Translations under genes and position numbers: made by a program
Shown: positions 1-64,000 of the stretch, piece by piece
Numbering within the stretch: the first letter of the stretch is position 1
How the letters are laid out: the number at the start of each line of letters is the position of its first letter
Source of the DNA: an uncultured Gemmataceae bacterium
GTDB lineage: Bacteria; Planctomycetota; Planctomycetia; Gemmatales; Gemmataceae
Length of the DNA stretch: 64,000 nucleotides
NCBI GenBank assembly: GCA_963750165.1
Contig: CAVVPN010000009.1
Span: 64,045-128,044, forward strand
Reading direction: 5' to 3'
The notes under the pieces: generated by a model
What the model was told of the DNA's origin: nothing
Databases searched by the model: none
Seen by the model: only the letters and a program-made list of their open reading frames with translations

Positions 1-134
1 CGGACTTGCCCTCGGGCAAGGCCTTTTCGTACACTGTCCGCGCCGACTGGACGCAGGGCGGCGAGCCGGTGTCGCGCGAACGCACCGTGACGGTGGCCGC
101 GGGCAAGACGGCTGTGGTCGATTTCACGAAGTAA
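1..134 (+). CDS. C-terminal end of a TIGR03000-domain protein (partial)
   Basis: Frame from nt 3 reads DLPSGKAFSYTVRADWTQGGEPVSRERTVTVAAGKTAVVDFTK*, paralogous to the C-terminus of the next gene (YAFTVRAVW...VVDFTK). Confidence 0.75.
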   Translation, partial: DLPSGKAFSYTVRADWTQGGEPVSRERTVTVAAGKTAVVDFTK

Positions 135-143
135 GCGCTGCGG

Positions 144-159
144 CGGCACGAAACGTGCA
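144..159 (+). promoter_or_regulatory. possible sigma54 (-24/-12) promoter
   Basis: cGGCACG-aaac-GTGCA, with GG-N10-GC spacing, intergenic upstream of 275. Confidence 0.3.
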
Positions 160-274
160 AGAATGCGAAAAGCAGAAAAAGCACCGGCCGGGGCTGAAAG
201 ACTTTTCCGGCCAGTTGGTATAATAAGCTGGAGATAATGAAGAGGTTGGTGCCTTGCCTGAAGGAGTATCCGCC

Positions 275-1765
275 ATGAGACGATGCCTGTCGGTTGGGTT
301 GCTCGCTCTCAGCCTGTCGGCGGTGCTGACGCCCGCCGCGTTTGGCCAGCGCGGGTTTGTCCATCCCCACGCCGGGTTCGGGCCCGGCCCGGCGTTCCAC
401 TTCGGCCACGCCGGCGCCCCGATCGTCAACCAATTCCTGGGCGGCACAACCGGTCTGTCGCTGCACAACCTGTACCATCCCTTGAGCTTCAACAGCCCGT
501 TGGGGGTCAACTCGCGCCTGACCTACAACCCATACGGCAACTACATTCCGTTCGGCAACTATCTCTCGAACAACGGCTTTCCCGGCAGTTACTACTTCAA
601 CCGCTACGGGAACTACAATAACGGCCTCGGCAACCCGTACGGGAACTACATTCCGTTCGGTAACTACCTCTCGAACAACGGCTTTCCTGGTAGCAACTAC
701 TTCAACCGCTACGGGAACTACAACAACGGCCTTGGCAACTCGTACGGCAACTACATCCCGTACGGCAACTACCTCTCAACCAACGGCTTTCCTGGCAGCA
801 ACTACTACGGCGGCACCGGCTACTACAACAATGGCTTCCGCGGGGCGTTCCCGAGCGTCCAGCAGGTGAACCCCGTCGTGAGCAACCCGTACATCGTGCC
901 GGGCCTGAATCTCAAGCAGTGGGCGTACAACACCAATGTCGTCGGCCGCACCTACGCCCAGTTCCCGCCCTGGATGTACGGCTACAACCCCTACACGCCG
1001 CTCGTCGTGGGCGGCAATTTCGGCGGCGGCTATGGCGGCGGCTACGGCGGCGGTTATGGCCTGGGCTACGGCGGCTACGGTCTGCCCTTCGGCCTGGGTT
1101 ACGGCGGTGGCTACGGTTATGTCGGCGGCCTGGGCTACGGCGGCGGCTATGGCGGCGGTGGCTATGGCGGCGTGCCGTTCGCCTCGACCTACCTCCTCAG
1201 CCCCGCCTACAACATCTACTCCGCCCAGTATGCGTCCAGCATTTACGGCGGCCCCCGCTTGCCGGCGAACTTCTACCAGTCGCCGGCTGGCTCCATCGAC
1301 CCCATCGGCACCCCGCCCGCCGGCCCGACCTCGGGAGTGAAGGGCGCCAGGGAGAGCCAGCCCAACGGCGGCAGCACTTACGCCACCGGCGGCCTTGGCA
1401 GCGCGTACAGCCCCGGCAGCCTGGTGGTGTCCAACTTCTACCAGTCGCCAGCCGGCTCCATCGACCCCATCCTGCCCGTGGGCGTCTCGTCCGCACCGCC
1501 GGTGGCCCAGGCCGCGCCCGTGCCGGAGCGGCAGGCGACGTTGACCATCAAGGTGCCGAACGACGCGGCCCTGGTGTGGTGCAACGGTCACCGCGTCAAC
1601 GGCGATGGTCTGACGCGCGTCTACCAAACGCCGGCCCTCGCGGCGGGGCAGGACTACGCCTTCACGGTGCGGGCCGTGTGGCTGCAGAAGGGCAACGGCG
1701 TGACGCGGGAGCAGACCGGGACCGTGGCCCCCGGGCAGTCGGCAGTGGTCGATTTCACGAAATGA
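275..1765 (+). CDS. secreted G/Y/N-rich low-complexity protein with C-terminal TIGR03000 domain
   Basis: AAGGAG RBS at 261; signal peptide MRRCLSVGLLALSLSAVLTPAAFG; C-terminal ATLTIKVPNDAALVWCNG...TRVYQTPAL...YAFTVRAVW motif. Confidence 0.8.
   Translation: MRRCLSVGLLALSLSAVLTPAAFGQRGFVHPHAGFGPGPAFHFGHAGAPIVNQFLGGTTGLSLHNLYHPLSFNSPLGVNSRLTYNPYGNYIPFGNYLSNNGFPGSYYFNRYGNYNNGLGNPYGNYIPFGNYLSNNGFPGSNYFNRYGNYNNGLGNSYGNYIPYGNYLSTNGFPGSNYYGGTGYYNNGFRGAFPSVQQVNPVVSNPYIVPGLNLKQWAYNTNVVGRTYAQFPPWMYGYNPYTPLVVGGNFGGGYGGGYGGGYGLGYGGYGLPFGLGYGGGYGYVGGLGYGGGYGGGGYGGVPFASTYLLSPAYNIYSAQYASSIYGGPRLPANFYQSPAGSIDPIGTPPAGPTSGVKGARESQPNGGSTYATGGLGSAYSPGSLVVSNFYQSPAGSIDPILPVGVSSAPPVAQAAPVPERQATLTIKVPNDAALVWCNGHRVNGDGLTRVYQTPALAAGQDYAFTVRAVWLQKGNGVTREQTGTVAPGQSAVVDFTK
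527..808 (+). repeat. intragenic 105-nt (35-aa) tandem repeat, ~2.7 copies
   Basis: Units start at 527, 632 and 737 (NPYGNYIPFGNYLSNNGFPGSxYFNRYGNYNNGLG). Confidence 0.9.
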
Positions 1766-2213
1766 CGGTGGGCGGATTCGGCCCAGCTTCCAGGACAAAA
1801 ATGCCCACCTCGCAGCGGATGGCGGCGAGGTTAACGCGGGCGGTCAGTCCTTCTTTCGCCAGCATGGCCTCCACGTCCAGCAGCACGGCGTCTTCCAGCA
1901 CTCGCACCCAGGGCTCCTCGCGAGCCAGGGTGCTGAAGACGTTCATGATGAGACCGCGCAGGGCGGTCACGGGCATGCCCAGCGCCCGGAATTTGACCAG
2001 CCGCAGGTGAACTTGCCGGTCGCGAACGGTGGGGTGCCAGAGTGTCTCGAAACTGACCGGCACGAACAGGGAGTACTCGCCCTGGACGACGACACCTTCC
2101 GGTGTGATGCCGATCTGCAATTCCTCGACGGGCTGATCTTTCGGGAGGTGGCGTTTGGCCAGGTCGTTGAGGTCCTGCTCGGTGACGGTGACCCGGAGCG
2201 CGTGAATTTCCAT
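1755..2213 (-). CDS. hypothetical protein
   Basis: ORF from MEIHALRVTVTEQDLNDLAK with normal globular composition. Confidence 0.65.
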   Translation of the reverse strand: MEIHALRVTVTEQDLNDLAKRHLPKDQPVEELQIGITPEGVVVQGEYSLFVPVSFETLWHPTVRDRQVHLRLVKFRALGMPVTALRGLIMNVFSTLAREEPWVRVLEDAVLLDVEAMLAKEGLTARVNLAAIRCEVGIFVLEAGPNPPTVIS

Positions 2214-2431
2214 GCAGTGGTCCCCTGGCGGCGATCCAACAAACAGACCTGGCCAGCATATGGAACGGCGTCGCCCCTGGCGACCGCGGCGAGGCGGGGC
2301 GGGTGGCGCGTCCTTATGGCTGCGGAGCAGCACGACGGCTTGACCCACGGCGGCCGTCGGCCTATCATCACCAAATACTAAACTTTCCTTCCCGGCACCA
2401 GCCGGGTGCCGCTGCACGAGGTAGCCACCGC

Positions 2432-3145
2432 ATGAAAGCGGAACACCGTAAAGAGCTGCAGACGAACATCCTGGCCGACCGCATGGGCCGCATGCTCGAT
2501 ACCGTCAAGACCCGGCCCAGCCGTCGCGGCGTCCTGCTCGTACTCCTTATCCTCGTCGTCATCGTGGGCGGCGGCATTGCTTATGTGGTCTACCAGGGTG
2601 GCATCAACGACAACCGCCAGCGCTGGGTTGAGTTTGACAAGACGGTCGATTTCAAGACCCTGCAGGACGTCGCCAAGGACTACGAGAAGACGAATCAGGG
2701 CAAGGCCGCTCGCGCCCAGATCGCCTGGGTGCGGCTGTGGGAACTGGGCATCAAACGCATGGGCATCGACACCAACGGCGGCGTGAACGAGGTCGTCGCC
2801 GCCAAGGAGATGTTCAGCCAGCTCGCCGACGACTGCAAGGACGATCCCGTGCTCGGCGCCGAGGCGGTGTACGCCATCGCCGTCTGCGAGGAAACCCTGG
2901 CCTGCAGCGCCCAGGTCAGCGTCAAGGCCCAGCTCGACCAGGCCCTCAAGGCGTACCGCCGCGTTGTGGACGAGCACGAGAAGAGCGGCTACGCCATCAA
3001 GGCCGCCGAGCGCATCAAGCTGTTTGAAAGCGAAAACGAACGCGAACTCATCACCCGGTTCTACGAGCAGATCCAGACGGACGCCAACCGGCTGAAGATG
3101 TTCCACGAGCAACTCGGCCCCCTCATGAAACAGCCGAGGAAATAA
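2432..3145 (+). CDS. membrane-anchored TPR-like protein
   Basis: MKAEHRKELQTNILAD start, one TM helix (VLLVLLILVVIVGGGIAYVV), helical repeats. Confidence 0.7.
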   Translation: MKAEHRKELQTNILADRMGRMLDTVKTRPSRRGVLLVLLILVVIVGGGIAYVVYQGGINDNRQRWVEFDKTVDFKTLQDVAKDYEKTNQGKAARAQIAWVRLWELGIKRMGIDTNGGVNEVVAAKEMFSQLADDCKDDPVLGAEAVYAIAVCEETLACSAQVSVKAQLDQALKAYRRVVDEHEKSGYAIKAAERIKLFESENERELITRFYEQIQTDANRLKMFHEQLGPLMKQPRK

Positions 3146-3194
3146 CCGGACACCCGGGTCCCGCCGGGGGACCGGCCTGGCGCTGAGGTCCCTC

Positions 3195-4232
3195 ATGTCC
3201 GTGCCAACGTCCCTGTCCGACGAGGCCCTGCCGGAGCCGACGCTGCCCCGCCTGCTCGATCTGGCGGTTGGGCGCAAGGGCGAGGGCCTGCGCCTCGACC
3301 AGTACATCGTCGGCCAGGTGCCCGACTTCAGCCGCTCCAACATCCAGAAGGCCATCGACGCCAGCCAGGTGACCGTCAACGGTGCCACCGCCAAGGCCAG
3401 CTACAAGGTGCGCGCCGGCGACATGGTGCGCGTCCAGCTACCAGAGCCGACCCACCCGCTGCCGGTGCCCGAGGACATCCCGCTGGAAGTCCTTTACGAG
3501 GACGACTACCTGGCGCTGATTAACAAGCCGCCGGACATGGTGGTGCATCCGGCCAAGGGCCACTGGTCGGGCACGCTGGTCAACGCGCTGCAGTTCCGCT
3601 TCAGCCACCTGAGCAACGCCAACGGCGACTATCGGCCCGGCATCGTCCACCGCCTCGACCGCGACACCAGCGGCGTCATCCTCGTGGCCAAGGAGGAGCG
3701 GACGCACCGCGAACTGAGCGCCCAGTTCGAGAACCGCAAAATATTCAAGGAATACGTCGCCATCACGCATGGGGTGCTGGAGCGCGACAGCGACTACATC
3801 GAGCGGCGCATCGGCCATCACAAGTTCGACCGCGTCAAGATGGCGGTAACCGATGAAGAGGACGACGGCAAGGAGGCGTGCAGTTTTTACGAGGTGCTGG
3901 AGCGCTTCGCCGGCTACACGCTGGTGAAGATCAGCCCGCGGACGGGGCGGACACACCAGATTCGCGTCCATCTGGCGAGCGTTGACTGTCCGGTGCTGGC
4001 GGACAAGGTGTACAGCGGCCGCGATGTGCTGCGGCTATCGGACCTGGTGCCGGACGTGGGCCACGATGAGGTGCTGATGCCGCGGCAGGCGCTGCATGCG
4101 TATCGGCTGCGCTTCCTGCACCCGCGGTTGCGCGAGGTGATCGCGGCGACGGCGCCGCTGCCGGTGGATTTTCAGCGCACACTGGCGGCGCTGCGGCAGT
4201 ATCGTAGCGACGGGCGCCCTGCCTGTCGCTGA
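3195..4232 (+). CDS. rluD: RluA/RluD-family pseudouridine synthase
   Basis: S4 domain (RLDQY...SRSNIQKAI), NKPPDMVVHP, catalytic HRLDRDTSG, TGRTHQIRVH. Confidence 0.92.
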   Translation: MSVPTSLSDEALPEPTLPRLLDLAVGRKGEGLRLDQYIVGQVPDFSRSNIQKAIDASQVTVNGATAKASYKVRAGDMVRVQLPEPTHPLPVPEDIPLEVLYEDDYLALINKPPDMVVHPAKGHWSGTLVNALQFRFSHLSNANGDYRPGIVHRLDRDTSGVILVAKEERTHRELSAQFENRKIFKEYVAITHGVLERDSDYIERRIGHHKFDRVKMAVTDEEDDGKEACSFYEVLERFAGYTLVKISPRTGRTHQIRVHLASVDCPVLADKVYSGRDVLRLSDLVPDVGHDEVLMPRQALHAYRLRFLHPRLREVIAATAPLPVDFQRTLAALRQYRSDGRPACR

Positions 4233-4267
4233 TGGGGGTTGCGACAGGCGAGCCGCCCGTCGCTACG
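4203..4267. repeat. REP/REPIN-like palindrome overlapping the rluD stop codon
   Basis: CGTAGCGACGGGCG...GCCTGTCGC / GCGACAGGC...CGCCCGTCGCTACG, with GTAG/CTAC near the ends. Confidence 0.7.
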
Positions 4268-4278
4268 GAGGGACGACG

Positions 4279-4772
4279 ATGACCAGGACCGACATGCGCG
4301 AGTGGCTGGAGTTCGCCCGGCGCAAGACGTTGGAGCTGCTCGACGCCATCGCGACGCGGCCGGACGCGGTGGCCGTGCTGAAGTGGCGGCCCGGCCCGGG
4401 ACGGGCGCACATCGCCTGGCAGCTGATGCACCTGGCCGCGACGGACGACCGCCACCTCAACGTGCGCATGGGCGGCGGCGAACCCAGCGCACCGACCTCG
4501 TGAAGCGCTTCGCCGGCGGCAGCGTCCCCGACGACGCGGTGCCCGAGCTGGCGGACATCCGCCGCTATCTGACCGAACGCCGCGCCGCCCTGCTGGAGCA
4601 TCTGCAAAGCCTCGACGACGGCCAGCTGGAGCAGAAGCCGAACGCCGCGGCGCCGTGGACGTACCGCGAGTGGGTCAAGGTGCTCACCTGGCACGAGGCG
4701 CACCACCAGGGGCAGGCGCACCTGACGTTCAACCTGTACCGTGCCGCCCACGACGTGCCGGCGCAACCGTGA
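4279..4772 (+). CDS. DinB-family protein (one frameshift near 4490)
   Basis: ORF 4279-4503 (HIAWQLMHLA) continues in the 4239 frame (WHEAHHQGQ), giving the DinB His triad. Confidence 0.8.
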
Positions 4773-4841
4773 CCGTTTTCTCCCTCGCCCTCTTCAGGGG
4801 CGAGGGGAGCAAGAAACTGCACCCCGAGCGACCGCACGATC

Positions 4842-6712
4842 ATGGTGAGCCCAGTCCTGTATCAGGAAATGCTGCTCGGCAGCCGGCGGAACCGCCAGTA
4901 TCTGTTCCGCTGGGCCTACGCCGTGCTGCTACTGATCGAACTGGCCATCTTCCTGATCGGCTACATGATCTGGACGGCCGGCTTCCCGGGCCTGCGTCGC
5001 CTGCCGAGTTTCACCGAGTTCGCGAACTTCGCCCGCACCTATCTCGAACTGATCGTCGCCCAGCACTTCATCCTGCTGGTGCTGGTGACGCCGACCGTTA
5101 CCGCCGGCGCCATCACCGATGAGAAGCAGCGCGGCACCCTGCAATACCTGCTGACGGCGGACCTGCGCCCGGGCGAGATCGTCCTGGGCAAGCTGCTCGG
5201 CCGCAGCTTTCAGGTGCTGCTGCTGACGCTGACGGCCCTGCCGCTGCTGGGGTTTCTTGGGGTCTATGCCGGGGTGGACGGCCTGAAGTTCCTGGCGCTG
5301 GCGGCGGCGACGCTGGTGATGATCTTTGCGCTGGGCTCGGTCAGCCTGCTGGCGTCGGTGCTGTGCCGCCACACCCGCGACGCGGTGCTCAGCCTGTACT
5401 CGCTCGGTCTGGGCCTGGTGGTGCTGGCCACGGCGGTGAACGCGCTGCTGGAGGTGCTCGGCGGCGTCAGCCGCGACGCTGGCCCGGCGTGGTTGCGCGG
5501 CGTGGCGACGGTGCTGGACGCCTTCAATCCACTGCAGCCGCTCGGCTCCGACTGGCTGAGCGCCAGCCCGACCGAGATCGGCCAGCGTCTGCTGGCGCTG
5601 CTGTACACCTGGGGCCTGCTCGGCAGCGTCTGTTTGACGGCGGCAGTGTTGCGGCTGCGCGGCGCCTACCTGAGCTACCTGCAGGGGGCCGAGCGCAAGA
5701 AGCCGCGCTGGTGGCGCGCGGGCGCGCCCGCCTGGGTGACGACCCGCTCACCTGGAAGGAGCGGCACGTCGAGGGCATCGCGCCGCTGGCGGTGCTGCGC
5801 GGGCTGCCGCGCTGGCTCGGCATCGTCCTGGTGGCGGTGCTGACGACCGTGTGGGCGGTGATCCTGCTGGTCGCCAACATGAAGAGCGGCGACTCGTTCG
5901 CGTCCCTGGGGCGGCTGGTGGTCGCCGCGGACTGGATGGGGCTGGTGGCCGCCGCGCAGTCCATCGACCAGGGGGCTGCTGCTCACCAGTTTTACTGGCA
6001 CTTCGGGCTGCCGGTGATGCTGGTGGCGAGCCTGGTGGTCGGCATCCGCTGCAGCGGCGCGGTGACCGGCGAGCGCGAAAAACAGACGTGGGAGGCTCTG
6101 CTGCTGACGCCGCTGGAGACGCGGCAATTGATCCGCGGCAAATTCTGGGGCATCTGCGGCGCGACCTGGCCGTACCTGCTGGCCTACGCGGTGCCAGCGC
6201 TGCTGCTGTCGGCGGTGGGCGGGCTTGGGGCGTTTCTGTGGACGCTGCTGTGGCTGGGCGTGACAGTGCTGGCGATGGCGTTCGTCGGCGGCGCGGGACT
6301 GTGGTGCAGCGTGCGTTCGTCGAGTTCGTGGCGCAGCCTGCTCGCGACGCTCGGCTTCGCCTACGGCGGTGGTCTGCTGCTGTTCTGCATCGCCTCACCG
6401 GTGGTGCTGATCGTGTCGCTGCTCATCACGTTCATGCTGGCGCTGTTCGACATGCTGATGGGCACGAGCGCGGCGATGGCGTTCGGCCGCTTTCAGGAGG
6501 CGTTCAACGTCTCGATGTGCGTGACGCTGGCGGGCATCTTCGTGTTCCTGGCCTGGCGGCTGGTGGTGTCGGCGGAGTACCGCGTCGGCGTGCTGGAGCG
6601 CACCAAGCACTGGAAGCACGAGCCGCGCCAGCTCCATGGCCGGCGGCCGTACCCCATCGCGCGGCCAGCCTCACGCAGTCGCCGTTATGAGGACGAGGAC
6701 GACGATTACTGA
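4842..6712 (+). CDS. ABC-2 type permease with two repeated permease modules (frameshift near 5720)
   Basis: AGAITDEKQRGTLQYLLTADL and SGAVTGEREKQTWEALLLTPL motifs, many TM helices, split over two frames. Confidence 0.8.
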
Positions 6713-6731
6713 GCCTGCCCCGGTGTCCGAC

Positions 6732-7382
6732 ATGGCCCCGCTGCGCGTCAAAATCTGCGGCATCACCAGCGTCGCCGACGCCAGCGCTGCTGCCGCGGCC
6801 GGCGCCGACGCCATCGGCCTCAACTTCTATCCGCCGTCGCCGCGCTGCGTCCCGCCCGAGATCGCCCGCGCCGTCCTCGACGCCCTGCCGCCGTTCGTCG
6901 ATCCGGTCGCCCTGTACGTCAACGAACCGCTGGCCGTGCTGGCGGAGCGCTTGTCGGCGCTGGGCGGCGTTCGCACGGTGCAGTGGCACGGCGACCGGCC
7001 CGAGCCACCGCCCGCGTGGCCCTACCGCTACGTCCCCGCGTTTGCGGTGCCGGACGCGGCGGCGCTGGAACAGGTGCGCCGCTACCTCGACGGCTGCCGC
7101 GCACTGGGCCGGCTGCCCGCGGCGGTGCTGCTCGATGGCCACCAGCCCGGCGTCTACGGCGGCACTGGCCGGCGGGCCGCGTGGGAGTTGCTCGCGGACA
7201 TCGATCTGGGTGTGCCGTTGATCCTGGCGGGCGGGCTGACACCGGACAACGTCGCGGAGGCGGTGCGGCGGGTGCGGCCCTATGCGGTGGACGTGGCCGG
7301 CGGCGTCGAGGCGGCGCCCGGGGTGAAGGACGTGGAGAAAGTGCGGCGGTTTGTGGCGAACGCCCGGGCGGCGGCGGTTTGA
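6732..7382 (+). CDS. trpF: phosphoribosylanthranilate isomerase
   Basis: VKICGIT, GADAIGLNFYPPSPR, GGTG, ILAGGLTPDNV, VDVAGGVE. Confidence 0.93.
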   Translation: MAPLRVKICGITSVADASAAAAAGADAIGLNFYPPSPRCVPPEIARAVLDALPPFVDPVALYVNEPLAVLAERLSALGGVRTVQWHGDRPEPPPAWPYRYVPAFAVPDAAALEQVRRYLDGCRALGRLPAAVLLDGHQPGVYGGTGRRAAWELLADIDLGVPLILAGGLTPDNVAEAVRRVRPYAVDVAGGVEAAPGVKDVEKVRRFVANARAAAV

Positions 7383-7438
7383 ACCCTGGCGGCACCGGGA
7401 GCGTATGCGACGCTGGGCAGGGTGTGCCTCTGGATTGC

Positions 7439-7505
7439 GGCGAGCGGCGCGGCGTCAGCCCGCCGGTCTGTGCGTCACCGGCGGGCTGACGCCGCGCCGC
7501 TCGCC
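7439..7505. repeat. palindromic repeat family A, copy 1
   Basis: 29-bp arm GGCGAGCGGCGCGGCGTCAGCCCGCCGGT plus its reverse complement. Confidence 0.9.
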
Positions 7506-7657
7506 CCTCTTGAGGCGGGTCGTCTTGGCTTGCGTGAGCGGAATTGCTATCATTTCTCCATCTTAATGAAGGGTGGAGGACCCTACATTCTTGCCGGTGG
7601 CGGCCGCCCAGTCGGGGCGGTGTCGGGGGCCGGCGCTAACCCAGGAGCTGGAACGCA

Positions 7658-9105
<1,448 letters not shown>

Positions 9106-9123
9106 CACTCGACGTTCTTCTCA

Positions 9124-9171
9124 CCCCGTTTACGTTTCGCGCACGGAACGCCGCGCGAAACGTAAACGGGG
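9124..9171. repeat. palindromic repeat family B, copy 1
   Basis: CCCCGTTTACGTTTCGCGC...GCGCGAAACGTAAACGGGG just after the ahcY stop. Confidence 0.9.
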
Positions 9172-9232
9172 ACAGGTGGAAACGGAACCCAGGGGACGCA
9201 CGTGCGTCCCCTGTTGCGCTCTGGGGGGAGCG

Positions 9233-10243
9233 ATGAACGACGCCGACTTCCTGGCGGCGATCCGTGCCGCCCCGCACGACGCGGCGCCGCGGCTGGTCTA
9301 CGCCGACTGGCTGGAGGAGCGCGGCGACCCACGGGCGGAGCTGATCCGCGTTGAAGAGGAGATGCGGCGGTTGCCGGTGTTCGCGGATCGCTACTGGGAG
9401 TTGAAGCCGCGGCGGGTGGAACTGCTCTCTCGAGCCTCCGCGGACTGGTTAGAGGCCCTGGGCTACAGCGGTTGGCGGCCGACTTTTCACCACGGCTTTC
9501 CCGACGGCTGGAAGGAGCGTTGGCGGTTGATCCGCGCATTCACGGAAGTGTGGCTCGGCATCCCGATGAATGACGTGGGCGGCCGGACGGCCGAGATTCA
9601 GGAGGTCGAAACGCGATTGCAGCGGCCACTGCCGTCGTCTGTCCGCGAATGGGTGGCGTACGTGCAGGACGTGGGTCCGGTGAGTTGGCTCCACGAACTG
9701 CGGGCTGGGAGCAGCATGACCGAGTTGGAAGGTCACGGCGCCGTGTCCCTGCTGATCAATCCCGAATGGGATTATCACTGGGCGGTGCGTCACAAGCATC
9801 TGAGTTTCCCCGACCCGCCTGTATACGGCTATACCTGGGACATCGAGAACCCTAACGTGGCGGCGCGGGAGTCGTTCGTCCCAGTTCAGCGCGGCCCGCA
9901 GGTCCAGAGAGTCACCGAGTTTACCCTGGATTACGTGATGGCTTACGCCGCTGGGGCGGGAGGCGGATTCGGGGCCGATGTGGAGGATTCGCGCCGCCTG
10001 ATCGCGGACTTGAAGGCCGCATTCCCGATCCACGCCCGGTTCGGACAGACGGAGGTTTTTGAGAGGGAGAACGTGCTGGTTGTCCTGCCGCCGTGGAATC
10101 GACACATCGTCCAGCAGCTGAAAGTGGAAGTGTTCCGGCCGATGCCGCGCGAAGCACTCCCAGCGTTTCTGCTGGAATACGCCGACGAATACCCGCCCAG
10201 TGAACCGCACCCGTGGATTGCGGATGATGAGATCCCGTTTTGA
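9233..10243 (+). CDS. TIGR02996-domain protein with SMI1/KNR4-like segment
   Basis: FLAAIRAAPHDAAPRLVYADWLEERGDPRAELIR; EIQEVETRLQRPLPSSVREW. Confidence 0.8.
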   Translation: MNDADFLAAIRAAPHDAAPRLVYADWLEERGDPRAELIRVEEEMRRLPVFADRYWELKPRRVELLSRASADWLEALGYSGWRPTFHHGFPDGWKERWRLIRAFTEVWLGIPMNDVGGRTAEIQEVETRLQRPLPSSVREWVAYVQDVGPVSWLHELRAGSSMTELEGHGAVSLLINPEWDYHWAVRHKHLSFPDPPVYGYTWDIENPNVAARESFVPVQRGPQVQRVTEFTLDYVMAYAAGAGGGFGADVEDSRRLIADLKAAFPIHARFGQTEVFERENVLVVLPPWNRHIVQQLKVEVFRPMPREALPAFLLEYADEYPPSEPHPWIADDEIPF

Positions 10244-10269
10244 CCGGCATGAAAGTCGGAGGCCGACGC

Positions 10270-11028
10270 ATGGCGGACTGGCTCGAACAGTTGACGCATG
10301 AAGGCTACACCCTGCTGCTCGGCGTCCTCAACGCCGCCGAGGTGCAGGCGATCCGTGCCGCCTGCACCTCGGCGCTCGCCGACGCCGCCACCGACCGCGC
10401 CGTCCTCGCCGGCCACGGCGGCCAGCCCTACGGCGCCCGCAACCTCTTCCGCCTCTGGCCCGGCGTCCTCACCCTGGCCCGACACCCCGCGCTCGCGGCG
10501 GCGCTACGGCGTGTCCTCGGCCCGCGCGGCGGCCTGGTCCGCGGCCTCTACTTCGACAAGCCGCCCGGCGACAGCTGGGCGCTGCCCTGGCACCGCGATC
10601 TGACCGTCGCGGTCCAGGCACACGGCCGCCAGGGCCGCTTCCTCCGGCCAACCACCAAGGCCGGCGTGCCGCACGTCGAGGCGCCCGCCGAGCTGCTCGC
10701 CACGCTGCTCACCGCCCGCATCCACCTGGACGACGTCACCGACCACAACGGCCCGCTGCGCGTCCTCCCCGGTTCGCACAACCCGGCGCATCCGGTGCAA
10801 GCCGACGACCGCGCCGCGGTCACGCTGACCTGCGCCGCCGGCGACGTGCTGCTGATGCGGCCGCTGCTGCTGCACGCCAGCGGCCACAGCACCCCCGGCT
10901 GCGCCGCCCACCGCCGCATTGTCCACCTGGAGTGCGCCCCACCCCCCGAACTGTCCGACGGCTACGACTGGCACGACTTCCTTCCTCTGTACCAGCGAAC
11001 GGAGTGCGACCCATGCGACGCGGCCTGA
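10270..11028 (+). CDS. phytanoyl-CoA dioxygenase (PhyH) family protein
   Basis: FDKPPGDSWALPWHRD (HxD), HLDDVTDHNGPLRVLPGSH, GDVLLMRPLLLHAS. Confidence 0.87.
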   Translation: MADWLEQLTHEGYTLLLGVLNAAEVQAIRAACTSALADAATDRAVLAGHGGQPYGARNLFRLWPGVLTLARHPALAAALRRVLGPRGGLVRGLYFDKPPGDSWALPWHRDLTVAVQAHGRQGRFLRPTTKAGVPHVEAPAELLATLLTARIHLDDVTDHNGPLRVLPGSHNPAHPVQADDRAAVTLTCAAGDVLLMRPLLLHASGHSTPGCAAHRRIVHLECAPPPELSDGYDWHDFLPLYQRTECDPCDAA

Positions 11029-11954
11029 TCCTCTGCGGATGTTTGCTCGCCCTGCTGACCGTCCAGACCCTGGGTGCCAACCAGGGCGAACCATCGTTCA
11101 CACACAAGGCGGACGTGATCTACGGCCGCAAGCACGGCATGGCGCTGACGATGGACGTGTTCACGCCGAAGGCCAACGCCAACGACGCCGGCGTCATCCT
11201 GGTCATCAGCGGCGGCTGGGTCTCGGCCCACAATCCGAACTTCGGGAAGAACCCGCTCGTGTCGGAACTGACCCGGCGCGGCTACACCGTCTTCGCGGTC
11301 GTTCACGGCAGTCAGCCGAAGTACACCATCCCCGAAATCCTTGAGGACATGCACCGGGCGGTGCGTTACATCCGCAGCCACGCCGCCGAGTACAAGATCG
11401 ACCCGGACCGCATCGGCATCACTGGCGGCTCGGCGGGCGGTCACCTGTCGCTGATGCTGGGCACCGCCGGCAAGCCCGGCATTGCGAACGCCAGTGACCT
11501 CGTGAACCGGGCCTCCAGCCGGGTGCAGGCGGTCGCGTGCTTCTTCCCGCCGACCGATTTCCTGAACTACGGCAAGGCCGGCGAGAACGCCCTGGGCCGC
11601 GGTGTGCTGAAGAATTTTTCGGCGCCGTTCGCGTTCCAGGAACTCGACCGCAAATTTGGCGGAACCGGCAAGTACGTGCTCATCACTGACGAGGCCAAAA
11701 TCCTGGAGATCGGCAAGAAGATTTCGCCGATCAACCACGTCACCGCCGACGACGCCCCAACGCTCATCATTCACGGTGACAAGGATGTTCTGGTGCCGAT
11801 CCAGCAAGCGGAGATCATCATCGCGAAATTCAAGGAAGTGGGCGTGCCCGCAGAGTTGCGCGTCAAGAAGGGCGCGGGCCACGGCTGGGCGGACATGGCG
11901 AAGGACATGCCGCGCATCGTGGACTGGTTCGACAAGCACCTCAAGAAGAAGTAA
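11013..11954 (+). CDS. secreted alpha/beta hydrolase (esterase/lipase-like)
   Basis: Signal peptide, SGGW, GGSAGGHL nucleophile elbow, IIHGDKDVLVP, GAGHG. Confidence 0.88.
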   Translation: MRRGLILCGCLLALLTVQTLGANQGEPSFTHKADVIYGRKHGMALTMDVFTPKANANDAGVILVISGGWVSAHNPNFGKNPLVSELTRRGYTVFAVVHGSQPKYTIPEILEDMHRAVRYIRSHAAEYKIDPDRIGITGGSAGGHLSLMLGTAGKPGIANASDLVNRASSRVQAVACFFPPTDFLNYGKAGENALGRGVLKNFSAPFAFQELDRKFGGTGKYVLITDEAKILEIGKKISPINHVTADDAPTLIIHGDKDVLVPIQQAEIIIAKFKEVGVPAELRVKKGAGHGWADMAKDMPRIVDWFDKHLKKK

Positions 11955-11959
11955 GTCTC

Positions 11960-12021
11960 GTCCGAGCCCGAGCGCCAGCGCGGGGGCCAGCGCTGCCCCG
12001 CGCTGGCGCTCGGGCTCGGAC
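11960..12021. repeat. intergenic palindrome (REP-like)
   Basis: GTCCGAGCCCGAGCGCCAGCGCGGGG...CCCCGCGCTGGCGCTCGGGCTCGGAC, 26-bp perfect arms. Confidence 0.8.
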
Positions 12022-12041
12022 CAGAGAACGAGGAGGCCGCC

Positions 12042-12530
12042 ATGCAGGTCAAGGTGTTCAACCGACAGGGCCAACTGGTCGGCCCGGTCGAGTCGCTGCG
12101 CGTCGAGAAGACCGACGCGGAGTGGCGCGCCCAACTGTCGCCCGAGCAGTATCACGTCGCCCGCGGCAAGGGCACCGAACGGCCCTACTGCGGCACCCTG
12201 CTCGACAACAAGCGTCAGGGCGTGTACAGCTGCGTCTGCTGTGGACTGCCGCTGTTCTCGTCGCAGGCGAAGTTCCACTCCGGCACCGGCTGGCCGAGCT
12301 TCTTCCAACCCGTCGCCGCGGAGAACGTCATCACACAGACGGACTCAAGCTACGGCATGGTTCGCAGCGAAATCCTCTGCGCCCGCTGCGACTGCCACCT
12401 GGGCCACGTCTTCGAGGACGGCCCCGCGCCCACCGGGCTGCGCTTCTGCGTCAACTCGGAGTCGCTGACCTTCACCGACGAACAGGATCTGGCCCGGCTC
12501 GCCGACCCGTCCGCCGACGCGCCAGGCTAG
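12042..12530 (+). CDS. msrB: peptide-methionine (R)-S-oxide reductase
   Basis: KGTERP, KFHSGTGWPSF, HLGHVFEDGP, RFCVNSESL. Confidence 0.95.
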   Translation: MQVKVFNRQGQLVGPVESLRVEKTDAEWRAQLSPEQYHVARGKGTERPYCGTLLDNKRQGVYSCVCCGLPLFSSQAKFHSGTGWPSFFQPVAAENVITQTDSSYGMVRSEILCARCDCHLGHVFEDGPAPTGLRFCVNSESLTFTDEQDLARLADPSADAPG

Positions 12531-12715
12531 CCGGTGTCAGACTGCCCCGGGGGCGGGCCTCCGCGCTCCTGGGGCAGCTTTTCCAGGCGCTGGCGGATTA
12601 ACTTCAGATCCTTGTAGATGCCCCAGCCGAAGGCGAAGAGGACGCCCGTCATTCCGAAGAGAACTAACGTCATTCCAAGGAGCATGGGGATTAAATTGTA
12701 GATGGCCATTTCCAT
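12527..12715 (-). CDS. small single-pass membrane protein
   Basis: 62 aa, hydrophobic N-terminal half, GGAGG RBS upstream. Confidence 0.5.
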   Translation of the reverse strand: MEMAIYNLIPMLLGMTLVLFGMTGVLFAFGWGIYKDLKLIRQRLEKLPQERGGPPPGQSDTG

Positions 12716-12887
12716 GGGTTCCTCCGTCGTCTACCGCAGCCGGGCTCTTGGAAAAGATACTGTCTGGATTGTCGGGCCGAGGCCTGGTCCGCGTCAAACT
12801 ATTTTTCGCAGTCCCAACGGCCCGAGACTGGGGTAAGATCAGGGTATCCGTTCGGGGAGTCGCCACGCGGTTGTGGGCCAGCGGATC

Positions 12888-13472
12888 ATGTCGGACACCT
12901 CGGCCAGCCTGCTCGAACGCCTGCGCGCCCAGCCCGACGGCGACGCCTGGCGGCGGCTCGTCAGCATCTACACGCCGCTGCTGCGCCAGTGGCTGGGGCG
13001 GCACGGCCTGCAACCCTCCGACGTGGACGATCTGACCCAGGACGTGCTCGCGGTGGTCGTGCGCGAGTTGCCGCAGTTCGAGCACAACCAGCGCACGGGG
13101 GCGTTCCGGCGCTGGCTGCGGACGATCCTGGTCAATCGCCTGCGCGGTTTCTGGCGGGCGCGGCAGTCTCGGCCGACCGTCGTCGGCAGCGACCTCGGCC
13201 CGGTGCTGGAGCAACTCGAAGACCCCGCCAGCGGCCTGAGCCAGTTGTGGGACCGGGAACACGACCGTCACGTCATGGGCCGGCTGCTGGAACTGATCGA
13301 GCCGCAGGTGACGCCGGCCACCTGGCAGGCTTTTCGCCGCGTCGTCCTGGAGGGCAAGAATGAGGAGGCGGTCGCGGCGGAACTCGGCCTGACGGTCAAT
13401 GCGGTGTTCATCGCCAAGTCGCGGGTGCTGGCCCGGCTGCGGCACGAGGCCAAGGAGTTGATCGACCCCTAG
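12888..13472 (+). CDS. ECF sigma-70 factor
   Basis: TSASLLERLR...AWRRLVSIYTPLL, DDLTQDV, FRRWLRTI, region 4 VAAELGLTVNAVFIAKSRV. Confidence 0.92.
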   Translation: MSDTSASLLERLRAQPDGDAWRRLVSIYTPLLRQWLGRHGLQPSDVDDLTQDVLAVVVRELPQFEHNQRTGAFRRWLRTILVNRLRGFWRARQSRPTVVGSDLGPVLEQLEDPASGLSQLWDREHDRHVMGRLLELIEPQVTPATWQAFRRVVLEGKNEEAVAAELGLTVNAVFIAKSRVLARLRHEAKELIDP

Positions 13473-13548
13473 AAAATTTTGGTGAAAAGATTCGGCCCGT
13501 CGCGCACTCTAGTTATGACGCACATCGTTTCGACCGGGAGGCGGGACC

Positions 13549-15801
13549 ATGATCGACCTTCATCCGGGTCCGGACCAGCTGGCGGCGTTCCGTTTGGGGA
13601 AACTCAGCGACGCGGACTTCGCCGCCTTTGAGGAGCACGTCGCCGGGTGCGATGACTGTTGCCGGCAGTTGAAAAACCTCCCGGACGACTCGTTCGTCTG
13701 CCTGGTACGCCAGTCCACCGACCCGACCCCCGCGGCGCCGGCCGACCGGGGCACACGGACCTGGACCGCAGGCGACACCCTGACCGAGGCGGTCCCGGAC
13801 CTGCCGCCGGAGCTGTACGACCACCCGCGCTATCAAATCCTGACGAAACTCGGCCACGGCGGCATGGGGGTGGTCTACCAGGCGCGGCACCGACTCATGG
13901 ACCGCGTGGTGGCGCTCAAGGTGCTCTGCCCGCGGTTGCTGGACCGGCCTGCGTCGGTCGAGCGCTTCCGCCGCGAGGTCCAGAACGCCGCCCGCCTCAG
14001 CCACGCCAACATCGTCACCGCCTACGACGCCGACCAGGCCGGCACCGCCCACTTCCTGGTTATGGAATACGTCGAGGGCGTCAGCCTGGCCCGGCTCGTG
14101 GAGGAGCGCGGGCCGCTGCCGGTCGTGCAGGCGTGTGCCTACGTCCGCCAGGCGGCGCTGGGGCTGCAGCACGCCTGCGCCTGCGGCATGGTCCACCGCG
14201 ACATCAAGCCGCAAAACCTGATGGTCAGCGGCGCGGAGCTGGGGACGATCAAGATCCTGGACTTCGGCCTGGCCCACTTCGTCAGCGAGACGGCCATCGA
14301 GACACGCGCCGAGGGCGGGGCCGCCGACCCCAGCGGCCGGCTGACGCAGGCCAGCACCGTCATGGGCACGCCGGACTACATCGCCCCGGAACAGGCCCGG
14401 GCCGCCCACACCGCCGACATCCGCGCCGACCTCTATAGCCTCGGCTGCACCCTGTACTTCCTGCTCGCCGGCCACGCCCCGTTCCCGCACGGCGAACCCA
14501 TCCAGAAGGTAAAGGCCCATCTCGAACAGACGCCGCGCCCCCTGAACGAACTCCGGCCCGACGTGCCCGCCGAACTGATGCGCGTGCTGGAACGCCTGCT
14601 GGACAAGAATCCCGCCCGGCGCTACCAAACGCCCGCCGAACTGGCCGACGCCCTGGCGCCGTTCACGGCACCGCGGCCGGCGCCGCGGCCGTGGCGGCGC
14701 TTGCTGGTGCGCGTGCTCGCGGCCCTGGTGATAGCGGCAGCAGTGAACCTCGCGGCGCACGTGCTCCGTCCGCCGACGGATAACGGCCCCGTTATCCCGG
14801 GTGCGCCAAAGACGGCGGCGCCGAACGCGGCGTCACCGCCCCAGGGCGTGCAATTCAACGGCAAGGACTCCGTGTTGGGTGCTAAAGACGAACTCAGAAT
14901 TCGGCGCCTGCTCAGCCAAAACAACCTGCGCCAGATCATTCAGGCTCTGCTGGTCTACCACGACACCCATAAGCGCTTCCCACCGCCAGCGATCTGTGAC
15001 GCCAGGGGCAAACCGCTGTTGAGTTGGCGGGTGGCCCTCCTGCCGTTTCTTGAAGCGGGGCCCCTGTTCAAGCAGTTCAAGCTCGACGAACCGTGGGACA
15101 GCGCGCACAATCGAAAACTGCTGGAGAAGATGCCCAACGTCTACGGGCCGCACTGGGTCAAGACCACGCCGCCGCATGCGACCTTCTACCAGGCGATTGT
15201 CGGCCCCGGCGCCGACATCGAGTTACGCCCAGTCAAGGGAGTTCCCCTGGGCGCGGCGGGGCGCGGCGTGCAGGACTTCCCCGCAGGCGTCGCGAACACG
15301 GCCCTCGTGATCGAGGCGGCTGAGCCGGTGCCGTGGACCAGTCCCGCCGACCTGGTTTATGACCCCACCGGCCCGCTGCCGAAACTGGGCGGCCTCTGCG
15401 CGCCCGGGTTCCATGCTGCGTTCGCGGATGGTGCCGTCCGCTTTCATTCCCATCTTCTGGACGAGAAGACGCTGCGTACCCTGCTCACGCGGACCAGACC
15501 GGACCAACCGCCGGCCGGGCAGCGGACCCAAACCCTGGAGTTCGGCACCCTCCGGAACGCCCGCGCGGACCTGGTAGCCAACGCGATTTGCACCTGGCAC
15601 CGCACCAGCAAGTGGAAGCACATCACCCTGACGGTCGTCTCCAACCGGCCGCAAAACACCCTGACCGTCACCTGCTCCGAGCCCCTGGTCGATGAAATCC
15701 GGAAGCTGGTCGAGCGGTTGGAGAAGGAAGCGGCGAAAGGGCGGGAGGCGTTCCTGCCGCTGTTCAACGGCAAGGACCTGACGGGCTGGGGCGGCGACTG
15801 A
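13549..15801 (+). CDS. Ser/Thr kinase: zinc anti-sigma-like N-terminus, kinase, TM, DUF1559-like domain, truncated DUF1080 start
   Basis: HxxxCxxC (EEHVAGCDDC); GHGGMGVVY, HRDIKPQN, DFG, GTPDYIAPE; NNLRQI...YHDTHKRFPP...LSWRVALLPF...AAFADGAVR; ends LFNGKDLTGW. Confidence 0.88.
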   Translation: MIDLHPGPDQLAAFRLGKLSDADFAAFEEHVAGCDDCCRQLKNLPDDSFVCLVRQSTDPTPAAPADRGTRTWTAGDTLTEAVPDLPPELYDHPRYQILTKLGHGGMGVVYQARHRLMDRVVALKVLCPRLLDRPASVERFRREVQNAARLSHANIVTAYDADQAGTAHFLVMEYVEGVSLARLVEERGPLPVVQACAYVRQAALGLQHACACGMVHRDIKPQNLMVSGAELGTIKILDFGLAHFVSETAIETRAEGGAADPSGRLTQASTVMGTPDYIAPEQARAAHTADIRADLYSLGCTLYFLLAGHAPFPHGEPIQKVKAHLEQTPRPLNELRPDVPAELMRVLERLLDKNPARRYQTPAELADALAPFTAPRPAPRPWRRLLVRVLAALVIAAAVNLAAHVLRPPTDNGPVIPGAPKTAAPNAASPPQGVQFNGKDSVLGAKDELRIRRLLSQNNLRQIIQALLVYHDTHKRFPPPAICDARGKPLLSWRVALLPFLEAGPLFKQFKLDEPWDSAHNRKLLEKMPNVYGPHWVKTTPPHATFYQAIVGPGADIELRPVKGVPLGAAGRGVQDFPAGVANTALVIEAAEPVPWTSPADLVYDPTGPLPKLGGLCAPGFHAAFADGAVRFHSHLLDEKTLRTLLTRTRPDQPPAGQRTQTLEFGTLRNARADLVANAICTWHRTSKWKHITLTVVSNRPQNTLTVTCSEPLVDEIRKLVERLEKEAAKGREAFLPLFNGKDLTGWGGD

Positions 15802-15947
15802 CCGTGCTCGTCAACGGGCAAAAAGTAACCGATGAGCTGCTGTACACCGCGGAAGGGGTGCTGATTTTCCACGTGACGGGGGCGCACCAGCCGGAAGCGG
15901 TGCTGCGCAACGTGCAGATCCGCGAACTGCCCCCGGCGTCGAAGTAG
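15794..15947 (+). pseudogene. out-of-frame C-terminal remnant of a DUF1080 (3-keto-disaccharide hydrolase-like) domain
   Basis: Shifted frame reads RLTVLVNGQKV...AVLRNVQIRELPPASK*, the typical DUF1080 end. Confidence 0.6.
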
Positions 15948-15958
15948 CGGCCGTCGCC

Positions 15959-15987
15959 TTGCCGGCTGCGGCGGCGCCGGCTACAAC
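15959..15987 (+). promoter_or_regulatory. sigma70-type promoter for the downstream structured RNA
   Basis: TTGCCG-17 nt-TACAAC; predicted start ~15995 coincides with the 5' end of the closing stem. Confidence 0.55.
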
Positions 15988-15994
15988 ACGTCCC

Positions 15995-16267
15995 AGGTTG
16001 GGGCTTCTTCGGGGCGGAGGATTAGCTTGGTGCTCTGCATCACGGGCGATGTTGCGTCGCCCGAGCGTTTGCTACCCCGATCGTCTCAGGGAAGGCTGTT
16101 TCAGGCTCGCCGATGGCTACCCGGAGAGGAATTCCCCGGGACGGCCTGGGACAACCACGCGGCCCGCGGTTCCGTCCCGGGGAATTCCTCCCCGGGTAGC
16201 CGCGAGCCCGTGAGCCTTCCGTGACCCAGGCGGAGAAGTAGTCCCGCTCCCGGGGAAGCCCCCAACC
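15995..16267 (+). ncRNA. ~270-nt rod-shaped structured RNA, 6S RNA-like candidate
   Basis: Closing stem GGTTGGGGCTTC.../...GAAGCCCCCAACC, asymmetric central bubble, long apical stem (16115-16144 pairs with 16172-16201); no credible ORF. Confidence 0.6.
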
Positions 16268-16289
16268 ACTCCCTCCCGCCGCTCGTTCA

Positions 16290-17144
16290 CTACGCGGACC
16301 CTGCCGCCCCGCCGCCGAAGCGCCGCGCGAACGGCTGCAAATTCCCACCGTCCCCGCTGCGGTCGAGCACCGCGAACACCACGTGCCGGAACACGCCGCG
16401 GAACGGCCCATCCCCCGTCAGCAGGCGGGCGAACCAGTCCGCGACCGCCTCCGGATCGTTGGCAAAGACGCCGCAGCCCCACGCCCCGAGCACCAGCACG
16501 TCATGGCCGTGGTGCGCCGCCACCGCCAGCACCCTGTCCATGCGCGCGAGCATCACCGGCTCGATGTGCTGGACGTGGTGCGGTTCGTTGCGGCGCACGG
16601 CGCCGGCGTTGACGGCCGGGGCGGTCAGGATCGACACCAGGAACGGCTCCTCCAGCAGCCGGTCGTCGTCGTCGCGGAACACTGGCACGTCGGGCGCGTA
16701 AATCATGTGGTCGGTGTAGAGGCACGACGAAAAACGCTGGTTGGTGTCGTACATCTCCTGGAACTGGTTGAGGCAGGGGGACAGCCCGGAGGCGCGGGCC
16801 AAACTTTCCTCCTGGGCCTGGCTGCCGCCCAGGAAGCCGCCGCCGGGGTGCCGCGCCGACGCGAAGTTCAGCGCCAGCACCCGCGCCGCCCCGTCGCGCA
16901 GCAGCCGGGCCGCCGCGTGCAGGGTGGTTTCGTTGGCGACCTCGAAGGCCGTGGCGGCGCCGCCGGCGGCCGGGCGCGGCAGCTGGTCGAGGCGGCCCGG
17001 CGTGTACAGGACTGAGCGCGCCAACGCGGCGTCCTGGTCCGGCTGGAGGTGGACGGTGCGGCCGGCGGGGCTGGTGTAGTGCCCCTGGCCCAGAATGTTG
17101 AGCGTTTCCTGGGCGGTCTGCGCCCGTTGCGATCGACTGGCCAT
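16290..17144 (-). CDS. TIGR02452 / bacterial poly(ADP-ribose) glycohydrolase (macrodomain-type PARG)
   Basis: LNFASARHPGGGFLGGSQAQEESL (GGG-X6-8-QEE signature), LVLGAWGCGVF. Confidence 0.9.
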   Translation of the reverse strand: MASRSQRAQTAQETLNILGQGHYTSPAGRTVHLQPDQDAALARSVLYTPGRLDQLPRPAAGGAATAFEVANETTLHAAARLLRDGAARVLALNFASARHPGGGFLGGSQAQEESLARASGLSPCLNQFQEMYDTNQRFSSCLYTDHMIYAPDVPVFRDDDDRLLEEPFLVSILTAPAVNAGAVRRNEPHHVQHIEPVMLARMDRVLAVAAHHGHDVLVLGAWGCGVFANDPEAVADWFARLLTGDGPFRGVFRHVVFAVLDRSGDGGNLQPFARRFGGGAAGSA

Positions 17145-17232
17145 GACGGTTGCTCCTGGCATTGCGCGGTATCCCACGGGGAAGACGGCGGGGCGACCTG
17201 CGGGGTTCACCTCGCGCTCTCCCATTCGAGAC

Positions 17233-17280
17233 CCCGTTTACGTTTCGCGCGGATCTCGACCCGCGCGAAACGTAAACGGG
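17233..17280. repeat. palindromic repeat family B, copy 2
   Basis: CCCGTTTACGTTTCGCGCGG...CCGCGCGAAACGTAAACGGG. Confidence 0.9.
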
Positions 17281-17369
17281 CAGCAGTGAACCGTCGCCGC
17301 CCCTTTTTTGACTTCGCCGCCTATAATATCCAGGTTCGCCCCCTCTTCCGCCTCAGGGATGTCGCACCC

Positions 17370-18131
17370 GTGGAACCGCCCGCCGCCGCTGGCACCTTCA
17401 ACGTGCAGCCGGGCCTGCCGCCCGCCACCGCTGCGCCCGCACCCGCCGCGCCGACCGGCACCACCGAGCTGACCACCGCCTGGCCGCGCCGCGTTCAGTG
17501 GGCGACGGCGGCATTGCTGGGCCTGGCGGGGCTGCTCCTGTTCGTCCACGCGGTGGCGGTGCAGCCGGGCGGCAGCCGGCCTTCGGAAATCCAGCGCAGC
17601 GGACCACTGCACTACCGCGTCGATCTCAACAAGGCCCGCCGCTCCGAACTGCTGCAACTGCCCGGCATCGGCCCGGCGCTGGCGGAGCGCATCGAGGCGT
17701 ACCGCGACGAGGCCGGCGGCTTCCGCAGCGTCGAGGAACTGGCACGGGTGCGCGGCATCGGCCCGGCGACCCTGCAACGGTTGCGACCGCTGGTGTGCGT
17801 CAACGCCGGCGAGTTCGACGACGTGGAGGAGGCCGCCGAGGTCGGGGCCCGCAAGCCCGTGCAGCACATCTCCGCGTACCCGCCAGCCGCCGGCCCGGTG
17901 CGACCGGCCGGCAAGAAGAAGGAAGACAGCCTCAAGGGACCGATCAACGTCAACCGTGCGTCGCAGGCGGAGTTGCAGATGCTGCCCGGCATCGGCCCGA
18001 AGCTGTCGCAGCGCATCCTTGATACGCGGCAGCAGCGGCGCTTCGCCACGGTCGAGGAACTGCGGCGCGTGCCGGGCATCGGTCCGAAAACGCTGGAAAA
18101 ACTACGCCCGCACGTCATCGTCGGAGATTGA
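17370..18131 (+). CDS. comEA: ComEA-like membrane-anchored DNA-binding protein with two HhH modules (start uncertain)
   Basis: TM helix, then VDLNKA...LPGIGPALAERI...VRGIGP and INVNRAS...LPGIGPKLSQRI...VPGIGPKTLEKL. Confidence 0.8.
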   Translation: MEPPAAAGTFNVQPGLPPATAAPAPAAPTGTTELTTAWPRRVQWATAALLGLAGLLLFVHAVAVQPGGSRPSEIQRSGPLHYRVDLNKARRSELLQLPGIGPALAERIEAYRDEAGGFRSVEELARVRGIGPATLQRLRPLVCVNAGEFDDVEEAAEVGARKPVQHISAYPPAAGPVRPAGKKKEDSLKGPINVNRASQAELQMLPGIGPKLSQRILDTRQQRRFATVEELRRVPGIGPKTLEKLRPHVIVGD

Positions 18132-18135
18132 TTGC

Positions 18136-20148
18136 ATGGCGGCCACGTTCGCGTTGTCCTCCCCGTTCCAGCCCGCCGGCGACCAGCCGCAGGCGATCGC
18201 CAAACTCGTCGCCGGCTTCCGCGAGGGCCGGCCGTGTCAGACGCTGCTCGGAGCCACGGGCACGGGCAAGACATACACGGCCGCGCACCTGATCCAGCAA
18301 ATCGGCAAGCCAACGCTCGTCCTGTCGCACAACAAGACGCTGGCGGCCCAGCTGTACAAGGAATTTCGCGGCTTCTTCCCGCGCAACGCCGTCCACTACT
18401 TCATCAGCTACTACGACTATTACCAGCCCGAGGCGTACATCCCGCAGCGCGACATCTACATCGAGAAGGACGCGCTGGTCAACGAGAATATCGACCGCCT
18501 GCGCCTGGCCGCGACCAGCGCCCTGGTCAGCCGCGAGGATGTGATTATCGTCGCCAGCGTGTCGTGCATCTACGGCCTGGGTTCGCCCAGCGACTACAAG
18601 GCCATGATGGTCCGCGTCGTCAAGGGCGAGATCGTGGACCGCGATCAGTTGTTGCTCAAGCTCGTGGACATTCAGTATCAGCGCAACGACGTGGCCTTCG
18701 AGCGCGGCAAGTTCCGCGTGCGCGGCGACGTGGTGGAGGTGTGGCCGGCCTACGAGGAGTTCGCCGTGCGCATCGAACTGTTCGGCGACGAGGTGGAGAA
18801 CCTCGCCATCATCAACCCGGTCAGCGGCGAAACGCTGCGGCCGCTGGAAGACCTGTACATCTACCCGGCGAAGCACTTCGTCACGCCCGAGGAGCGCATC
18901 AAGACGGCGGTGGAAGGCATCCGCACCGAGCTGGAGCAACGGCTGACGCAGTTCCGCCAGGAGGGCAAGCTGCTGGAGGCGCAGCGGCTCAGCGCCCGCA
19001 CGCGCTTCGACATGGAAATGCTGATGGAGGTCGGCCATTGTCCCGGCATCGAGAACTACGCCCGCTGGTTCTCTGGCCGCAAGCCGGGCGAGCCGCCCTA
19101 CTGCCTCTTCGACTTCTTCCCCGAAGACTTCCTGATGATTATCGACGAATCGCACGTGACGCTGCCGCAGTTGCGGGCCATGTTCGCCGGCGACCACTCG
19201 CGCAAGGTCACGTTGGTCGAGCACGGCTTCCGCCTGCCCAGCGCCCTCGACAACCGGCCGCTGCGCTTCGACGAGTGGGAGAAGCGAACCAAGCAACTGC
19301 TGTTCATGTCCGCGACGCCGGGGCCGTATGAACTGGAGCGCACCGGCGGCGAGATTGTCGAACAGGTCATCCGGCCAACGGGCCTGGTCGATCCGCTACT
19401 GCACGTCAAGCCGGCGCGCGGCCAGGTGCCGGACCTGCTCGGCGAGTGCAAGATCCGGGCCGCCAAACAGGAGCGCGTGCTGGTCACGACGCTGACCAAG
19501 CGGCTCGCGGAGGATTTAAGCACGTTCCTCCGCGAGTCGGGGCTGCGCTGCAAATGGCTGCACTCCGAGCTAGACGCCATCGAGCGCGTGCAGATTTTGC
19601 GCGAGCTGCGTGAGGGGGCGTTTGACGTGCTGGTCGGCGTCAACCTGCTGCGCGAGGGGTTGGACCTGCCCGAGGTGTCGCTGGTGGCGATCCTCGACGC
19701 GGACAAGGAGGGCTTCCTGCGCAGCGGCACGTCGCTGATCCAGACCATCGGCCGGGCGGCCCGCAACGTCAACGCCGAGGTCATCCTGTACGCCGACCGC
19801 GTCACCGATTCGATGCAGCGGGCCATGGACGAGACCAACCGCCGCCGGGCGCTGCAGCTGGAATATAACCGGCAGCACAACATCACGCCGGAGAGCGTGC
19901 GCTCGGCGATCAGCATGGGCATTGAGGAGGAGATCGCGGCCCGCAAGCTGGTGCAGCAGGTCGCGGGGCTGCCGGCGGAGGATTACGTCACGGAGGAGTA
20001 TCTGGAGGAACTGCACGGCGAGATGCTGGCGGCGGCGGCGAACCTGGAGTTCGAGCGCGCCGCCCAGCTGCGCGACCAGATCGCCAAGCTCAAGGGCCAG
20101 CCGGCCGCGGCGCCGCAGGGGAAGAAGCGCCGCGGCCGGCGGCGGTAG
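18136..20148 (+). CDS. uvrB: excinuclease ABC subunit B
   Basis: [56 protein letters not shown] domain [11 protein letters not shown]. Confidence 0.98.
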
Positions 20149-20166
20149 GCGCCGGCCGCACCCACG

Positions 20167-21366
20167 TTACTTCCCCTTTTCCATCACCCAGAGCACGTGC
20201 AGGGTATCCGCCTTCGTGGTCAATTCGGTCGGCCGCGCGATGTCCGGGGCGTGGGCGAAGCATAGCTTGAGCGTGTCCTTCTCCCGCTGGAAAATCCCCT
20301 TCAAGATGCCACCGTCCGGGTGGGTCAGGTCGATCTGCGGTGGTTTGGCGTTGGGGTTGATTTTGTACGCCATTTCCACGCGCTTGCCCTTGGCCTCGAT
20401 CACGATCTTGTCGGCCAAAAACTCCACCTCCGGATGCACGAGCTGCGCGCCGTCGGGGCCTACCTCGGGGAGCACCTTGCCGGTCGCCTCCTGGCGCACC
20501 ACCTGCCACTTGCCGAGCAGGGTTTTCGCATCGACCTTCGGCTGACCGTCTTGTTGCGGCGTGGCCCCCTGGCCGAACAGGGCAAAAAGCCCCACCCCGG
20601 CCACCAGCAGACACGCCACCAGCCCCACGCCCCAGAGTTTCACCTTCGTCCACAGCATGGCTCGCAACACCCCCTGTGCCAGGGCGGCCGCCTGGGCGGA
20701 AACCAGCCCGCCGGCCGCCGAATTCGCCGCGCACGGCAGCGCCGCCTGTGCGGTCGATGCCACCAGCGCCGCCGTCAATGCACACCCCGACAGCGTGACG
20801 CCGCGCCGCTCGAGCCGGCCGCGCAGCAGATCGCGGGCGCGGCTCAACCGGCTCTTGACCGTACCCACCGGGCAGGCCAGTTCGCGGGCCGCCTCCTCGT
20901 TGCTCAGGCCCTGCAGGTAGCAGAGCACCACCGGGCCGCGGTAGCGCGCCGGCATCCGGCCCACCTCCTCGTGGACCAGCGGCCCCAGGTCGCCGTCTGG
21001 CGCCGGTGGCGCCGCGGCGTGGGTGAGGTCCGCGGTCAGGCCCTCGCGCTGCCGGCGCCGGGCCGCGGCGGCGCGGGCGCGTCGGGCGACGCGCAGGGCG
21101 ACGCCGTACAGCCAGTTCGCCAGCAACTCGCGTTGCCGCAACTGGCCGGCCCGGCGCACCAGGACGAGGAAGGTCGCCTGGAAGGCGTCCTCCGCGTCCT
21201 GGTGGTCGCGCAGCAGCTGGCGGCAGACGGCGAAGACCATCGGCCCGTGTCGCTCCACCAGCGCCGCGAAGGCGGCGCCGTCGGTCGCGGTCACGAAGCG
21301 CTGCAGCAGCGCCGCGTCCGTCAGCGCCTGCCCGTCGGTCATCACGGCGTTCGTCCCTCCGTTCAC
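20167..21366 (-). CDS. planctomycete ECF sigma factor with TM and TIGR03067-like C-terminal domain
   Basis: DAALLQRF...AFAALVERHGPMV...DAEDAFQATFLVL; GTVKSRLSRAR; LLGKWQVV...GIFQREKDTLKLCF. Confidence 0.88.
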   Translation of the reverse strand: MNGGTNAVMTDGQALTDAALLQRFVTATDGAAFAALVERHGPMVFAVCRQLLRDHQDAEDAFQATFLVLVRRAGQLRQRELLANWLYGVALRVARRARAAAARRRQREGLTADLTHAAAPPAPDGDLGPLVHEEVGRMPARYRGPVVLCYLQGLSNEEAARELACPVGTVKSRLSRARDLLRGRLERRGVTLSGCALTAALVASTAQAALPCAANSAAGGLVSAQAAALAQGVLRAMLWTKVKLWGVGLVACLLVAGVGLFALFGQGATPQQDGQPKVDAKTLLGKWQVVRQEATGKVLPEVGPDGAQLVHPEVEFLADKIVIEAKGKRVEMAYKINPNAKPPQIDLTHPDGGILKGIFQREKDTLKLCFAHAPDIARPTELTTKADTLHVLWVMEKGK

Positions 21367-21438
21367 GCTGTCTGCCCTGGTACTGCACGCGGGAGGTCGG
21401 CCGGTTCCGTCATTTTCCCGGCCCGGTCATTTTTTCAC

Positions 21439-21477
21439 GCGCCGCAGGTGAAGAAGCGCCGCGGCCGGCGGCGGTGA
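21439..21477 (+). repeat. 39-bp copy of the uvrB 3' end
   Basis: GCGCCGCAGGTGAAGAAGCGCCGCGGCCGGCGGCGGTGA versus uvrB 20110-20148. Confidence 0.9.
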
Positions 21478-21532
21478 GACTTGGTTTCGTTCTCCGGTTC
21501 TGATTCAGCTACCCGGGAAGTTGACCCGCGTG

Positions 21533-21560
21533 TTGACAGAACCGCCCGGTCTGGGACAAT
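21533..21560 (+). promoter_or_regulatory. sigma70 promoter of the TA operon, probably leaderless transcript
   Basis: TTGACA-16 nt-GACAAT; the ATG lies 6 nt after the -10 box. Confidence 0.55.
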
Positions 21561-21566
21561 AAAAGC

Positions 21567-21779
21567 ATGGAAACGAAAGACACCGTAGCCTCAGACGTAC
21601 TGACGGACCTGGAAGAGATTCTCCGCCAGGCCGCCGCCGGAGGGCCAAAAGACCCTGAACTGGTACGCCGCATCCAGGAGCGCTCGCGCAAGGCTCGGGC
21701 AGCCACCCTGCGCACCCACGGCGTGCAGGAGATCGGCGTCCGCATCATCCGCGAGATGCGTGACGGTATCGGCGCATGA
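21567..21779 (+). CDS. putative antitoxin
   Basis: 70 aa, ATGA overlap with the PIN toxin, ends IIREMRD like VapB C-termini. Confidence 0.7.
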   Translation: METKDTVASDVLTDLEEILRQAAAGGPKDPELVRRIQERSRKARAATLRTHGVQEIGVRIIREMRDGIGA

Positions 21780-22204
21780 ACTACGTTGTCGATTGCTCTG
21801 TGGCATTCATGTGGGTGGTGGCGGAGCCACTCTCGCCGAAGGCCGAGCGGCTCCGGGAGGACTTCCGCCAGGGAGACCACGAACTGCTGGCGCCTGACCT
21901 GTTTCCTACTGAGGTCGCCAACGCCCTGGTCGTGGCCGAGCGCAAGGGGCGCATCGCTCCCGGGGAGAGCATCCTCCTGTTCGCCGACGTGGCCACCACC
22001 ATGCCCACAATCCACGCTACCTTCCCCGGCGTCGTCGGCCGCACCCAGGCCATCGCTCAGGGATCGGTCGTCAGCGTGTACGACGCCCTCTATGTCGCCC
22101 TGGCCGAGCGCGAGCAGTGCGAACTGGTCACCGCCGACGACAAACTCGTCAAGAACCTCCAGAAGTCATTCCCCTTCATCCTCGACTTGAAGACACTTCC
22201 GTGA
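21776..22204 (+). CDS. vapC: VapC-family PIN toxin
   Basis: YVVDCSVA, EVANAL, SVYDALYVALA, LVTADDKL. Confidence 0.9.
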   Translation: MNYVVDCSVAFMWVVAEPLSPKAERLREDFRQGDHELLAPDLFPTEVANALVVAERKGRIAPGESILLFADVATTMPTIHATFPGVVGRTQAIAQGSVVSVYDALYVALAEREQCELVTADDKLVKNLQKSFPFILDLKTLP

Positions 22205-22259
22205 AGTTCGTCGGCGTCCAGCAAACCGTGTGCAACGCGGGAATTCCCCTTCCCACTTA

Positions 22260-22396
22260 AACTGCACGGCGAGATGCTGGCGGCGGCGAACCTGGAGTTC
22301 GAGCGCGCCGCCCTGTTGCGCGACAAGATCGCCAAGCTGAAAGGGCAGCCGGCCGCGGCGCCGCAGGTGAAGAAGCGCCGCGGCCGGCGGCGTTGA
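22260..22396 (+). repeat. 137-bp diverged copy of the uvrB 3' end
   Basis: Encodes [44 protein letters not shown]; matches 20009-20148 with one codon fewer. Confidence 0.93.
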
Positions 22397-22463
22397 GGGC
22401 ACAGAGACCACTGGCTACCGTTTTTTCTCTTTGTGCTCTTTGTGTCTTTGTGGTGAATCTATT

Positions 22464-23601
22464 TCAAACCGCCACGCCGCGGGTTCTCGGCAACACCTCA
22501 CGAGCTAGCAGTTCCATGCTGCGCCGCGTCTGTTCGTGGCCGGCCGTGCCGGTCTGGCAACCGGTCAGCACGACGCCGACGCCCAGCTCCTTCTGGTAAT
22601 GCTCCAGCTTCTGCCGCACCGTCTCCGGGCTGCCGACGATGGCGAAGACGCCCTTCTCAAGGTCGTCCCACGATTGTTGCGCCGCCAGGAAGTATTTCTG
22701 ATTCTTCAGCAGCGCCGCCGCCGACTTCGCCGAGGTGTAGCCGGGCGGACTCAGGTTGATGCCGCGGAGCAGGTTCTTGACGAAGTACCAGAATGACGGC
22801 TCGAACTCAGCGCGGGCCTGTTTGTCCGTCTCGGCGACGTAGATGGGGATGCCCCAGCCCATCTGCTCGGGCTTTGCGGTGTAGCCGGCGCGGTCGCACG
22901 CTTCGCGGAACTGGGCGAAGACGCGCTTGAACACATCGATGTGGAAATACGGCACACCCAGGTAGGCGAAACGGCGCTGGGCGACGAACTCAATGGTTTC
23001 GAGGCTGCCGACGCCAGGAATCCAGATCGGCGGGTGCGGCTGCTGCAACGGCCGCGGCCACGGATTGACATAGCGGAAATGGTAGTGCTTCGAGTCCCAC
23101 GCGAACGGCCCTGGTGTCGTCCACGCCTTGAGGATCAGCTCCAGGGCCTCGCGGAACTTCTCGCGCAGTCGTCGGATCGACGCCGTAAGCGTAGTATTCG
23201 GGGCCGCCGCCGACGACCATGCCCGCCATCAGCCGGCCGCCGCTGAGCACGTCGAGCATGGCAAATTCTTCCGCGACGCGCTGAGGGGGGTGGTACAGCG
23301 GCAGGGCGTTGCCGATGACCGCGAGCTTGCAGCGGCGCGTGCGCTGCGTCAGCGCCGCGGCGATGAGGTTGGGCGACGGCATCAGCCCGTAAGCGTTCTG
23401 GTGGTGCTCGTTGACGCAGATACCGTCGAAGCCCAGCTCCTCCGCGTAGGCCAGGGTGTTGATGTATTCGCGGTACAGGTCGTGGCCCTTGACGGGGTCG
23501 TACAGTTCGTTGGGCAGCCAGACCCAGGCGGAGTCGTAGCGCTGCGCGAAGTCGTCGGGCAGGTAGGGCCAGGACATCAAATGGAAGAAGAAATACTGCA
23601 T
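22464..23601 (-). CDS. LLM-class flavin-dependent oxidoreductase (frameshift near 23165)
   Basis: AEELGFDGICVNEHH, AMLDVLSGGRL, QQPHPPIWIPG, IVGSPETV. Confidence 0.88.
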
Positions 23602-23777
23602 GCGGCGGCTCCCGTGCCGGGGTCGGAGGGGGACGGCGGCATTGTACCAGGCGGCGTCCGTTGTGGCGGCGGGTGTCTTTTTTTTCGTGATATTCCCGCG
23701 CCTGCTGTGCCAGAATGAGTGCCGGCGCTGCCGGTCGCCCGTGAACCCCCCGTCGCACCCCAGTTCCGAGGTACGTC

Positions 23778-26700
23778 ATGTTGCTCCCGCCCCCGCTCCC
23801 CGGCTCCCCGGCCACCGCGGACGATCTGCTCGACGCCCTGGATTTCGTCCGCCGCCGCTTCGAGCAGTGGCACAAGGAGGGCCGCGTCAAGGACGGCCAG
23901 TGGCAGGCGCTCACCGAGCACTACGCCAAGCGCCGCGAGCTGATCGACCAGGCCCGGCAGGCGGGCCAAACCGAATTCACATCCTACCTGCGCCGGCCGA
24001 GCGCTGCTGGTCGTGTAACCAGACGCTCACCACGGCCGAGCCGCTGTGCGACCGCTGCGGGGCGCCGGTGGCCGCGCCGGCGGTGAAGTCCTTCCGCTAC
24101 CTGGCGTTCCTGGAACAGGAGATCCAGTCCCACGCGAACAACCACCTGCTGCCGCTGGCGCAGGCGCACGACCTCCTGGCCGACACCCGCCAGCGCGGCA
24201 TGACCCTGAAAAACCGGCTGGAGTCGGAACGCATCCCGGTGGTTCGGCCGGCCCGCCCCCGCCGGTTGGAGCCGATCGTGCGGACGCCGCGCCCGGAGGA
24301 ACCGCGGCGGCCGCTGCTGGAGATCGTGCTCGACCCGCGCAGCACGCAATGGCTGCTGGCCTGTGGCGGGGCGCTGATGGTCTTCGGCCTGGTCGTCTAC
24401 CTCTGGATCGCCGGCGTCTTCAGCGACCCGCTGCTCGCCGCCGGCGTGCTCGGCGCCGGGACGCTGGCGCTGCTGTTGGGCGGCTGGGCACTGGTGCTGC
24501 GCACGCGCTACCAGGTGGCGGGCCGGGCGCTGACGCTGCTCGCCTGTCTGGTGATGCCGCTCAACCTCTGGTTCTACCAGGTGCAGGGCCTGCTCGCCGT
24601 CGAGGCCGGCGGCCGCCTCTGGCTGGCGGCCCTCGTCTGCTGTGTGCTTTATCTCGTCTCCGCCCTGGTGCTGCGCGACGAGTTGTTCGTGTACGTCCTG
24701 GTCGCCGGCCTGGCGCTGACGGGGCCGCTGCTCCTGGCCAGCCTCGCCGCGCCGCTGGCCCACGCGCTGGTGGCGCCGGTGACGCTGCTGGTGGCTCTCG
24801 GCCTGGTGTGCGTCCACGCCGAGCGGCTGTTCCCGCCCGCCCCGCGCGCTTCCGGAGAGGATGAAGCGCGGGCCGAGGCGCCCGGGCCGTTCACGCGGCC
24901 GCGCTTCGGCATGGCGTTCTACTGGTCCGGCCACGCCGTGCTGGTCGTCGCTTACACCCTCCTGCTGGGCGGCCATCTCTATTCCTGGCTGCGGCCGGTG
25001 CTGGAATGGCTGTCGCGGCCCCGCACCCTGCCGCCGCTCGGCCTGGTCACCGACCCGGTGCAGCAATGGCTGGCGCTGGCCCTGGTGCTGGCGGCGGTGT
25101 ACGCCTGCCTCTACTCCGACCTCGTGGTCCGTCGCGTCGGCGTGTACATCTACTTCGCGACGTTCGCGGTGCTCTGGGCGGAGGTGCTCGCCCTGAACCT
25201 GGCGGCCGTGGCGGTGCCGACCGAGGTGGTCATCCTGGTGCTGGCCGCCACGGCGCTGGCCGCCAACCTGCTGCAAACGCCCCTGGCCCGGCGCATCGAC
25301 GCCTTCGAGCGCAGCGGAGCGCCGCTGGGGCTGTTCCTGAGCACGCTGCCGGTGCTGCTCGGCCTGGTGCTGCACCTGCGGGCCACCAACCCCGTCTGGC
25401 GGCGGGCCTTTCCGTACGAGCCGGGCTGGCTGTTCGTCGCGGCCATGCTGGCGACGGCGTTGTCGTGCCGCTACGGCGCCTTCCTGTATCGGCGGCAGGC
25501 GCCGGCGCTGTCGGCGCTGTACTTTTTCGGCACGGCGGCGGCGACGCTGGTCGGCGCCGCCGCCCTGCTGTCGGTCCTGGGCGTGACGGCCTGGGCCGAC
25601 CAGGCGCTCGTGCTCATGCTCATCCCGATCGCCTACCTGGTGGCGTCCCGGCTGTACCGCGGCCGGACGCCGGAGCGGCCGCTCGTCTGGGTGGCGCACT
25701 CAGCCACGGGGGTGATGCTCCTGGCGGCGCTGGGCAACGGCCTGGAGCGCGTGACGGGCCTGACGATCGACCCCGTGACGGGGGTGCCGCTCAACCTGCT
25801 GCTGGCCGGCTTCTGGCTGGAGGCGGCCGCGTTTTACGTGCTGGCGGCGGTGACGCGGCGGGAGGCCGGGGCGGTGTACCTGGCGACGCTGACGGGGGCG
25901 GCGGCGCTGTGGCAGCTCCTCAGCTACGCCGCGGTCGTGCCGGAGTACCAGGCGCTGGCGTTCGCGGTGCTGGGGCTGGCGCTGCTGGCGGCCTACCGCT
26001 TCGGACTGCTGCACCGCTTCAAGCAGGAGGGGCTGGAGCAGGCGCTGTTCCAGTGCGCCAACCTGACGCTGTCGCTGGCGTGCGTGGCCGCGGCGCTGGT
26101 GGCGATCGGGCGGTTCGGCGACCTGGAAGGCCCCGTGTGGACGGCGGCGCACGTGCGGCTGCTCGGCCTGCTGGCGGTGACGGTGGCGCTGAGCGGCCTG
26201 GCGGTGTGGTGGGTGCCGGACGACGCCTGGCGGCCGTGGTACGTCCTGGTCGCTGCGGGCGAGGGGCTGCTGGCGCTGCGGACGCTGTACCCGCTGTTGC
26301 ACCTGACCGCCCTGGAGTCGCTGGAATTGACGGCGATCCTGCTGGGGTTGGTGCTGCTGGCGGCGGGCCATGTCGGCTGGTATCGCGAGCGGGACCGGCA
26401 GAGCGACCTGGTGAGCCTCTGTCTGACGTTCGGCAGCCTGCTGGTGGGGCTGCCGCTGCTGGTGGCGGTGCTGTGCTACCGCGGCACGGGCCAGTTCCAC
26501 GCGCCGGACGAGGTGGGCCTGCTGGTGGCGGCCGTCGGGCTGTTCGGCAGTGGGGTGCTGTTTCATTTGAAAGCGACGACCGTCGTCGGGGCGCTGCTCG
26601 GCGCGGTGGGTTTGTTGAGCCTGGCGCTGTTCGTGCGGGTGCCGAGCGCCCTGCAGACCGCGGCGGCGGGCATCGCCATCGGTGGGGCGGCGCTATTCCT

Positions 26701-26800
26701 GGTGGGGCTGCTGCTGAGCATCTACCGCGACCGGCTGCTGGCGCTGCCCGAACACCTGCGGCGGCGCGAAGGCGTCTTCCGCGTGCTGACGTGGCGCTGA
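23778..26800 (+). CDS. large polytopic membrane protein with N-terminal double zinc ribbon (frameshift near 23995)
   Basis: GAGG RBS before 23778; CWSC...CDRCG; over 20 hydrophobic segments; ends RREGVFRVLTWR. Confidence 0.75.
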
Positions 26801-26858
26801 CCCTGCCGCGCCCGCCGCGCCGACACGTGCCGGCGCGGCGGGCGCAAACAGCGCACCG

Positions 26859-26874
26859 TGGTACGCGACTTGCT
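26859..26874 (+). promoter_or_regulatory. sigma54 (-24/-12) promoter upstream of ligD
   Basis: TGGTACG-cgac-TTGCT, close to the TGGCACG-N4-TTGCW consensus, 43 nt before the ATG. Confidence 0.6.
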
Positions 26875-26917
26875 GTGTTTGCAGCAACGCGAACGATTGT
26901 GATGGAGTGACGACCAC

Positions 26918-28309
26918 ATGGCACTCAAAGAGTACCGCACGAAACGCGATTTCCAGAAGACGCCCGAGCCGGGGCCGAGGACGGAGAAAGGCCACAAGAA
27001 GCCGATTTTCGTGATCCAGGAGCACCACGCCAGCCACCTGCACTACGACTTCCGCCTGGAGGCCGATGGCGTCCTCAAGAGCTGGGCGGTGCCGAAGGAG
27101 CCGACGCTTGACCCGGGCGTGAAGCGACTGGCGGTGCAGGTCGAGGACCATCCGCTGGCCTACGCGACCTTCGCCGGCACCATCCCCGCGGGCGAGTACG
27201 GCGCCGGCACCGTGGCGATCTGGGACCACGGCACCTACGACAACCTGCACGCGCGGCAGACGGTGGCGGAGGGCATCGCCGCGGGCCGGCTGGAGTTCGC
27301 GCTGCACGGCGAGAAGCTGAACGGCCGCTTCGCCCTGGTGCGGATGAAAGGGCGGCAGCGCGGCGGCAAGGAGCAGTGGCTGCTCATCAAGATGAAGGAC
27401 GAGTATGCGCGTCCCGAGGCCGCTGGTGACGCGCCGAAGCGACTGGCCAAGACCACCGCGCCCGCAGAGCCGGTGGCCTGCACGAACGCCGACAAGGTGT
27501 GGTTCCCGGACGCGGACATCACCAAGGGCGACGTGTTCGATTTCTACCACCGCATCGCGCCGCGGCTGCTGCCGTTCCTGCGCGACAGGCCGGTGACGCT
27601 GGAACGGCTGCCCGAGGGCATCGCGGCGGGCGGCCCGCACTTCTGGCAGAAGAACACGCCCGCGTCCTATCCCGGCTGGCTGCCGCGCGTCGAACTGCCG
27701 AGCGAGCGAGGCAAGCCGGTGCAGTACGCGCTCGTCAATGACGTGGACGCGCTGCTGTACCTCGTCAACCAGGGCACGCTGACGTTTCACGTCTGGTTCT
27801 CGCGCGTCCAGGATTTGGAGCGGCCGGACTTTGTGCTGTTCGACCTGGACCCGGGGCCGGCCGCGTTCGCGGACGTGGTGACGGTCGCCCGCGAACTGCA
27901 CGCGACTTTGGAAGACCTGAACCGGCTGGCGTTCGTCAAGACCTCCGGCAAAACGGGCCTGCACGTGCTGGTGCCGTGGCGCGACCCGGGCGGCTATGAT
28001 GAGGCGCGAGCCTGGGCGTCGGACGTGGCCGGGCGCGTGGCAGCGGCGCTGCCGGACGTGGCGACGACGGAGATCCGCAAGGCGAAGCGCGGCGGCCGGG
28101 TGTACCTCGATGTGATGCAGAACGCCCGCGGCCATCATGCGGTGCCGCCGTATGTTGTGCGGCCGGTGCCGGGGGCGCCGGTGTCCACGCCGCTGAACTG
28201 GCGCGAGCTGACGGCCGACCTGGACCCGGCTCGCTTCAACCTGCGCACGATCTTCCGCCGGCTGGCGCGGCAGGCGCACGACCCGATGGCGGGGCCGCTG
28301 GACGTATAA
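26918..28309 (+). CDS. ligD: LigD phosphoesterase + polymerase domains, no ligase domain
   Basis: FVIQEHHASHLHYDFRLE, LKSWAVPK, VEDHPLAY (PE); TNADKVWFP, FDLDP, KTSGKTGLH, YLDVMQN (Pol). Confidence 0.88.
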   Translation: MALKEYRTKRDFQKTPEPGPRTEKGHKKPIFVIQEHHASHLHYDFRLEADGVLKSWAVPKEPTLDPGVKRLAVQVEDHPLAYATFAGTIPAGEYGAGTVAIWDHGTYDNLHARQTVAEGIAAGRLEFALHGEKLNGRFALVRMKGRQRGGKEQWLLIKMKDEYARPEAAGDAPKRLAKTTAPAEPVACTNADKVWFPDADITKGDVFDFYHRIAPRLLPFLRDRPVTLERLPEGIAAGGPHFWQKNTPASYPGWLPRVELPSERGKPVQYALVNDVDALLYLVNQGTLTFHVWFSRVQDLERPDFVLFDLDPGPAAFADVVTVARELHATLEDLNRLAFVKTSGKTGLHVLVPWRDPGGYDEARAWASDVAGRVAAALPDVATTEIRKAKRGGRVYLDVMQNARGHHAVPPYVVRPVPGAPVSTPLNWRELTADLDPARFNLRTIFRRLARQAHDPMAGPLDV

Positions 28310-28317
28310 CTGTCGTG

Positions 28318-28386
28318 GGCGAGCGGCGCGGCGTCAGCCCGCCGGTAACTTCGCGATACCGGCGGGCTGACGCCGCGCCGCTCGCC
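28318..28386. repeat. palindromic repeat family A, copy 2
   Basis: Same 29-bp arms as 7439, different loop. Confidence 0.9.
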
Positions 28387-28480
28387 TTCGTTTTTTCCAT
28401 AGCGTGCGCGCGGCCGCAGCCGTTACACTTCAAGGGTGCCCACCTTCCTCGCCTGCGCTACCTCTGGAGTGTGCTCACCG

Positions 28481-31243
28481 ATGCGTTGCCTTTCCGCGCT
28501 CGCCGTGGCCTTGCTGTTCGCGTCGCCCACGGCTTTCGCCCAGCAGGACGTTCCCAAGGTCAGCGACCCGCGCCTGGTCGTCGAACTGTTCGCCCAGGCG
28601 CCGGACATCGTCCACCCGATCGCCTGCGCCTGCGACACCCGCGGCCGGTTGCTCGTGATCGAGAGCCACACGCACTTCGCCCCGAAGAATTACAAGGGTC
28701 CGAAGTTCGACCGCATCCGCATGCTGCGCGACACCAAGGGCGCCGGCAAGGCGGATCGCATCACCACCTTCTTCGAGGGCACCAGGCACACGATGGACCT
28801 GGCCGTACACCCCGATGGCTCGGTTTACGTTGCCACGCGCAACGAAATCCTCCGCCTGCGCGACACCAAGGGCACGGGCCAGGCCGACGAGAAGACGCGC
28901 ATCATGTTCCTGGACACGAAGGGCGACTACCCACACAACGGCCTGTCGGGACTGTGCTTCGACTCGAAGGGCAACCTCTATTTCGGCATGGGCGAGAACC
29001 TCGGCGCCGCGTACAAGCTGAGCGGTGCCGATGGCAAGACGTTCTCCGGCCAGGGCGACGGCGGTCACGTCTTCTGGTGTACCGCCGACGGCAAGCAACT
29101 GCGCCGCGTGGCGACCGGCTTCTGGAACCCCTTCGGCTCGTGCCGCGACATTTTCGGCCGGCTGTTCACGGTGGACAACGACCCGGACCAGTCGCCGCCG
29201 TGCCGCATGGTGCATACGGTCGAGGGCGGCGATTACGGCTTTCAGTTCCGCTACGGCCGCTCGGGCAAGCATCCGTTCCAGTCGTGGCACGGCACCCTGC
29301 CCGGTACGCTGCCGATGATGACCGGCGTCGGCGAGTCGCCGTGCGAAATCCTCAGCTACGAGTCGGACGGCCTGCCGGCGGAGTACCGCGGTCAGCTGCT
29401 CGTGACCGCGTGGGCGGACCACCGGGTCGAGCGCTATGCCGTCAAGCCGCGCGGGGCGTCGTTCAAGGCGGAGCGGCTGCCGTTCGTGCAGGGCGGGCCG
29501 GATTTTCGGCCGGTGGGGCTGGCGGTGGCGCCGGACGGGTCGCTGTTCGTCACGGACTGGGTGCTGCGCAGTTACACGCTGCACGGCAAGGGGGCGGTAT
29601 GGCACATCCGGCAGAAGGACGCGAAAAAACAGCCGCGGCCGCAGGATCCGTCCAAGGCGATCTTCAGCCTGCACCGGCCGCTGCGCGAGGCGGCGGCGAA
29701 GCAGTTGGCGAAGGATGAGAAGGGCCGGGACTTCTTGCGGAAGCAGGTGCATCATGCCGACGTGCGCGTGCGGGCGGCAGCGCTCACGGCGTTGCTCGAC
29801 GTTGACGATAAGAAAATGGATTTGATGAGCATTGTTGAGAAAGAAACAGAGGTGGGCCTGCGCGAGTTAGCCGTTCGTGCGCTGGTGCGGCGAAAGGCGT
29901 TCGTGGACAAACTGGCGACGCCGAAGTACCCCGGGTCGGTCCGCGCGCTGGCAATCACAGGCATGCAATCCTGGTCGGAGCCTGGTGCGACCGGGCCGGA
30001 GATCGCGAACGAGGACGATCCGTTTATCCGACATGCGAAAGTCATGGCCGGCGGTTACACCGGCAAGGAAGACGTCTCTCCGAGCATCTTCGGCGTGAAA
30101 CATCGCATCGAAATCTTGTTGTCGTACAGGCGGGCGCCAAAATCGGTGGCCAGTAAGGATCTGCCCTGGGTGCGTACTTTCCTGAATGATCCCGATGAAA
30201 CCGTCCGCTTCCTGGCTGTGAAGTGGGTCGCCGACGAGAAACTCACTGATTATCGTGAGGATGTTGTCAAGGCCCTGAAAAACCCCAATCTCAGTGTCCG
30301 CATGCACCTGGCCCTGGCGACCGCGCTCGCCCGCCTCGACGGCCAGGAAGTCAGCGAAACGCGGCTCGCCGACTACTTCGCGAAGCGCCTCGCCGATGAC
30401 AAAACGCCACCGGCGCAGCGGGCCATGCTGCTGCGGCAAGTGCCCGCGTCGCATCCGAAGCTGACGGTCGATCTGCTCACGAAGCTGCTGAAGTCGGATG
30501 ACGCCGCGCTTAAACTCGAAGCGGTGCGGGCGCTCGCGGAGCACCCGAACCCCAAACGCAGCACGCCGCTGCTCGCCGTCTTCCGCGACGCCAAACTCGG
30601 CACCGGGTTGCGGGCCTTCGCGCTGCTCGGCCTGGCGGAGCGTGCCCAGGATTACGCCGACGAGCTGGCCGCCATCGCGAAGGACCAGCAAGCGCCGCTG
30701 CGGGCCGACGCGGCGCGGGCGCTGATCGGCGTGAAACTGAAGGGCGGCGCTATCAACCGCACGCCGGAGAAGGGCCGGCCGCCGGCGAAGGATTTGGACG
30801 CCTGGCTGAAACGCCTGGACGGCCCCGCGGACGCCGCGGCCGGGGCGCGCGTCTTCTTCCACCCGAAGCTGGCCGGCTGTTACCGCTGCCACCGCATCGA
30901 CGGCCGCGGCCAGGACGTGGGGCCGGACCTCAGCGGCATTGGCGCCACCGACCGCCGCCACCTGCTCGAATCGATTCTGCAACCGAGCAACACCGTCGCG
31001 CCGCACTACCAGGTGTGGCAGTTGGAGACCGCGGACGGTAAGCTCCGCGACGGGATGTTGCTGCATACCAACCTCGACGAATACACTTACCTGGACGCCA
31101 GGGGCGGCCGCTTCAAGGTCAACACCCGCGACGTGGTGGAACAGCGAGCGCTGCCGATCTCGATCATGCCGACCGGCCTGGTCGATGGCCTGACCGATCA
31201 GGAGATGCGCGACCTGCTGGCGTACTTGCAGTCCAGGAAATAA
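28481..31243 (+). CDS. PVC-type heme-binding CxxCH protein (beta-propeller dehydrogenase, HEAT repeats, cytochrome c)
   Basis: Signal peptide, VELFAQAPDIVHP, FRPVGLAVAPDGSLFVTDW, CYRCH, VGPDLSGIG, SIMPTGL. Confidence 0.9.
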   Translation: MRCLSALAVALLFASPTAFAQQDVPKVSDPRLVVELFAQAPDIVHPIACACDTRGRLLVIESHTHFAPKNYKGPKFDRIRMLRDTKGAGKADRITTFFEGTRHTMDLAVHPDGSVYVATRNEILRLRDTKGTGQADEKTRIMFLDTKGDYPHNGLSGLCFDSKGNLYFGMGENLGAAYKLSGADGKTFSGQGDGGHVFWCTADGKQLRRVATGFWNPFGSCRDIFGRLFTVDNDPDQSPPCRMVHTVEGGDYGFQFRYGRSGKHPFQSWHGTLPGTLPMMTGVGESPCEILSYESDGLPAEYRGQLLVTAWADHRVERYAVKPRGASFKAERLPFVQGGPDFRPVGLAVAPDGSLFVTDWVLRSYTLHGKGAVWHIRQKDAKKQPRPQDPSKAIFSLHRPLREAAAKQLAKDEKGRDFLRKQVHHADVRVRAAALTALLDVDDKKMDLMSIVEKETEVGLRELAVRALVRRKAFVDKLATPKYPGSVRALAITGMQSWSEPGATGPEIANEDDPFIRHAKVMAGGYTGKEDVSPSIFGVKHRIEILLSYRRAPKSVASKDLPWVRTFLNDPDETVRFLAVKWVADEKLTDYREDVVKALKNPNLSVRMHLALATALARLDGQEVSETRLADYFAKRLADDKTPPAQRAMLLRQVPASHPKLTVDLLTKLLKSDDAALKLEAVRALAEHPNPKRSTPLLAVFRDAKLGTGLRAFALLGLAERAQDYADELAAIAKDQQAPLRADAARALIGVKLKGGAINRTPEKGRPPAKDLDAWLKRLDGPADAAAGARVFFHPKLAGCYRCHRIDGRGQDVGPDLSGIGATDRRHLLESILQPSNTVAPHYQVWQLETADGKLRDGMLLHTNLDEYTYLDARGGRFKVNTRDVVEQRALPISIMPTGLVDGLTDQEMRDLLAYLQSRK

Positions 31244-31249
31244 CACTTG

Positions 31250-31320
31250 GAGGCGAGCGGCGCGGCGTCAGCCCGCCGGTTCTCGCAGCACCGGCGCGCT
31301 GACGCCGCGCCGCTCGCCTC
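31250..31320. repeat. palindromic repeat family A, copy 3
   Basis: Same arms with one mismatch, just after the stop at 31243. Confidence 0.9.
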
Positions 31321-31351
31321 CGAATGACATTAACCACGGAGACCACGACCG

Positions 31352-32626
31352 ATGCGTGCCCTTGCCTTCCTGTTGCTGGCGCTGGCCGGCCCCACCGACC
31401 CCGCACCGCAAGATGTCTGGCCGCAGTGGCGCGGCCCCACTCACGACAGCGTCTCCCCGACCGCCGACCTGCCCACGCGCTGGAGTCCAACCGAGAACGT
31501 CGTCTGGAAGACGCCGCTGCCCGGCCGCGGCTACTCCACTCCGGCCATCTGGAAAGACGCCATCTTCGTCTCGGCCCAGGACGGCGAGCGGTTGTTGCTG
31601 CTGCGGCTCGACCGGGTGAGCGGCAAAATCGTCTGGCAGCGCGAGGTGGGCAAGGGCACGCCCCGGCGCACGGGCAAGCCCGGCCCCAATCGCTTCCACG
31701 ACGAGAACAACATGGCCAGCCCGTCGCCGGTGACCGACGGCCGGCACGTCTGGATTCATTTCGGCAACGGCGACCTGGCCTGCTACGACTTTGACGGCAA
31801 CCGCACCTGGGCGGTCAGCCTGACGGAGCGCTTCGGCCCGTACACGATCTGGTGGGGCCACGCCAACACGCCCTGCCTGTTCGGCGACCTGCTCATCACC
31901 GCATGTATGCAGGATCCCAGGGGCGGCGGCAAAAGTTACGTCGTCGCCCACGACAAGCGCACCGGCAAGGAAAAGTGGCTGGTGCAGCGCGACACCGGCG
32001 CCACCTCCGAACCGGCCGACTCGTACACGACGCCGCTGCTGCGCCGCCAGGGCGACCGCACCGAGCTGATCGTCTTCGGTGGCAACGTGCTGGACGCCTA
32101 CGACCCGGCGACGGGCAAGCAACTCTGGCAGTGCCGGGCCTTCAACGGCAACCGTGTCATCCCGACGCCGGTGGCGGCCGGTAACACTGTGTTCGCGATT
32201 GAAGGCATGCGCGGCCCGCTCGTCGCCGTGCGCGCCGGCGGTCAGGGCGACGTGACGGCCACGCACGTCCGCTGGAAGTACACCGGGGCGACGCCGGACT
32301 CCGCCAGCCCGGTCGCGACCAACGGCCTGGTGTTCCTGGCGAACAACGTCGGCATCGCCATCTGCCTGGACGCGGCCACGGGCAAGGAGGTGTGGAAGCA
32401 GCGCCTCGGCAGAACTTTCCGGGCGACGCCGCTGGTCGCCGGCAAGCGCGTGTACTTCTTCACCAAGGAGGGCAAGACGGCCGTGGTCGAGGCCGCGCGG
32501 ACGTTCCGGGTGATCGCGGAGTCCGACCTCGGCGAGGATACGATGGCCTCACCCGCAGTGGCTGGCGGCGATCTGTTCATCCGCACGCAGGGGCACCTGT
32601 ATCGCATCGGGAACAAGCAGAAGTAG
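31352..32626 (+). CDS. PQQ-like beta-propeller (BamB-like) protein
   Basis: WPQWRGP, NVVWKTPLPGRGYSTP, repeated AYDPATGKQLW-type blades. Confidence 0.9.
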   Translation: MRALAFLLLALAGPTDPAPQDVWPQWRGPTHDSVSPTADLPTRWSPTENVVWKTPLPGRGYSTPAIWKDAIFVSAQDGERLLLLRLDRVSGKIVWQREVGKGTPRRTGKPGPNRFHDENNMASPSPVTDGRHVWIHFGNGDLACYDFDGNRTWAVSLTERFGPYTIWWGHANTPCLFGDLLITACMQDPRGGGKSYVVAHDKRTGKEKWLVQRDTGATSEPADSYTTPLLRRQGDRTELIVFGGNVLDAYDPATGKQLWQCRAFNGNRVIPTPVAAGNTVFAIEGMRGPLVAVRAGGQGDVTATHVRWKYTGATPDSASPVATNGLVFLANNVGIAICLDAATGKEVWKQRLGRTFRATPLVAGKRVYFFTKEGKTAVVEAARTFRVIAESDLGEDTMASPAVAGGDLFIRTQGHLYRIGNKQK

Positions 32627-32631
32627 CACGA

Positions 32632-32684
32632 ACCCCGTTGTTAGTTTCGCGTGGACCCGGCCCGCGCGAAACTAACAACGGGGT
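32632..32684. repeat. palindromic repeat family B, copy 3 (variant)
   Basis: ACCCCGTTGTTAGTTTCGCG...CGCGAAACTAACAACGGGGT, with changes mirrored on both arms. Confidence 0.85.
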
Positions 32685-32918
32685 GAGCGAGGCGCCGGCG
32701 GTTCAGAGCGTTGCCGCAATCAAGTCCAGCACTTCCTCGTCGGACGGGTACTCACTCGACAGCACTGCCCGCAGCAGCCCCGGCACCTCATCCATGCGGT
32801 ACGCGGTGCCCGTCGTCTCTGGCCGTGGTGCAGGCGGCCCGCCTGCGGAACCGGCACGCCGGCGGGGCGCCTGCACCACAGCCAGAGACGACGGTAAAAT
32901 AGCGCCGGAGGATTGTTC

Positions 32919-33569
32919 ATGACCGACACGGAGTGGCTGGCGAGCGCCGACCCGGAGGCGCTGGTGAACTTCCTGCGCGGCCGCGCCAGCGACCGCAAAC
33001 TGCGCCTGTTCGCCTGCGCCTGCTGCCGGGACATCTGGCCCTATCTGACCGAGGAAGTCAGCCGCCGCTCCGTCGAGGCGGCGGAGGCGTTCGCCGATGG
33101 TCAGGCCAGCAAGCAAGAGTTGCGGGCCGCGAAGCGGGCGGCCGGCGCGTTCTCCGACGTGCAGGGTGCCTGGGTGGCGGCGTACGTTACCGTGGGCGCG
33201 GATGCCTGGACCGCAGCGCACGACGTGCTGGAGCACGCCGTCTGGGCCGCCGTGCCGCACGGCGGACAGCTCCTGGTGACGGATCAGCGGGCCGCGCTGG
33301 CCCGGTTCGCGCATCTGCTGCGTGACGTGATCGGTAACCCGTTCCGCCCGGCGTTGGCCGACCCCGCCTGGCTGACGTGGGCCGACGGCACCGTCCCGCG
33401 CCTGGCCCAGGCGATCTACGAGGGTCGTCGCTTCGAGCAACTGCCGATCCTGGCGGACGCTCTTGAGGAGGCCGGTTGCGCCGACGCCGCCATCCTCGGG
33501 CACTGCCGCAGCCCGGCGGCGCACGCCCGCGGTTGCTGGGGGCTCGACCTGCTGCTCGGAAAGGGGTGA
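32919..33569 (+). CDS. Gemmataceae 'RKLRLFACACCR...LADALEEAGC...RGCW' family protein
   Basis: Same N- and C-terminal motifs as the four genes at 59.3-62.3 kb. Confidence 0.8.
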   Translation: MTDTEWLASADPEALVNFLRGRASDRKLRLFACACCRDIWPYLTEEVSRRSVEAAEAFADGQASKQELRAAKRAAGAFSDVQGAWVAAYVTVGADAWTAAHDVLEHAVWAAVPHGGQLLVTDQRAALARFAHLLRDVIGNPFRPALADPAWLTWADGTVPRLAQAIYEGRRFEQLPILADALEEAGCADAAILGHCRSPAAHARGCWGLDLLLGKG

Positions 33570-33572
33570 GCA

Positions 33573-34224
33573 GTGACGGAGAAGGAATGGCACCGCCGCA
33601 GGGATCCGCGGCGACTGTTGCTGTACCTGCGCCTCCCGGGCGAGCCCGCGCCAGCTGCGGCTGCTTGCCTGTGGTTGCTGCCGGCAAGTCTGGCAGCTGC
33701 TCGACGACGAACGCAGCCGAGCTGCCGTCGAGGCCGCCGAGCGCTTTGCCGACGGCCGCGCCGACCTGGAGAGCTTGCTCCAGGCGCGCGGGGACGCTTC
33801 CGAGGCGGCCGGCAGGACAGGCGACAACAGTTTCCAGCGCGTCGCCGCCCATTTCGCCACCGACCCGGACGCCTGGGCCGCCGCCTTCCACGCCTGCGGC
33901 TACGCCTGCGTGCGATTCAAGAGCCAGTTTGAATGCGACCGTGATGCCATGGCCGCGCACAAGGCAGCCCAGGCGAACCTTGTCCGCGACCTGTTCGGCA
34001 ACCCCTTCCGCCCCGTCACCCTCGACCCCATGGCGCTGACGCCAACCGTGGAGCAATTTGCCGAGTCCGTCTACGACGACCGCTCGTTCGAGCGGCTGCC
34101 GATCCTCGCGGACGCGCTGGAAGAAGCGGGCTGCACTGACGCCGCCATCCTCGGGCATTGCCGCGGCCCGGGGCCACACGCTCGGGGCTGCTGGGTGCTT
34201 GATCTGTTGCTGGGTAAGCAGTGA
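33573..34224 (+). CDS. second member of the same family (frameshift near 33650)
   Basis: MTEKEW...DP start; LRLLACGCCRQVW and LVRDLFGNPFRPV...LADALEEAGC...RGCWVLDLLLGKQ in the shifted frame. Confidence 0.75.
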
Positions 34225-34245
34225 ATTGGCGGTCCCCACGGCCGC

Positions 34246-35196
34246 TCACTTGCCGTTCTCGGCGTCGCGCAGGTGCCGGCCGGTCAGCGTCACGAACACG
34301 TCCTCCAGCGTCGCGTGCCGGGTCGTCAGCCGTGCCAGGCCGACGCGCTGCCCCTGCAAGTGCTCCAGCAGCGCCGGTAGCGTGACGTGAACCGCCGTCA
34401 CGGCCAGGCAATACACCTCCCCCTCCAGCCGCGCCGACACCACCGCCGGCAGTGCCTTCAGGCCATCGAGCCCCACCGCCTCCCCCTCAGTCAGCGTGAA
34501 CTCGATGAAGTGCTCGCCGCCCAGCCGCGCGATCAGCTCCTGCGGCGAGCCCAGGGCAATCACCTTGCCGGCGTCCACCACCGCGACGCGGTCGCACAGC
34601 TTCTCGGCCTCATCCATGTAATGGGTCGTCAACAGGACGGTCCGCCCCTGGGCACGCAGGCTGCGGACGATCTCCCACAACTGGCGGCGCGACTGCGGGT
34701 CCAGTCCGGTCGTCGGCTCGTCGAGGAACAGCAACTCCGGGTCGCCCACCAGGGCGCACGCCAGCGACAGCCGTTGCTTCTGCCCCCCCGACAGCTTGCC
34801 GACGAAGGCCGACACCTTCTCGGTCAGGCCCACCAGCCCCAGGACGGTCTGCGGCTCCAGGCCGCGGCGATAAAAGCTGCGGAACAGCGTCACCGTCTCG
34901 CCGACCGTCAATTTTTCCGACAGGCGGGTTTCTTGAAGCGAGATGCCCAGCCGCTGGCGCAGCTCGTCGTCGTTCTGGCCCCACGGCTGGCCGAGGACGC
35001 GCACCTCGCCGGACGTGGCGGGCAGCAGCCCTTCCAGAATCTCAATGGTCGTGGTCTTGCCGGCGCCGTTCGGCCCGAGCAGGCCGAAGCACTCGCCCTG
35101 GTGGACTTCCAGGTCGAGCCCGTTGACGGCGTCCACGGGGGCCGGCCGGGCGGGGTAACGCTTACGCAGGTCGCGGCATGCAATGGCGGGTGTCAT
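34246..35196 (-). CDS. ABC transporter ATP-binding protein
   Basis: GPNGAGKTT, LSGGQKQR, LFLDEPTTGLD, TTHYMDEA. Confidence 0.95.
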   Translation of the reverse strand: MTPAIACRDLRKRYPARPAPVDAVNGLDLEVHQGECFGLLGPNGAGKTTTIEILEGLLPATSGEVRVLGQPWGQNDDELRQRLGISLQETRLSEKLTVGETVTLFRSFYRRGLEPQTVLGLVGLTEKVSAFVGKLSGGQKQRLSLACALVGDPELLFLDEPTTGLDPQSRRQLWEIVRSLRAQGRTVLLTTHYMDEAEKLCDRVAVVDAGKVIALGSPQELIARLGGEHFIEFTLTEGEAVGLDGLKALPAVVSARLEGEVYCLAVTAVHVTLPALLEHLQGQRVGLARLTTRHATLEDVFVTLTGRHLRDAENGK

Positions 35197-35329
35197 GCAG
35201 CGAATTATAGGGAGTGCGGCCGCTCGCCGCCGAGCCGGGGCACTCCTTAAAATGGAGGCAAGCGCTTCCCCCCATTCAGATCCAGGCTACACGACCGCGA
35301 AGCGGACCAACCAACAAGGGAGATCGATC

Positions 35330-36124
35330 ATGGCGGACACGAACCCGCCCGGCAACGACGACCTGATCCGGCAGGCCCGGCAGACGATCCAGGGCTGGCA
35401 GAATGCCGGCGTGGAATTCGTCGCCCGCCAGGAACTGCCGCCGGAGCCCGCTCCCGAAGCGGTCGGCGCCGCCCAGCCGCTGTCGCTCTTCGACGAGCCG
35501 GCCGCCGCGCCGACGCCGACGGCGGACAGGGAACTGACTGTCGAGCAGCGCCGCCAGGCCCTGGAGTTGTTGGCCGAGCAGGTGTCCACCTGCCCGCGCT
35601 GCCCCGAGCTGTGTTCGACGCGCACGCAGACGGTTTTCGCCGACGGCCCAGCCGGCGCGGAGGTCTGCTTCATCGGCGAGGCCCCGGGCAAGGACGAGGA
35701 CGAGCAGGGCAAGCCGTTCGTCGGTCCTGCCGGCCAGCTGCTCAACAAGATCATCGTCGCTTGCGGATTTAAGCGAGAGGAAGTGTATATCATGAACACG
35801 CTCAAGTGCCGCCCCCCCGGCAACCGCACGCCGCTGGCCTCGGAGGTGGCCAACTGTCGCAGTTACTTCGAGCGGCAACTGGAGCTGGTGGTGCCAAAGT
35901 ATATCGTCGCGCTCGGCGGCACCGCGGCGCAGACCGTCCTTGGCGTCACCATGTCGATGAGCAGGCTGCGCGGCCGCTTCCACGACTACCGTGGCATCCC
36001 CGTGCTGTGTACGTATCACCCCGCGTTTCTGCTGCCGCACCGCAGTCCGGAGAAGAAGAAGGAAGTCTGGGAGGACATGAAGTTGCTGCTGGCGCGGATG
36101 GGCCGCCCGGTGCCGGGGAAGTGA
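35330..36124 (+). CDS. family-4 uracil-DNA glycosylase
   Basis: CPRCPEL, IGEAPGKDED..GKPFVGPAGQLL, NTLKCRPPGNR, TYHPAFL. Confidence 0.93.
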   Translation: MADTNPPGNDDLIRQARQTIQGWQNAGVEFVARQELPPEPAPEAVGAAQPLSLFDEPAAAPTPTADRELTVEQRRQALELLAEQVSTCPRCPELCSTRTQTVFADGPAGAEVCFIGEAPGKDEDEQGKPFVGPAGQLLNKIIVACGFKREEVYIMNTLKCRPPGNRTPLASEVANCRSYFERQLELVVPKYIVALGGTAAQTVLGVTMSMSRLRGRFHDYRGIPVLCTYHPAFLLPHRSPEKKKEVWEDMKLLLARMGRPVPGK

Positions 36125-39100
36125 TGAGGCCCCACATGGACATCGAACGCAGTCTGCTGTTCGCGGTGCTCGCGCTGCGCGAGACGCCACCCGACCTGCC
36201 GGCGTTGACCGCCGCCTGCCGTGCCTGGGCCGCCCGCCCCGACGCCCCGCTCGCCGAGGCCCTGGTGAACCACGGTCTGCTCACCCCGGAAGACCGCGCC
36301 CGCGTCGAGGAGCTGGTGCGCCGCCAGCTGGAGACGCCGACCGTCGGTTCGGTCGCCGGCCTGCCGCTGCCGCCGCCGGTCACCACCGCCGAGCTGCCCG
36401 CGCGCGTCGGGCGCCTGTTCGACCCCGCCGCGCCCGAAGCCGGGGCCGCCACGGAGTCGCGCTACCAGCGCCTGAGCCTGCACGGGGCCGGCGGCATCGG
36501 TCAGGTCTGGCTCGCGCGCGACACCGAACTCGGCCGCGATGTGGCCCTGAAGCAGCTGCGGCCCGAGACGGCCCAGGACGCCGCCAGCCGCGCCCGCTTC
36601 CTCGAAGAGGCCCGCGTCACCGGTCAGCTGGAGCATCCCAACATCGTGCCCGTCCACGACCTGGTGCGGCCGGCCGACGGCAGCCAGCCGTACTACATCA
36701 TGCGCTTCGTCAAGGGCCGCACCCTCAGCGCCGCCGTCGCGGCCTACCACGACAACCCGCAGGCTGGCCGGATCGAACTGCTCGGCCTGATGAACGCCTT
36801 CCTGGCCGTCTGCAACGCCCTGGCCTTCGCCCATTCCCGGGGCGTTCTGCACCGCGACCTGAAGGGCCAGAACGTCATCCTCGGCGAGTTCGGCGAGGTC
36901 AACGTGCTCGACTGGGGCCTGGCCCGCCGCATGGGGGACCGGGAAACCGCGAACGCCCTGGTGCCGGCCGCGGACGGCCCCGGCCCCACGCCGACGCTGC
37001 CCGGCCAGGTGCTGGGCACGCCCGGCTACATGGCCCCCGAGCAGGCCGCCGGCCGCACGGACGAGATCGACGCCCGCACCGACGTCTACGGCCTGGGGGC
37101 GATCCTGTACGAGGTGCTGACCGGCCGACCGCCGTTCAGCACCGCCGTCGGCACGGGCACCGGCATCGTCACGGCCCTGGACCTGCCGGCCCTGCTGCGG
37201 CGCATCCAGACGGAGTCGCCGCGGCCGCCGCGCCAGGTCCGGCCCGCCGCGCCGCCCGCCCTGGAAGCGATCTGCCTCAAGGCACTGAGCCGCCGGCGCG
37301 AGGACCGCTACCAGAGCGCCGCGGAACTGGCCCGCGACGTGCAGCGCTGGCTGGCCGACGAGCCCGTCAGCGTCTACCGCGAGCCCCTGGCGGCGCGGCT
37401 GGGCCGCTGGAGCCGCCGCCATCGGTTGGCCGTCACGAGCCTGGCCGTGCTGCTGGTCTGTGCCGTGCTCGGCCTGACGGTCAGCACCATCCTGGTCAAC
37501 GCGGAGCGGCAGCGCACCGAAGAGGCCCGGCTGCGGGCGGAGCAGAATTACGCCACCGCCCGCGCCGCGGTCAAACAATTCTTCGTGCAGGTGAGCGAGG
37601 AGCGGCTGTTGAACGAGCCGGGCCTGCAACCGCTGCGGCAGGAACTGCTGCGCACGGCCAACAACTTCTTCGCCAAGTTGGCGGCCGCCGAGGACGACCC
37701 GGGACTGCGTGCCGACCACGGCCGGGCGCTGCTGGCGCTGGCGGAGGTGTCGCAGAACCTCGGCCAGACCGAGGCGGCGCTGGAGCGCGTCCGCCAGGCG
37801 GAGGTCATCTTCACGGCCCTGCGCGACCGGCAGCCGGAAGAGCCCGAACACCGCCACGAGCTGGGCCGCTGTCACCTGAGACGCGGCAACTTCCTGTATC
37901 TGGCGCAGGGGCCGGTGCCGAAAGCTGCGGCGGAATGGAACCGGGCCCGCCCGGAGTTGCATGCCGCCGGCCCAACCGAGGCGGTGCGCCGCGACCTGGC
38001 GTTCTGCGCCAACAGCCTCGGCAGTTATTACAACCGCCAGGCGCTGCAGGCGGGGCCAGAGCGCCGCGCCGAGCTGTTCGCCGCGTCGGCCCGGGAGTAC
38101 GACAAGGCCCGGCGCGGCTGGGAAGCGCTGCTGCGCGACCATCCCGCGTCGGGCGAGTACCAGAGCCATCTGGCGGGGCTGTACCAGAACCTCGGCGTGC
38201 TGCACCACCAGGCGGGCCGCGAGCAGCAAGGGCACGAGGCCATTCTGGAGTGTGTGCGACTGCGCGCGGACCTGCTGCGGCGCGCGCCGCACAACCTCGA
38301 ATACCAGTCCAACCTCGGCACCGCCTACACCAACCTGGGCCTGTCGCTGCGGGCGCTGCGGCAGCCCGCCGCGGCCGCGACGGCTTACGAACAGGCACTG
38401 GCCCTGCTGCGGCCGGTGGCGGAGAAGAACGCGGCGGTCACGCGCTACCAGTTTGAACTGGCAGGCGTTTACTACAGCCGGAGCATGCTGCGTCAGGAGC
38501 GACTGCCGCCGCCCAGTGATCGCGGCTATCGGCCAGCCTGGGAGGCGGCCCTGGAGGATATGCGCCGGGCCCGGGACATCTACGACGACCTGTATCGGAA
38601 GTTCCCGCGCGAGAAAAAATTCGAGGCCAGTGCCGCCACGGTGCTCGCCAATCTGGGCGATCTGTGGTATCTCGTGGACCGGCGCGAGGCCGTGACCTGG
38701 TACGACCGGGCGGTGCCGTGGCTGGAGCGCCTGGCGACTGACCCCACCGCCCCGGGATACGTGTCGGCCGGTCTGGCCAGCGCCTGCTGGGGCCGGGCCG
38801 AGGGGCTGGGCGAACGCGGCGACTACGCCGGCGCGGTCGCCAACTGGGATCGGTATTTTTCATTGCGCAGCCCACCGGCGGGCAGCCCCCAGCGCCTGCT
38901 GCGGGCGAAAAGCCGGCTCGGGTTGGCGACGGTGCTGGCCCGGCGGCGCGACCACGCCGGGGCCGTCGCCGAACTGGAGAAACTGACCGCGGAAGAGGCA
39001 TTACCCGCTGGGATTTGGTGGAAAGCCGGGCAACTGCTCGGCTACTGTGCCGAGGTCGCCCTGGAAGGGGGCCGGCAGTCCCTGGCGGAGCGCTGGGCGG

Positions 39101-39156
39101 CGGCGGCCGTGCGCCTGCTGCGGCGGGCCCGCGAGGCCGGCTATCCAGAGCGCTGA
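36124..39156 (+). CDS. Ser/Thr kinase with TM and TPR repeats
   Basis: GAGGIGQVW, VALK, HRDLKGQN, DWG, GTPGYMAPE; TM helix; TPR-like C-terminus. Confidence 0.92.
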   Translation: MRPHMDIERSLLFAVLALRETPPDLPALTAACRAWAARPDAPLAEALVNHGLLTPEDRARVEELVRRQLETPTVGSVAGLPLPPPVTTAELPARVGRLFDPAAPEAGAATESRYQRLSLHGAGGIGQVWLARDTELGRDVALKQLRPETAQDAASRARFLEEARVTGQLEHPNIVPVHDLVRPADGSQPYYIMRFVKGRTLSAAVAAYHDNPQAGRIELLGLMNAFLAVCNALAFAHSRGVLHRDLKGQNVILGEFGEVNVLDWGLARRMGDRETANALVPAADGPGPTPTLPGQVLGTPGYMAPEQAAGRTDEIDARTDVYGLGAILYEVLTGRPPFSTAVGTGTGIVTALDLPALLRRIQTESPRPPRQVRPAAPPALEAICLKALSRRREDRYQSAAELARDVQRWLADEPVSVYREPLAARLGRWSRRHRLAVTSLAVLLVCAVLGLTVSTILVNAERQRTEEARLRAEQNYATARAAVKQFFVQVSEERLLNEPGLQPLRQELLRTANNFFAKLAAAEDDPGLRADHGRALLALAEVSQNLGQTEAALERVRQAEVIFTALRDRQPEEPEHRHELGRCHLRRGNFLYLAQGPVPKAAAEWNRARPELHAAGPTEAVRRDLAFCANSLGSYYNRQALQAGPERRAELFAASAREYDKARRGWEALLRDHPASGEYQSHLAGLYQNLGVLHHQAGREQQGHEAILECVRLRADLLRRAPHNLEYQSNLGTAYTNLGLSLRALRQPAAAATAYEQALALLRPVAEKNAAVTRYQFELAGVYYSRSMLRQERLPPPSDRGYRPAWEAALEDMRRARDIYDDLYRKFPREKKFEASAATVLANLGDLWYLVDRREAVTWYDRAVPWLERLATDPTAPGYVSAGLASACWGRAEGLGERGDYAGAVANWDRYFSLRSPPAGSPQRLLRAKSRLGLATVLARRRDHAGAVAELEKLTAEEALPAGIWWKAGQLLGYCAEVALEGGRQSLAERWAAAAVRLLRRAREAGYPER

Positions 39157-39255
39157 GCCGCAAGCGGCAGAAAGAGGGGTGTAGCGCCGCACCAACCTTG
39201 CAATGCCTCCTGCCGTCGTCTATACAAATACTCACACATCAATGCGACGGGAGGC

Positions 39256-39942
39256 ATGCCCATGATCGACGAGTTACCGCCGGAAGAACTGCTCGGTGCC
39301 GTGGACCGGCTGGTGCGCGAAGTGCTCGACGAGGCAGCACTGCGTGAGCCACCGGTTGATGCCGTGGCGCTGGCGCTGCAATTCCTGCCGCCGCAGGAGC
39401 AGCGGCCGCGCCGTGGTCAGCGCCGGCCCGCGGTGGCGCAGGAGCAGACGGAGGAACAGAAGCAGTGGGCGGCGGCCCGGCAGCTGGGCCGCCACCTCAA
39501 GGACGTGCTGCTGGAGCGTCTGGGTGTCGCGGAAGAGGCGGCCCGCGGACTGCCCGGGGCCACGCTGGTTAACCTGTTCGCGCCGCGGTTGCTGCTGCCG
39601 GCCGACTGGTTCGCCGCCGACGCCGCCGCGCTGGATTACGACGTGCTGCGGCTCAAGGAGCGCTACCCGACCTGCACGCACGAGGTCATCGCCCTGCGGC
39701 TGCTGGACCTGCCCGAGCCGTGCATCATCACCGTGCTCGACGGCGACCGCGTCCACCGCCGCCGCAGCAACGCCTGGCCGGTGCGCCGCCCGCTGGAGCC
39801 GGCCGAGCAGAAGTGTCAGCGCACCATCCAGCGCCACGGCCAGCCACACGTCATCCGCGCCGACAACTGGACCGTGCAGGGCTGGCCCATCCGCGAGACC
39901 GACGGCCAGCGCATCATTCTGCGGAGCGTCGTCGAGACGTGA
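39256..39942 (+). CDS. ImmA/IrrE-like protein with degenerate metal motif
   Basis: EPPVDAVALA, QWAAARQLGRH (in place of AHExxH), NLFAPRLLLP, EVIALRL. Confidence 0.6.
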   Translation: MPMIDELPPEELLGAVDRLVREVLDEAALREPPVDAVALALQFLPPQEQRPRRGQRRPAVAQEQTEEQKQWAAARQLGRHLKDVLLERLGVAEEAARGLPGATLVNLFAPRLLLPADWFAADAAALDYDVLRLKERYPTCTHEVIALRLLDLPEPCIITVLDGDRVHRRRSNAWPVRRPLEPAEQKCQRTIQRHGQPHVIRADNWTVQGWPIRETDGQRIILRSVVET

Positions 39943-39948
39943 CAATCG

Positions 39949-40733
39949 TTACGCGCCCGTCCGCCGGCCGACCACCGTGAACAGATCGACCGGCTTGCCC
40001 TGAAACAGCTGGCGGTGCGTCGTCACCGTCGTCCGCTCGAACCCCAGCACGCCGAGCATTGCCTGCACCGCTTCCGGACTGAACTGCCACCAACTCGTCG
40101 GAGGCGCCGCCCGGCGGAAGTCCGGCAGAAAGCGCACGGCCGGCCCCGTCAACCGCCGCCGCAGCCAGCGCTTCCACCACGCCCGGCTGGCGAGCAACTC
40201 CGTCACGATCACCGTTTCGCGCGTCAGCCGCAGCGCCTGCTCCAGTGCCAGGAACGGGTCGCGCAGGTGCAGTAGCACGCAGCCGAACGTGGCCACGTCC
40301 ACCGGGCCGAGGGCGTCCGGGACGGCGTAGGCGCTGCCGTGGACGACGCGGGCGCGCGAGCCGAGCAGGCGGTGGCAGAGCCAGAAGGCGTTGTGCAGTT
40401 TGTCGAGGTGAGTGCGGCAGGCGTCGCGCCAGGCCGGCAGGTCGGTGCGGGTGTAGGGCACCAAATCCGGCGGCTGCGTCGCGGGCAGGTCGAGGGCGAC
40501 CACATCGGCGCCGCGCTGCTCCATTGCGAAGGTGAGGAAGCCGCTGGCGGGGCCGATTTCGAGGACGCGCTTGCCCTGCAGGTCGGTGCCGCCGAGGTAG
40601 GCGTCCACGCCGGGCGCAGGTCCCATTCGCCGGGCTGGACGCCGTGGCCGGGCACGTCCGTGGTGTGGTAGAAGTAGCAGGATTTCAGGTCATCGACGAA
40701 GCGCGGCTCGGCGTAGAGAGCGGTGCCGTCCAT
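39949..40733 (-). CDS. class I SAM-dependent methyltransferase (frameshift near 40620)
   Basis: FYHTTDVPGHGVQPGEWDLR, then KRVLEIGPASGFL and GCVLLHLRDP in the second frame. Confidence 0.85.
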
Positions 40734-40766
40734 GAACTCGCGATCCTCCGTGTCGGCCGCGCCCCA

Positions 40767-41171
40767 TCACGCCCCAGGTTCAGACCGGAGGCGTTCAACG
40801 ACATGGGAACGGACCCACTCCGTGAATGCCTCTCGTTCCAACTCCCCGGCTGCCAGGCGAAGGATGACGGCTTCCTGCTCGTCCACCGGCGCGCTCAGTT
40901 CGTGGCCGTTCAGCACCAGGAACGTTTCCATCGCCGCGTGACCGATGCGCTTGTTGCCGTCCACGAACGGGTGGTTCATGACCAGCGAAAACGCCAGCGC
41001 CGCTGCCTTGTCCGCCAGCGTTGGGTAAAGATCCACTCCGCCAAAGGCCATGCGCGGTTGAACCATGGCCGAGTCGAGTCCGCCGTGATCGCGAACGCCC
41101 GGCGCACCGCCGGCTTGTTCGATCGTCCGGCGGTGCAGGTCCAGCAACTCTCCGAGTGTCAAGTAGAACAT
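40767..41171 (-). CDS. doc: Doc/Fic-family toxin
   Basis: GVRDHGGLDSA, DKAAAL, NHPFVDGNKR Fic motif. Confidence 0.9.
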   Translation of the reverse strand: MFYLTLGELLDLHRRTIEQAGGAPGVRDHGGLDSAMVQPRMAFGGVDLYPTLADKAAALAFSLVMNHPFVDGNKRIGHAAMETFLVLNGHELSAPVDEQEAVILRLAAGELEREAFTEWVRSHVVERLRSEPGA

Positions 41172-41368
41172 CAGGCCAACCGCCGGTACAGTTCCGCGTT
41201 CTTGGCCAACACGTAGCGCGCCGCCTCCAAAAACTCTTCCCGCGGCCGCTCCAGCCACTCCTGCAAGCCGAGTTGTGCCAGTTCCTCGGGGCTAACGCCG
41301 GCGCGCTGAGCCAAAGACTTCAGCCGGTCCAGCTGGTCTTCGTGCAGCGCAATCGTAATGGTGGTCAT
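41171..41368 (-). CDS. putative antitoxin (RHH-like)
   Basis: 65 aa, TITIAL...LKSLAQRAGVSPEEL...KNAELYRRLA; its stop overlaps the doc start. Confidence 0.8.
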   Translation of the reverse strand: MTTITIALHEDQLDRLKSLAQRAGVSPEELAQLGLQEWLERPREEFLEAARYVLAKNAELYRRLA

Positions 41369-41377
41369 CGTCCCTCC

Positions 41378-42535
41378 TCAGATCGCCTCGAAAATCGTCG
41401 CGATGCCCTGCCCCGCGCCGATGCACATGGTCGCCAGCCCCAGCCGCGCCTTCCGCGCCATCATGGCATGAATCAGCGTCGTCGCGATACGCGCCCCGCT
41501 ACCACCGAGCGGATGGCCGATGGCGATGGCGCCGCCGCGCACGTTCACCTTCTCCGGGTCCGCCTTGAGCACCTTCATCACCGCCAGTGTCTGCGCCGCG
41601 AACGCCTCGTTGATCTCGATCAGGTCGATGTCCGTCAGCTTCAGGCCGGCGCGCTCCAGCGCCTTGTGCGTCGCCGGCACCGGGCCGATGCCCATCACCG
41701 CCGGATCGACGCCCGCCACCGCCATCGCCCGAATCCGCACCTTCGGCGTCAGCCCCAGCTCCTTCGCCTTCTCCTCCGACACGACCAGCAGCGCCGCGGC
41801 GCCGACGTTGATCGGGCTGGCGTTGCCGGCCGTCACGCTGCCGCCCTCCGGCATGAACACCGGCTTGAGCGCCGCCAGCGCCTCCAGGCTGGTGTCGCGG
41901 CGGATGCACTGGTCCTCCGTCAGCAGTTTCTTGCGGCCCTCCTCGTCGCGGCCCCAGGTGGGGATGACCTCTTTCGCGAACGCCCCGGAGTCGGTCGCCT
42001 CGGCGGCGCGGCGGTGGCTGCGCAGGGCGAACTCGTCCTGCTCCTTGCGGCTGATGCGGTACTTCAGGGCCAGGTTTTCCGCGGTCAGGCCCATGTTGAG
42101 CGTGGCCTGGCTGTTGCGGAAGAAGAAGCGCGGGCTGGGGTCGAAGCCGGCCTCCATCGGGATGTGCTGCATGTGCTCGACGCCGCCGGCGATCAGCACC
42201 TCCTCGCAGTTGGCGGCGATGGCCTGGGCCGCGGAGTTGATGGCCTGCAGGCTGGAGCCGCAGTTGCGATTGACCGTGACGCCGCCGACCTCGACCGGCA
42301 GTCCCGCGATCAGCGACGCCATGCGGGCCACGTCGTAGCCCTGCTCCTTCTCCTGCTTGACGCAGCCCCAGTGAATGTCCTCGACCAGGGACGCGGGGAT
42401 GTTGACGCGCTCGATCAGGGCCTTCATCAGGTCGGCGGACAGGTCGTCGGCGCGGACATCACGGAAGATGCCTTTTTCGGGATGGGCACGGCCGACAGGC
42501 GTCCGCACCGCTTCGATGACGACGGCGTGTTTCAT
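41378..42535 (-). CDS. thiolase (acetyl-CoA C-acyltransferase)
   Basis: VRTPVGR, NRNCGSS, TAGNAS, NEAFA, GAIAIGHPLGGSG, MCIGAGQG. Confidence 0.95.
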   Translation of the reverse strand: MKHAVVIEAVRTPVGRAHPEKGIFRDVRADDLSADLMKALIERVNIPASLVEDIHWGCVKQEKEQGYDVARMASLIAGLPVEVGGVTVNRNCGSSLQAINSAAQAIAANCEEVLIAGGVEHMQHIPMEAGFDPSPRFFFRNSQATLNMGLTAENLALKYRISRKEQDEFALRSHRRAAEATDSGAFAKEVIPTWGRDEEGRKKLLTEDQCIRRDTSLEALAALKPVFMPEGGSVTAGNASPINVGAAALLVVSEEKAKELGLTPKVRIRAMAVAGVDPAVMGIGPVPATHKALERAGLKLTDIDLIEINEAFAAQTLAVMKVLKADPEKVNVRGGAIAIGHPLGGSGARIATTLIHAMMARKARLGLATMCIGAGQGIATIFEAI

Positions 42536-42672
42536 GACGGGACCTCCTTGAAGATCGGTACACCTTCATGGTAGGTCGGCGGCGGCGGGCGGACAATGCA
42601 CGGCGGTCGCTCTGGTGCCGGGGGGCGGGGTTGGTATGATGAGGCTCGCCCAGGGGCATGGCAGGAGAAATC

Positions 42673-43344
42673 ATGATGGTTCACTTTTCTACTGACGAAG
42701 TAGACCTGTTGAGTGTACCCTTCTGGGTGGTCGATCTGGAGTCGTTTCGTCGCTGGACGGACTCCGACGATTTCCCGGAGAAAACGCGCGCACTGTACCT
42801 GAAGGGTGAGGTCTGGGTGGACATGGGGAGGCAACAGGTCTTTACTCATGTCGCTGTCAAAACCGAGATCAACCGGGTGCTCAGCAACCTCGCCAAGGGC
42901 AGCGGCCTGGGAAGGCTCTTTTGTGACGGCCTGTTTCTGAGCAACGTCACGGCTGATTTCGATGGCGTGCCGGATGCCGTATTCCTGTCAACGGAAACGC
43001 TGCAGTCGGAACGTGTACGCTGGTTGGAGAGCGAACGCGACGGCGGCTGCGTGGAGGTCGAAGGGACGCCGGATATGGTGCTTGAGGTCGTCAGTCGCAG
43101 TTCCGTCCGCAAGGACACGGTCTTACTTCGGCAAGCCTACTGGGAGGCCGACATCCCCGAATACTGGCTCGTGGACGCTCGCAAGGAACCGCTCAAGTTC
43201 GACATCCTGCGGCACACGACGAAGGGCTACACGGTGCGCAAGCAGGACGGTTGGGTGAAGTCGGCGGTCTTCGGCAAGGCGTTCCGCCTGACCCAGCACC
43301 TCAGCGGCGCCGGTCATCCCGACTTCACGCTGGAGGTGCGCTGA
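42673..43344 (+). CDS. Uma2 (DUF820) family endonuclease-fold protein
   Basis: PDAVF, PDMVLEVVSRSSVRKD, YWEADIPEYWLVD. Confidence 0.85.
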   Translation: MMVHFSTDEVDLLSVPFWVVDLESFRRWTDSDDFPEKTRALYLKGEVWVDMGRQQVFTHVAVKTEINRVLSNLAKGSGLGRLFCDGLFLSNVTADFDGVPDAVFLSTETLQSERVRWLESERDGGCVEVEGTPDMVLEVVSRSSVRKDTVLLRQAYWEADIPEYWLVDARKEPLKFDILRHTTKGYTVRKQDGWVKSAVFGKAFRLTQHLSGAGHPDFTLEVR

Positions 43345-43378
43345 AGCTGGGCGCGGCGCGAAAATCGAAAATTCCGCC

Positions 43379-44918
43379 TGTTGAACGACAATAGAAATGT
43401 CCGGTCTTAACGCGATAGAAATGTCCTCCTTGCCCAGGCCAAGGAGGAGCCATGCCTATCGACGTGCTTCCCACAGACCGGATCGCCATGAGCCAGAAGG
43501 AACGCGATGTCCTCAAGGTCATGCACGGCGTCCTGCGCGGCGAGCGCACCCAGGCCGAGGCCGCTCGGGTGCTCGACCTCAGCACCCGCCAGGTCCGCCG
43601 CCTGCAGCGCAAACTCGAAGCGCACGGCGACGACGCCCTGGTCCACGGGCTGCGCGGCCAGCCTTCCAACCACCAGGCCGACGCCGCCCTCCGGCACGCC
43701 GTCCTGCGGGCCTACCGCCAGCGCTACGCCGACTTCGGCCCCCCCTTCGCCAGCGAGAAGCTGGCCCAGGAGGGGCTGGTGGTCTGCCCGCAGACGCTGC
43801 GCCGCTGGCTGCTGGCCGCCGGCCTGTGGCAGCGCCAGCGCCGCCGCGAGCAACACCGCAGCCGCCGGCCTCGGCGCGCCTGCTTCGGCGAGCTGGTCCA
43901 GATGGACGCCTCGATCCACGACTGGCTCGAGGGGCGCGGCGAGGAGGTGGTCTTGATCAGCTTGATCGACGACGCCACCAGCCGCGTGCTGGCGCGCTTC
44001 TACCCGGCGGCCACGACCGAGACGCACCTGGACCTGCTGGGCCGCTGGCTGCGCCGGTTCGGCCGGCCGTTGGAGTTGTACACCGACCGGCACAGCATCT
44101 TCGCGCCCCAGGACAAGGGCAAGGCCTTGCCGGACGCCGAGACCCAGTTCGGCCGGGCGCTGCGCGAGCTGGGCATCGGCCTGATCCGCGCCCACAGCCC
44201 GCAGGCCAAGGGGCGGCTCGAGCGCTCGTTCGGCACCGCCCAGGATCGGTGGGTCAAGGAACTGCGCCTGGCGGGGGTGACCACCTGCGCAGGCCAATGC
44301 GGTGCTGGAGCGGCTGTTGCCCGCGCACAACCGCCGCTTCACCCAGGCGGCGCGGCACGTCGGCGACGCGCACCGGCCGCTGGGGCCGGCGCACGACCTG
44401 GCGGCGATCCTGTCGCTCCAGGAGGAGCGCGTGGTCGCCAACGACTACACGATCCGCTTCCGCAACCGCTGCTATCAGTTGCTCAAGCCGATCTACCCGG
44501 GGCAGCGCGGCGGCAAAGTGGTGATCGAACTGCGGCTGGATGGGGAGCTGGCGATCCGCTTCGGCGGCCGCTATCTGAAGTACCGGGAGGTCCCAGCGGG
44601 GTGCCGCCCTGGGGGCTCTGCCCTCAGACCCCCGGAGTTTAACGCCTTGGCGGCCGATGCCAATGGGGAAGAAGAAAGCCCGGCCCCGGGTGAGGGGGCC
44701 GAGCCGACTGGCATGCAGCCGACCGGCGGGCGCTCGGGTCGCACTCCTGCGGAGCCCTATCCTCCCGACGGCGCGGGGGAAGATACCCCGAAGCGGCGCC
44801 GCGGTCCAGCCGAAGATCACCCCTGGCGGCAGCCGTTCAAAAAGCAAAAGTGACAACCCTGTGACAGCGGACATTTTTATTGTTCCCAAAATGCGGACAT
44901 TTCTATTGTTCCATGACA
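43379..44918 (+). mobile_element. insertion sequence, IS1202/ISNCY-like
   Basis: TGT...ACA ends; imperfect terminal inverted repeats, each with two ATA(G/A)AAATGTCC boxes; one DDE transposase inside. Confidence 0.85.
43452..44853 (+). CDS. DDE transposase (frameshift near 44290)
   Basis: HTH (QAEAARVLDLSTRQVRRL), GELVQMDASIHDW, IDDAT, YTDRHSIF, SPQAKGRLER; continues HNRRF...ERVVANDYTIRF. Confidence 0.9.
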
Positions 44919-45025
44919 CAGTAGCTAAATAATCCTTGCCCATCCGGTTTGCATCGGGTAAGCTTTTCCCAATCTCCACACTGTTGAAAATCTAGCCCCC
45001 TCCATCCCTCCCAGGACTCATCACC

Positions 45026-48000
45026 ATGACCATCCGCGTCGGCTGTCCTGGCTGCCGTCAGCCCTACGAAGTCACCGCGCAGGTGGCAGGCAAGCAGATG
45101 CGCTGTAGCTCCTGCGGCCAGGTGTTCCAATTCCCCGCACTGCCCGTCGCGCCCAAACCCGTGCCGCCGGCCGCGCCGGCACCCGTCCACGCCGCGTCCG
45201 CGCCACCCCCGGCCGCCCAACCGAGCGTGCAGTCCCACCCTGCCGCCGCGAAAGTCGCCCCCGATTCCCCGCGACGCAATCCCGACGCGCAGCGCCGCAC
45301 CTTCCCCGTCCGGCTCGTCGCCCTCCTGGGCGTGGCCGGCATGCTCGTCCTGGGGGGCGTCATCACCCTGGTGGTCGTGCTGAATTCCGGAGCTGGGACA
45401 CCCGACGCGCCTGAACCGATCGTCCGGCACAAGCCGGAGAACAAGGACAGGGAAGGTTCTAACAAACAGGTCAAGGACGACGAACATGCCAGGGACAAGG
45501 GCCAGGAAAAGGCCAAGGAGGTCAAGGAAGTCAAGGAAGTCAAGGAAGTCAAGGAGAAGGGAACCGACAAGCAGCCCGACAAGGCCCGGGAAGCGTTTAA
45601 CGTCGCCGAAGCGCGGCGCAGCGTCGTGTTCCTCAAGGTGCTGTCCAACGGCATTGCGGTCGCGGGTGGCTCCGGCTTTCTGGTCAGCAAAGACGGCGTC
45701 ATCTACACCAACCGCCACGTCCTGATGCCGGACGCCGTGCTGCCCGGCTACCTGCTGCTGGTCGGCGTGCCCCGCGCCGACGACCCCGATATGCTCGACT
45801 ATTTCCGGGCCGAGACGGTGTACACGCCGCCGAAGCTCGACGGCCTCGACTTCGCCGTCGTGAAAATTGCCGCCCGACCGGACCACCCCGGCTTCCGGCC
45901 GCTGCCGTTGGCTCAGGGCAAGCCCAAAATCGGCGACGCCGTCGCGGCCCTCGGCTACCCCGCGGGCTTCAAGTTCGACGAGCCCGTCCTGTCGCTCAAC
46001 AAGGGCGCCGTCTCCGCCCCCCTGGTGCGCATCAAGGGCTGCGCCTACTGCCAGACCGACGCCGCCATTAACCCCGGCAACTCCGGCGGCCCGCTGCTCA
46101 ACGAGCGCGGCGCGGCGGTCGGCATCGTCACGCTCAAAAAGGCCGACGCCCAGAACATGGGCTATGCCCTCCACCTGGATGAGATCAAAGCCGCCGCCAT
46201 CAACCCGGAGCGCTTCGCCGCCGTCCAGCCGGAGCCGGGGCCGCTCGACCTGGCCACCCTGCCCAAAGTCACCACTCTCGGCCCGAAGGCGGACGCCTGG
46301 CAAGTCGGCCAGGGCAAGATCAAGGAAGCGAAGGGCTATCTGACGCTCGACCACAACGGCGGCCGTTACTGGATGACCAGCAAGGAACCGCTGCCGGAGC
46401 ACTTCCAGCTGACCATGAAACTCGGCGCCGAGTTCCTCAGGGGCAACCAGGTCATTTACCAGTCGCAGCGCAACATGCTGCGCACCCTCTGCGTCCGCCT
46501 GGGGAGGCCGGACGCCGCCAAGCAGGACATTCTGGAGGGCAATGACTGCTATCTCCTGAAGTTCACGCACTCGCTACTGCACCTGAGCAAGGACGGTGAG
46601 GTCGTGCAGACGAAGCGGCAGGGCAGCCCCGACGAACTGTTCCAGCTGACGGTGACACGACTCAACGGCACGATCACGGTGACGGCCAACGGCGAGCAGG
46701 TGCTGCGCTACGCCGACCCGGAGCCGGCTTCAGGTCGGACGCAGTTGGCGCTGGGCGGCTACCTGTCGAGGCTGTACGTCGTCGAGGTCAAGGTGACGCC
46801 GCTCAAGGGCAACCCGGTGGTCGTCGCCAGGGAGGACAGGAAGAAGGCCCCGCCCGACAAGGCGCCGCCCGACGGCGCGGATCGCAGCGAGGTGGACCTG
46901 GGCGGCCCGGTCGGCGACGTGGTCGTGGCCGGCGGCGGCCGCTACCTGATCCTGCACCGGCTCAAGGCGGCCAAACTATCGGTGTTCGACGTGACCACCG
47001 ACAAAATCGTCAAGGAAATCTCCGTGAACGACAGCGGGGTCAAGTACGCCGCCGGCCTGGACAAGCTGGTGGTGCTGCTGCCCAGTGCCGGCCTGCTGCA
47101 GCGCTACAACCTGCGGACGTTCGAGCGTGAGGCGAGCGTGCCGGTGCCGTTCGAGGGCCGGGTCAACTCGCTGTGCATGGGCTCGGCGTCGCAGGGGCCG
47201 CTGCTGGTGACGGGGGAGGGTAAGTTTCCGCTGGCCGGCGGCGCGGTGCTCGACGTGAACACACTCAGCCGGCTCAACCTGAACGTCAAGAACGTCGAAG
47301 GCAAATTGACCCTGAACTGGGCGCAGGTCCGAGCCTCCGCCAACGGCCGCCTGTTCACCTTGTGGCGGGACGGCAGCGGCCGCGCCAGCGTGGTCGTGGA
47401 GGGCAACGAGCTGCGCTACACCGACGGCGGCGGCGGCGGCCGGATCTACGTCGTGCCATCCGCCGACGGCAGTCGTATGTTCGGCCACAGCCACCACCGC
47501 AACGGCTTCAACTGCACGCAGGGCGTCGTGTACAACCCCGAATTCAAGGTGCTGCAGTTCGGCGATAAAGGCAAGCCGGAGCGCTGGCTGTTCGCGGCCC
47601 AGCAGGGCTACTACTTCTTTGACGTGCGGCTCAAGTACAACACCTGGAAGAGCACGATCGCGTTTCACCTCATCGGCGACGACCGCCCCTTCGCGACCCT
47701 CGCCGGGGTGGATCTCGGCCAGAAGGAATTCGATCAGGACGGCGCCGGCTTCGACAAGCGGGTGTTCGTGCTGGCCGACGCCAAAAAAGTCATCACGCTG
47801 CCCAAAAATAAGGACCGGCTCGTCATTCGTCGCTTCGACCTCGAGCAGGCGCTCAAGAAATCGGACCTGGACTTTTTGGCGGTCACGTCGCTGCCGCCGC
47901 GCATGGCGACGAAGGGCACGGCCTACACCTACCAGATGAGCACGCTGTCGAAGAAGGGAGGCGTCAAGTACCGGCTCGAAAGTGGGCCGCCGGGCATGAA

Positions 48001-48142
48001 GGTGGACGGCGGCGGCCGGCTGACCTGGGCTGTGCCGACGGATTTCGCCCCGCCGGAAGCCGCCGTGGTGGTCGGCGTCACCGACCAGGCCGGTCAGGAG
48101 GTTTTTCATACGTTCAAAATTGCCGTAAGAGTCGCCCCCTGA
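45026..48142 (+). CDS. membrane-anchored trypsin-like serine protease with N-terminal zinc ribbon and C-terminal propeller/Ig-like domains
   Basis: CPGC...CSSC, TM helix, GSGFLV, TNRHV, DFAVVK, TDAAINPGNSGGPL; GPPGMKVDGGGRLTW. Confidence 0.87.
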   Translation: MTIRVGCPGCRQPYEVTAQVAGKQMRCSSCGQVFQFPALPVAPKPVPPAAPAPVHAASAPPPAAQPSVQSHPAAAKVAPDSPRRNPDAQRRTFPVRLVALLGVAGMLVLGGVITLVVVLNSGAGTPDAPEPIVRHKPENKDREGSNKQVKDDEHARDKGQEKAKEVKEVKEVKEVKEKGTDKQPDKAREAFNVAEARRSVVFLKVLSNGIAVAGGSGFLVSKDGVIYTNRHVLMPDAVLPGYLLLVGVPRADDPDMLDYFRAETVYTPPKLDGLDFAVVKIAARPDHPGFRPLPLAQGKPKIGDAVAALGYPAGFKFDEPVLSLNKGAVSAPLVRIKGCAYCQTDAAINPGNSGGPLLNERGAAVGIVTLKKADAQNMGYALHLDEIKAAAINPERFAAVQPEPGPLDLATLPKVTTLGPKADAWQVGQGKIKEAKGYLTLDHNGGRYWMTSKEPLPEHFQLTMKLGAEFLRGNQVIYQSQRNMLRTLCVRLGRPDAAKQDILEGNDCYLLKFTHSLLHLSKDGEVVQTKRQGSPDELFQLTVTRLNGTITVTANGEQVLRYADPEPASGRTQLALGGYLSRLYVVEVKVTPLKGNPVVVAREDRKKAPPDKAPPDGADRSEVDLGGPVGDVVVAGGGRYLILHRLKAAKLSVFDVTTDKIVKEISVNDSGVKYAAGLDKLVVLLPSAGLLQRYNLRTFEREASVPVPFEGRVNSLCMGSASQGPLLVTGEGKFPLAGGAVLDVNTLSRLNLNVKNVEGKLTLNWAQVRASANGRLFTLWRDGSGRASVVVEGNELRYTDGGGGGRIYVVPSADGSRMFGHSHHRNGFNCTQGVVYNPEFKVLQFGDKGKPERWLFAAQQGYYFFDVRLKYNTWKSTIAFHLIGDDRPFATLAGVDLGQKEFDQDGAGFDKRVFVLADAKKVITLPKNKDRLVIRRFDLEQALKKSDLDFLAVTSLPPRMATKGTAYTYQMSTLSKKGGVKYRLESGPPGMKVDGGGRLTWAVPTDFAPPEAAVVVGVTDQAGQEVFHTFKIAVRVAP

Positions 48143-48399
48143 CGCTTCGGTAGGATGTTCCAGCGGTTTTTCTCTGCGGGACGAAACGGTGACACCGATT
48201 TCATCGATTCGGTGTTGCCAGTGACGTAAACTGGAGGGGGTTCCGGTTTGCGGCCCCCACAGGCCAGCGGATACAATGGGCGGTCGTCGGGACCGGGGGG
48301 TTCACCTCGGCCGCACGATCAGTTCGCCCACGTACTTCCCGAAGCGTGCGCGGCGGCCCAACCTTTCGGGGAACGTGGCACCAACTTTGAGGATGCACC

Positions 48400-49431
48400 A
48401 TGAAGACTACCGAGGTCGTCAGCGGTCGCGCGTTCACCGACCTGCACCTGGCGCAACTCGTCGATCAGATGGACTCGTCCATTGGCGAGGCGACCTCCGT
48501 GATGGGGGCGATGGTCCAGGAAATCATCCGGCGTTCGCTCCGCGGCGGCGTGTTGCAGATCGGCCGCGAACTGCACGACTACGTCAGCGAACAGGTGGGG
48601 CTGCAGATCGTGGCGCAGACGCCGGTGATCGAACAGACGGCGGCGGCGACGGCCCGGGCCCGGGCCACGGAGGTCATGCGCGACGGCTTGGCAGGCGTGG
48701 AGCAGTCGGCGCGTGAGAGCGACGAACTGCTCGCGGCGCGGATCGCGGAGGAGGCGCGGCTGGCGGCCGAGGCCAGGGGACACCTGGCCCAGGAGGTGTC
48801 GCAGCGCCTGGAAATCGTCACCCAACAGGGCGAGGAAGCAACCCGGCAACTGACCGTTCGGATCGAGGACACCTCGCGTCAGGCTGAGGTGGTGGCGCAG
48901 TCGCTCACGGAGCGCCTGGAGGTCACGGCCAAGGAGACCGAGGCGGCGAAGGCGCAGCTCGCCAGCCGCATCGACGACACGGCCCGCCAGGCCGAGGAAA
49001 CGGCTGCGACCCTCGCCCGGCGCATGGCCGACGACATCGCCGCGGCGGAGCAGCGAGCGCTGGAGATGGCCCGCGCCGATTTCAAGGCCCAACTGGAGGA
49101 GGTGCGCGACCGGGCCCGCAAGACGATGGCCGCCATTCGGGACCGGCTCGACAAGGTGGAGCTGTCCAGCACCGACCTGTCAAACTTGCACCTGCAGCTG
49201 AAGAGCGACCTGCTCGAAGCGCTGCGCGCGACCCACCAGAGACTGACCGACGAGGTGTCGGCACTGCGGGAAATCAATCGCGACCTGCTCGACCGGGTGG
49301 AGAAGCTGGAACGACCCCGCGGTTTTTTCGCCTGGCTCTTCGGCCGCAACAAGAAGAAAGCGCCGCCCAAGGTGAAGCCGGCCGCCAACCGTGGCGAGAA
49401 CGCGGAGCGCGAGCCGGCGACCGTGCGGTAA
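48400..49431 (+). CDS. coiled-coil hypothetical protein
   Basis: A/E/R-rich heptads, amphipathic tail RGFFAWLFGRNKKK. Confidence 0.7.
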   Translation: MKTTEVVSGRAFTDLHLAQLVDQMDSSIGEATSVMGAMVQEIIRRSLRGGVLQIGRELHDYVSEQVGLQIVAQTPVIEQTAAATARARATEVMRDGLAGVEQSARESDELLAARIAEEARLAAEARGHLAQEVSQRLEIVTQQGEEATRQLTVRIEDTSRQAEVVAQSLTERLEVTAKETEAAKAQLASRIDDTARQAEETAATLARRMADDIAAAEQRALEMARADFKAQLEEVRDRARKTMAAIRDRLDKVELSSTDLSNLHLQLKSDLLEALRATHQRLTDEVSALREINRDLLDRVEKLERPRGFFAWLFGRNKKKAPPKVKPAANRGENAEREPATVR

Positions 49432-49599
49432 GCGCTGGAACTCCAAGCCTGCACTTCAAGTTCAGCCCATTCGGGTTGCCGCCACGTTCGCGGTTACTCA
49501 TGCCGCCGGGAGTGAGCGGTCCGCGCGGGCCGACGAAGTTGAACACCCTCCCGGCCGCCAGGCAGTGCCTCGAGCGCCGCTTCGTGCCGCCTGTCGGCT

Positions 49600-49668
49600 C
49601 CCCACCGCCAGGATGAGCGTGGCGTCGCTGTCGCGCACGTTCCACACAGTGCGCTGCAGGTCAGCGCG
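49600..49668 (-). pseudogene. fragment of a SLOG/'molybdenum carrier'-like gene
   Basis: LQRTVWNVRDSDATLIL motif only. Confidence 0.45.
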
Positions 49669-49980
49669 GTTCAGGTTTCCACCCTGTCGATTCGTGTGGT
49701 ACTTCGGTTGATGCGTCGAATGGCACGTAGATCTCCGCAAGGATCGATATGAAAATGAGATAGGCAAAAGAGGGACTCAGCTGCGAGGATGGAGTTTGCC
49801 AACAGACGCATTCCCGGCAAGGAGGCTCCAAAAATGCAGTATTCTAACCCAGGTTCCTTTCGCGCCCAGGCCAGTTTTCTCAGAGAGCCGGCCGCGAGGG
49901 CCTCCCGTCTACACGAATCTGCCGGTCGAGGCTCGTAACACTTCGTGTCCCCTAACTCCCATTCTGACCTGTCCTCTGAC

Positions 49981-50110
49981 AAGCGTCTGCTGGCGCAGGC
50001 GGCCAAGGCGGGCGTGCGGCCGCGTTACTTGTTGCTGGACCGGGGTTTCTGCAGCGTGGCCGTCCTCCGCTACCTGCAAGCCAGCCGTCTCGCCTACCTG
50101 ATACCGCGCC
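49981..50110 (+). pseudogene. IS4/ISH3-like transposase fragment
   Basis: LLAQAAKAGVRPRYLLLDRGFCSVAVLRYLQ...YLIP (DRGF motif). Confidence 0.6.
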
Positions 50111-50182
50111 CCTGCGCGGCCGCCGACTCGATCACCCCAAGGGGCCGATCGGCGCCCGCGTCTTCTCGACCTGGAAGCGGAT

Positions 50183-50398
50183 CGGTTGGGCGGCTTCTGC
50201 CTGCTGGTCAAGCGGGCTGTGCTGGAGAAGGTCGGTCCTATTGAGTCTGAGGCAGGTCTGGGGCTGTTTGACACGGATGTGCTGGGGGTGCAGGCGCGGC
50301 GGGCGGGGTACACGCTGGCGGTGTGCAAGGACCTGTTCGTCCACCACTTCGGCAGCCGCACCTTCGCTCACGGCGGGCCGGCGACCGAGGCCCGCTAA
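50183..50398 (+). pseudogene. 3' fragment of a GT2 glycosyltransferase
   Basis: LGGFCLLVKRAVLEKVG...DTD...RAGYTLAVCKDLFVHHFGSRTF*; no N-terminal part. Confidence 0.7.
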
Positions 50399-50812
50399 CG
50401 CTGATGCTGAGACGGCGATGGTTGAGCGTGTCGTGTGAAGTCTGCGGATGTCAGGCGCTACCATTGGGAAGCAAGGGATTCAAGGGGTTCACTTTGTTAC
50501 GAGCCCCGGCCTGGAGTGCCTGACCGGGCCAGCCAGGCCGTATGACGATTTTCCAAATCGTGTTATTGAACCCCGCCCTTTTTCCACTCCTTTTCGCTCT
50601 CACTTCTTTTTTTTGTCCGAAATCTGTAACAACCTCTCAATATTCCAGACTTTTGCAATTCTGTCAAAACCACCTGTAATAATCCTTCGGCCTGTCGGAT
50701 CAATCCCAAGACGCACTGCGCCGTCCATGTGCGCATTCCACTCTCTGATAAAATCAATTGACGGCAGAGCCCAAGCGCGGACTTTGCCATCGTGGCTCGC
50801 TGTCAGAATTTT

Positions 50813-50937
50813 CGGCTCTTCCGTTTTTAGGTGCGGGTTATCGGCCCGATTCTCAATTTTCCCTGGAAAAATCGTGGGGCACGTGATCGTCCGTTCACCG
50901 AAAATCCAGTGTTTCGCACCTAAAAACGGAAGAGCCG
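50813..50937. mobile_element. 125-bp MITE, copy 1
   Basis: Perfect 23-bp terminal inverted repeats CGGCTCTTCCGTTTTTAGGTGCG / CGCACCTAAAAACGGAAGAGCCG; non-coding; same sequence at 59171. Confidence 0.85.
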
Positions 50938-51101
50938 CTTACGACTGTCCAGTTTTTGGGGTCCACCTCACCGGTCTATTGACCGAGCCGCACTGGCGCG
51001 GTATCGTCAACTACGCGTTACCATGCGTGCACCCGCGGTCACACCTGCTGTTGGTGTTACTCCTTACCAGAGCAGCCCGCAACAAAAAGAAGGTATCGTC
51101 C

Positions 51102-52685
51102 ATGAACCCTTCACCCAAGAAATGGCATTCGATCCGAAATGATCAGCGTGTAGAAATTGGTCTCGTCCAGGTCGATATCGGCGACCGCGGCAAACATTAC
51201 GATCAAATCACCGACCTCCTTCTGACAAGCGCCAAGGATGAACTCAAGGACGCTCTGGTCCGGAGTGCCGAGCGTCGGGGTGGCAAACTCGCTTCCTGGG
51301 TGGACGACGGCGGCACGTTCATGTTCCAGATCGATGGTCCGGACAGTTTCCACAACTGCTGCGAGGCCGCGATTGAAATGTTGGAGCAGCTGCCGTCGAT
51401 CAAACAGGAGATGCAACTTTCTCCCGCTCTGGATCGCTTGATGATGGTTCGCATTGCCTGTGACACCGGAACCATCCCCCGCGATCCCGAAGCACACAAC
51501 TATCCGGGGGAGTTTGTTGATCAATTAAAAAAACACGAGCAGGCCGTGAGCGTGGAAAACAAAGTGACGATCACTGAACGCCTTTTCCGCAAACTCAACC
51601 CCCCCTGGAAATCCAAGTTCGTGAAGTGGAGGCACTCGGACGAACTGGGCGTTGACCTCTATACCGCCATCACGCTCGCGGTTGTAGTGGAGCAGCCAAC
51701 CCCGGCGGAAGACCCGCCGACGCCCGATCCCCGTATGCCAACACTGGGCCAAGAACCTCCCAAGGGGGCAAGATGGCGGGGGGTGGTGTCGGATGCACTC
51801 AAATCGCGCAAGCTGCAAACCGTCGGCGCGGTGGTCCTTTTGGCTCTCGTCATTTTCGGCTTGGTCCGTTTCTTGGCGGGGCCAACATCACCGCCAACGG
51901 TCCTGCCTCCACAGCCGGCGGTATGGACGGAACAGGTCCAATCGGAAGAATGGCGGAACTGGCGTAAACAGGTTCACGAGAAACTGTCCGTGGAAAAAGT
52001 GAACGAAAACACGTTGGCCGAAGCCTTCAAGATTAAACTCCCCGCGCGACCCGAACATGCGGCCGCGGCCCTGCGCCGGGACCAGGCAATTGCCGACGTG
52101 CTGATGAACTATTCAGGAGTAAAGGATACTCTCTGGAAACGGTTCGGAATCGACGAGCATAATTTTCTGGGTACGGGACTGTCGAAGCCATCCGGTGCGT
52201 TCGCGAATTATGGAGCGGCCTCCGTGCACGAGTATTTGATAAAGAACCTCCCTGACAACCATCCCTCCGTTTGGTGGCGGATACTGGACCCGAACAAAAT
52301 GACGATGACGGTCCAGGAGCTTTTTGAAAACGATCCAATGCCGGACGAAAAGAAGAAACAGCTGGTCGAGAATATCGTCCAGCGCGTGAAGGATAAGGAC
52401 ACGGCCAAACCCGCCGTGATACGGTTCGCACGGCTGAACGCCGTTGACTATTCGCGAAAACTGGGGCGCCCCGAAAGGCTCCGTGTGTTCGCCTCCAATT
52501 TAGCGGAGGTGTGGACCATAAAAGTTCCAATTGCCGCCGACCTTTCCGGACACACGTTCACCAAGGGCGACACCGTCTACGTCTGGGTCTTCTTGCCCCA
52601 TCACGCCGTGGAGGTGGTGCCGGCAACTTGGGGCGATGTGCTGATTCACCTGCCGGAGTGGCTGAGCGAATTTGACAAGAATTGA
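51102..52685 (+). CDS. class III nucleotidyl cyclase-like domain + TM + unknown external domain
   Basis: VQVDIG, GGKLASWVDDGG, VRIACDTG, NYPGEFVDQLKKHE, VTITERLF follow the cyclase motif order; TM VGAVVLLALVIFGLVRFLA. The longer 50448 start reads through the MITE and is spurious. Confidence 0.65.
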   Translation: MNPSPKKWHSIRNDQRVEIGLVQVDIGDRGKHYDQITDLLLTSAKDELKDALVRSAERRGGKLASWVDDGGTFMFQIDGPDSFHNCCEAAIEMLEQLPSIKQEMQLSPALDRLMMVRIACDTGTIPRDPEAHNYPGEFVDQLKKHEQAVSVENKVTITERLFRKLNPPWKSKFVKWRHSDELGVDLYTAITLAVVVEQPTPAEDPPTPDPRMPTLGQEPPKGARWRGVVSDALKSRKLQTVGAVVLLALVIFGLVRFLAGPTSPPTVLPPQPAVWTEQVQSEEWRNWRKQVHEKLSVEKVNENTLAEAFKIKLPARPEHAAAALRRDQAIADVLMNYSGVKDTLWKRFGIDEHNFLGTGLSKPSGAFANYGAASVHEYLIKNLPDNHPSVWWRILDPNKMTMTVQELFENDPMPDEKKKQLVENIVQRVKDKDTAKPAVIRFARLNAVDYSRKLGRPERLRVFASNLAEVWTIKVPIAADLSGHTFTKGDTVYVWVFLPHHAVEVVPATWGDVLIHLPEWLSEFDKN

Positions 52686-52907
52686 ACAGCGAGCCCAAGG
52701 CCACTTGGACTTGCTGAATTAATTCCTTGCATTCAGAGGGCAGCACTATTATACTCGGACTTTCTTCAAGTTCTTTGAATTGGAGGACTGGTCAAACCGG
52801 CTGGCCAAGTGTCGAAGAATCCTCCGCAGTGGCTCATGATCGGTGATTTCGCTTGATACCTGACTGCGGAACCTTTGCCCAGGCGGAAGCTTTCAGGAGC
52901 AATCGTA

Positions 52908-54800
52908 ATGGCCCATGATGCTTTCATCAGCTATTCGAGTAAGGATCAGACCGTCGCCAACGCCATTCGGGATGCCCTGGCAACGATGGGGATCATATGC
53001 TGGATGGCTTCCGACGACATCACGCCCGGCCAATCTTACCCCGATGCCCTCGCGACCGGCATCCGGGGGAGTCGAGCCCTGATCCTGGTGTACTCCAGGC
53101 ACGCCAATGAATCGAAACACGTCCCGCGCGAAGTGGAGCGGGCGGTCGATCTCGATATCCCCATCGTTTCCTTTCGCATCGAGCAGATCGAACCCTCGAG
53201 GGCGCTGGAGTATTTTCTCTCCAGCGTCCACCGGCTGGATGCGGCCAATCCACCCACGAAGGGCGATCTGGAACGCCTGGCCCAGGCGGTAAAAATGTGG
53301 CGCGACAAAAAGCGGGACAACCCAGGCCCAACCCCACCTGTCCTGCACCCGCTCCAGGTAGCGCTGTTGTACAAGCGACATGTCAAGGCGGATGAAGCGC
53401 TGTTGAAATCACTCGAGGCGGCGTTCGTCGCGCGCGGCTACCAGGTCTTCGTCGATCGCCACCTTGGGATCGGCGTGGAGTGGGCCAAAGAACTGGATCG
53501 GCGCATCCGTGCGTCGGACGCGGTGATCGCCTTGCTGTCCGCGGCGTCGGTACAAAGCGAGATGCTGGCCCATGAGCTACAGATTGCCCACGAGGAGGGG
53601 CAGAAGCGCCAGGGCAAGCCGCGGATCTTGCCCATCCGCGTTAACTTTGAAGGAGAACTCCCCTCCGAGATGGCGGGAGTCCTCAATCGCTTACAATACT
53701 TCCTGTGGAAGAACCCGCAAGATAATCCACGGCTCCTGACGGAAGTGGTGAGCGCCCTGGAGAAACCTACGGTTGAGCAACAACCCCCCGCGCCGCCGTC
53801 GGGAGTCCTGCCGCTGCATTCGCGGTATTACGTCGATCGGCCGGTGGACCAGGAAATGCAGGAAGCGATCCGCCGCCAGGACAGCGTGATTCGCATCCGC
53901 GGCGCTCGCCAGGTCGGCAAAACCTCCCTGTTAGCCCGCGGCCTCGAACAGGCACGGGGGCCCGGAACGCGGGTCGTCGTCACCGATTTTCAGCAACTCA
54001 ACAGTTCCGACCTCGTATCGGTGGAGACGTTGTTCCGCACGCTCGGGGAATGGGTTGCCGATGAATTGAAGCTCGATATCCCCCTCGACCAATTCTTTTC
54101 CTCGGGGCGCAACACCAGTAGGCGGTTCAATCGGTTTATCTGCCAGGAGGTCCTGGGGAGGATCAACGAACCCCTGGTCTGGGCCATGGACGAGGTGGAT
54201 CGCCTGTTTCCCTGCCCCTTCCGGAGCGAGGTGTTCGCGCTGTTTCGCTCCTGGCACAACGCGCGGGCGACGGAGCCGACGCAGCCGTGGCGGCGCTTGA
54301 CCCTGGTCATCACTTACGCCACCGAGGCCCAATTGTTGATTGAAGACCTGAATCAGTCGCCGTTCAATGTCGGCACTTCTCTGGTCCTGGACGATTTCAC
54401 CCTCGAGCAGATGACAGAATTGAATCGGCGTTACAACTCCCCGTTGCGGACCGCGGTGGAGTTGCAGGCGTTCGTCAATTTGGTGGGCGGCCATCCCTAC
54501 CTGGCCAACCGCGGCCTTTACGAGATGGTTCAGAAGGGCCTGGACCTGGCCGCCTTTCAGATACAAGCCGAGCGCGACGACGGAGTCTTCAACGATCATT
54601 TGCGCCGGCTGGTGATTTTGCTCTCCAGGGATGCCGGTTTGTGCGACGTGGTCCGCGGCATGCTACGCGGCCAGCCCAGGGCATCAACCGAACAATTCCA
54701 GCGCCTGCGCAGCGCCGGCGTACTCGCCGGCGAGTCGCTGGCCGAGATGCGCCTGCGCTGCCAGTTGTATACCAATTACCTCAAGAGGCACCTGCGATGA
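52908..54800 (+). CDS. TIR-TIR-AAA_35 (STAND-like) ATPase
   Basis: [10 protein letters not shown]...SKHVPREV; second [16 protein letters not shown]...[43 protein letters not shown]. Confidence 0.88.
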
Positions 54801-57038
54801 GCCCGACCCAGGCTGCCTTTTACGTCACCGGCGGGACGCTGACCAGCGACGCCCCCAGCTACGTGGAGCGGCAAGCAGACCATGACCTGTACGAAGGGCT
54901 GAAGCGCGGCGAGTTCTGTTCCGTCCTCACGTCGCGGCAAATGGGCAAGTCCTCGCTGATGGTCCGCACCGCGGTTCGGTTGCGTCAGGAACACACGGCA
55001 GTGGCCATCCTGGACCTGACCGCCATCGGTCAGAACTTAACCGCCGAGCAATGGTACGACGGTCTCCTGGGCCATATCGCCGGGCAGTTTCACCTGGACG
55101 ATGAACTGGAGGCATTCTGGCTAGCCAACGGCCGCCTGGGACCGCTGCAACGCTTCATGCGGGCCATCCGGGAAGTCGTGCTGCCGCATCGCACCGGCCA
55201 GGTCGTGTTCTTCGTGGACGAGATCGACGCGGTGCGCAGTCTGCCGTTCTCGACCGACGAATTCTTCGCCGCCATCCGGGAATGTTACAACCGCCGCTCC
55301 GAAGATGCGGAGTTTGGCCGTCTGACCTTCTGCTTGCTGGGCGTTGCGACTCCGTCCGACTTGATCCGGGATACGCGGACCACTCCGTTCAATGTCGGCC
55401 GGCGCATCGAATTGCGCGATTTCACAGACGCCGAGGCCGCCCCCCTGGCCAAAGGCCTACACCTGAAGGATGCCCAGGCCGCGAAACTGCTGCAGCGAAT
55501 CCTGAACTGGACCGGCGGCCATCCCTACCTGACGCAGCGACTCTGCTCGATGGTCGCCGACGACCCCAGTGCGACAAAGCCAGCGGACGTGGACCGATGC
55601 TGCGAGGAATTGTTCCTGTCTAACCGGGCCCGCGAACGGGATGACAACCTGCTCTTCGTTCGCGTCCGGCTGCTGCGCAGCGAGGTGGACCTGGCCGGGT
55701 TGCTCGAACTTTACCACCACGTCCGGCGGCATCCGGTGCCCGATGACGAAACCAATCCACTGATTGGTGTCCTGCGCCTGTCGGGCATCTCGCGCGTTGT
55801 GGAGGGATCGCTTCAGGTACGCAATCGAATTTATGAACGGGTGTTCGATGGGGAGTGGATCGAGGCGAACATGCCCGACGCGGAGAAACGCCGGCAGAGT
55901 CGGGCCTACCGCCGGGGGGTCTTGCGCGAGCGGAGTGTTGGGCGTCATTCTCGTCCTCGTCGCCGGCTTTTGCATCTGGAATTTGTGTGAAGCGCAGGGG
56001 GCCCTGCTCGAGAATGAGGTCTGCCGGAGCAACGAGTTCGCGGCCGCCCACGCGGCCAGCACCATCCAACGGCACCTGGAACGGATCGGCGACGCGGTCA
56101 GCGAAATAGCCGCCAGCCCGGAACTGGGCCAGTTGTGGCATGAGTACGAAAAGCTAGACCGGAACGAGGACGAGGTCGCTCGGCAGCCCTTGCAAGACTT
56201 CTTCGAGAAGACGCAAAAAATGTACAACGGAGACTCCAATAGATTCTTTAACGTGCGGCCGACCAGAGCGGGCCCCGGCCCCATCGCCAGCCTCACGCTG
56301 ATCGACGCGGAGGGACGGTTCCGGGCCTATTCGCCGCACAACAAGGTCGTGTGGAACAAGGTCTACGATGGCCGTGATTACTTCCGCGGGGCCAAGGATC
56401 TGGCAAACAAGTCCGGTGGCCGGCGGGTTTTTGTCTCGCGCGTCTTCCACTCGGAGATCGATCACCGTTACCGGCTGGCCGTTTCCGTCCCGTTCTGCCC
56501 GAAAGGCCGTTTCGCCGGCGTGGTGACGGCCACCGTGGTCACGGACGCGACGTTCGGGCTGGACCACTTGCACGACCAGCGTCACAAGGTGGCCCTGCTG
56601 GCCGCGCAGGACCCGAACCCCCCGCGCGGCCCTCCCGTCACTCCCGAACCGCCCCCCGCCTATCTCATTCTCCTGCACCCGTGCTACGCCTACGGCGACA
56701 CGCCGCTCCGGTTCCCCGACGACCAGTTGCCGAGTTTCGACCCGCCGGATGCGGACGGGGCCGCTCTCCATGCGGTCAAAACCTTCTACCTGGACCCGGC
56801 CGGGCAGCGTGACCCCGCTTACGCCGGCCGCTGGCTGGCCGGGTTTGCCAAGGTTGAAAACTCGCAAATGATCGTGATCGTCCAGCAGCGTCACGATATG
56901 GCCGTGGCACCCTATCAGGGGTTCCTGTGGCAACTCCCCTTATGGGTGCTTGGTATGGGGGCTGTGGGATTGGTCCTGGCCTGGTTGCTGCGCCGTACCG
57001 GACCGCGGTCGCTTCTGGGTAGCCTTCGCGGAAGTTGA
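54797..57038 (+). CDS. AAA_35 ATPase-TM-dCache-like sensor-TM (frameshift near 55925)
   Basis: [37 protein letters not shown]; after the shift a TM, then GRDYFRGA...VFVSRVFHS...LAVSVP (Cache-like) and a second TM. The paralog indicates a GC lost from a GCGCGCG run. Confidence 0.78.
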
Positions 57039-57083
57039 GAATCTCCGTCGGTTTTATTCGAGTTCCCTCAAGAGACACTTGCC

Positions 57084-59129
57084 ATGAGCCCGGGCCAGAC
57101 CCCTTTTTACGTCACCGGCGGAACCCTGACGAGCGACGCCCCCAGCTACGTGGAGCGCCAGGCCGATCACGACCTGTATGAGGGACTGAAGCGCGGCGAG
57201 TTCTGCTACGTCCTCACGTCGCGGCAAATGGGCAAATCGTCGCTGATGGTCAGCACCTCGGTTCGCTTGCGGGTGGAGAACACGGCGGTGGCCATCCTGG
57301 ACCTGACCGCCATCGGCCGGAATTTGACCGCCGAGCAGTGGTACGATGGTCTCCTGAGTCACATCGCCCTGCAGTTCGACCTGGATCAAGAACTGGAGCA
57401 TTTCTGGCTGGCGAAGGCCCGACTGGGGCCGTTGCAGCGGTGGATGCTGGCGCTCCGCGAAATCGTGCTGCCGCGCTTTAATGGCCAGGTCGTGATCTTC
57501 GTGGACGAGATCGACGCGGTTCGTGGTTTGCCGTTCTCGACCGACGAATTCTTCGCCGCCATCCGGGAATGTTACAACCGCCGCTCCGAGGATGCGGAGT
57601 TTGGCCGTCTGACCTTCTGCTTGCTGGGAGTTGCGACTCCGTCCGACTTGATCCGGGATACGCGGACCACTCCGTTCAACGTCGGCCGGCGGATTGAATT
57701 GCGCGATTTCAGCAAAGCGGAAGCCGGCCCTCTCAGCCGGGGGCTGCGGCGGGAGCAGGCGCTGGCAGAGAAACTGCTGGAGCGCATCCTGCACTGGACG
57801 GGGGGCCAACCGTACCTGACGCAGCGGTTATGCCAGGCGGTGGCCGATAATCGCGGCGTGACGCAACCGGCCGAGGTGGATCGAATCTGCGCGGACCTGT
57901 TCTTGTCCAACCGGGCGCGCGAACGGGATGACAACCTGCTGTTCGTGCGCGATCGGATGCTGCACAGTGAGGTGGACCTGGCCGGGTTGCTCGACCTCTA
58001 CACCCACGTCCTCCGAAAGACCGTGCGCGATGACGAATCCAATCCGCTGATCAGCGTCCTGCGTTTGTCGGGTATCTCGTGCGTGGTCGAGGGGCGGCTC
58101 CAGGTGCGCAATCGGATTTACCAACGGGTGTTCGATCGGAAATGGATCGAGGCGAACATGCCCGACGCCGAAAAACGCAGGCAACTCAAGGCGTTTCGCC
58201 GCGGCGTCCTGCGCGCGAGCGTGGCGCTGGGCGCGATTCTCATTATCGTCACCAGCCTGGGGCTGATTGCCCTGGAGCGAACGATTGAAGCAGAGAAGGC
58301 CAACGAAGACTTGCAGGTGCAGCGGAACCAAAAAGAGGCGGCGCTGATTGAAGCGCGGAAGGCCAATGAAGAATTGCAGGCGCAGCAGAAGGAGAAAGAG
58401 TTGCGGCGCGGTCAAATCCTTCGTCGAGTGGAGGCTAAACTCCGAGAAAGACCTCGAACCGATAAATCGTCGCCGCACCCCGTCACGGTGACCGAGAAAC
58501 GACTGGTCAACAACTTTGCGGAATTCAACATCCTTGAGGATTCCTTTGAGGTTGATCTGAGAGACTGGAAACCAATTACTCCCGATGCACCACTCCGTAG
58601 CGCGGGTTATACGACGAGCCGCCACATGAAACTGGTGAAGCTAAGAGACACGGATACTTTATGGATAGAAGCCCGGACCTCTGGACGCGATCTCGTTCGT
58701 CGGGCTCTACAGCCCAACCCGCAAACGGCGAAAGTCGTGGCGCTGAAAAAACCTGTCCTGGTTGGAAAGCAGGCGATGATTTCCAGTTTCCTGGGTTTTG
58801 ACACCAGGGACATACCGATTAACGAAGAATTCGATTGTCATTCCATCACAACTTATTGGGATGCTTTACAACGTCGCGAGGAGCAGTGGTTTGGAGTCAT
58901 TGGGTATCCAGGTTCCTATAAGGTTTCGATGCTGTTGCTTTTCCCGGAGGACAAGCCCTATTCGACGATTGCATTAATGACTGCGAAACGAGGGGAGCCG
59001 AACCCACGAGTTTACACCGGGAAAATGATTGTTTATGAATCTCCCGACCACCGCTGGTTATACTGGGAGATTCCAAGCCCGGAGGCGGAGCACGTATACC
59101 AACTCCATTGGCGGTGGAGCATCGATTGA
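57084..59129 (+). CDS. AAA_35 ATPase-TM-coiled coil-unknown beta-rich domain
   Basis: N-terminal ~375 aa nearly identical to the previous gene; [40 protein letters not shown] repeat; lower-GC C-terminal domain. Confidence 0.85.
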
Positions 59130-59170
59130 TCGGATTGAAGATTTGCCACGGAGATGACATCGAAGAAAAC

Positions 59171-59295
59171 CGGCTCTTCCGTTTTTAGGTGCGGGTTATC
59201 GGCCCGATTCTCAATTTTCCCTGGAAAAATCGTGGGGCACGTGATCGTCCGTTCACCGAAAATCCAGTGTTTCGCACCTAAAAACGGAAGAGCCG
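59171..59295. mobile_element. 125-bp MITE, copy 2
   Basis: Identical by eye to 50813-50937, same orientation. Confidence 0.85.
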
Positions 59296-59360
59296 GAGAT
59301 TGGTATGCATGCGATGACGGCGGCTTAAACGTCGAACGCATTCTTAGCGATTCCAACCCG

Positions 59361-60050
59361 ATGACCGAAGAAGATTGGGTAGTTGGCGACCACCAGCAGA
59401 AGATGCTTGCCCTCCTCGTAAGTCGGCATGCCAGTGAACGGAAACTTCGCCTGTTCGCTTGCGCCTGCTGTCGCCGTATCTGGAATCAGTACAAACGAAG
59501 TGAACCTTCCCGCCGTGCTGTGGAAGTTGCTGAACGCTACGCAGATGGTCAAGCGACGGAGGGAGAGCTACATATTGCAAAGGAAGCCGCCCAGAATGCT
59601 TGGGCTGCTACACGGATGTCAGTGGTTCAGGGTCAGGCAAGGAGAGCAGCGACATATGCAGCCTCCAAGAACATAGAGCAACTTGCATACACGGCAACAG
59701 CTGCCTACATGGGTGTGTTCCAGAGTAGAGAGGTAGAGGTTCGTGAGGCTGCGCAACAGGCAGAGAGGAATACCATTCCTGAGCGCATCCGGTGCGTATT
59801 CGACAACCCCTTCCGCCCCGTCACTCTGAACCCAGCATGGCAGACGCCCAATGTCGTTGCTCTTGCGACTGCCGCCTACGATGAGCGTATCATGCCGTCA
59901 GGAACACTCGACACCGCACGTCTCGCCGTCCTTGCCGACGCCCTTGAGGAAGCCGGGTGCGGCAACGAAGACATACTGAACCACCTACGCCAGACCGGCG
60001 TTCATGTCCGTGGCTGCTGGGTCGTGGACCTGATCCTGGGCAAGGAGTGA
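59361..60050 (+). CDS. array gene 1, 'RKLRLFACACCR...RGCWVVDLILGKE' family
   Basis: MTEEDW start, conserved termini; the upstream ORF extension is MITE read-through. Confidence 0.8.
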   Translation: MTEEDWVVGDHQQKMLALLVSRHASERKLRLFACACCRRIWNQYKRSEPSRRAVEVAERYADGQATEGELHIAKEAAQNAWAATRMSVVQGQARRAATYAASKNIEQLAYTATAAYMGVFQSREVEVREAAQQAERNTIPERIRCVFDNPFRPVTLNPAWQTPNVVALATAAYDERIMPSGTLDTARLAVLADALEEAGCGNEDILNHLRQTGVHVRGCWVVDLILGKE

Positions 60051-60054
60051 CGCC

Positions 60055-60765
60055 ATGACCGAAGCAGAATGGCGGGCGTGTACCGATCCAGAAAGGATGC
60101 TTGAGTTTCTGCGCGGCAAAGCAACCGACCGCAAGTTACGGTTGTTCGCCTGCGCCTGGGTTCGTCGCATGTGGAACGTAGTTGAAGACGAAAGGAGTCG
60201 GGCGGCTGTCGAGGTGGCTGAACGGACTGCCGATGGGCTTGCAACTGCTGGAGAGTTAGAATCTGCTCGCACGGCAGCACACGAAGCAGCATTTAATGGG
60301 ATGGTGGCTGGCTACGCTGCAATGGCAACGGCTCTCCCATGGGGGGATGGTGCTGCTGAGGCTACCGCCGATCCAAATGACAACTATTATGATTCCTCGG
60401 TCGAAGCCCTCTACTATGACTGGAGTCTGGCTCGGCAAGCAGACTACTCCGCTTCTGATCAGCAAGCCTGGATGATGGAGCGTGCGGCTCAGGCTGGTCT
60501 TCTCCGAGACATCTTCGCCAACCCCTTCCGCAGCGTCGCCCCGAAGTCATCTTGGCACATTTCGACCGTCCTTGCTCTCGCCCAAGTCGCTTACGACAAC
60601 CGCCTTCTGCCAACTGGGACGCTTGAGCCTGCCTACCTCGCCGTCCTTGCCGACGCCCTTGAAGAGACTGGTTGCGACAACAAAGACATCCTGAGTCACC
60701 TGCGCCAGCCGGGGGTACATGTGCGTGGGTGCTGGGCGCTAGACCTGATCTTGGGTAAGGAGTGA
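60055..60765 (+). CDS. array gene 2, same family
   Basis: MTEAEWRACTDP...RKLRLFACA...LLRDIFANPFR...LADALEETGC...RGCWALDLILGKE. Confidence 0.85.
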   Translation: MTEAEWRACTDPERMLEFLRGKATDRKLRLFACAWVRRMWNVVEDERSRAAVEVAERTADGLATAGELESARTAAHEAAFNGMVAGYAAMATALPWGDGAAEATADPNDNYYDSSVEALYYDWSLARQADYSASDQQAWMMERAAQAGLLRDIFANPFRSVAPKSSWHISTVLALAQVAYDNRLLPTGTLEPAYLAVLADALEETGCDNKDILSHLRQPGVHVRGCWALDLILGKE

Positions 60766-60769
60766 TGCC

Positions 60770-61513
60770 ATGACCGAGCAAGAGTGGCTGGAATGCGTTG
60801 ATCCGACGCCAATGCTAGGGTACTTGCAAGGAAAGGCGAGCGACCGGAAACTGGGCCTATTCGCTTGTGCTTGCTGCCGTCGCATCTTTCATCTGATCGT
60901 GCATCCCGTGAGTCGAGCGGCTGTGGATGTGGCTGAACGCTTTTCAGACGGGCTAGCAACCGATGAAGAACGGGACCGTATTTACGGCGAGGCAGATGAC
61001 ATCCGGTGCTTGCTTGGTGGAGTAGGGACAGGCGATCTGGAGCAAGATGTTGAGGAAGAGTTTGGCGGTATCATCGAAGCCGCCTCCATCACGCCTGACG
61101 TGGCTGCTGCCGCTGCGGACGAGGCATGGGGCTGTGCCGAGCCTGAACCGGAGCATACTCCGGGGATTGGTGCCTCAGCTGCCGAAGCAGTCGCCAACTT
61201 CGCTTTGAGAGATGCCGAAATCTCTGAGCGTGCTGCCCAGACGATGTTGTTGAGAGACATGATCGGCAACCCTTTCCGCCCTACCCTCATTGACCCCGTT
61301 TGGCTCACGCCGTCCTTGACCAGCCACGCCGCAGCCGCTTATCAAGAGCGTTCAATGCCTTCAGGTGAACTCGACCCAACCTGTCTCGCCATCCTCGCAG
61401 ACGCCCTTGAAGAAGCCGGGTGTGACAACGAGGACATCCTGAACCATTTGCGCCAACCGGGTGTGCATGTGCGTGGCTGCTGGGTCGTGGACCTGATCCT
61501 GGGCAAGGAGTGA
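60770..61513 (+). CDS. array gene 3, same family
   Basis: MTEQEWLECVDP...RKLGLFACACCRR...GNPFRP...RGCWVVDLILGKE. Confidence 0.85.
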   Translation: MTEQEWLECVDPTPMLGYLQGKASDRKLGLFACACCRRIFHLIVHPVSRAAVDVAERFSDGLATDEERDRIYGEADDIRCLLGGVGTGDLEQDVEEEFGGIIEAASITPDVAAAAADEAWGCAEPEPEHTPGIGASAAEAVANFALRDAEISERAAQTMLLRDMIGNPFRPTLIDPVWLTPSLTSHAAAAYQERSMPSGELDPTCLAILADALEEAGCDNEDILNHLRQPGVHVRGCWVVDLILGKE

Positions 61514-61517
61514 TGCC

Positions 61518-62255
61518 ATGACGGAGAGCGAGTGGCTCACCAGCAAACATTGGTTCTTGCTGGTCCTGCACCTACAGCGGACTTGTCGAGTTGTCCAGCG
61601 AAAAGCAGGGCGGCGGAAGTTGCGGCTTCTTGCATGCGGGTGTTGCCGTCAGGTGTGGAATCTGCTTGTTCAGGCACAGAGCAGAGAAGCCTTGGAGGTT
61701 GTCGAGAGATTCGCTGACGGGTTGGCAAGCGATGAGCAACGCCGTGAAGCAGAGAGGAGTGCAGGTCTGGTAGCGATGCAGTTCTGGCAAACATCGGAGG
61801 AACTGGAGGGCTATGAATGCCGAGAAGCGCGCCGCCATTATTCCGCCACTGCTGGAGTGCAGCGATCCGCAGCGACAGAGGACTTGTTCAAGGCGGTTGG
61901 GGATGCTGTTGCGAGGGTTGCAGACATCATCGGCAAATACGGAGAGGATACGAGCGGTGCAGAGAAGTGGCTGGACGACATGGTAACTCTGGTGCGGGAC
62001 ATCTTTGGCAACCCTTTCCGCCCCGTCACCCTGAAGCCGCCTTGGAAGACGCCGACGATCCTTGCACTTGCCACCGCCGCCTATGAGAACCGCATCCTGC
62101 CTGCCGGGACGCTTGAGCCTGCCCGCCTCGCTATCCTTGCCGACGCCCTTGAAGATGCCGGGTGTGACAACGAGGACATCCTGAACCACCTGCGTCAGCC
62201 CGGCGTGCATGTCCGTGGCTGCTGGGTCGTGGACCTGATCCTGGGCAAGGAGTGA
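61518..62255 (+). CDS. array gene 4, same family
   Basis: MTESEWL...RKLRLLACGCCRQ...GNPFRPV...RGCWVVDLILGKE. Confidence 0.85.
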   Translation: MTESEWLTSKHWFLLVLHLQRTCRVVQRKAGRRKLRLLACGCCRQVWNLLVQAQSREALEVVERFADGLASDEQRREAERSAGLVAMQFWQTSEELEGYECREARRHYSATAGVQRSAATEDLFKAVGDAVARVADIIGKYGEDTSGAEKWLDDMVTLVRDIFGNPFRPVTLKPPWKTPTILALATAAYENRILPAGTLEPARLAILADALEDAGCDNEDILNHLRQPGVHVRGCWVVDLILGKE

Positions 62256-62494
62256 ACCACACCCCGTCAGCCCAAGAGCCGCCCGGTTGCAAGTACATCC
62301 GGGGCTGGGTGTGGCACCTGCTGGAACGAAGTGTCCCGCCGCCGATCTCCGACCGTTGCCCAAACAGTGGAAAACCGCACAGCGGGACAGCCACCGATTG
62401 TACCCGCCTGCACCACTGCGGCATAGCCCACCGTGTCCACCAGAAGCGAAAGAAGCCGGGGCTGCTCGCCCCGGCTTACCAGTCTCCCGACCAG

Positions 62495-62543
62495 TTCTTG
62501 GCAAAATTCTTGGCAAGACGCGCTTGGCAAAATCTTGGCAAAA
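62495..62543. repeat. four CTTGGCAA direct repeats (integrase arm-type sites?)
   Basis: TTCTTGGCAAAA TTCTTGGCAAGA cgc GCTTGGCAAAA TCTTGGCAAAA, 40 nt from the tRNA fragment. Confidence 0.65.
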
Positions 62544-62582
62544 ACAGTCGCCGCAAGTCCTTGCTGTTCTTTCACTTCCAAA

Positions 62583-62624
62583 TGGGCGTTACAGGATTTG
62601 AACCTGTGACCCCTAGCGTGTCGA
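62583..62624 (-). other. 3' half of tRNA-Val(GAC): att-site duplication
   Basis: Reverse complement TCGACACGCTAGGGGTCACAGGTTCAAATCCTGTAACGCCCA gives anticodon loop, T arm and acceptor 3' strand; the 5' half is absent. Confidence 0.8.
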
Positions 62625-62767
62625 TGCCCAAAAATCCTACTGCCGTTCAAGCCGAAAACCACTTCCTATCAATACTTTACAGCATGGACTGCCACTTTGC
62701 AAGCTCGTGCGAGGGCATTCCATTCCGCGCGAAAAACCGCGGAATTTCCGCGGTTTGCTGAAGGGCT

Positions 62768-62797
62768 GCGGAAGACGCGCGGAAGACTTGCGGAAGG
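62768..62797. repeat. three GCGGAAG repeats at 11-bp period (arm-type sites?)
   Basis: GCGGAAGAC gc GCGGAAGAC tt GCGGAAGG. Confidence 0.55.
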
Positions 62798-62825
62798 GAT
62801 CCGCGGCCACAGTCCCCCCGGCAAA

Positions 62826-63135
62826 CTACCCTTTCCGCGGCCGGCCTCGCTTCTTGCCTGGTGTCGGTTCCTGCGCCGGCTCGTCTGGAGCTTTCGGCGG
62901 TCGTCCTCTCCCGGTCTGCGGTCGGGGGCGCTGGGGCCTCAAGGAACGCCAGGCACGTCACCCCGAGGGCGTCCGCCAAGGCGACGGCGGTTTCCCACGA
63001 AGGGGATCGGTCCCCGCGCTCCAGCCGGGAAACCCCGTCGATGGTCAGGTGCGCCCGGTCGGCCAGTTCCTTCTGACTTAATCCCGCCTGCTCGCGCAGT
63101 TCCCGCAACCGCCCCGCAAAGTAGTGCGCGCCGAT
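62826..63135 (-). CDS. XRE-family HTH repressor with AT-hook tail (frameshift near 62925; start uncertain)
   Basis: FAGRLRELREQAGLSQKELA...VSRLERGDRSPSWETAVALADALGV; the shifted frame gives GRGRPPK...KKRGRPRKG*. Confidence 0.75.
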
Positions 63136-63180
63136 GATTATCCTTCCCAATCGGCACGAAAAGAAATTCCAGAATAAATA

Positions 63181-63220
63181 AGACAATCGTCTTGACAAAG
63201 CAAGACTACTGTCTTATTAT
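63181..63220 (+). promoter_or_regulatory. strong sigma70 promoter overlapped by two AGAC-N4-GTCT operator palindromes
   Basis: TTGACA(63192)-17 nt-TATTAT; AGACaatcGTCT at 63181 and AAGACtactGTCTT at 63202. Confidence 0.75.
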
Positions 63221-63391
63221 AACATTGTCGCCATTGGTGACAAGGTTCTTTGAAAACTCGGGAGGCAGGGCGTCCGGCAGGACCGAGGCGACGCCCACAG
63301 AGAGGAGGCAACCGGGTCCGAAACGAAAGTGGACCCGCGACGGCTGCAACCGTCCGGGTCCGTGGCATTCCTTCTTGCGAAAGGAACTGCA

Positions 63392-63712
63392 ATGTCTACT
63401 GCAACGAAAACCCGCCGCCGCGTCAAGCCCACTCGCACCATCCGCCTGAACCTGAAGCCGTTCGACGGCAACCCGGGCGTGGTGCGGATCACGGTCGGGA
63501 AGGAAACCGCGGACTATCTCCTGACCGAGATTCCGGCCGACTTCGGCCGCGGGTTCAAGGTCGAGAAGATGGGCGACGACGCCGACGGGGCTGCTTACCA
63601 CGTCAACATCGACGGCGACAACCGGACGTGCGAGTGCAAGGGGTTCGGCCGCTGGCACCATTGCCGTCACGCGGACGGGCTGGCGGCGCTGGTCAAGGCC
63701 GGCAAGGTGTAA
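63392..63712 (+). CDS. small SWIM zinc-finger protein
   Basis: YHV...TCECKGF...CRH (CxC...CxH); AAGGA RBS. Confidence 0.75.
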   Translation: MSTATKTRRRVKPTRTIRLNLKPFDGNPGVVRITVGKETADYLLTEIPADFGRGFKVEKMGDDADGAAYHVNIDGDNRTCECKGFGRWHHCRHADGLAALVKAGKV

Positions 63713-63774
63713 CCACGGGACCACGGCAGGGGGAAACGCCCGCCCCCTGCCACCCAGCGCGAAAGGTGGTCCCT

Positions 63775-64000
63775 GTGTTACTACGTCATGCGACGGTGGT
63801 TCGCAATTTGCCCAGCATCCTGAAAGGCGGCTTGCTCTGCTCCAAGAGCAAGGGCCGGCTGAAAGTGGTCTGGCTGCACACCCCGAACAAGACCACTTGG
63901 GCAACCCTCCACACGGTTCGCCGTCACGGCGGCCGCGTTGAGGCGGTCGTTGTGCTGGAAGTGTCCGTGCCGCGGCGCTGGCTGCGGCGGTCGAGGAAAG
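63775..64000 (+). CDS. ADP-ribosyltransferase-fold-like protein (partial, runs off the window)
   Basis: GTG start after AAGGTGG; MLLRHATVVRNLPSILKGGLL...VVWL...VVVLEV resembles DarT/KptA-type N-termini. Confidence 0.5.
   Translation, partial: MLLRHATVVRNLPSILKGGLLCSKSKGRLKVVWLHTPNKTTWATLHTVRRHGGRVEAVVVLEVSVPRRWLRRSRK

What the first reader, a model, noticed from the sequence alone, without database searches (positions are those of the whole stretch)
50813..59295. MITE-bracketed module: receptor cyclase + TIR-TIR-AAA_35 + two AAA_35 membrane sensors (candidate paired NLR-like immunity or signalling system)
Seen: four co-oriented genes lie between two identical MITEs. One ATPase is soluble and carries tandem TIR domains, both with the Glu of the alphaC helix (HVPREV, LAHEL). 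It overlaps (ATGA) an ATPase-TM-Cache-TM gene, and a second ATPase-TM receptor follows. Upstream is a class-III cyclase-like membrane protein. Known: bacterial TIRs are NADases or signal generators in Thoeris, CBASS and Pycsar; STAND ATPases oligomerise on sensing, as in Avs and NLRs. Inference: the membrane ATPases sense an extracytoplasmic cue and co-oligomerise with the TIR ATPase, like sensor/helper NLR pairs. I do not recognise this four-gene combination as a named system, although AAA_35 gene pairs are common in some phyla.
Basis: partly seen in the sequence, partly recalled or inferred. Interest (0 to 1): 0.85.

Follow-up and report, generated by a model that had tools for sequence, protein, structure and literature searches.

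The report
Receptor array feeding a TIR ATPase
Two membrane receptors with outward-facing sensor domains and a soluble partner carrying two NAD-cleaving-type TIR domains share a related ATPase switch and sit behind a cyclase-like membrane protein, a recurring but untested arrangement that probably relays signals from outside the cell to an immune-type enzyme.

Summary
The four genes and two identical MITEs are real, with two corrections. Gene 3 is frameshifted here; an intact 744-aa orthologue exists elsewhere. The MITEs are ISL3-derived and show no shared target duplication, and syntenic loci lack them, so they are probably incidental.

The core is a widespread pair: a soluble effector-AAA_35 ATPase (A) and an AAA_35-TM-ectodomain receptor (B). 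They are adjacent in 64 of 73 evaluable loci. This resembles the MNS-clade 'Npun2340/2341' STANDs, and this scan has noted the pair several times on other DNA.

What this locus adds is a lineage-restricted subtype: cyclase-fold receptor, then TIR-TIR-A, then one to three B receptors. The B ectodomains (a weak Cache match; an aminopeptidase-N-like beta-sandwich) are otherwise found on receptor Ser/Thr kinases.

Both TIR glutamates and all Walker motifs are intact. A-B binding has weak model support (0.55 against 0.00 for controls). Most likely the receptors hetero-oligomerise with A and cluster its TIRs to cleave NAD+. Phage defence is unsupported by context: 4 of 137 neighbouring genes hit PADLOC, mostly generically.

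The parts
50814..50936 (.). MITE, 123 bp, terminal inverted repeats of about 22-23 bp, ISL3-derived; no target-site duplication
   Evidence: ends shared with full ISL3 elements at C11:491683-493142 and C12:1304863-1306322
51102..52685 (+). g1, 527 aa: class III nucleotidyl-cyclase fold (about 5-194), Pro-rich linker, one TM (about 236-258), conserved ectodomain of unassigned fold (about 270-527)
   Evidence: AF2 model pLDDT 85.6; Foldseek/VIA; family alignment; hydropathy and flank charge
52908..54800 (+). g2, 630 aa, A-type: TIR-TIR-AAA_35 STAND-like ATPase, soluble; E75, E223, Walker A (GARQVGKT) and Walker B (DEVD) intact
54797..57038 (+). g3, B-type receptor AAA_35-TM-Cache-like-TM; frameshifted near 55924-55929 in this assembly (ATPase frame 54797-55990; TM-Cache-TM frame to 57038)
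   Evidence: intact 744-aa orthologue P0285, 78% and 58% identical to the two frames
57084..59129 (+). g4, 681 aa, B-type receptor AAA_35-TM-coiled stretch-beta-sandwich ectodomain (aminopeptidase-N N-terminal / ribophorin-I lumenal-like fold); ATPase 82% identical to that of g3
   Evidence: AF2 pLDDT 92.1; VIA Z 11.1, rmsd 3.2 A, 163 aligned to 6s7o_E
59172..59294 (.). second MITE copy, identical to the first, about 40 nt after the g4 stop; no target-site duplication

Best explanation
A transmembrane receptor-to-TIR relay built on paired STAND-like AAA_35 ATPases. The B proteins (g3, g4) hold an ATPase in the cytoplasm and an exchangeable sensor outside the inner membrane. Ligand binding or envelope disturbance switches the B ATPase, which recruits the soluble A ATPase (g2) into a hetero-oligomer. 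This clusters the two TIR domains, which then cleave NAD+, either draining it (arrest or death) or making an ADP-ribose-type messenger. Several B receptors converge on one A. g1 is a co-inherited third receptor whose cyclase-fold domain is probably a weak enzyme or a nucleotide-binding modulator; it is the trans form of the cyclase-TIR-AAA_35 fusions seen elsewhere. Shown: architectures, motifs, synteny, domain swapping, folds of two domains. Inferred: topology (hydropathy and positive-inside rule), A-B contact (weak model), TIR activity (catalytic Glu conserved), the nature of the cue and the outcome. The role is most likely conflict or envelope-stress response; a phage trigger is not indicated.
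For: Adjacent A and B in 64 of 73 evaluable loci, 22 of 95 set aside as truncated (loci include near-duplicates). ATGA coupling of the A-type gene to the first B here and in G180, and an ATG overlap in G050. Walker A/B and GxP columns invariant in 72 A and 52 B rows; A and B are homologous (hhalign probability 100, 24% identity). Complex score 0.55 against best control 0.00, runs agree in at least 90% of contacts, partner pLDDT at least 83; the tool calls this weak: the mark was reached by 116 of 157 solved complexes and 2 of 215 mismatches, but at 0.60 or under by 18 solved and both mismatches. Glu at the TIR2 catalytic position in 171 of 172 distinct aligned segments. g1-g2-B order in both other genomes of 266 that have a near-full-length g1; these are also the only others with AAA_35 over the cut-off. 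g1-family, g2 and B orthologues share contig lengths of 19,102, 370,069 and 13,914. Ectodomains are shared with receptor kinases: 39 of 40 hits for g3; 4 kinases and 1 cyclase among 11 non-self hits for g4. Cyclase heads are fused to TIR-AAA_35 in 10 of 42 scanned A heads.
Against: No activity is measured. The complex test had no A-A or B-B control, so it cannot separate hetero- from homo-oligomer. A occurs without an adjacent B in 9 of 73 loci. None of the 95 broader loci carries g1, the Cache or the g4 ectodomain, so the four-gene form is a narrow subtype. Five g1-family proteins on contigs over 20 kb (P0122, P0125, P0130, P0137, P0147) match no contig length among the 120 listed of 2683 A hits, so g1 may be facultative. 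g3 is frameshifted here, and the G050 and G180 loci are also broken in several places.
Confidence: 0.58

Rival explanations
1. Anti-phage abortive-infection system in the Avs/NLR sense: the receptors detect phage adsorption or injection components and g2 kills the cell by NAD+ depletion.
For: TIR, CHAT and EAD7 heads and WD40, TPR, LRR and FGE tails are typical of predicted conflict systems (PMC8195603 section 7). Patchy distribution (3 of 267 genomes over the AAA_35 cut-off), low-GC region (0.60 against 0.68), 37 plasmid records.
Against: Only 4 of 137 neighbouring ORFs from 19 loci hit PADLOC at E 1e-25; two are kinase-domain matches and one has no passing stretch (no control set). No whole-protein PADLOC or NCBIfam defence match. 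Cache domains usually bind small molecules (recalled). 12 of 42 A heads are BTAD or OmpR-type DNA-binding domains.
Confidence: 0.22
2. Non-lethal environmental signalling: a receptor array equivalent to receptor Ser/Thr kinases, in which the TIRs act as scaffolds or make a regulatory messenger with no conflict role.
For: Ectodomains are shared with, and in midpoint-rooted trees nest among, receptor kinases. Kinase (11), cyclase (10) and transcription (12) heads dominate the 42 scanned A proteins.
Against: Rare, patchy presence and rapid tail swapping within one subtype (WD40, FGE, Cache, APN-like) are more like conflict genes. No receiver for a messenger was identified in the locus.
Confidence: 0.25
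3. The MITEs mobilised the four genes as an ISL3-driven composite transposon.
For: Tight bracketing (about 165 nt before g1, about 40 nt after g4); both copies lack the target duplication that 8 of the other 9 have, which hints at rearrangement; ISL3 transposase genes are present.
Against: The outer flanks do not form a duplication. No MITE in G050, G180 or any locus from another genome. Chance of such a close pair is about 9%.
Confidence: 0.12
4. A decaying island: g3 is a true pseudogene and the module is losing function.
For: Frameshift in g3; IS fragments upstream.
Against: 34 frameshift junctions in 545 paralogue loci (165,907 aligned aa, about one per 15 kb) suggest assembly indels are common here (includes real pseudogenes). 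g1, g2 and g4 are intact with conserved motifs, and the coding GC pattern continues unchanged across the break.
Confidence: 0.12

Closest known systems
[quoted passage not shown] 2004; section read, Leipe not read)
   Same: STAND-like ATPases with TIR, kinase, caspase-like and EAD heads and FGS-type tails; similar pairs occur in Nostoc (L035, L036); the G180 B protein carries FGE-sulfatase.
   Different: The section read describes single-chain effector-NTPase-FGS proteins, not a soluble/membrane pair, not an array of receptors on one TIR-TIR partner, and not a cyclase-fold receptor. Identity of AAA_35 with that family could not be tested.
Avs / bNACHT bacterial NLR-like systems (PMC13581612 section 5 and passages read)
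   Same: Effector-STAND-sensor logic; WD40 and FGE sensor types recur among B tails.
   Different: Effector and sensor are on separate ATPase chains, the sensor is beyond a TM helix, there is no whole-protein PADLOC match, and no defence context was found.
nSTAND2 two-gene operon (PMC8195603, passage read)
   Same: Two adjacent STAND genes predicted to form a hetero-multimer.
   Different: There one ATPase is inactive and carries GT4 or HEPN; here both keep Walker motifs, one type is membrane-anchored, and Pfam gave no nSTAND2 hit.
Pycsar (cyclase plus TIR effector) and Thoeris (recalled)
   Same: Class III cyclase fold next to TIR domains; g1 matches PycC structures (7r65, Z 17.7) about as well as adenylyl cyclases.
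   Different: g1 is membrane-anchored with an ectodomain and degenerate in its subfamily; no cNMP-binding domain was detected on g2; the TIRs are fused to an ATPase.
NAIP-NLRC4 and plant sensor/helper NLR pairs; Toll-like receptors (recalled analogy)
   Same: Several sensor ATPases converging on one executor; an outside cue ending in TIR clustering.
   Different: Analogy only; a different STAND clade, and no shared ancestry of the arrangement is shown.

Membership tests
Pfam AAA_35 (PF14516) | Score above the gathering cut-off (27 bits) | tested here: met
   250.7, 105.6 and 94.1 bits for g2, g3a, g4
STAND NTPases | Intact Walker A and B | tested here: met
   G-K-[ST] and D-E invariant in A6 (72 rows) and A7 (52 rows)
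STAND NTPases | hhGRExE-like motif before Walker A and GxP motif in the helical domain (motifs recalled) | tested here: met
   YxxRxxD variant (Y18, R21 in A; Y22, R25, D28 in B) and GxP (G238-P240; G241-P243) invariant; a variant, not the canonical GRE
STAND NTPases | Structural match to a solved STAND module | not tested
   No ATPase model was fold-searched; sequence profiles found only P-loop fragments of RecA and KaiC, or nothing
Npun2340/2341 family (MNS clade) | Homology to the Nostoc punctiforme founders | not testable with these tools
   Founder sequences not retrievable; one paper in the library names the family
Avs / single-chain antiviral STAND | Effector, NTPase and cytoplasmic sensor in one chain | tested here: not met
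   g2 ends at the ATPase; g3 and g4 have no N-terminal effector
Avs / antiviral STAND | Phage protection | not testable with these tools
   Needs experiment; neighbour scan gave little defence signal
nSTAND2 two-gene system | One eroded NTPase fused to GT4 or HEPN | tested here: not met
Class III nucleotidyl cyclase (g1) | Fold | tested here: met
   Z 18.2, rmsd 2.8 A, 176 aligned; Foldseek E 1e-8
Class III nucleotidyl cyclase (g1) | Two metal Asp plus Asn/Arg transition-state pair (positions assigned from recalled motifs) | tested here: inconclusive
   g1 has D25, D69, D140, K144. D/E25 with D69 in only 4 of 16 rows of A2, while the last 11 (most distant) of 34 rows keep D, D, N (10 of 11) and K
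dCache_1 (g3 ectodomain) | Score above cut-off between two TMs | tested here: inconclusive
   Two TMs present; 19.2 bits against cut-off 45; PF02743 listed for several homologues
Composite transposon | Matching target duplication outside the two elements | tested here: not met

The most novel reading that the evidence does not exclude
A bacterial Toll-like signalosome: an expandable array of transmembrane receptors, made by grafting a STAND ATPase onto ectodomains taken from receptor Ser/Thr kinases, all docking on one TIR-TIR ATPase amplifier, so that threats or small molecules sensed outside the cytoplasm trigger NAD+-based immunity or death, with a co-inherited cyclase-fold receptor as a nucleotide-gated second input.
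Probability: 0.3. Interest if true: 0.85.

Novelty: new variant of a known kind. Interest (0 to 1): 0.57.

Why it matters
The bacterial STAND immune receptors I know of as tested are single chains that sense inside the cytoplasm (recalled; consistent with the PMC13581612 section read). This family splits sensor and effector across two ATPases and puts the sensor beyond the membrane. The subtype here adds that several receptors can share one TIR executor and that their ectodomains are interchangeable with those of receptor kinases and cyclases. It gives a compact test case, with a direct NAD+ read-out, for a very large untested family (2683 A-type hits at E 1e-20 among 8000 scored candidates). 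It also flags one conserved ectodomain with no assigned fold (g1).

Tried and rejected
Sequencing runs: none was listed, so the g3 frameshift and expression could not be checked against reads.

PADLOC, NCBIfam and PHROGs gave only TIR domain-level or no hits for the module proteins given to them.

g1 ectodomain: no Pfam family shared by more than 2 of 91 aligned members; no PDB sequence hit; no usable Atlas hit. It was not folded alone, and the fold lists were filled by cyclases, so its fold is untested rather than new. An ART/TNT-like idea for this domain was tested against one TNT-family sequence only and gave hhalign probability 0.4; not supported, weak test.

The g1 cyclase domain is only remotely like the cyclase heads fused to A proteins (probability 8). 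The Atlas search for the g4 ectodomain gave only unnamed clusters under 0.9.

The B-ATPase tree is poorly resolved; g3 groups with WD40-tailed B proteins of G050 (bootstrap 80) rather than with its Cache orthologue, a hint of shuffling or conversion only.

The 745-aa ORF from 50448 and the 298-aa ORF from 59154 run through the MITE, which is open in that frame; g1 homologues start at 51102. The promoter scan was uninformative. A class-wide search added no g1 loci. Viral contigs gave one A/B locus.

Literature searches: 'AAA_35' returned papers unrelated by title (30 of 317 listed); 'PF14516' none; 'Npun2340' one paper; combined-term searches listed nothing describing this pair by title or abstract start. 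Supplements of PMC13581612 had no occurrence of AAA_35, PF14516, Npun or MNS. Supplements of PMC8195603 and PMC7159879 were not searched, bioRxiv supplements are closed, and Leipe 2004 was not read; any of these may list such loci.
Full report
Setting. The window is G000:C9:64045-128044 of a 9.6-Mb, 12-contig genome. Named homologues suggest a planctomycete (inference). The module has GC 0.60 against 0.68 for bases 1-43000. Its three AAA_35 genes are the only ones in the genome. No full g2 orthologue was found in 40 relatives, and only 3 of 267 genomes of the order, this one included, have AAA_35 over the cut-off. The locus is therefore rare and probably acquired laterally.

Genes. g2 is TIR-TIR-AAA_35. 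Both catalytic glutamates are invariant in 36 aligned TIR-TIR homologues, and the TIR2 Glu is kept in 171 of 172 distinct segments. g3 starts in an ATGA overlap, but its ATPase frame stops at 55990; the TM-Cache-TM part is in another frame. A 2-nt gap against paralogue g4 explains the break. An intact 744-aa protein, P0285, matches the two frames end to end at 78% and 58%. Frameshifts are frequent in this assembly (34 junctions in 545 paralogue loci), so an assembly error is plausible; no reads were listed to decide. g4 is AAA_35-TM-ectodomain; the ectodomain folds confidently (pLDDT 92) as a beta-sandwich like the aminopeptidase-N N-terminal and ribophorin-I lumenal domains (Z 11.1, rmsd 3.2 A, 163 aligned). 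A shared fold shows no function. g1 has a class III cyclase fold (Z 18.2), a TM with basic residues on the N-side and a conserved ectodomain of unassigned fold. By recalled motifs it keeps both metal Asp but has Asp/Lys for Asn/Arg. Only 4 of 16 rows of the subfamily alignment keep both acids, so activity is doubtful.

MITEs. There are 11 copies of a 123-bp element whose ends match full ISL3 elements. Eight have 8-bp target duplications; the two here do not, and their outer flanks differ. Syntenic loci have no MITE. A pair this close arises by chance about 9% of the time. I treat the bracketing as real but not part of the system; a past rearrangement is not excluded.

The core pair. In 95 related loci, a soluble A-type gene has an adjacent B-type gene in 64 of 73 evaluable cases; 22 were set aside as truncated and 9 lacked an adjacent B. 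The loci include near-duplicates, so they are not independent. The ATPase is C-terminal in 100 of 101 A proteins; a TM follows it in 57 of 60 B proteins. Of 63 A heads I scanned 42: kinase 11, cyclase 10, BTAD 8, OmpR-type wHTH 4, CHAT 2, TIR 1, EAD7 1, none 5. Of 44 B tails: WD40 17, a TPR cluster 11, a PEGA cluster 7, and single FGE, LRR, kinase, GAF-SpoIIE and carboxypeptidase-regulatory-like tails, 4 unassigned (clusters typed from two members each). Both ATPases keep invariant Walker and GxP residues. The A-B complex scored 0.55 against a best control of 0.00, with runs agreeing in at least 90% of contacts and partner pLDDT at least 83. The tool rates this weak: at 0.60 or under, 18 of 157 solved complexes and both passing mismatches fall there. 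No homodimer control was run. Earlier notes of this scan describe the same pair on other DNA; these are leads, not support.

What this locus adds. A near-full-length g1 was found in 2 of 266 other genomes of the order (a floor, as a stricter first look was used). Both have g1, TIR-TIR-A and B genes in the same order. G050 has an extra bare A and three B genes (WD40, WD40, and a g4 orthologue); G180 has one B with FGE-sulfatase; several of these frames are broken. Of 17 g1-family proteins looked up, 3 matched this way, 9 sit on contigs under 7 kb, and 5 on contigs over 20 kb had no match among the 120 listed A hits, so g1 may also occur apart. In three genomes the g1 ectodomain alone follows FGE-sulfatase genes, once with a kinase-TIR-nSTAND1 gene beside them, which points to conflict-type loci. 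The B ectodomains are shared with receptor kinases: 39 of 40 longer hits for g3, and 4 kinases plus 1 cyclase of 11 non-self hits for g4. In both trees the ATPase-fused forms make one tip group among kinase-fused forms (support 100/97 and 90/94; midpoint root, query-biased sampling, so direction is suggested, not shown).

Mechanism. The simplest reading is an outside-in relay: cue, B ATPase switch, recruitment of A, TIR clustering, NAD+ cleavage, with several receptors converging on one executor and g1 as a modulating co-receptor. Whether the output kills or signals is open. Against phage defence in particular: 4 of 137 neighbours hit PADLOC, two through kinase domains (137 of 153 picked ORFs, no control), and many relatives have transcriptional outputs.

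Papers seen. PMC8195603: passages and section 7. PMC13581612: passages, section 5 and a supplement search. PMC10907252, PMC7159879 and bioRxiv 10.64898/2025.12.03.692087: passages only; PMC10907252 mentions predicted periplasmic sensor domains on STAND proteins. Leipe 2004, Pycsar, Thoeris and NAIP-NLRC4 are recalled. I found no description of this pair or subtype in the searches named under Tried and rejected; that is not proof of absence.

Verdict. A real, conserved, untested variant of a known class (STAND conflict and signalling ATPases). The receptor-array subtype and the ectodomain exchange with kinases are the new elements. Interest 0.57.

Noticed in passing
window 59361-62255 (+): Four tandem paralogues of a roughly 230-250 aa family (70-74% DNA identity in their 3' parts), about 20 loci in this genome; a member also lies beside g1 in G050. 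One copy tested hits only phrog_18326, unknown function.
   Followed up: partly
window about 62560-62620 (-) and 62677-64000: A tRNA-Val-like 3' fragment not called by ARAGORN, next to an XRE-type HTH regulator and small ORFs at the contig end; possibly an att site of an integrated element.
   Followed up: partly
window 43452-44853: IS481-like transposase (HTH plus rve) split over two frames.
   Followed up: no
window 50813-50937 and 59171-59295: The MITE is stop-free in one frame and extends neighbouring ORFs (745 aa from 50448; 298 aa from 59154), a trap for gene callers.
   Followed up: yes
L116 11028-12017 (-), G050: A second, headless A-type ATPase with an altered Walker A (RHSGKT) between the TIR-TIR-A and the first receptor; a candidate decoy or spacer subunit.
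   Followed up: no
L119, L120, L121 (G157, G251, G155): Stand-alone membrane proteins carrying the g1 ectodomain sit downstream of FGE-sulfatase genes, in L121 with kinase-TIR-nSTAND1; a conserved unnamed domain (E377, N382, R441, G483 invariant in 71 rows).
   Followed up: partly
P0160-P0263: An unannotated cyclase-like family with conserved D, D, N, K, fused to NUDIX, HAD, radical SAM, Vut_1, TIR or TPR domains.
   Followed up: partly
window 7439-7505, 28320-28386, 31252-31318: Long GC-rich palindromic repeats of REP-like type.
   Followed up: no
L116-L117 (G050): A run of large kinase-TM-LRR receptor genes upstream of the syntenic module.
   Followed up: no
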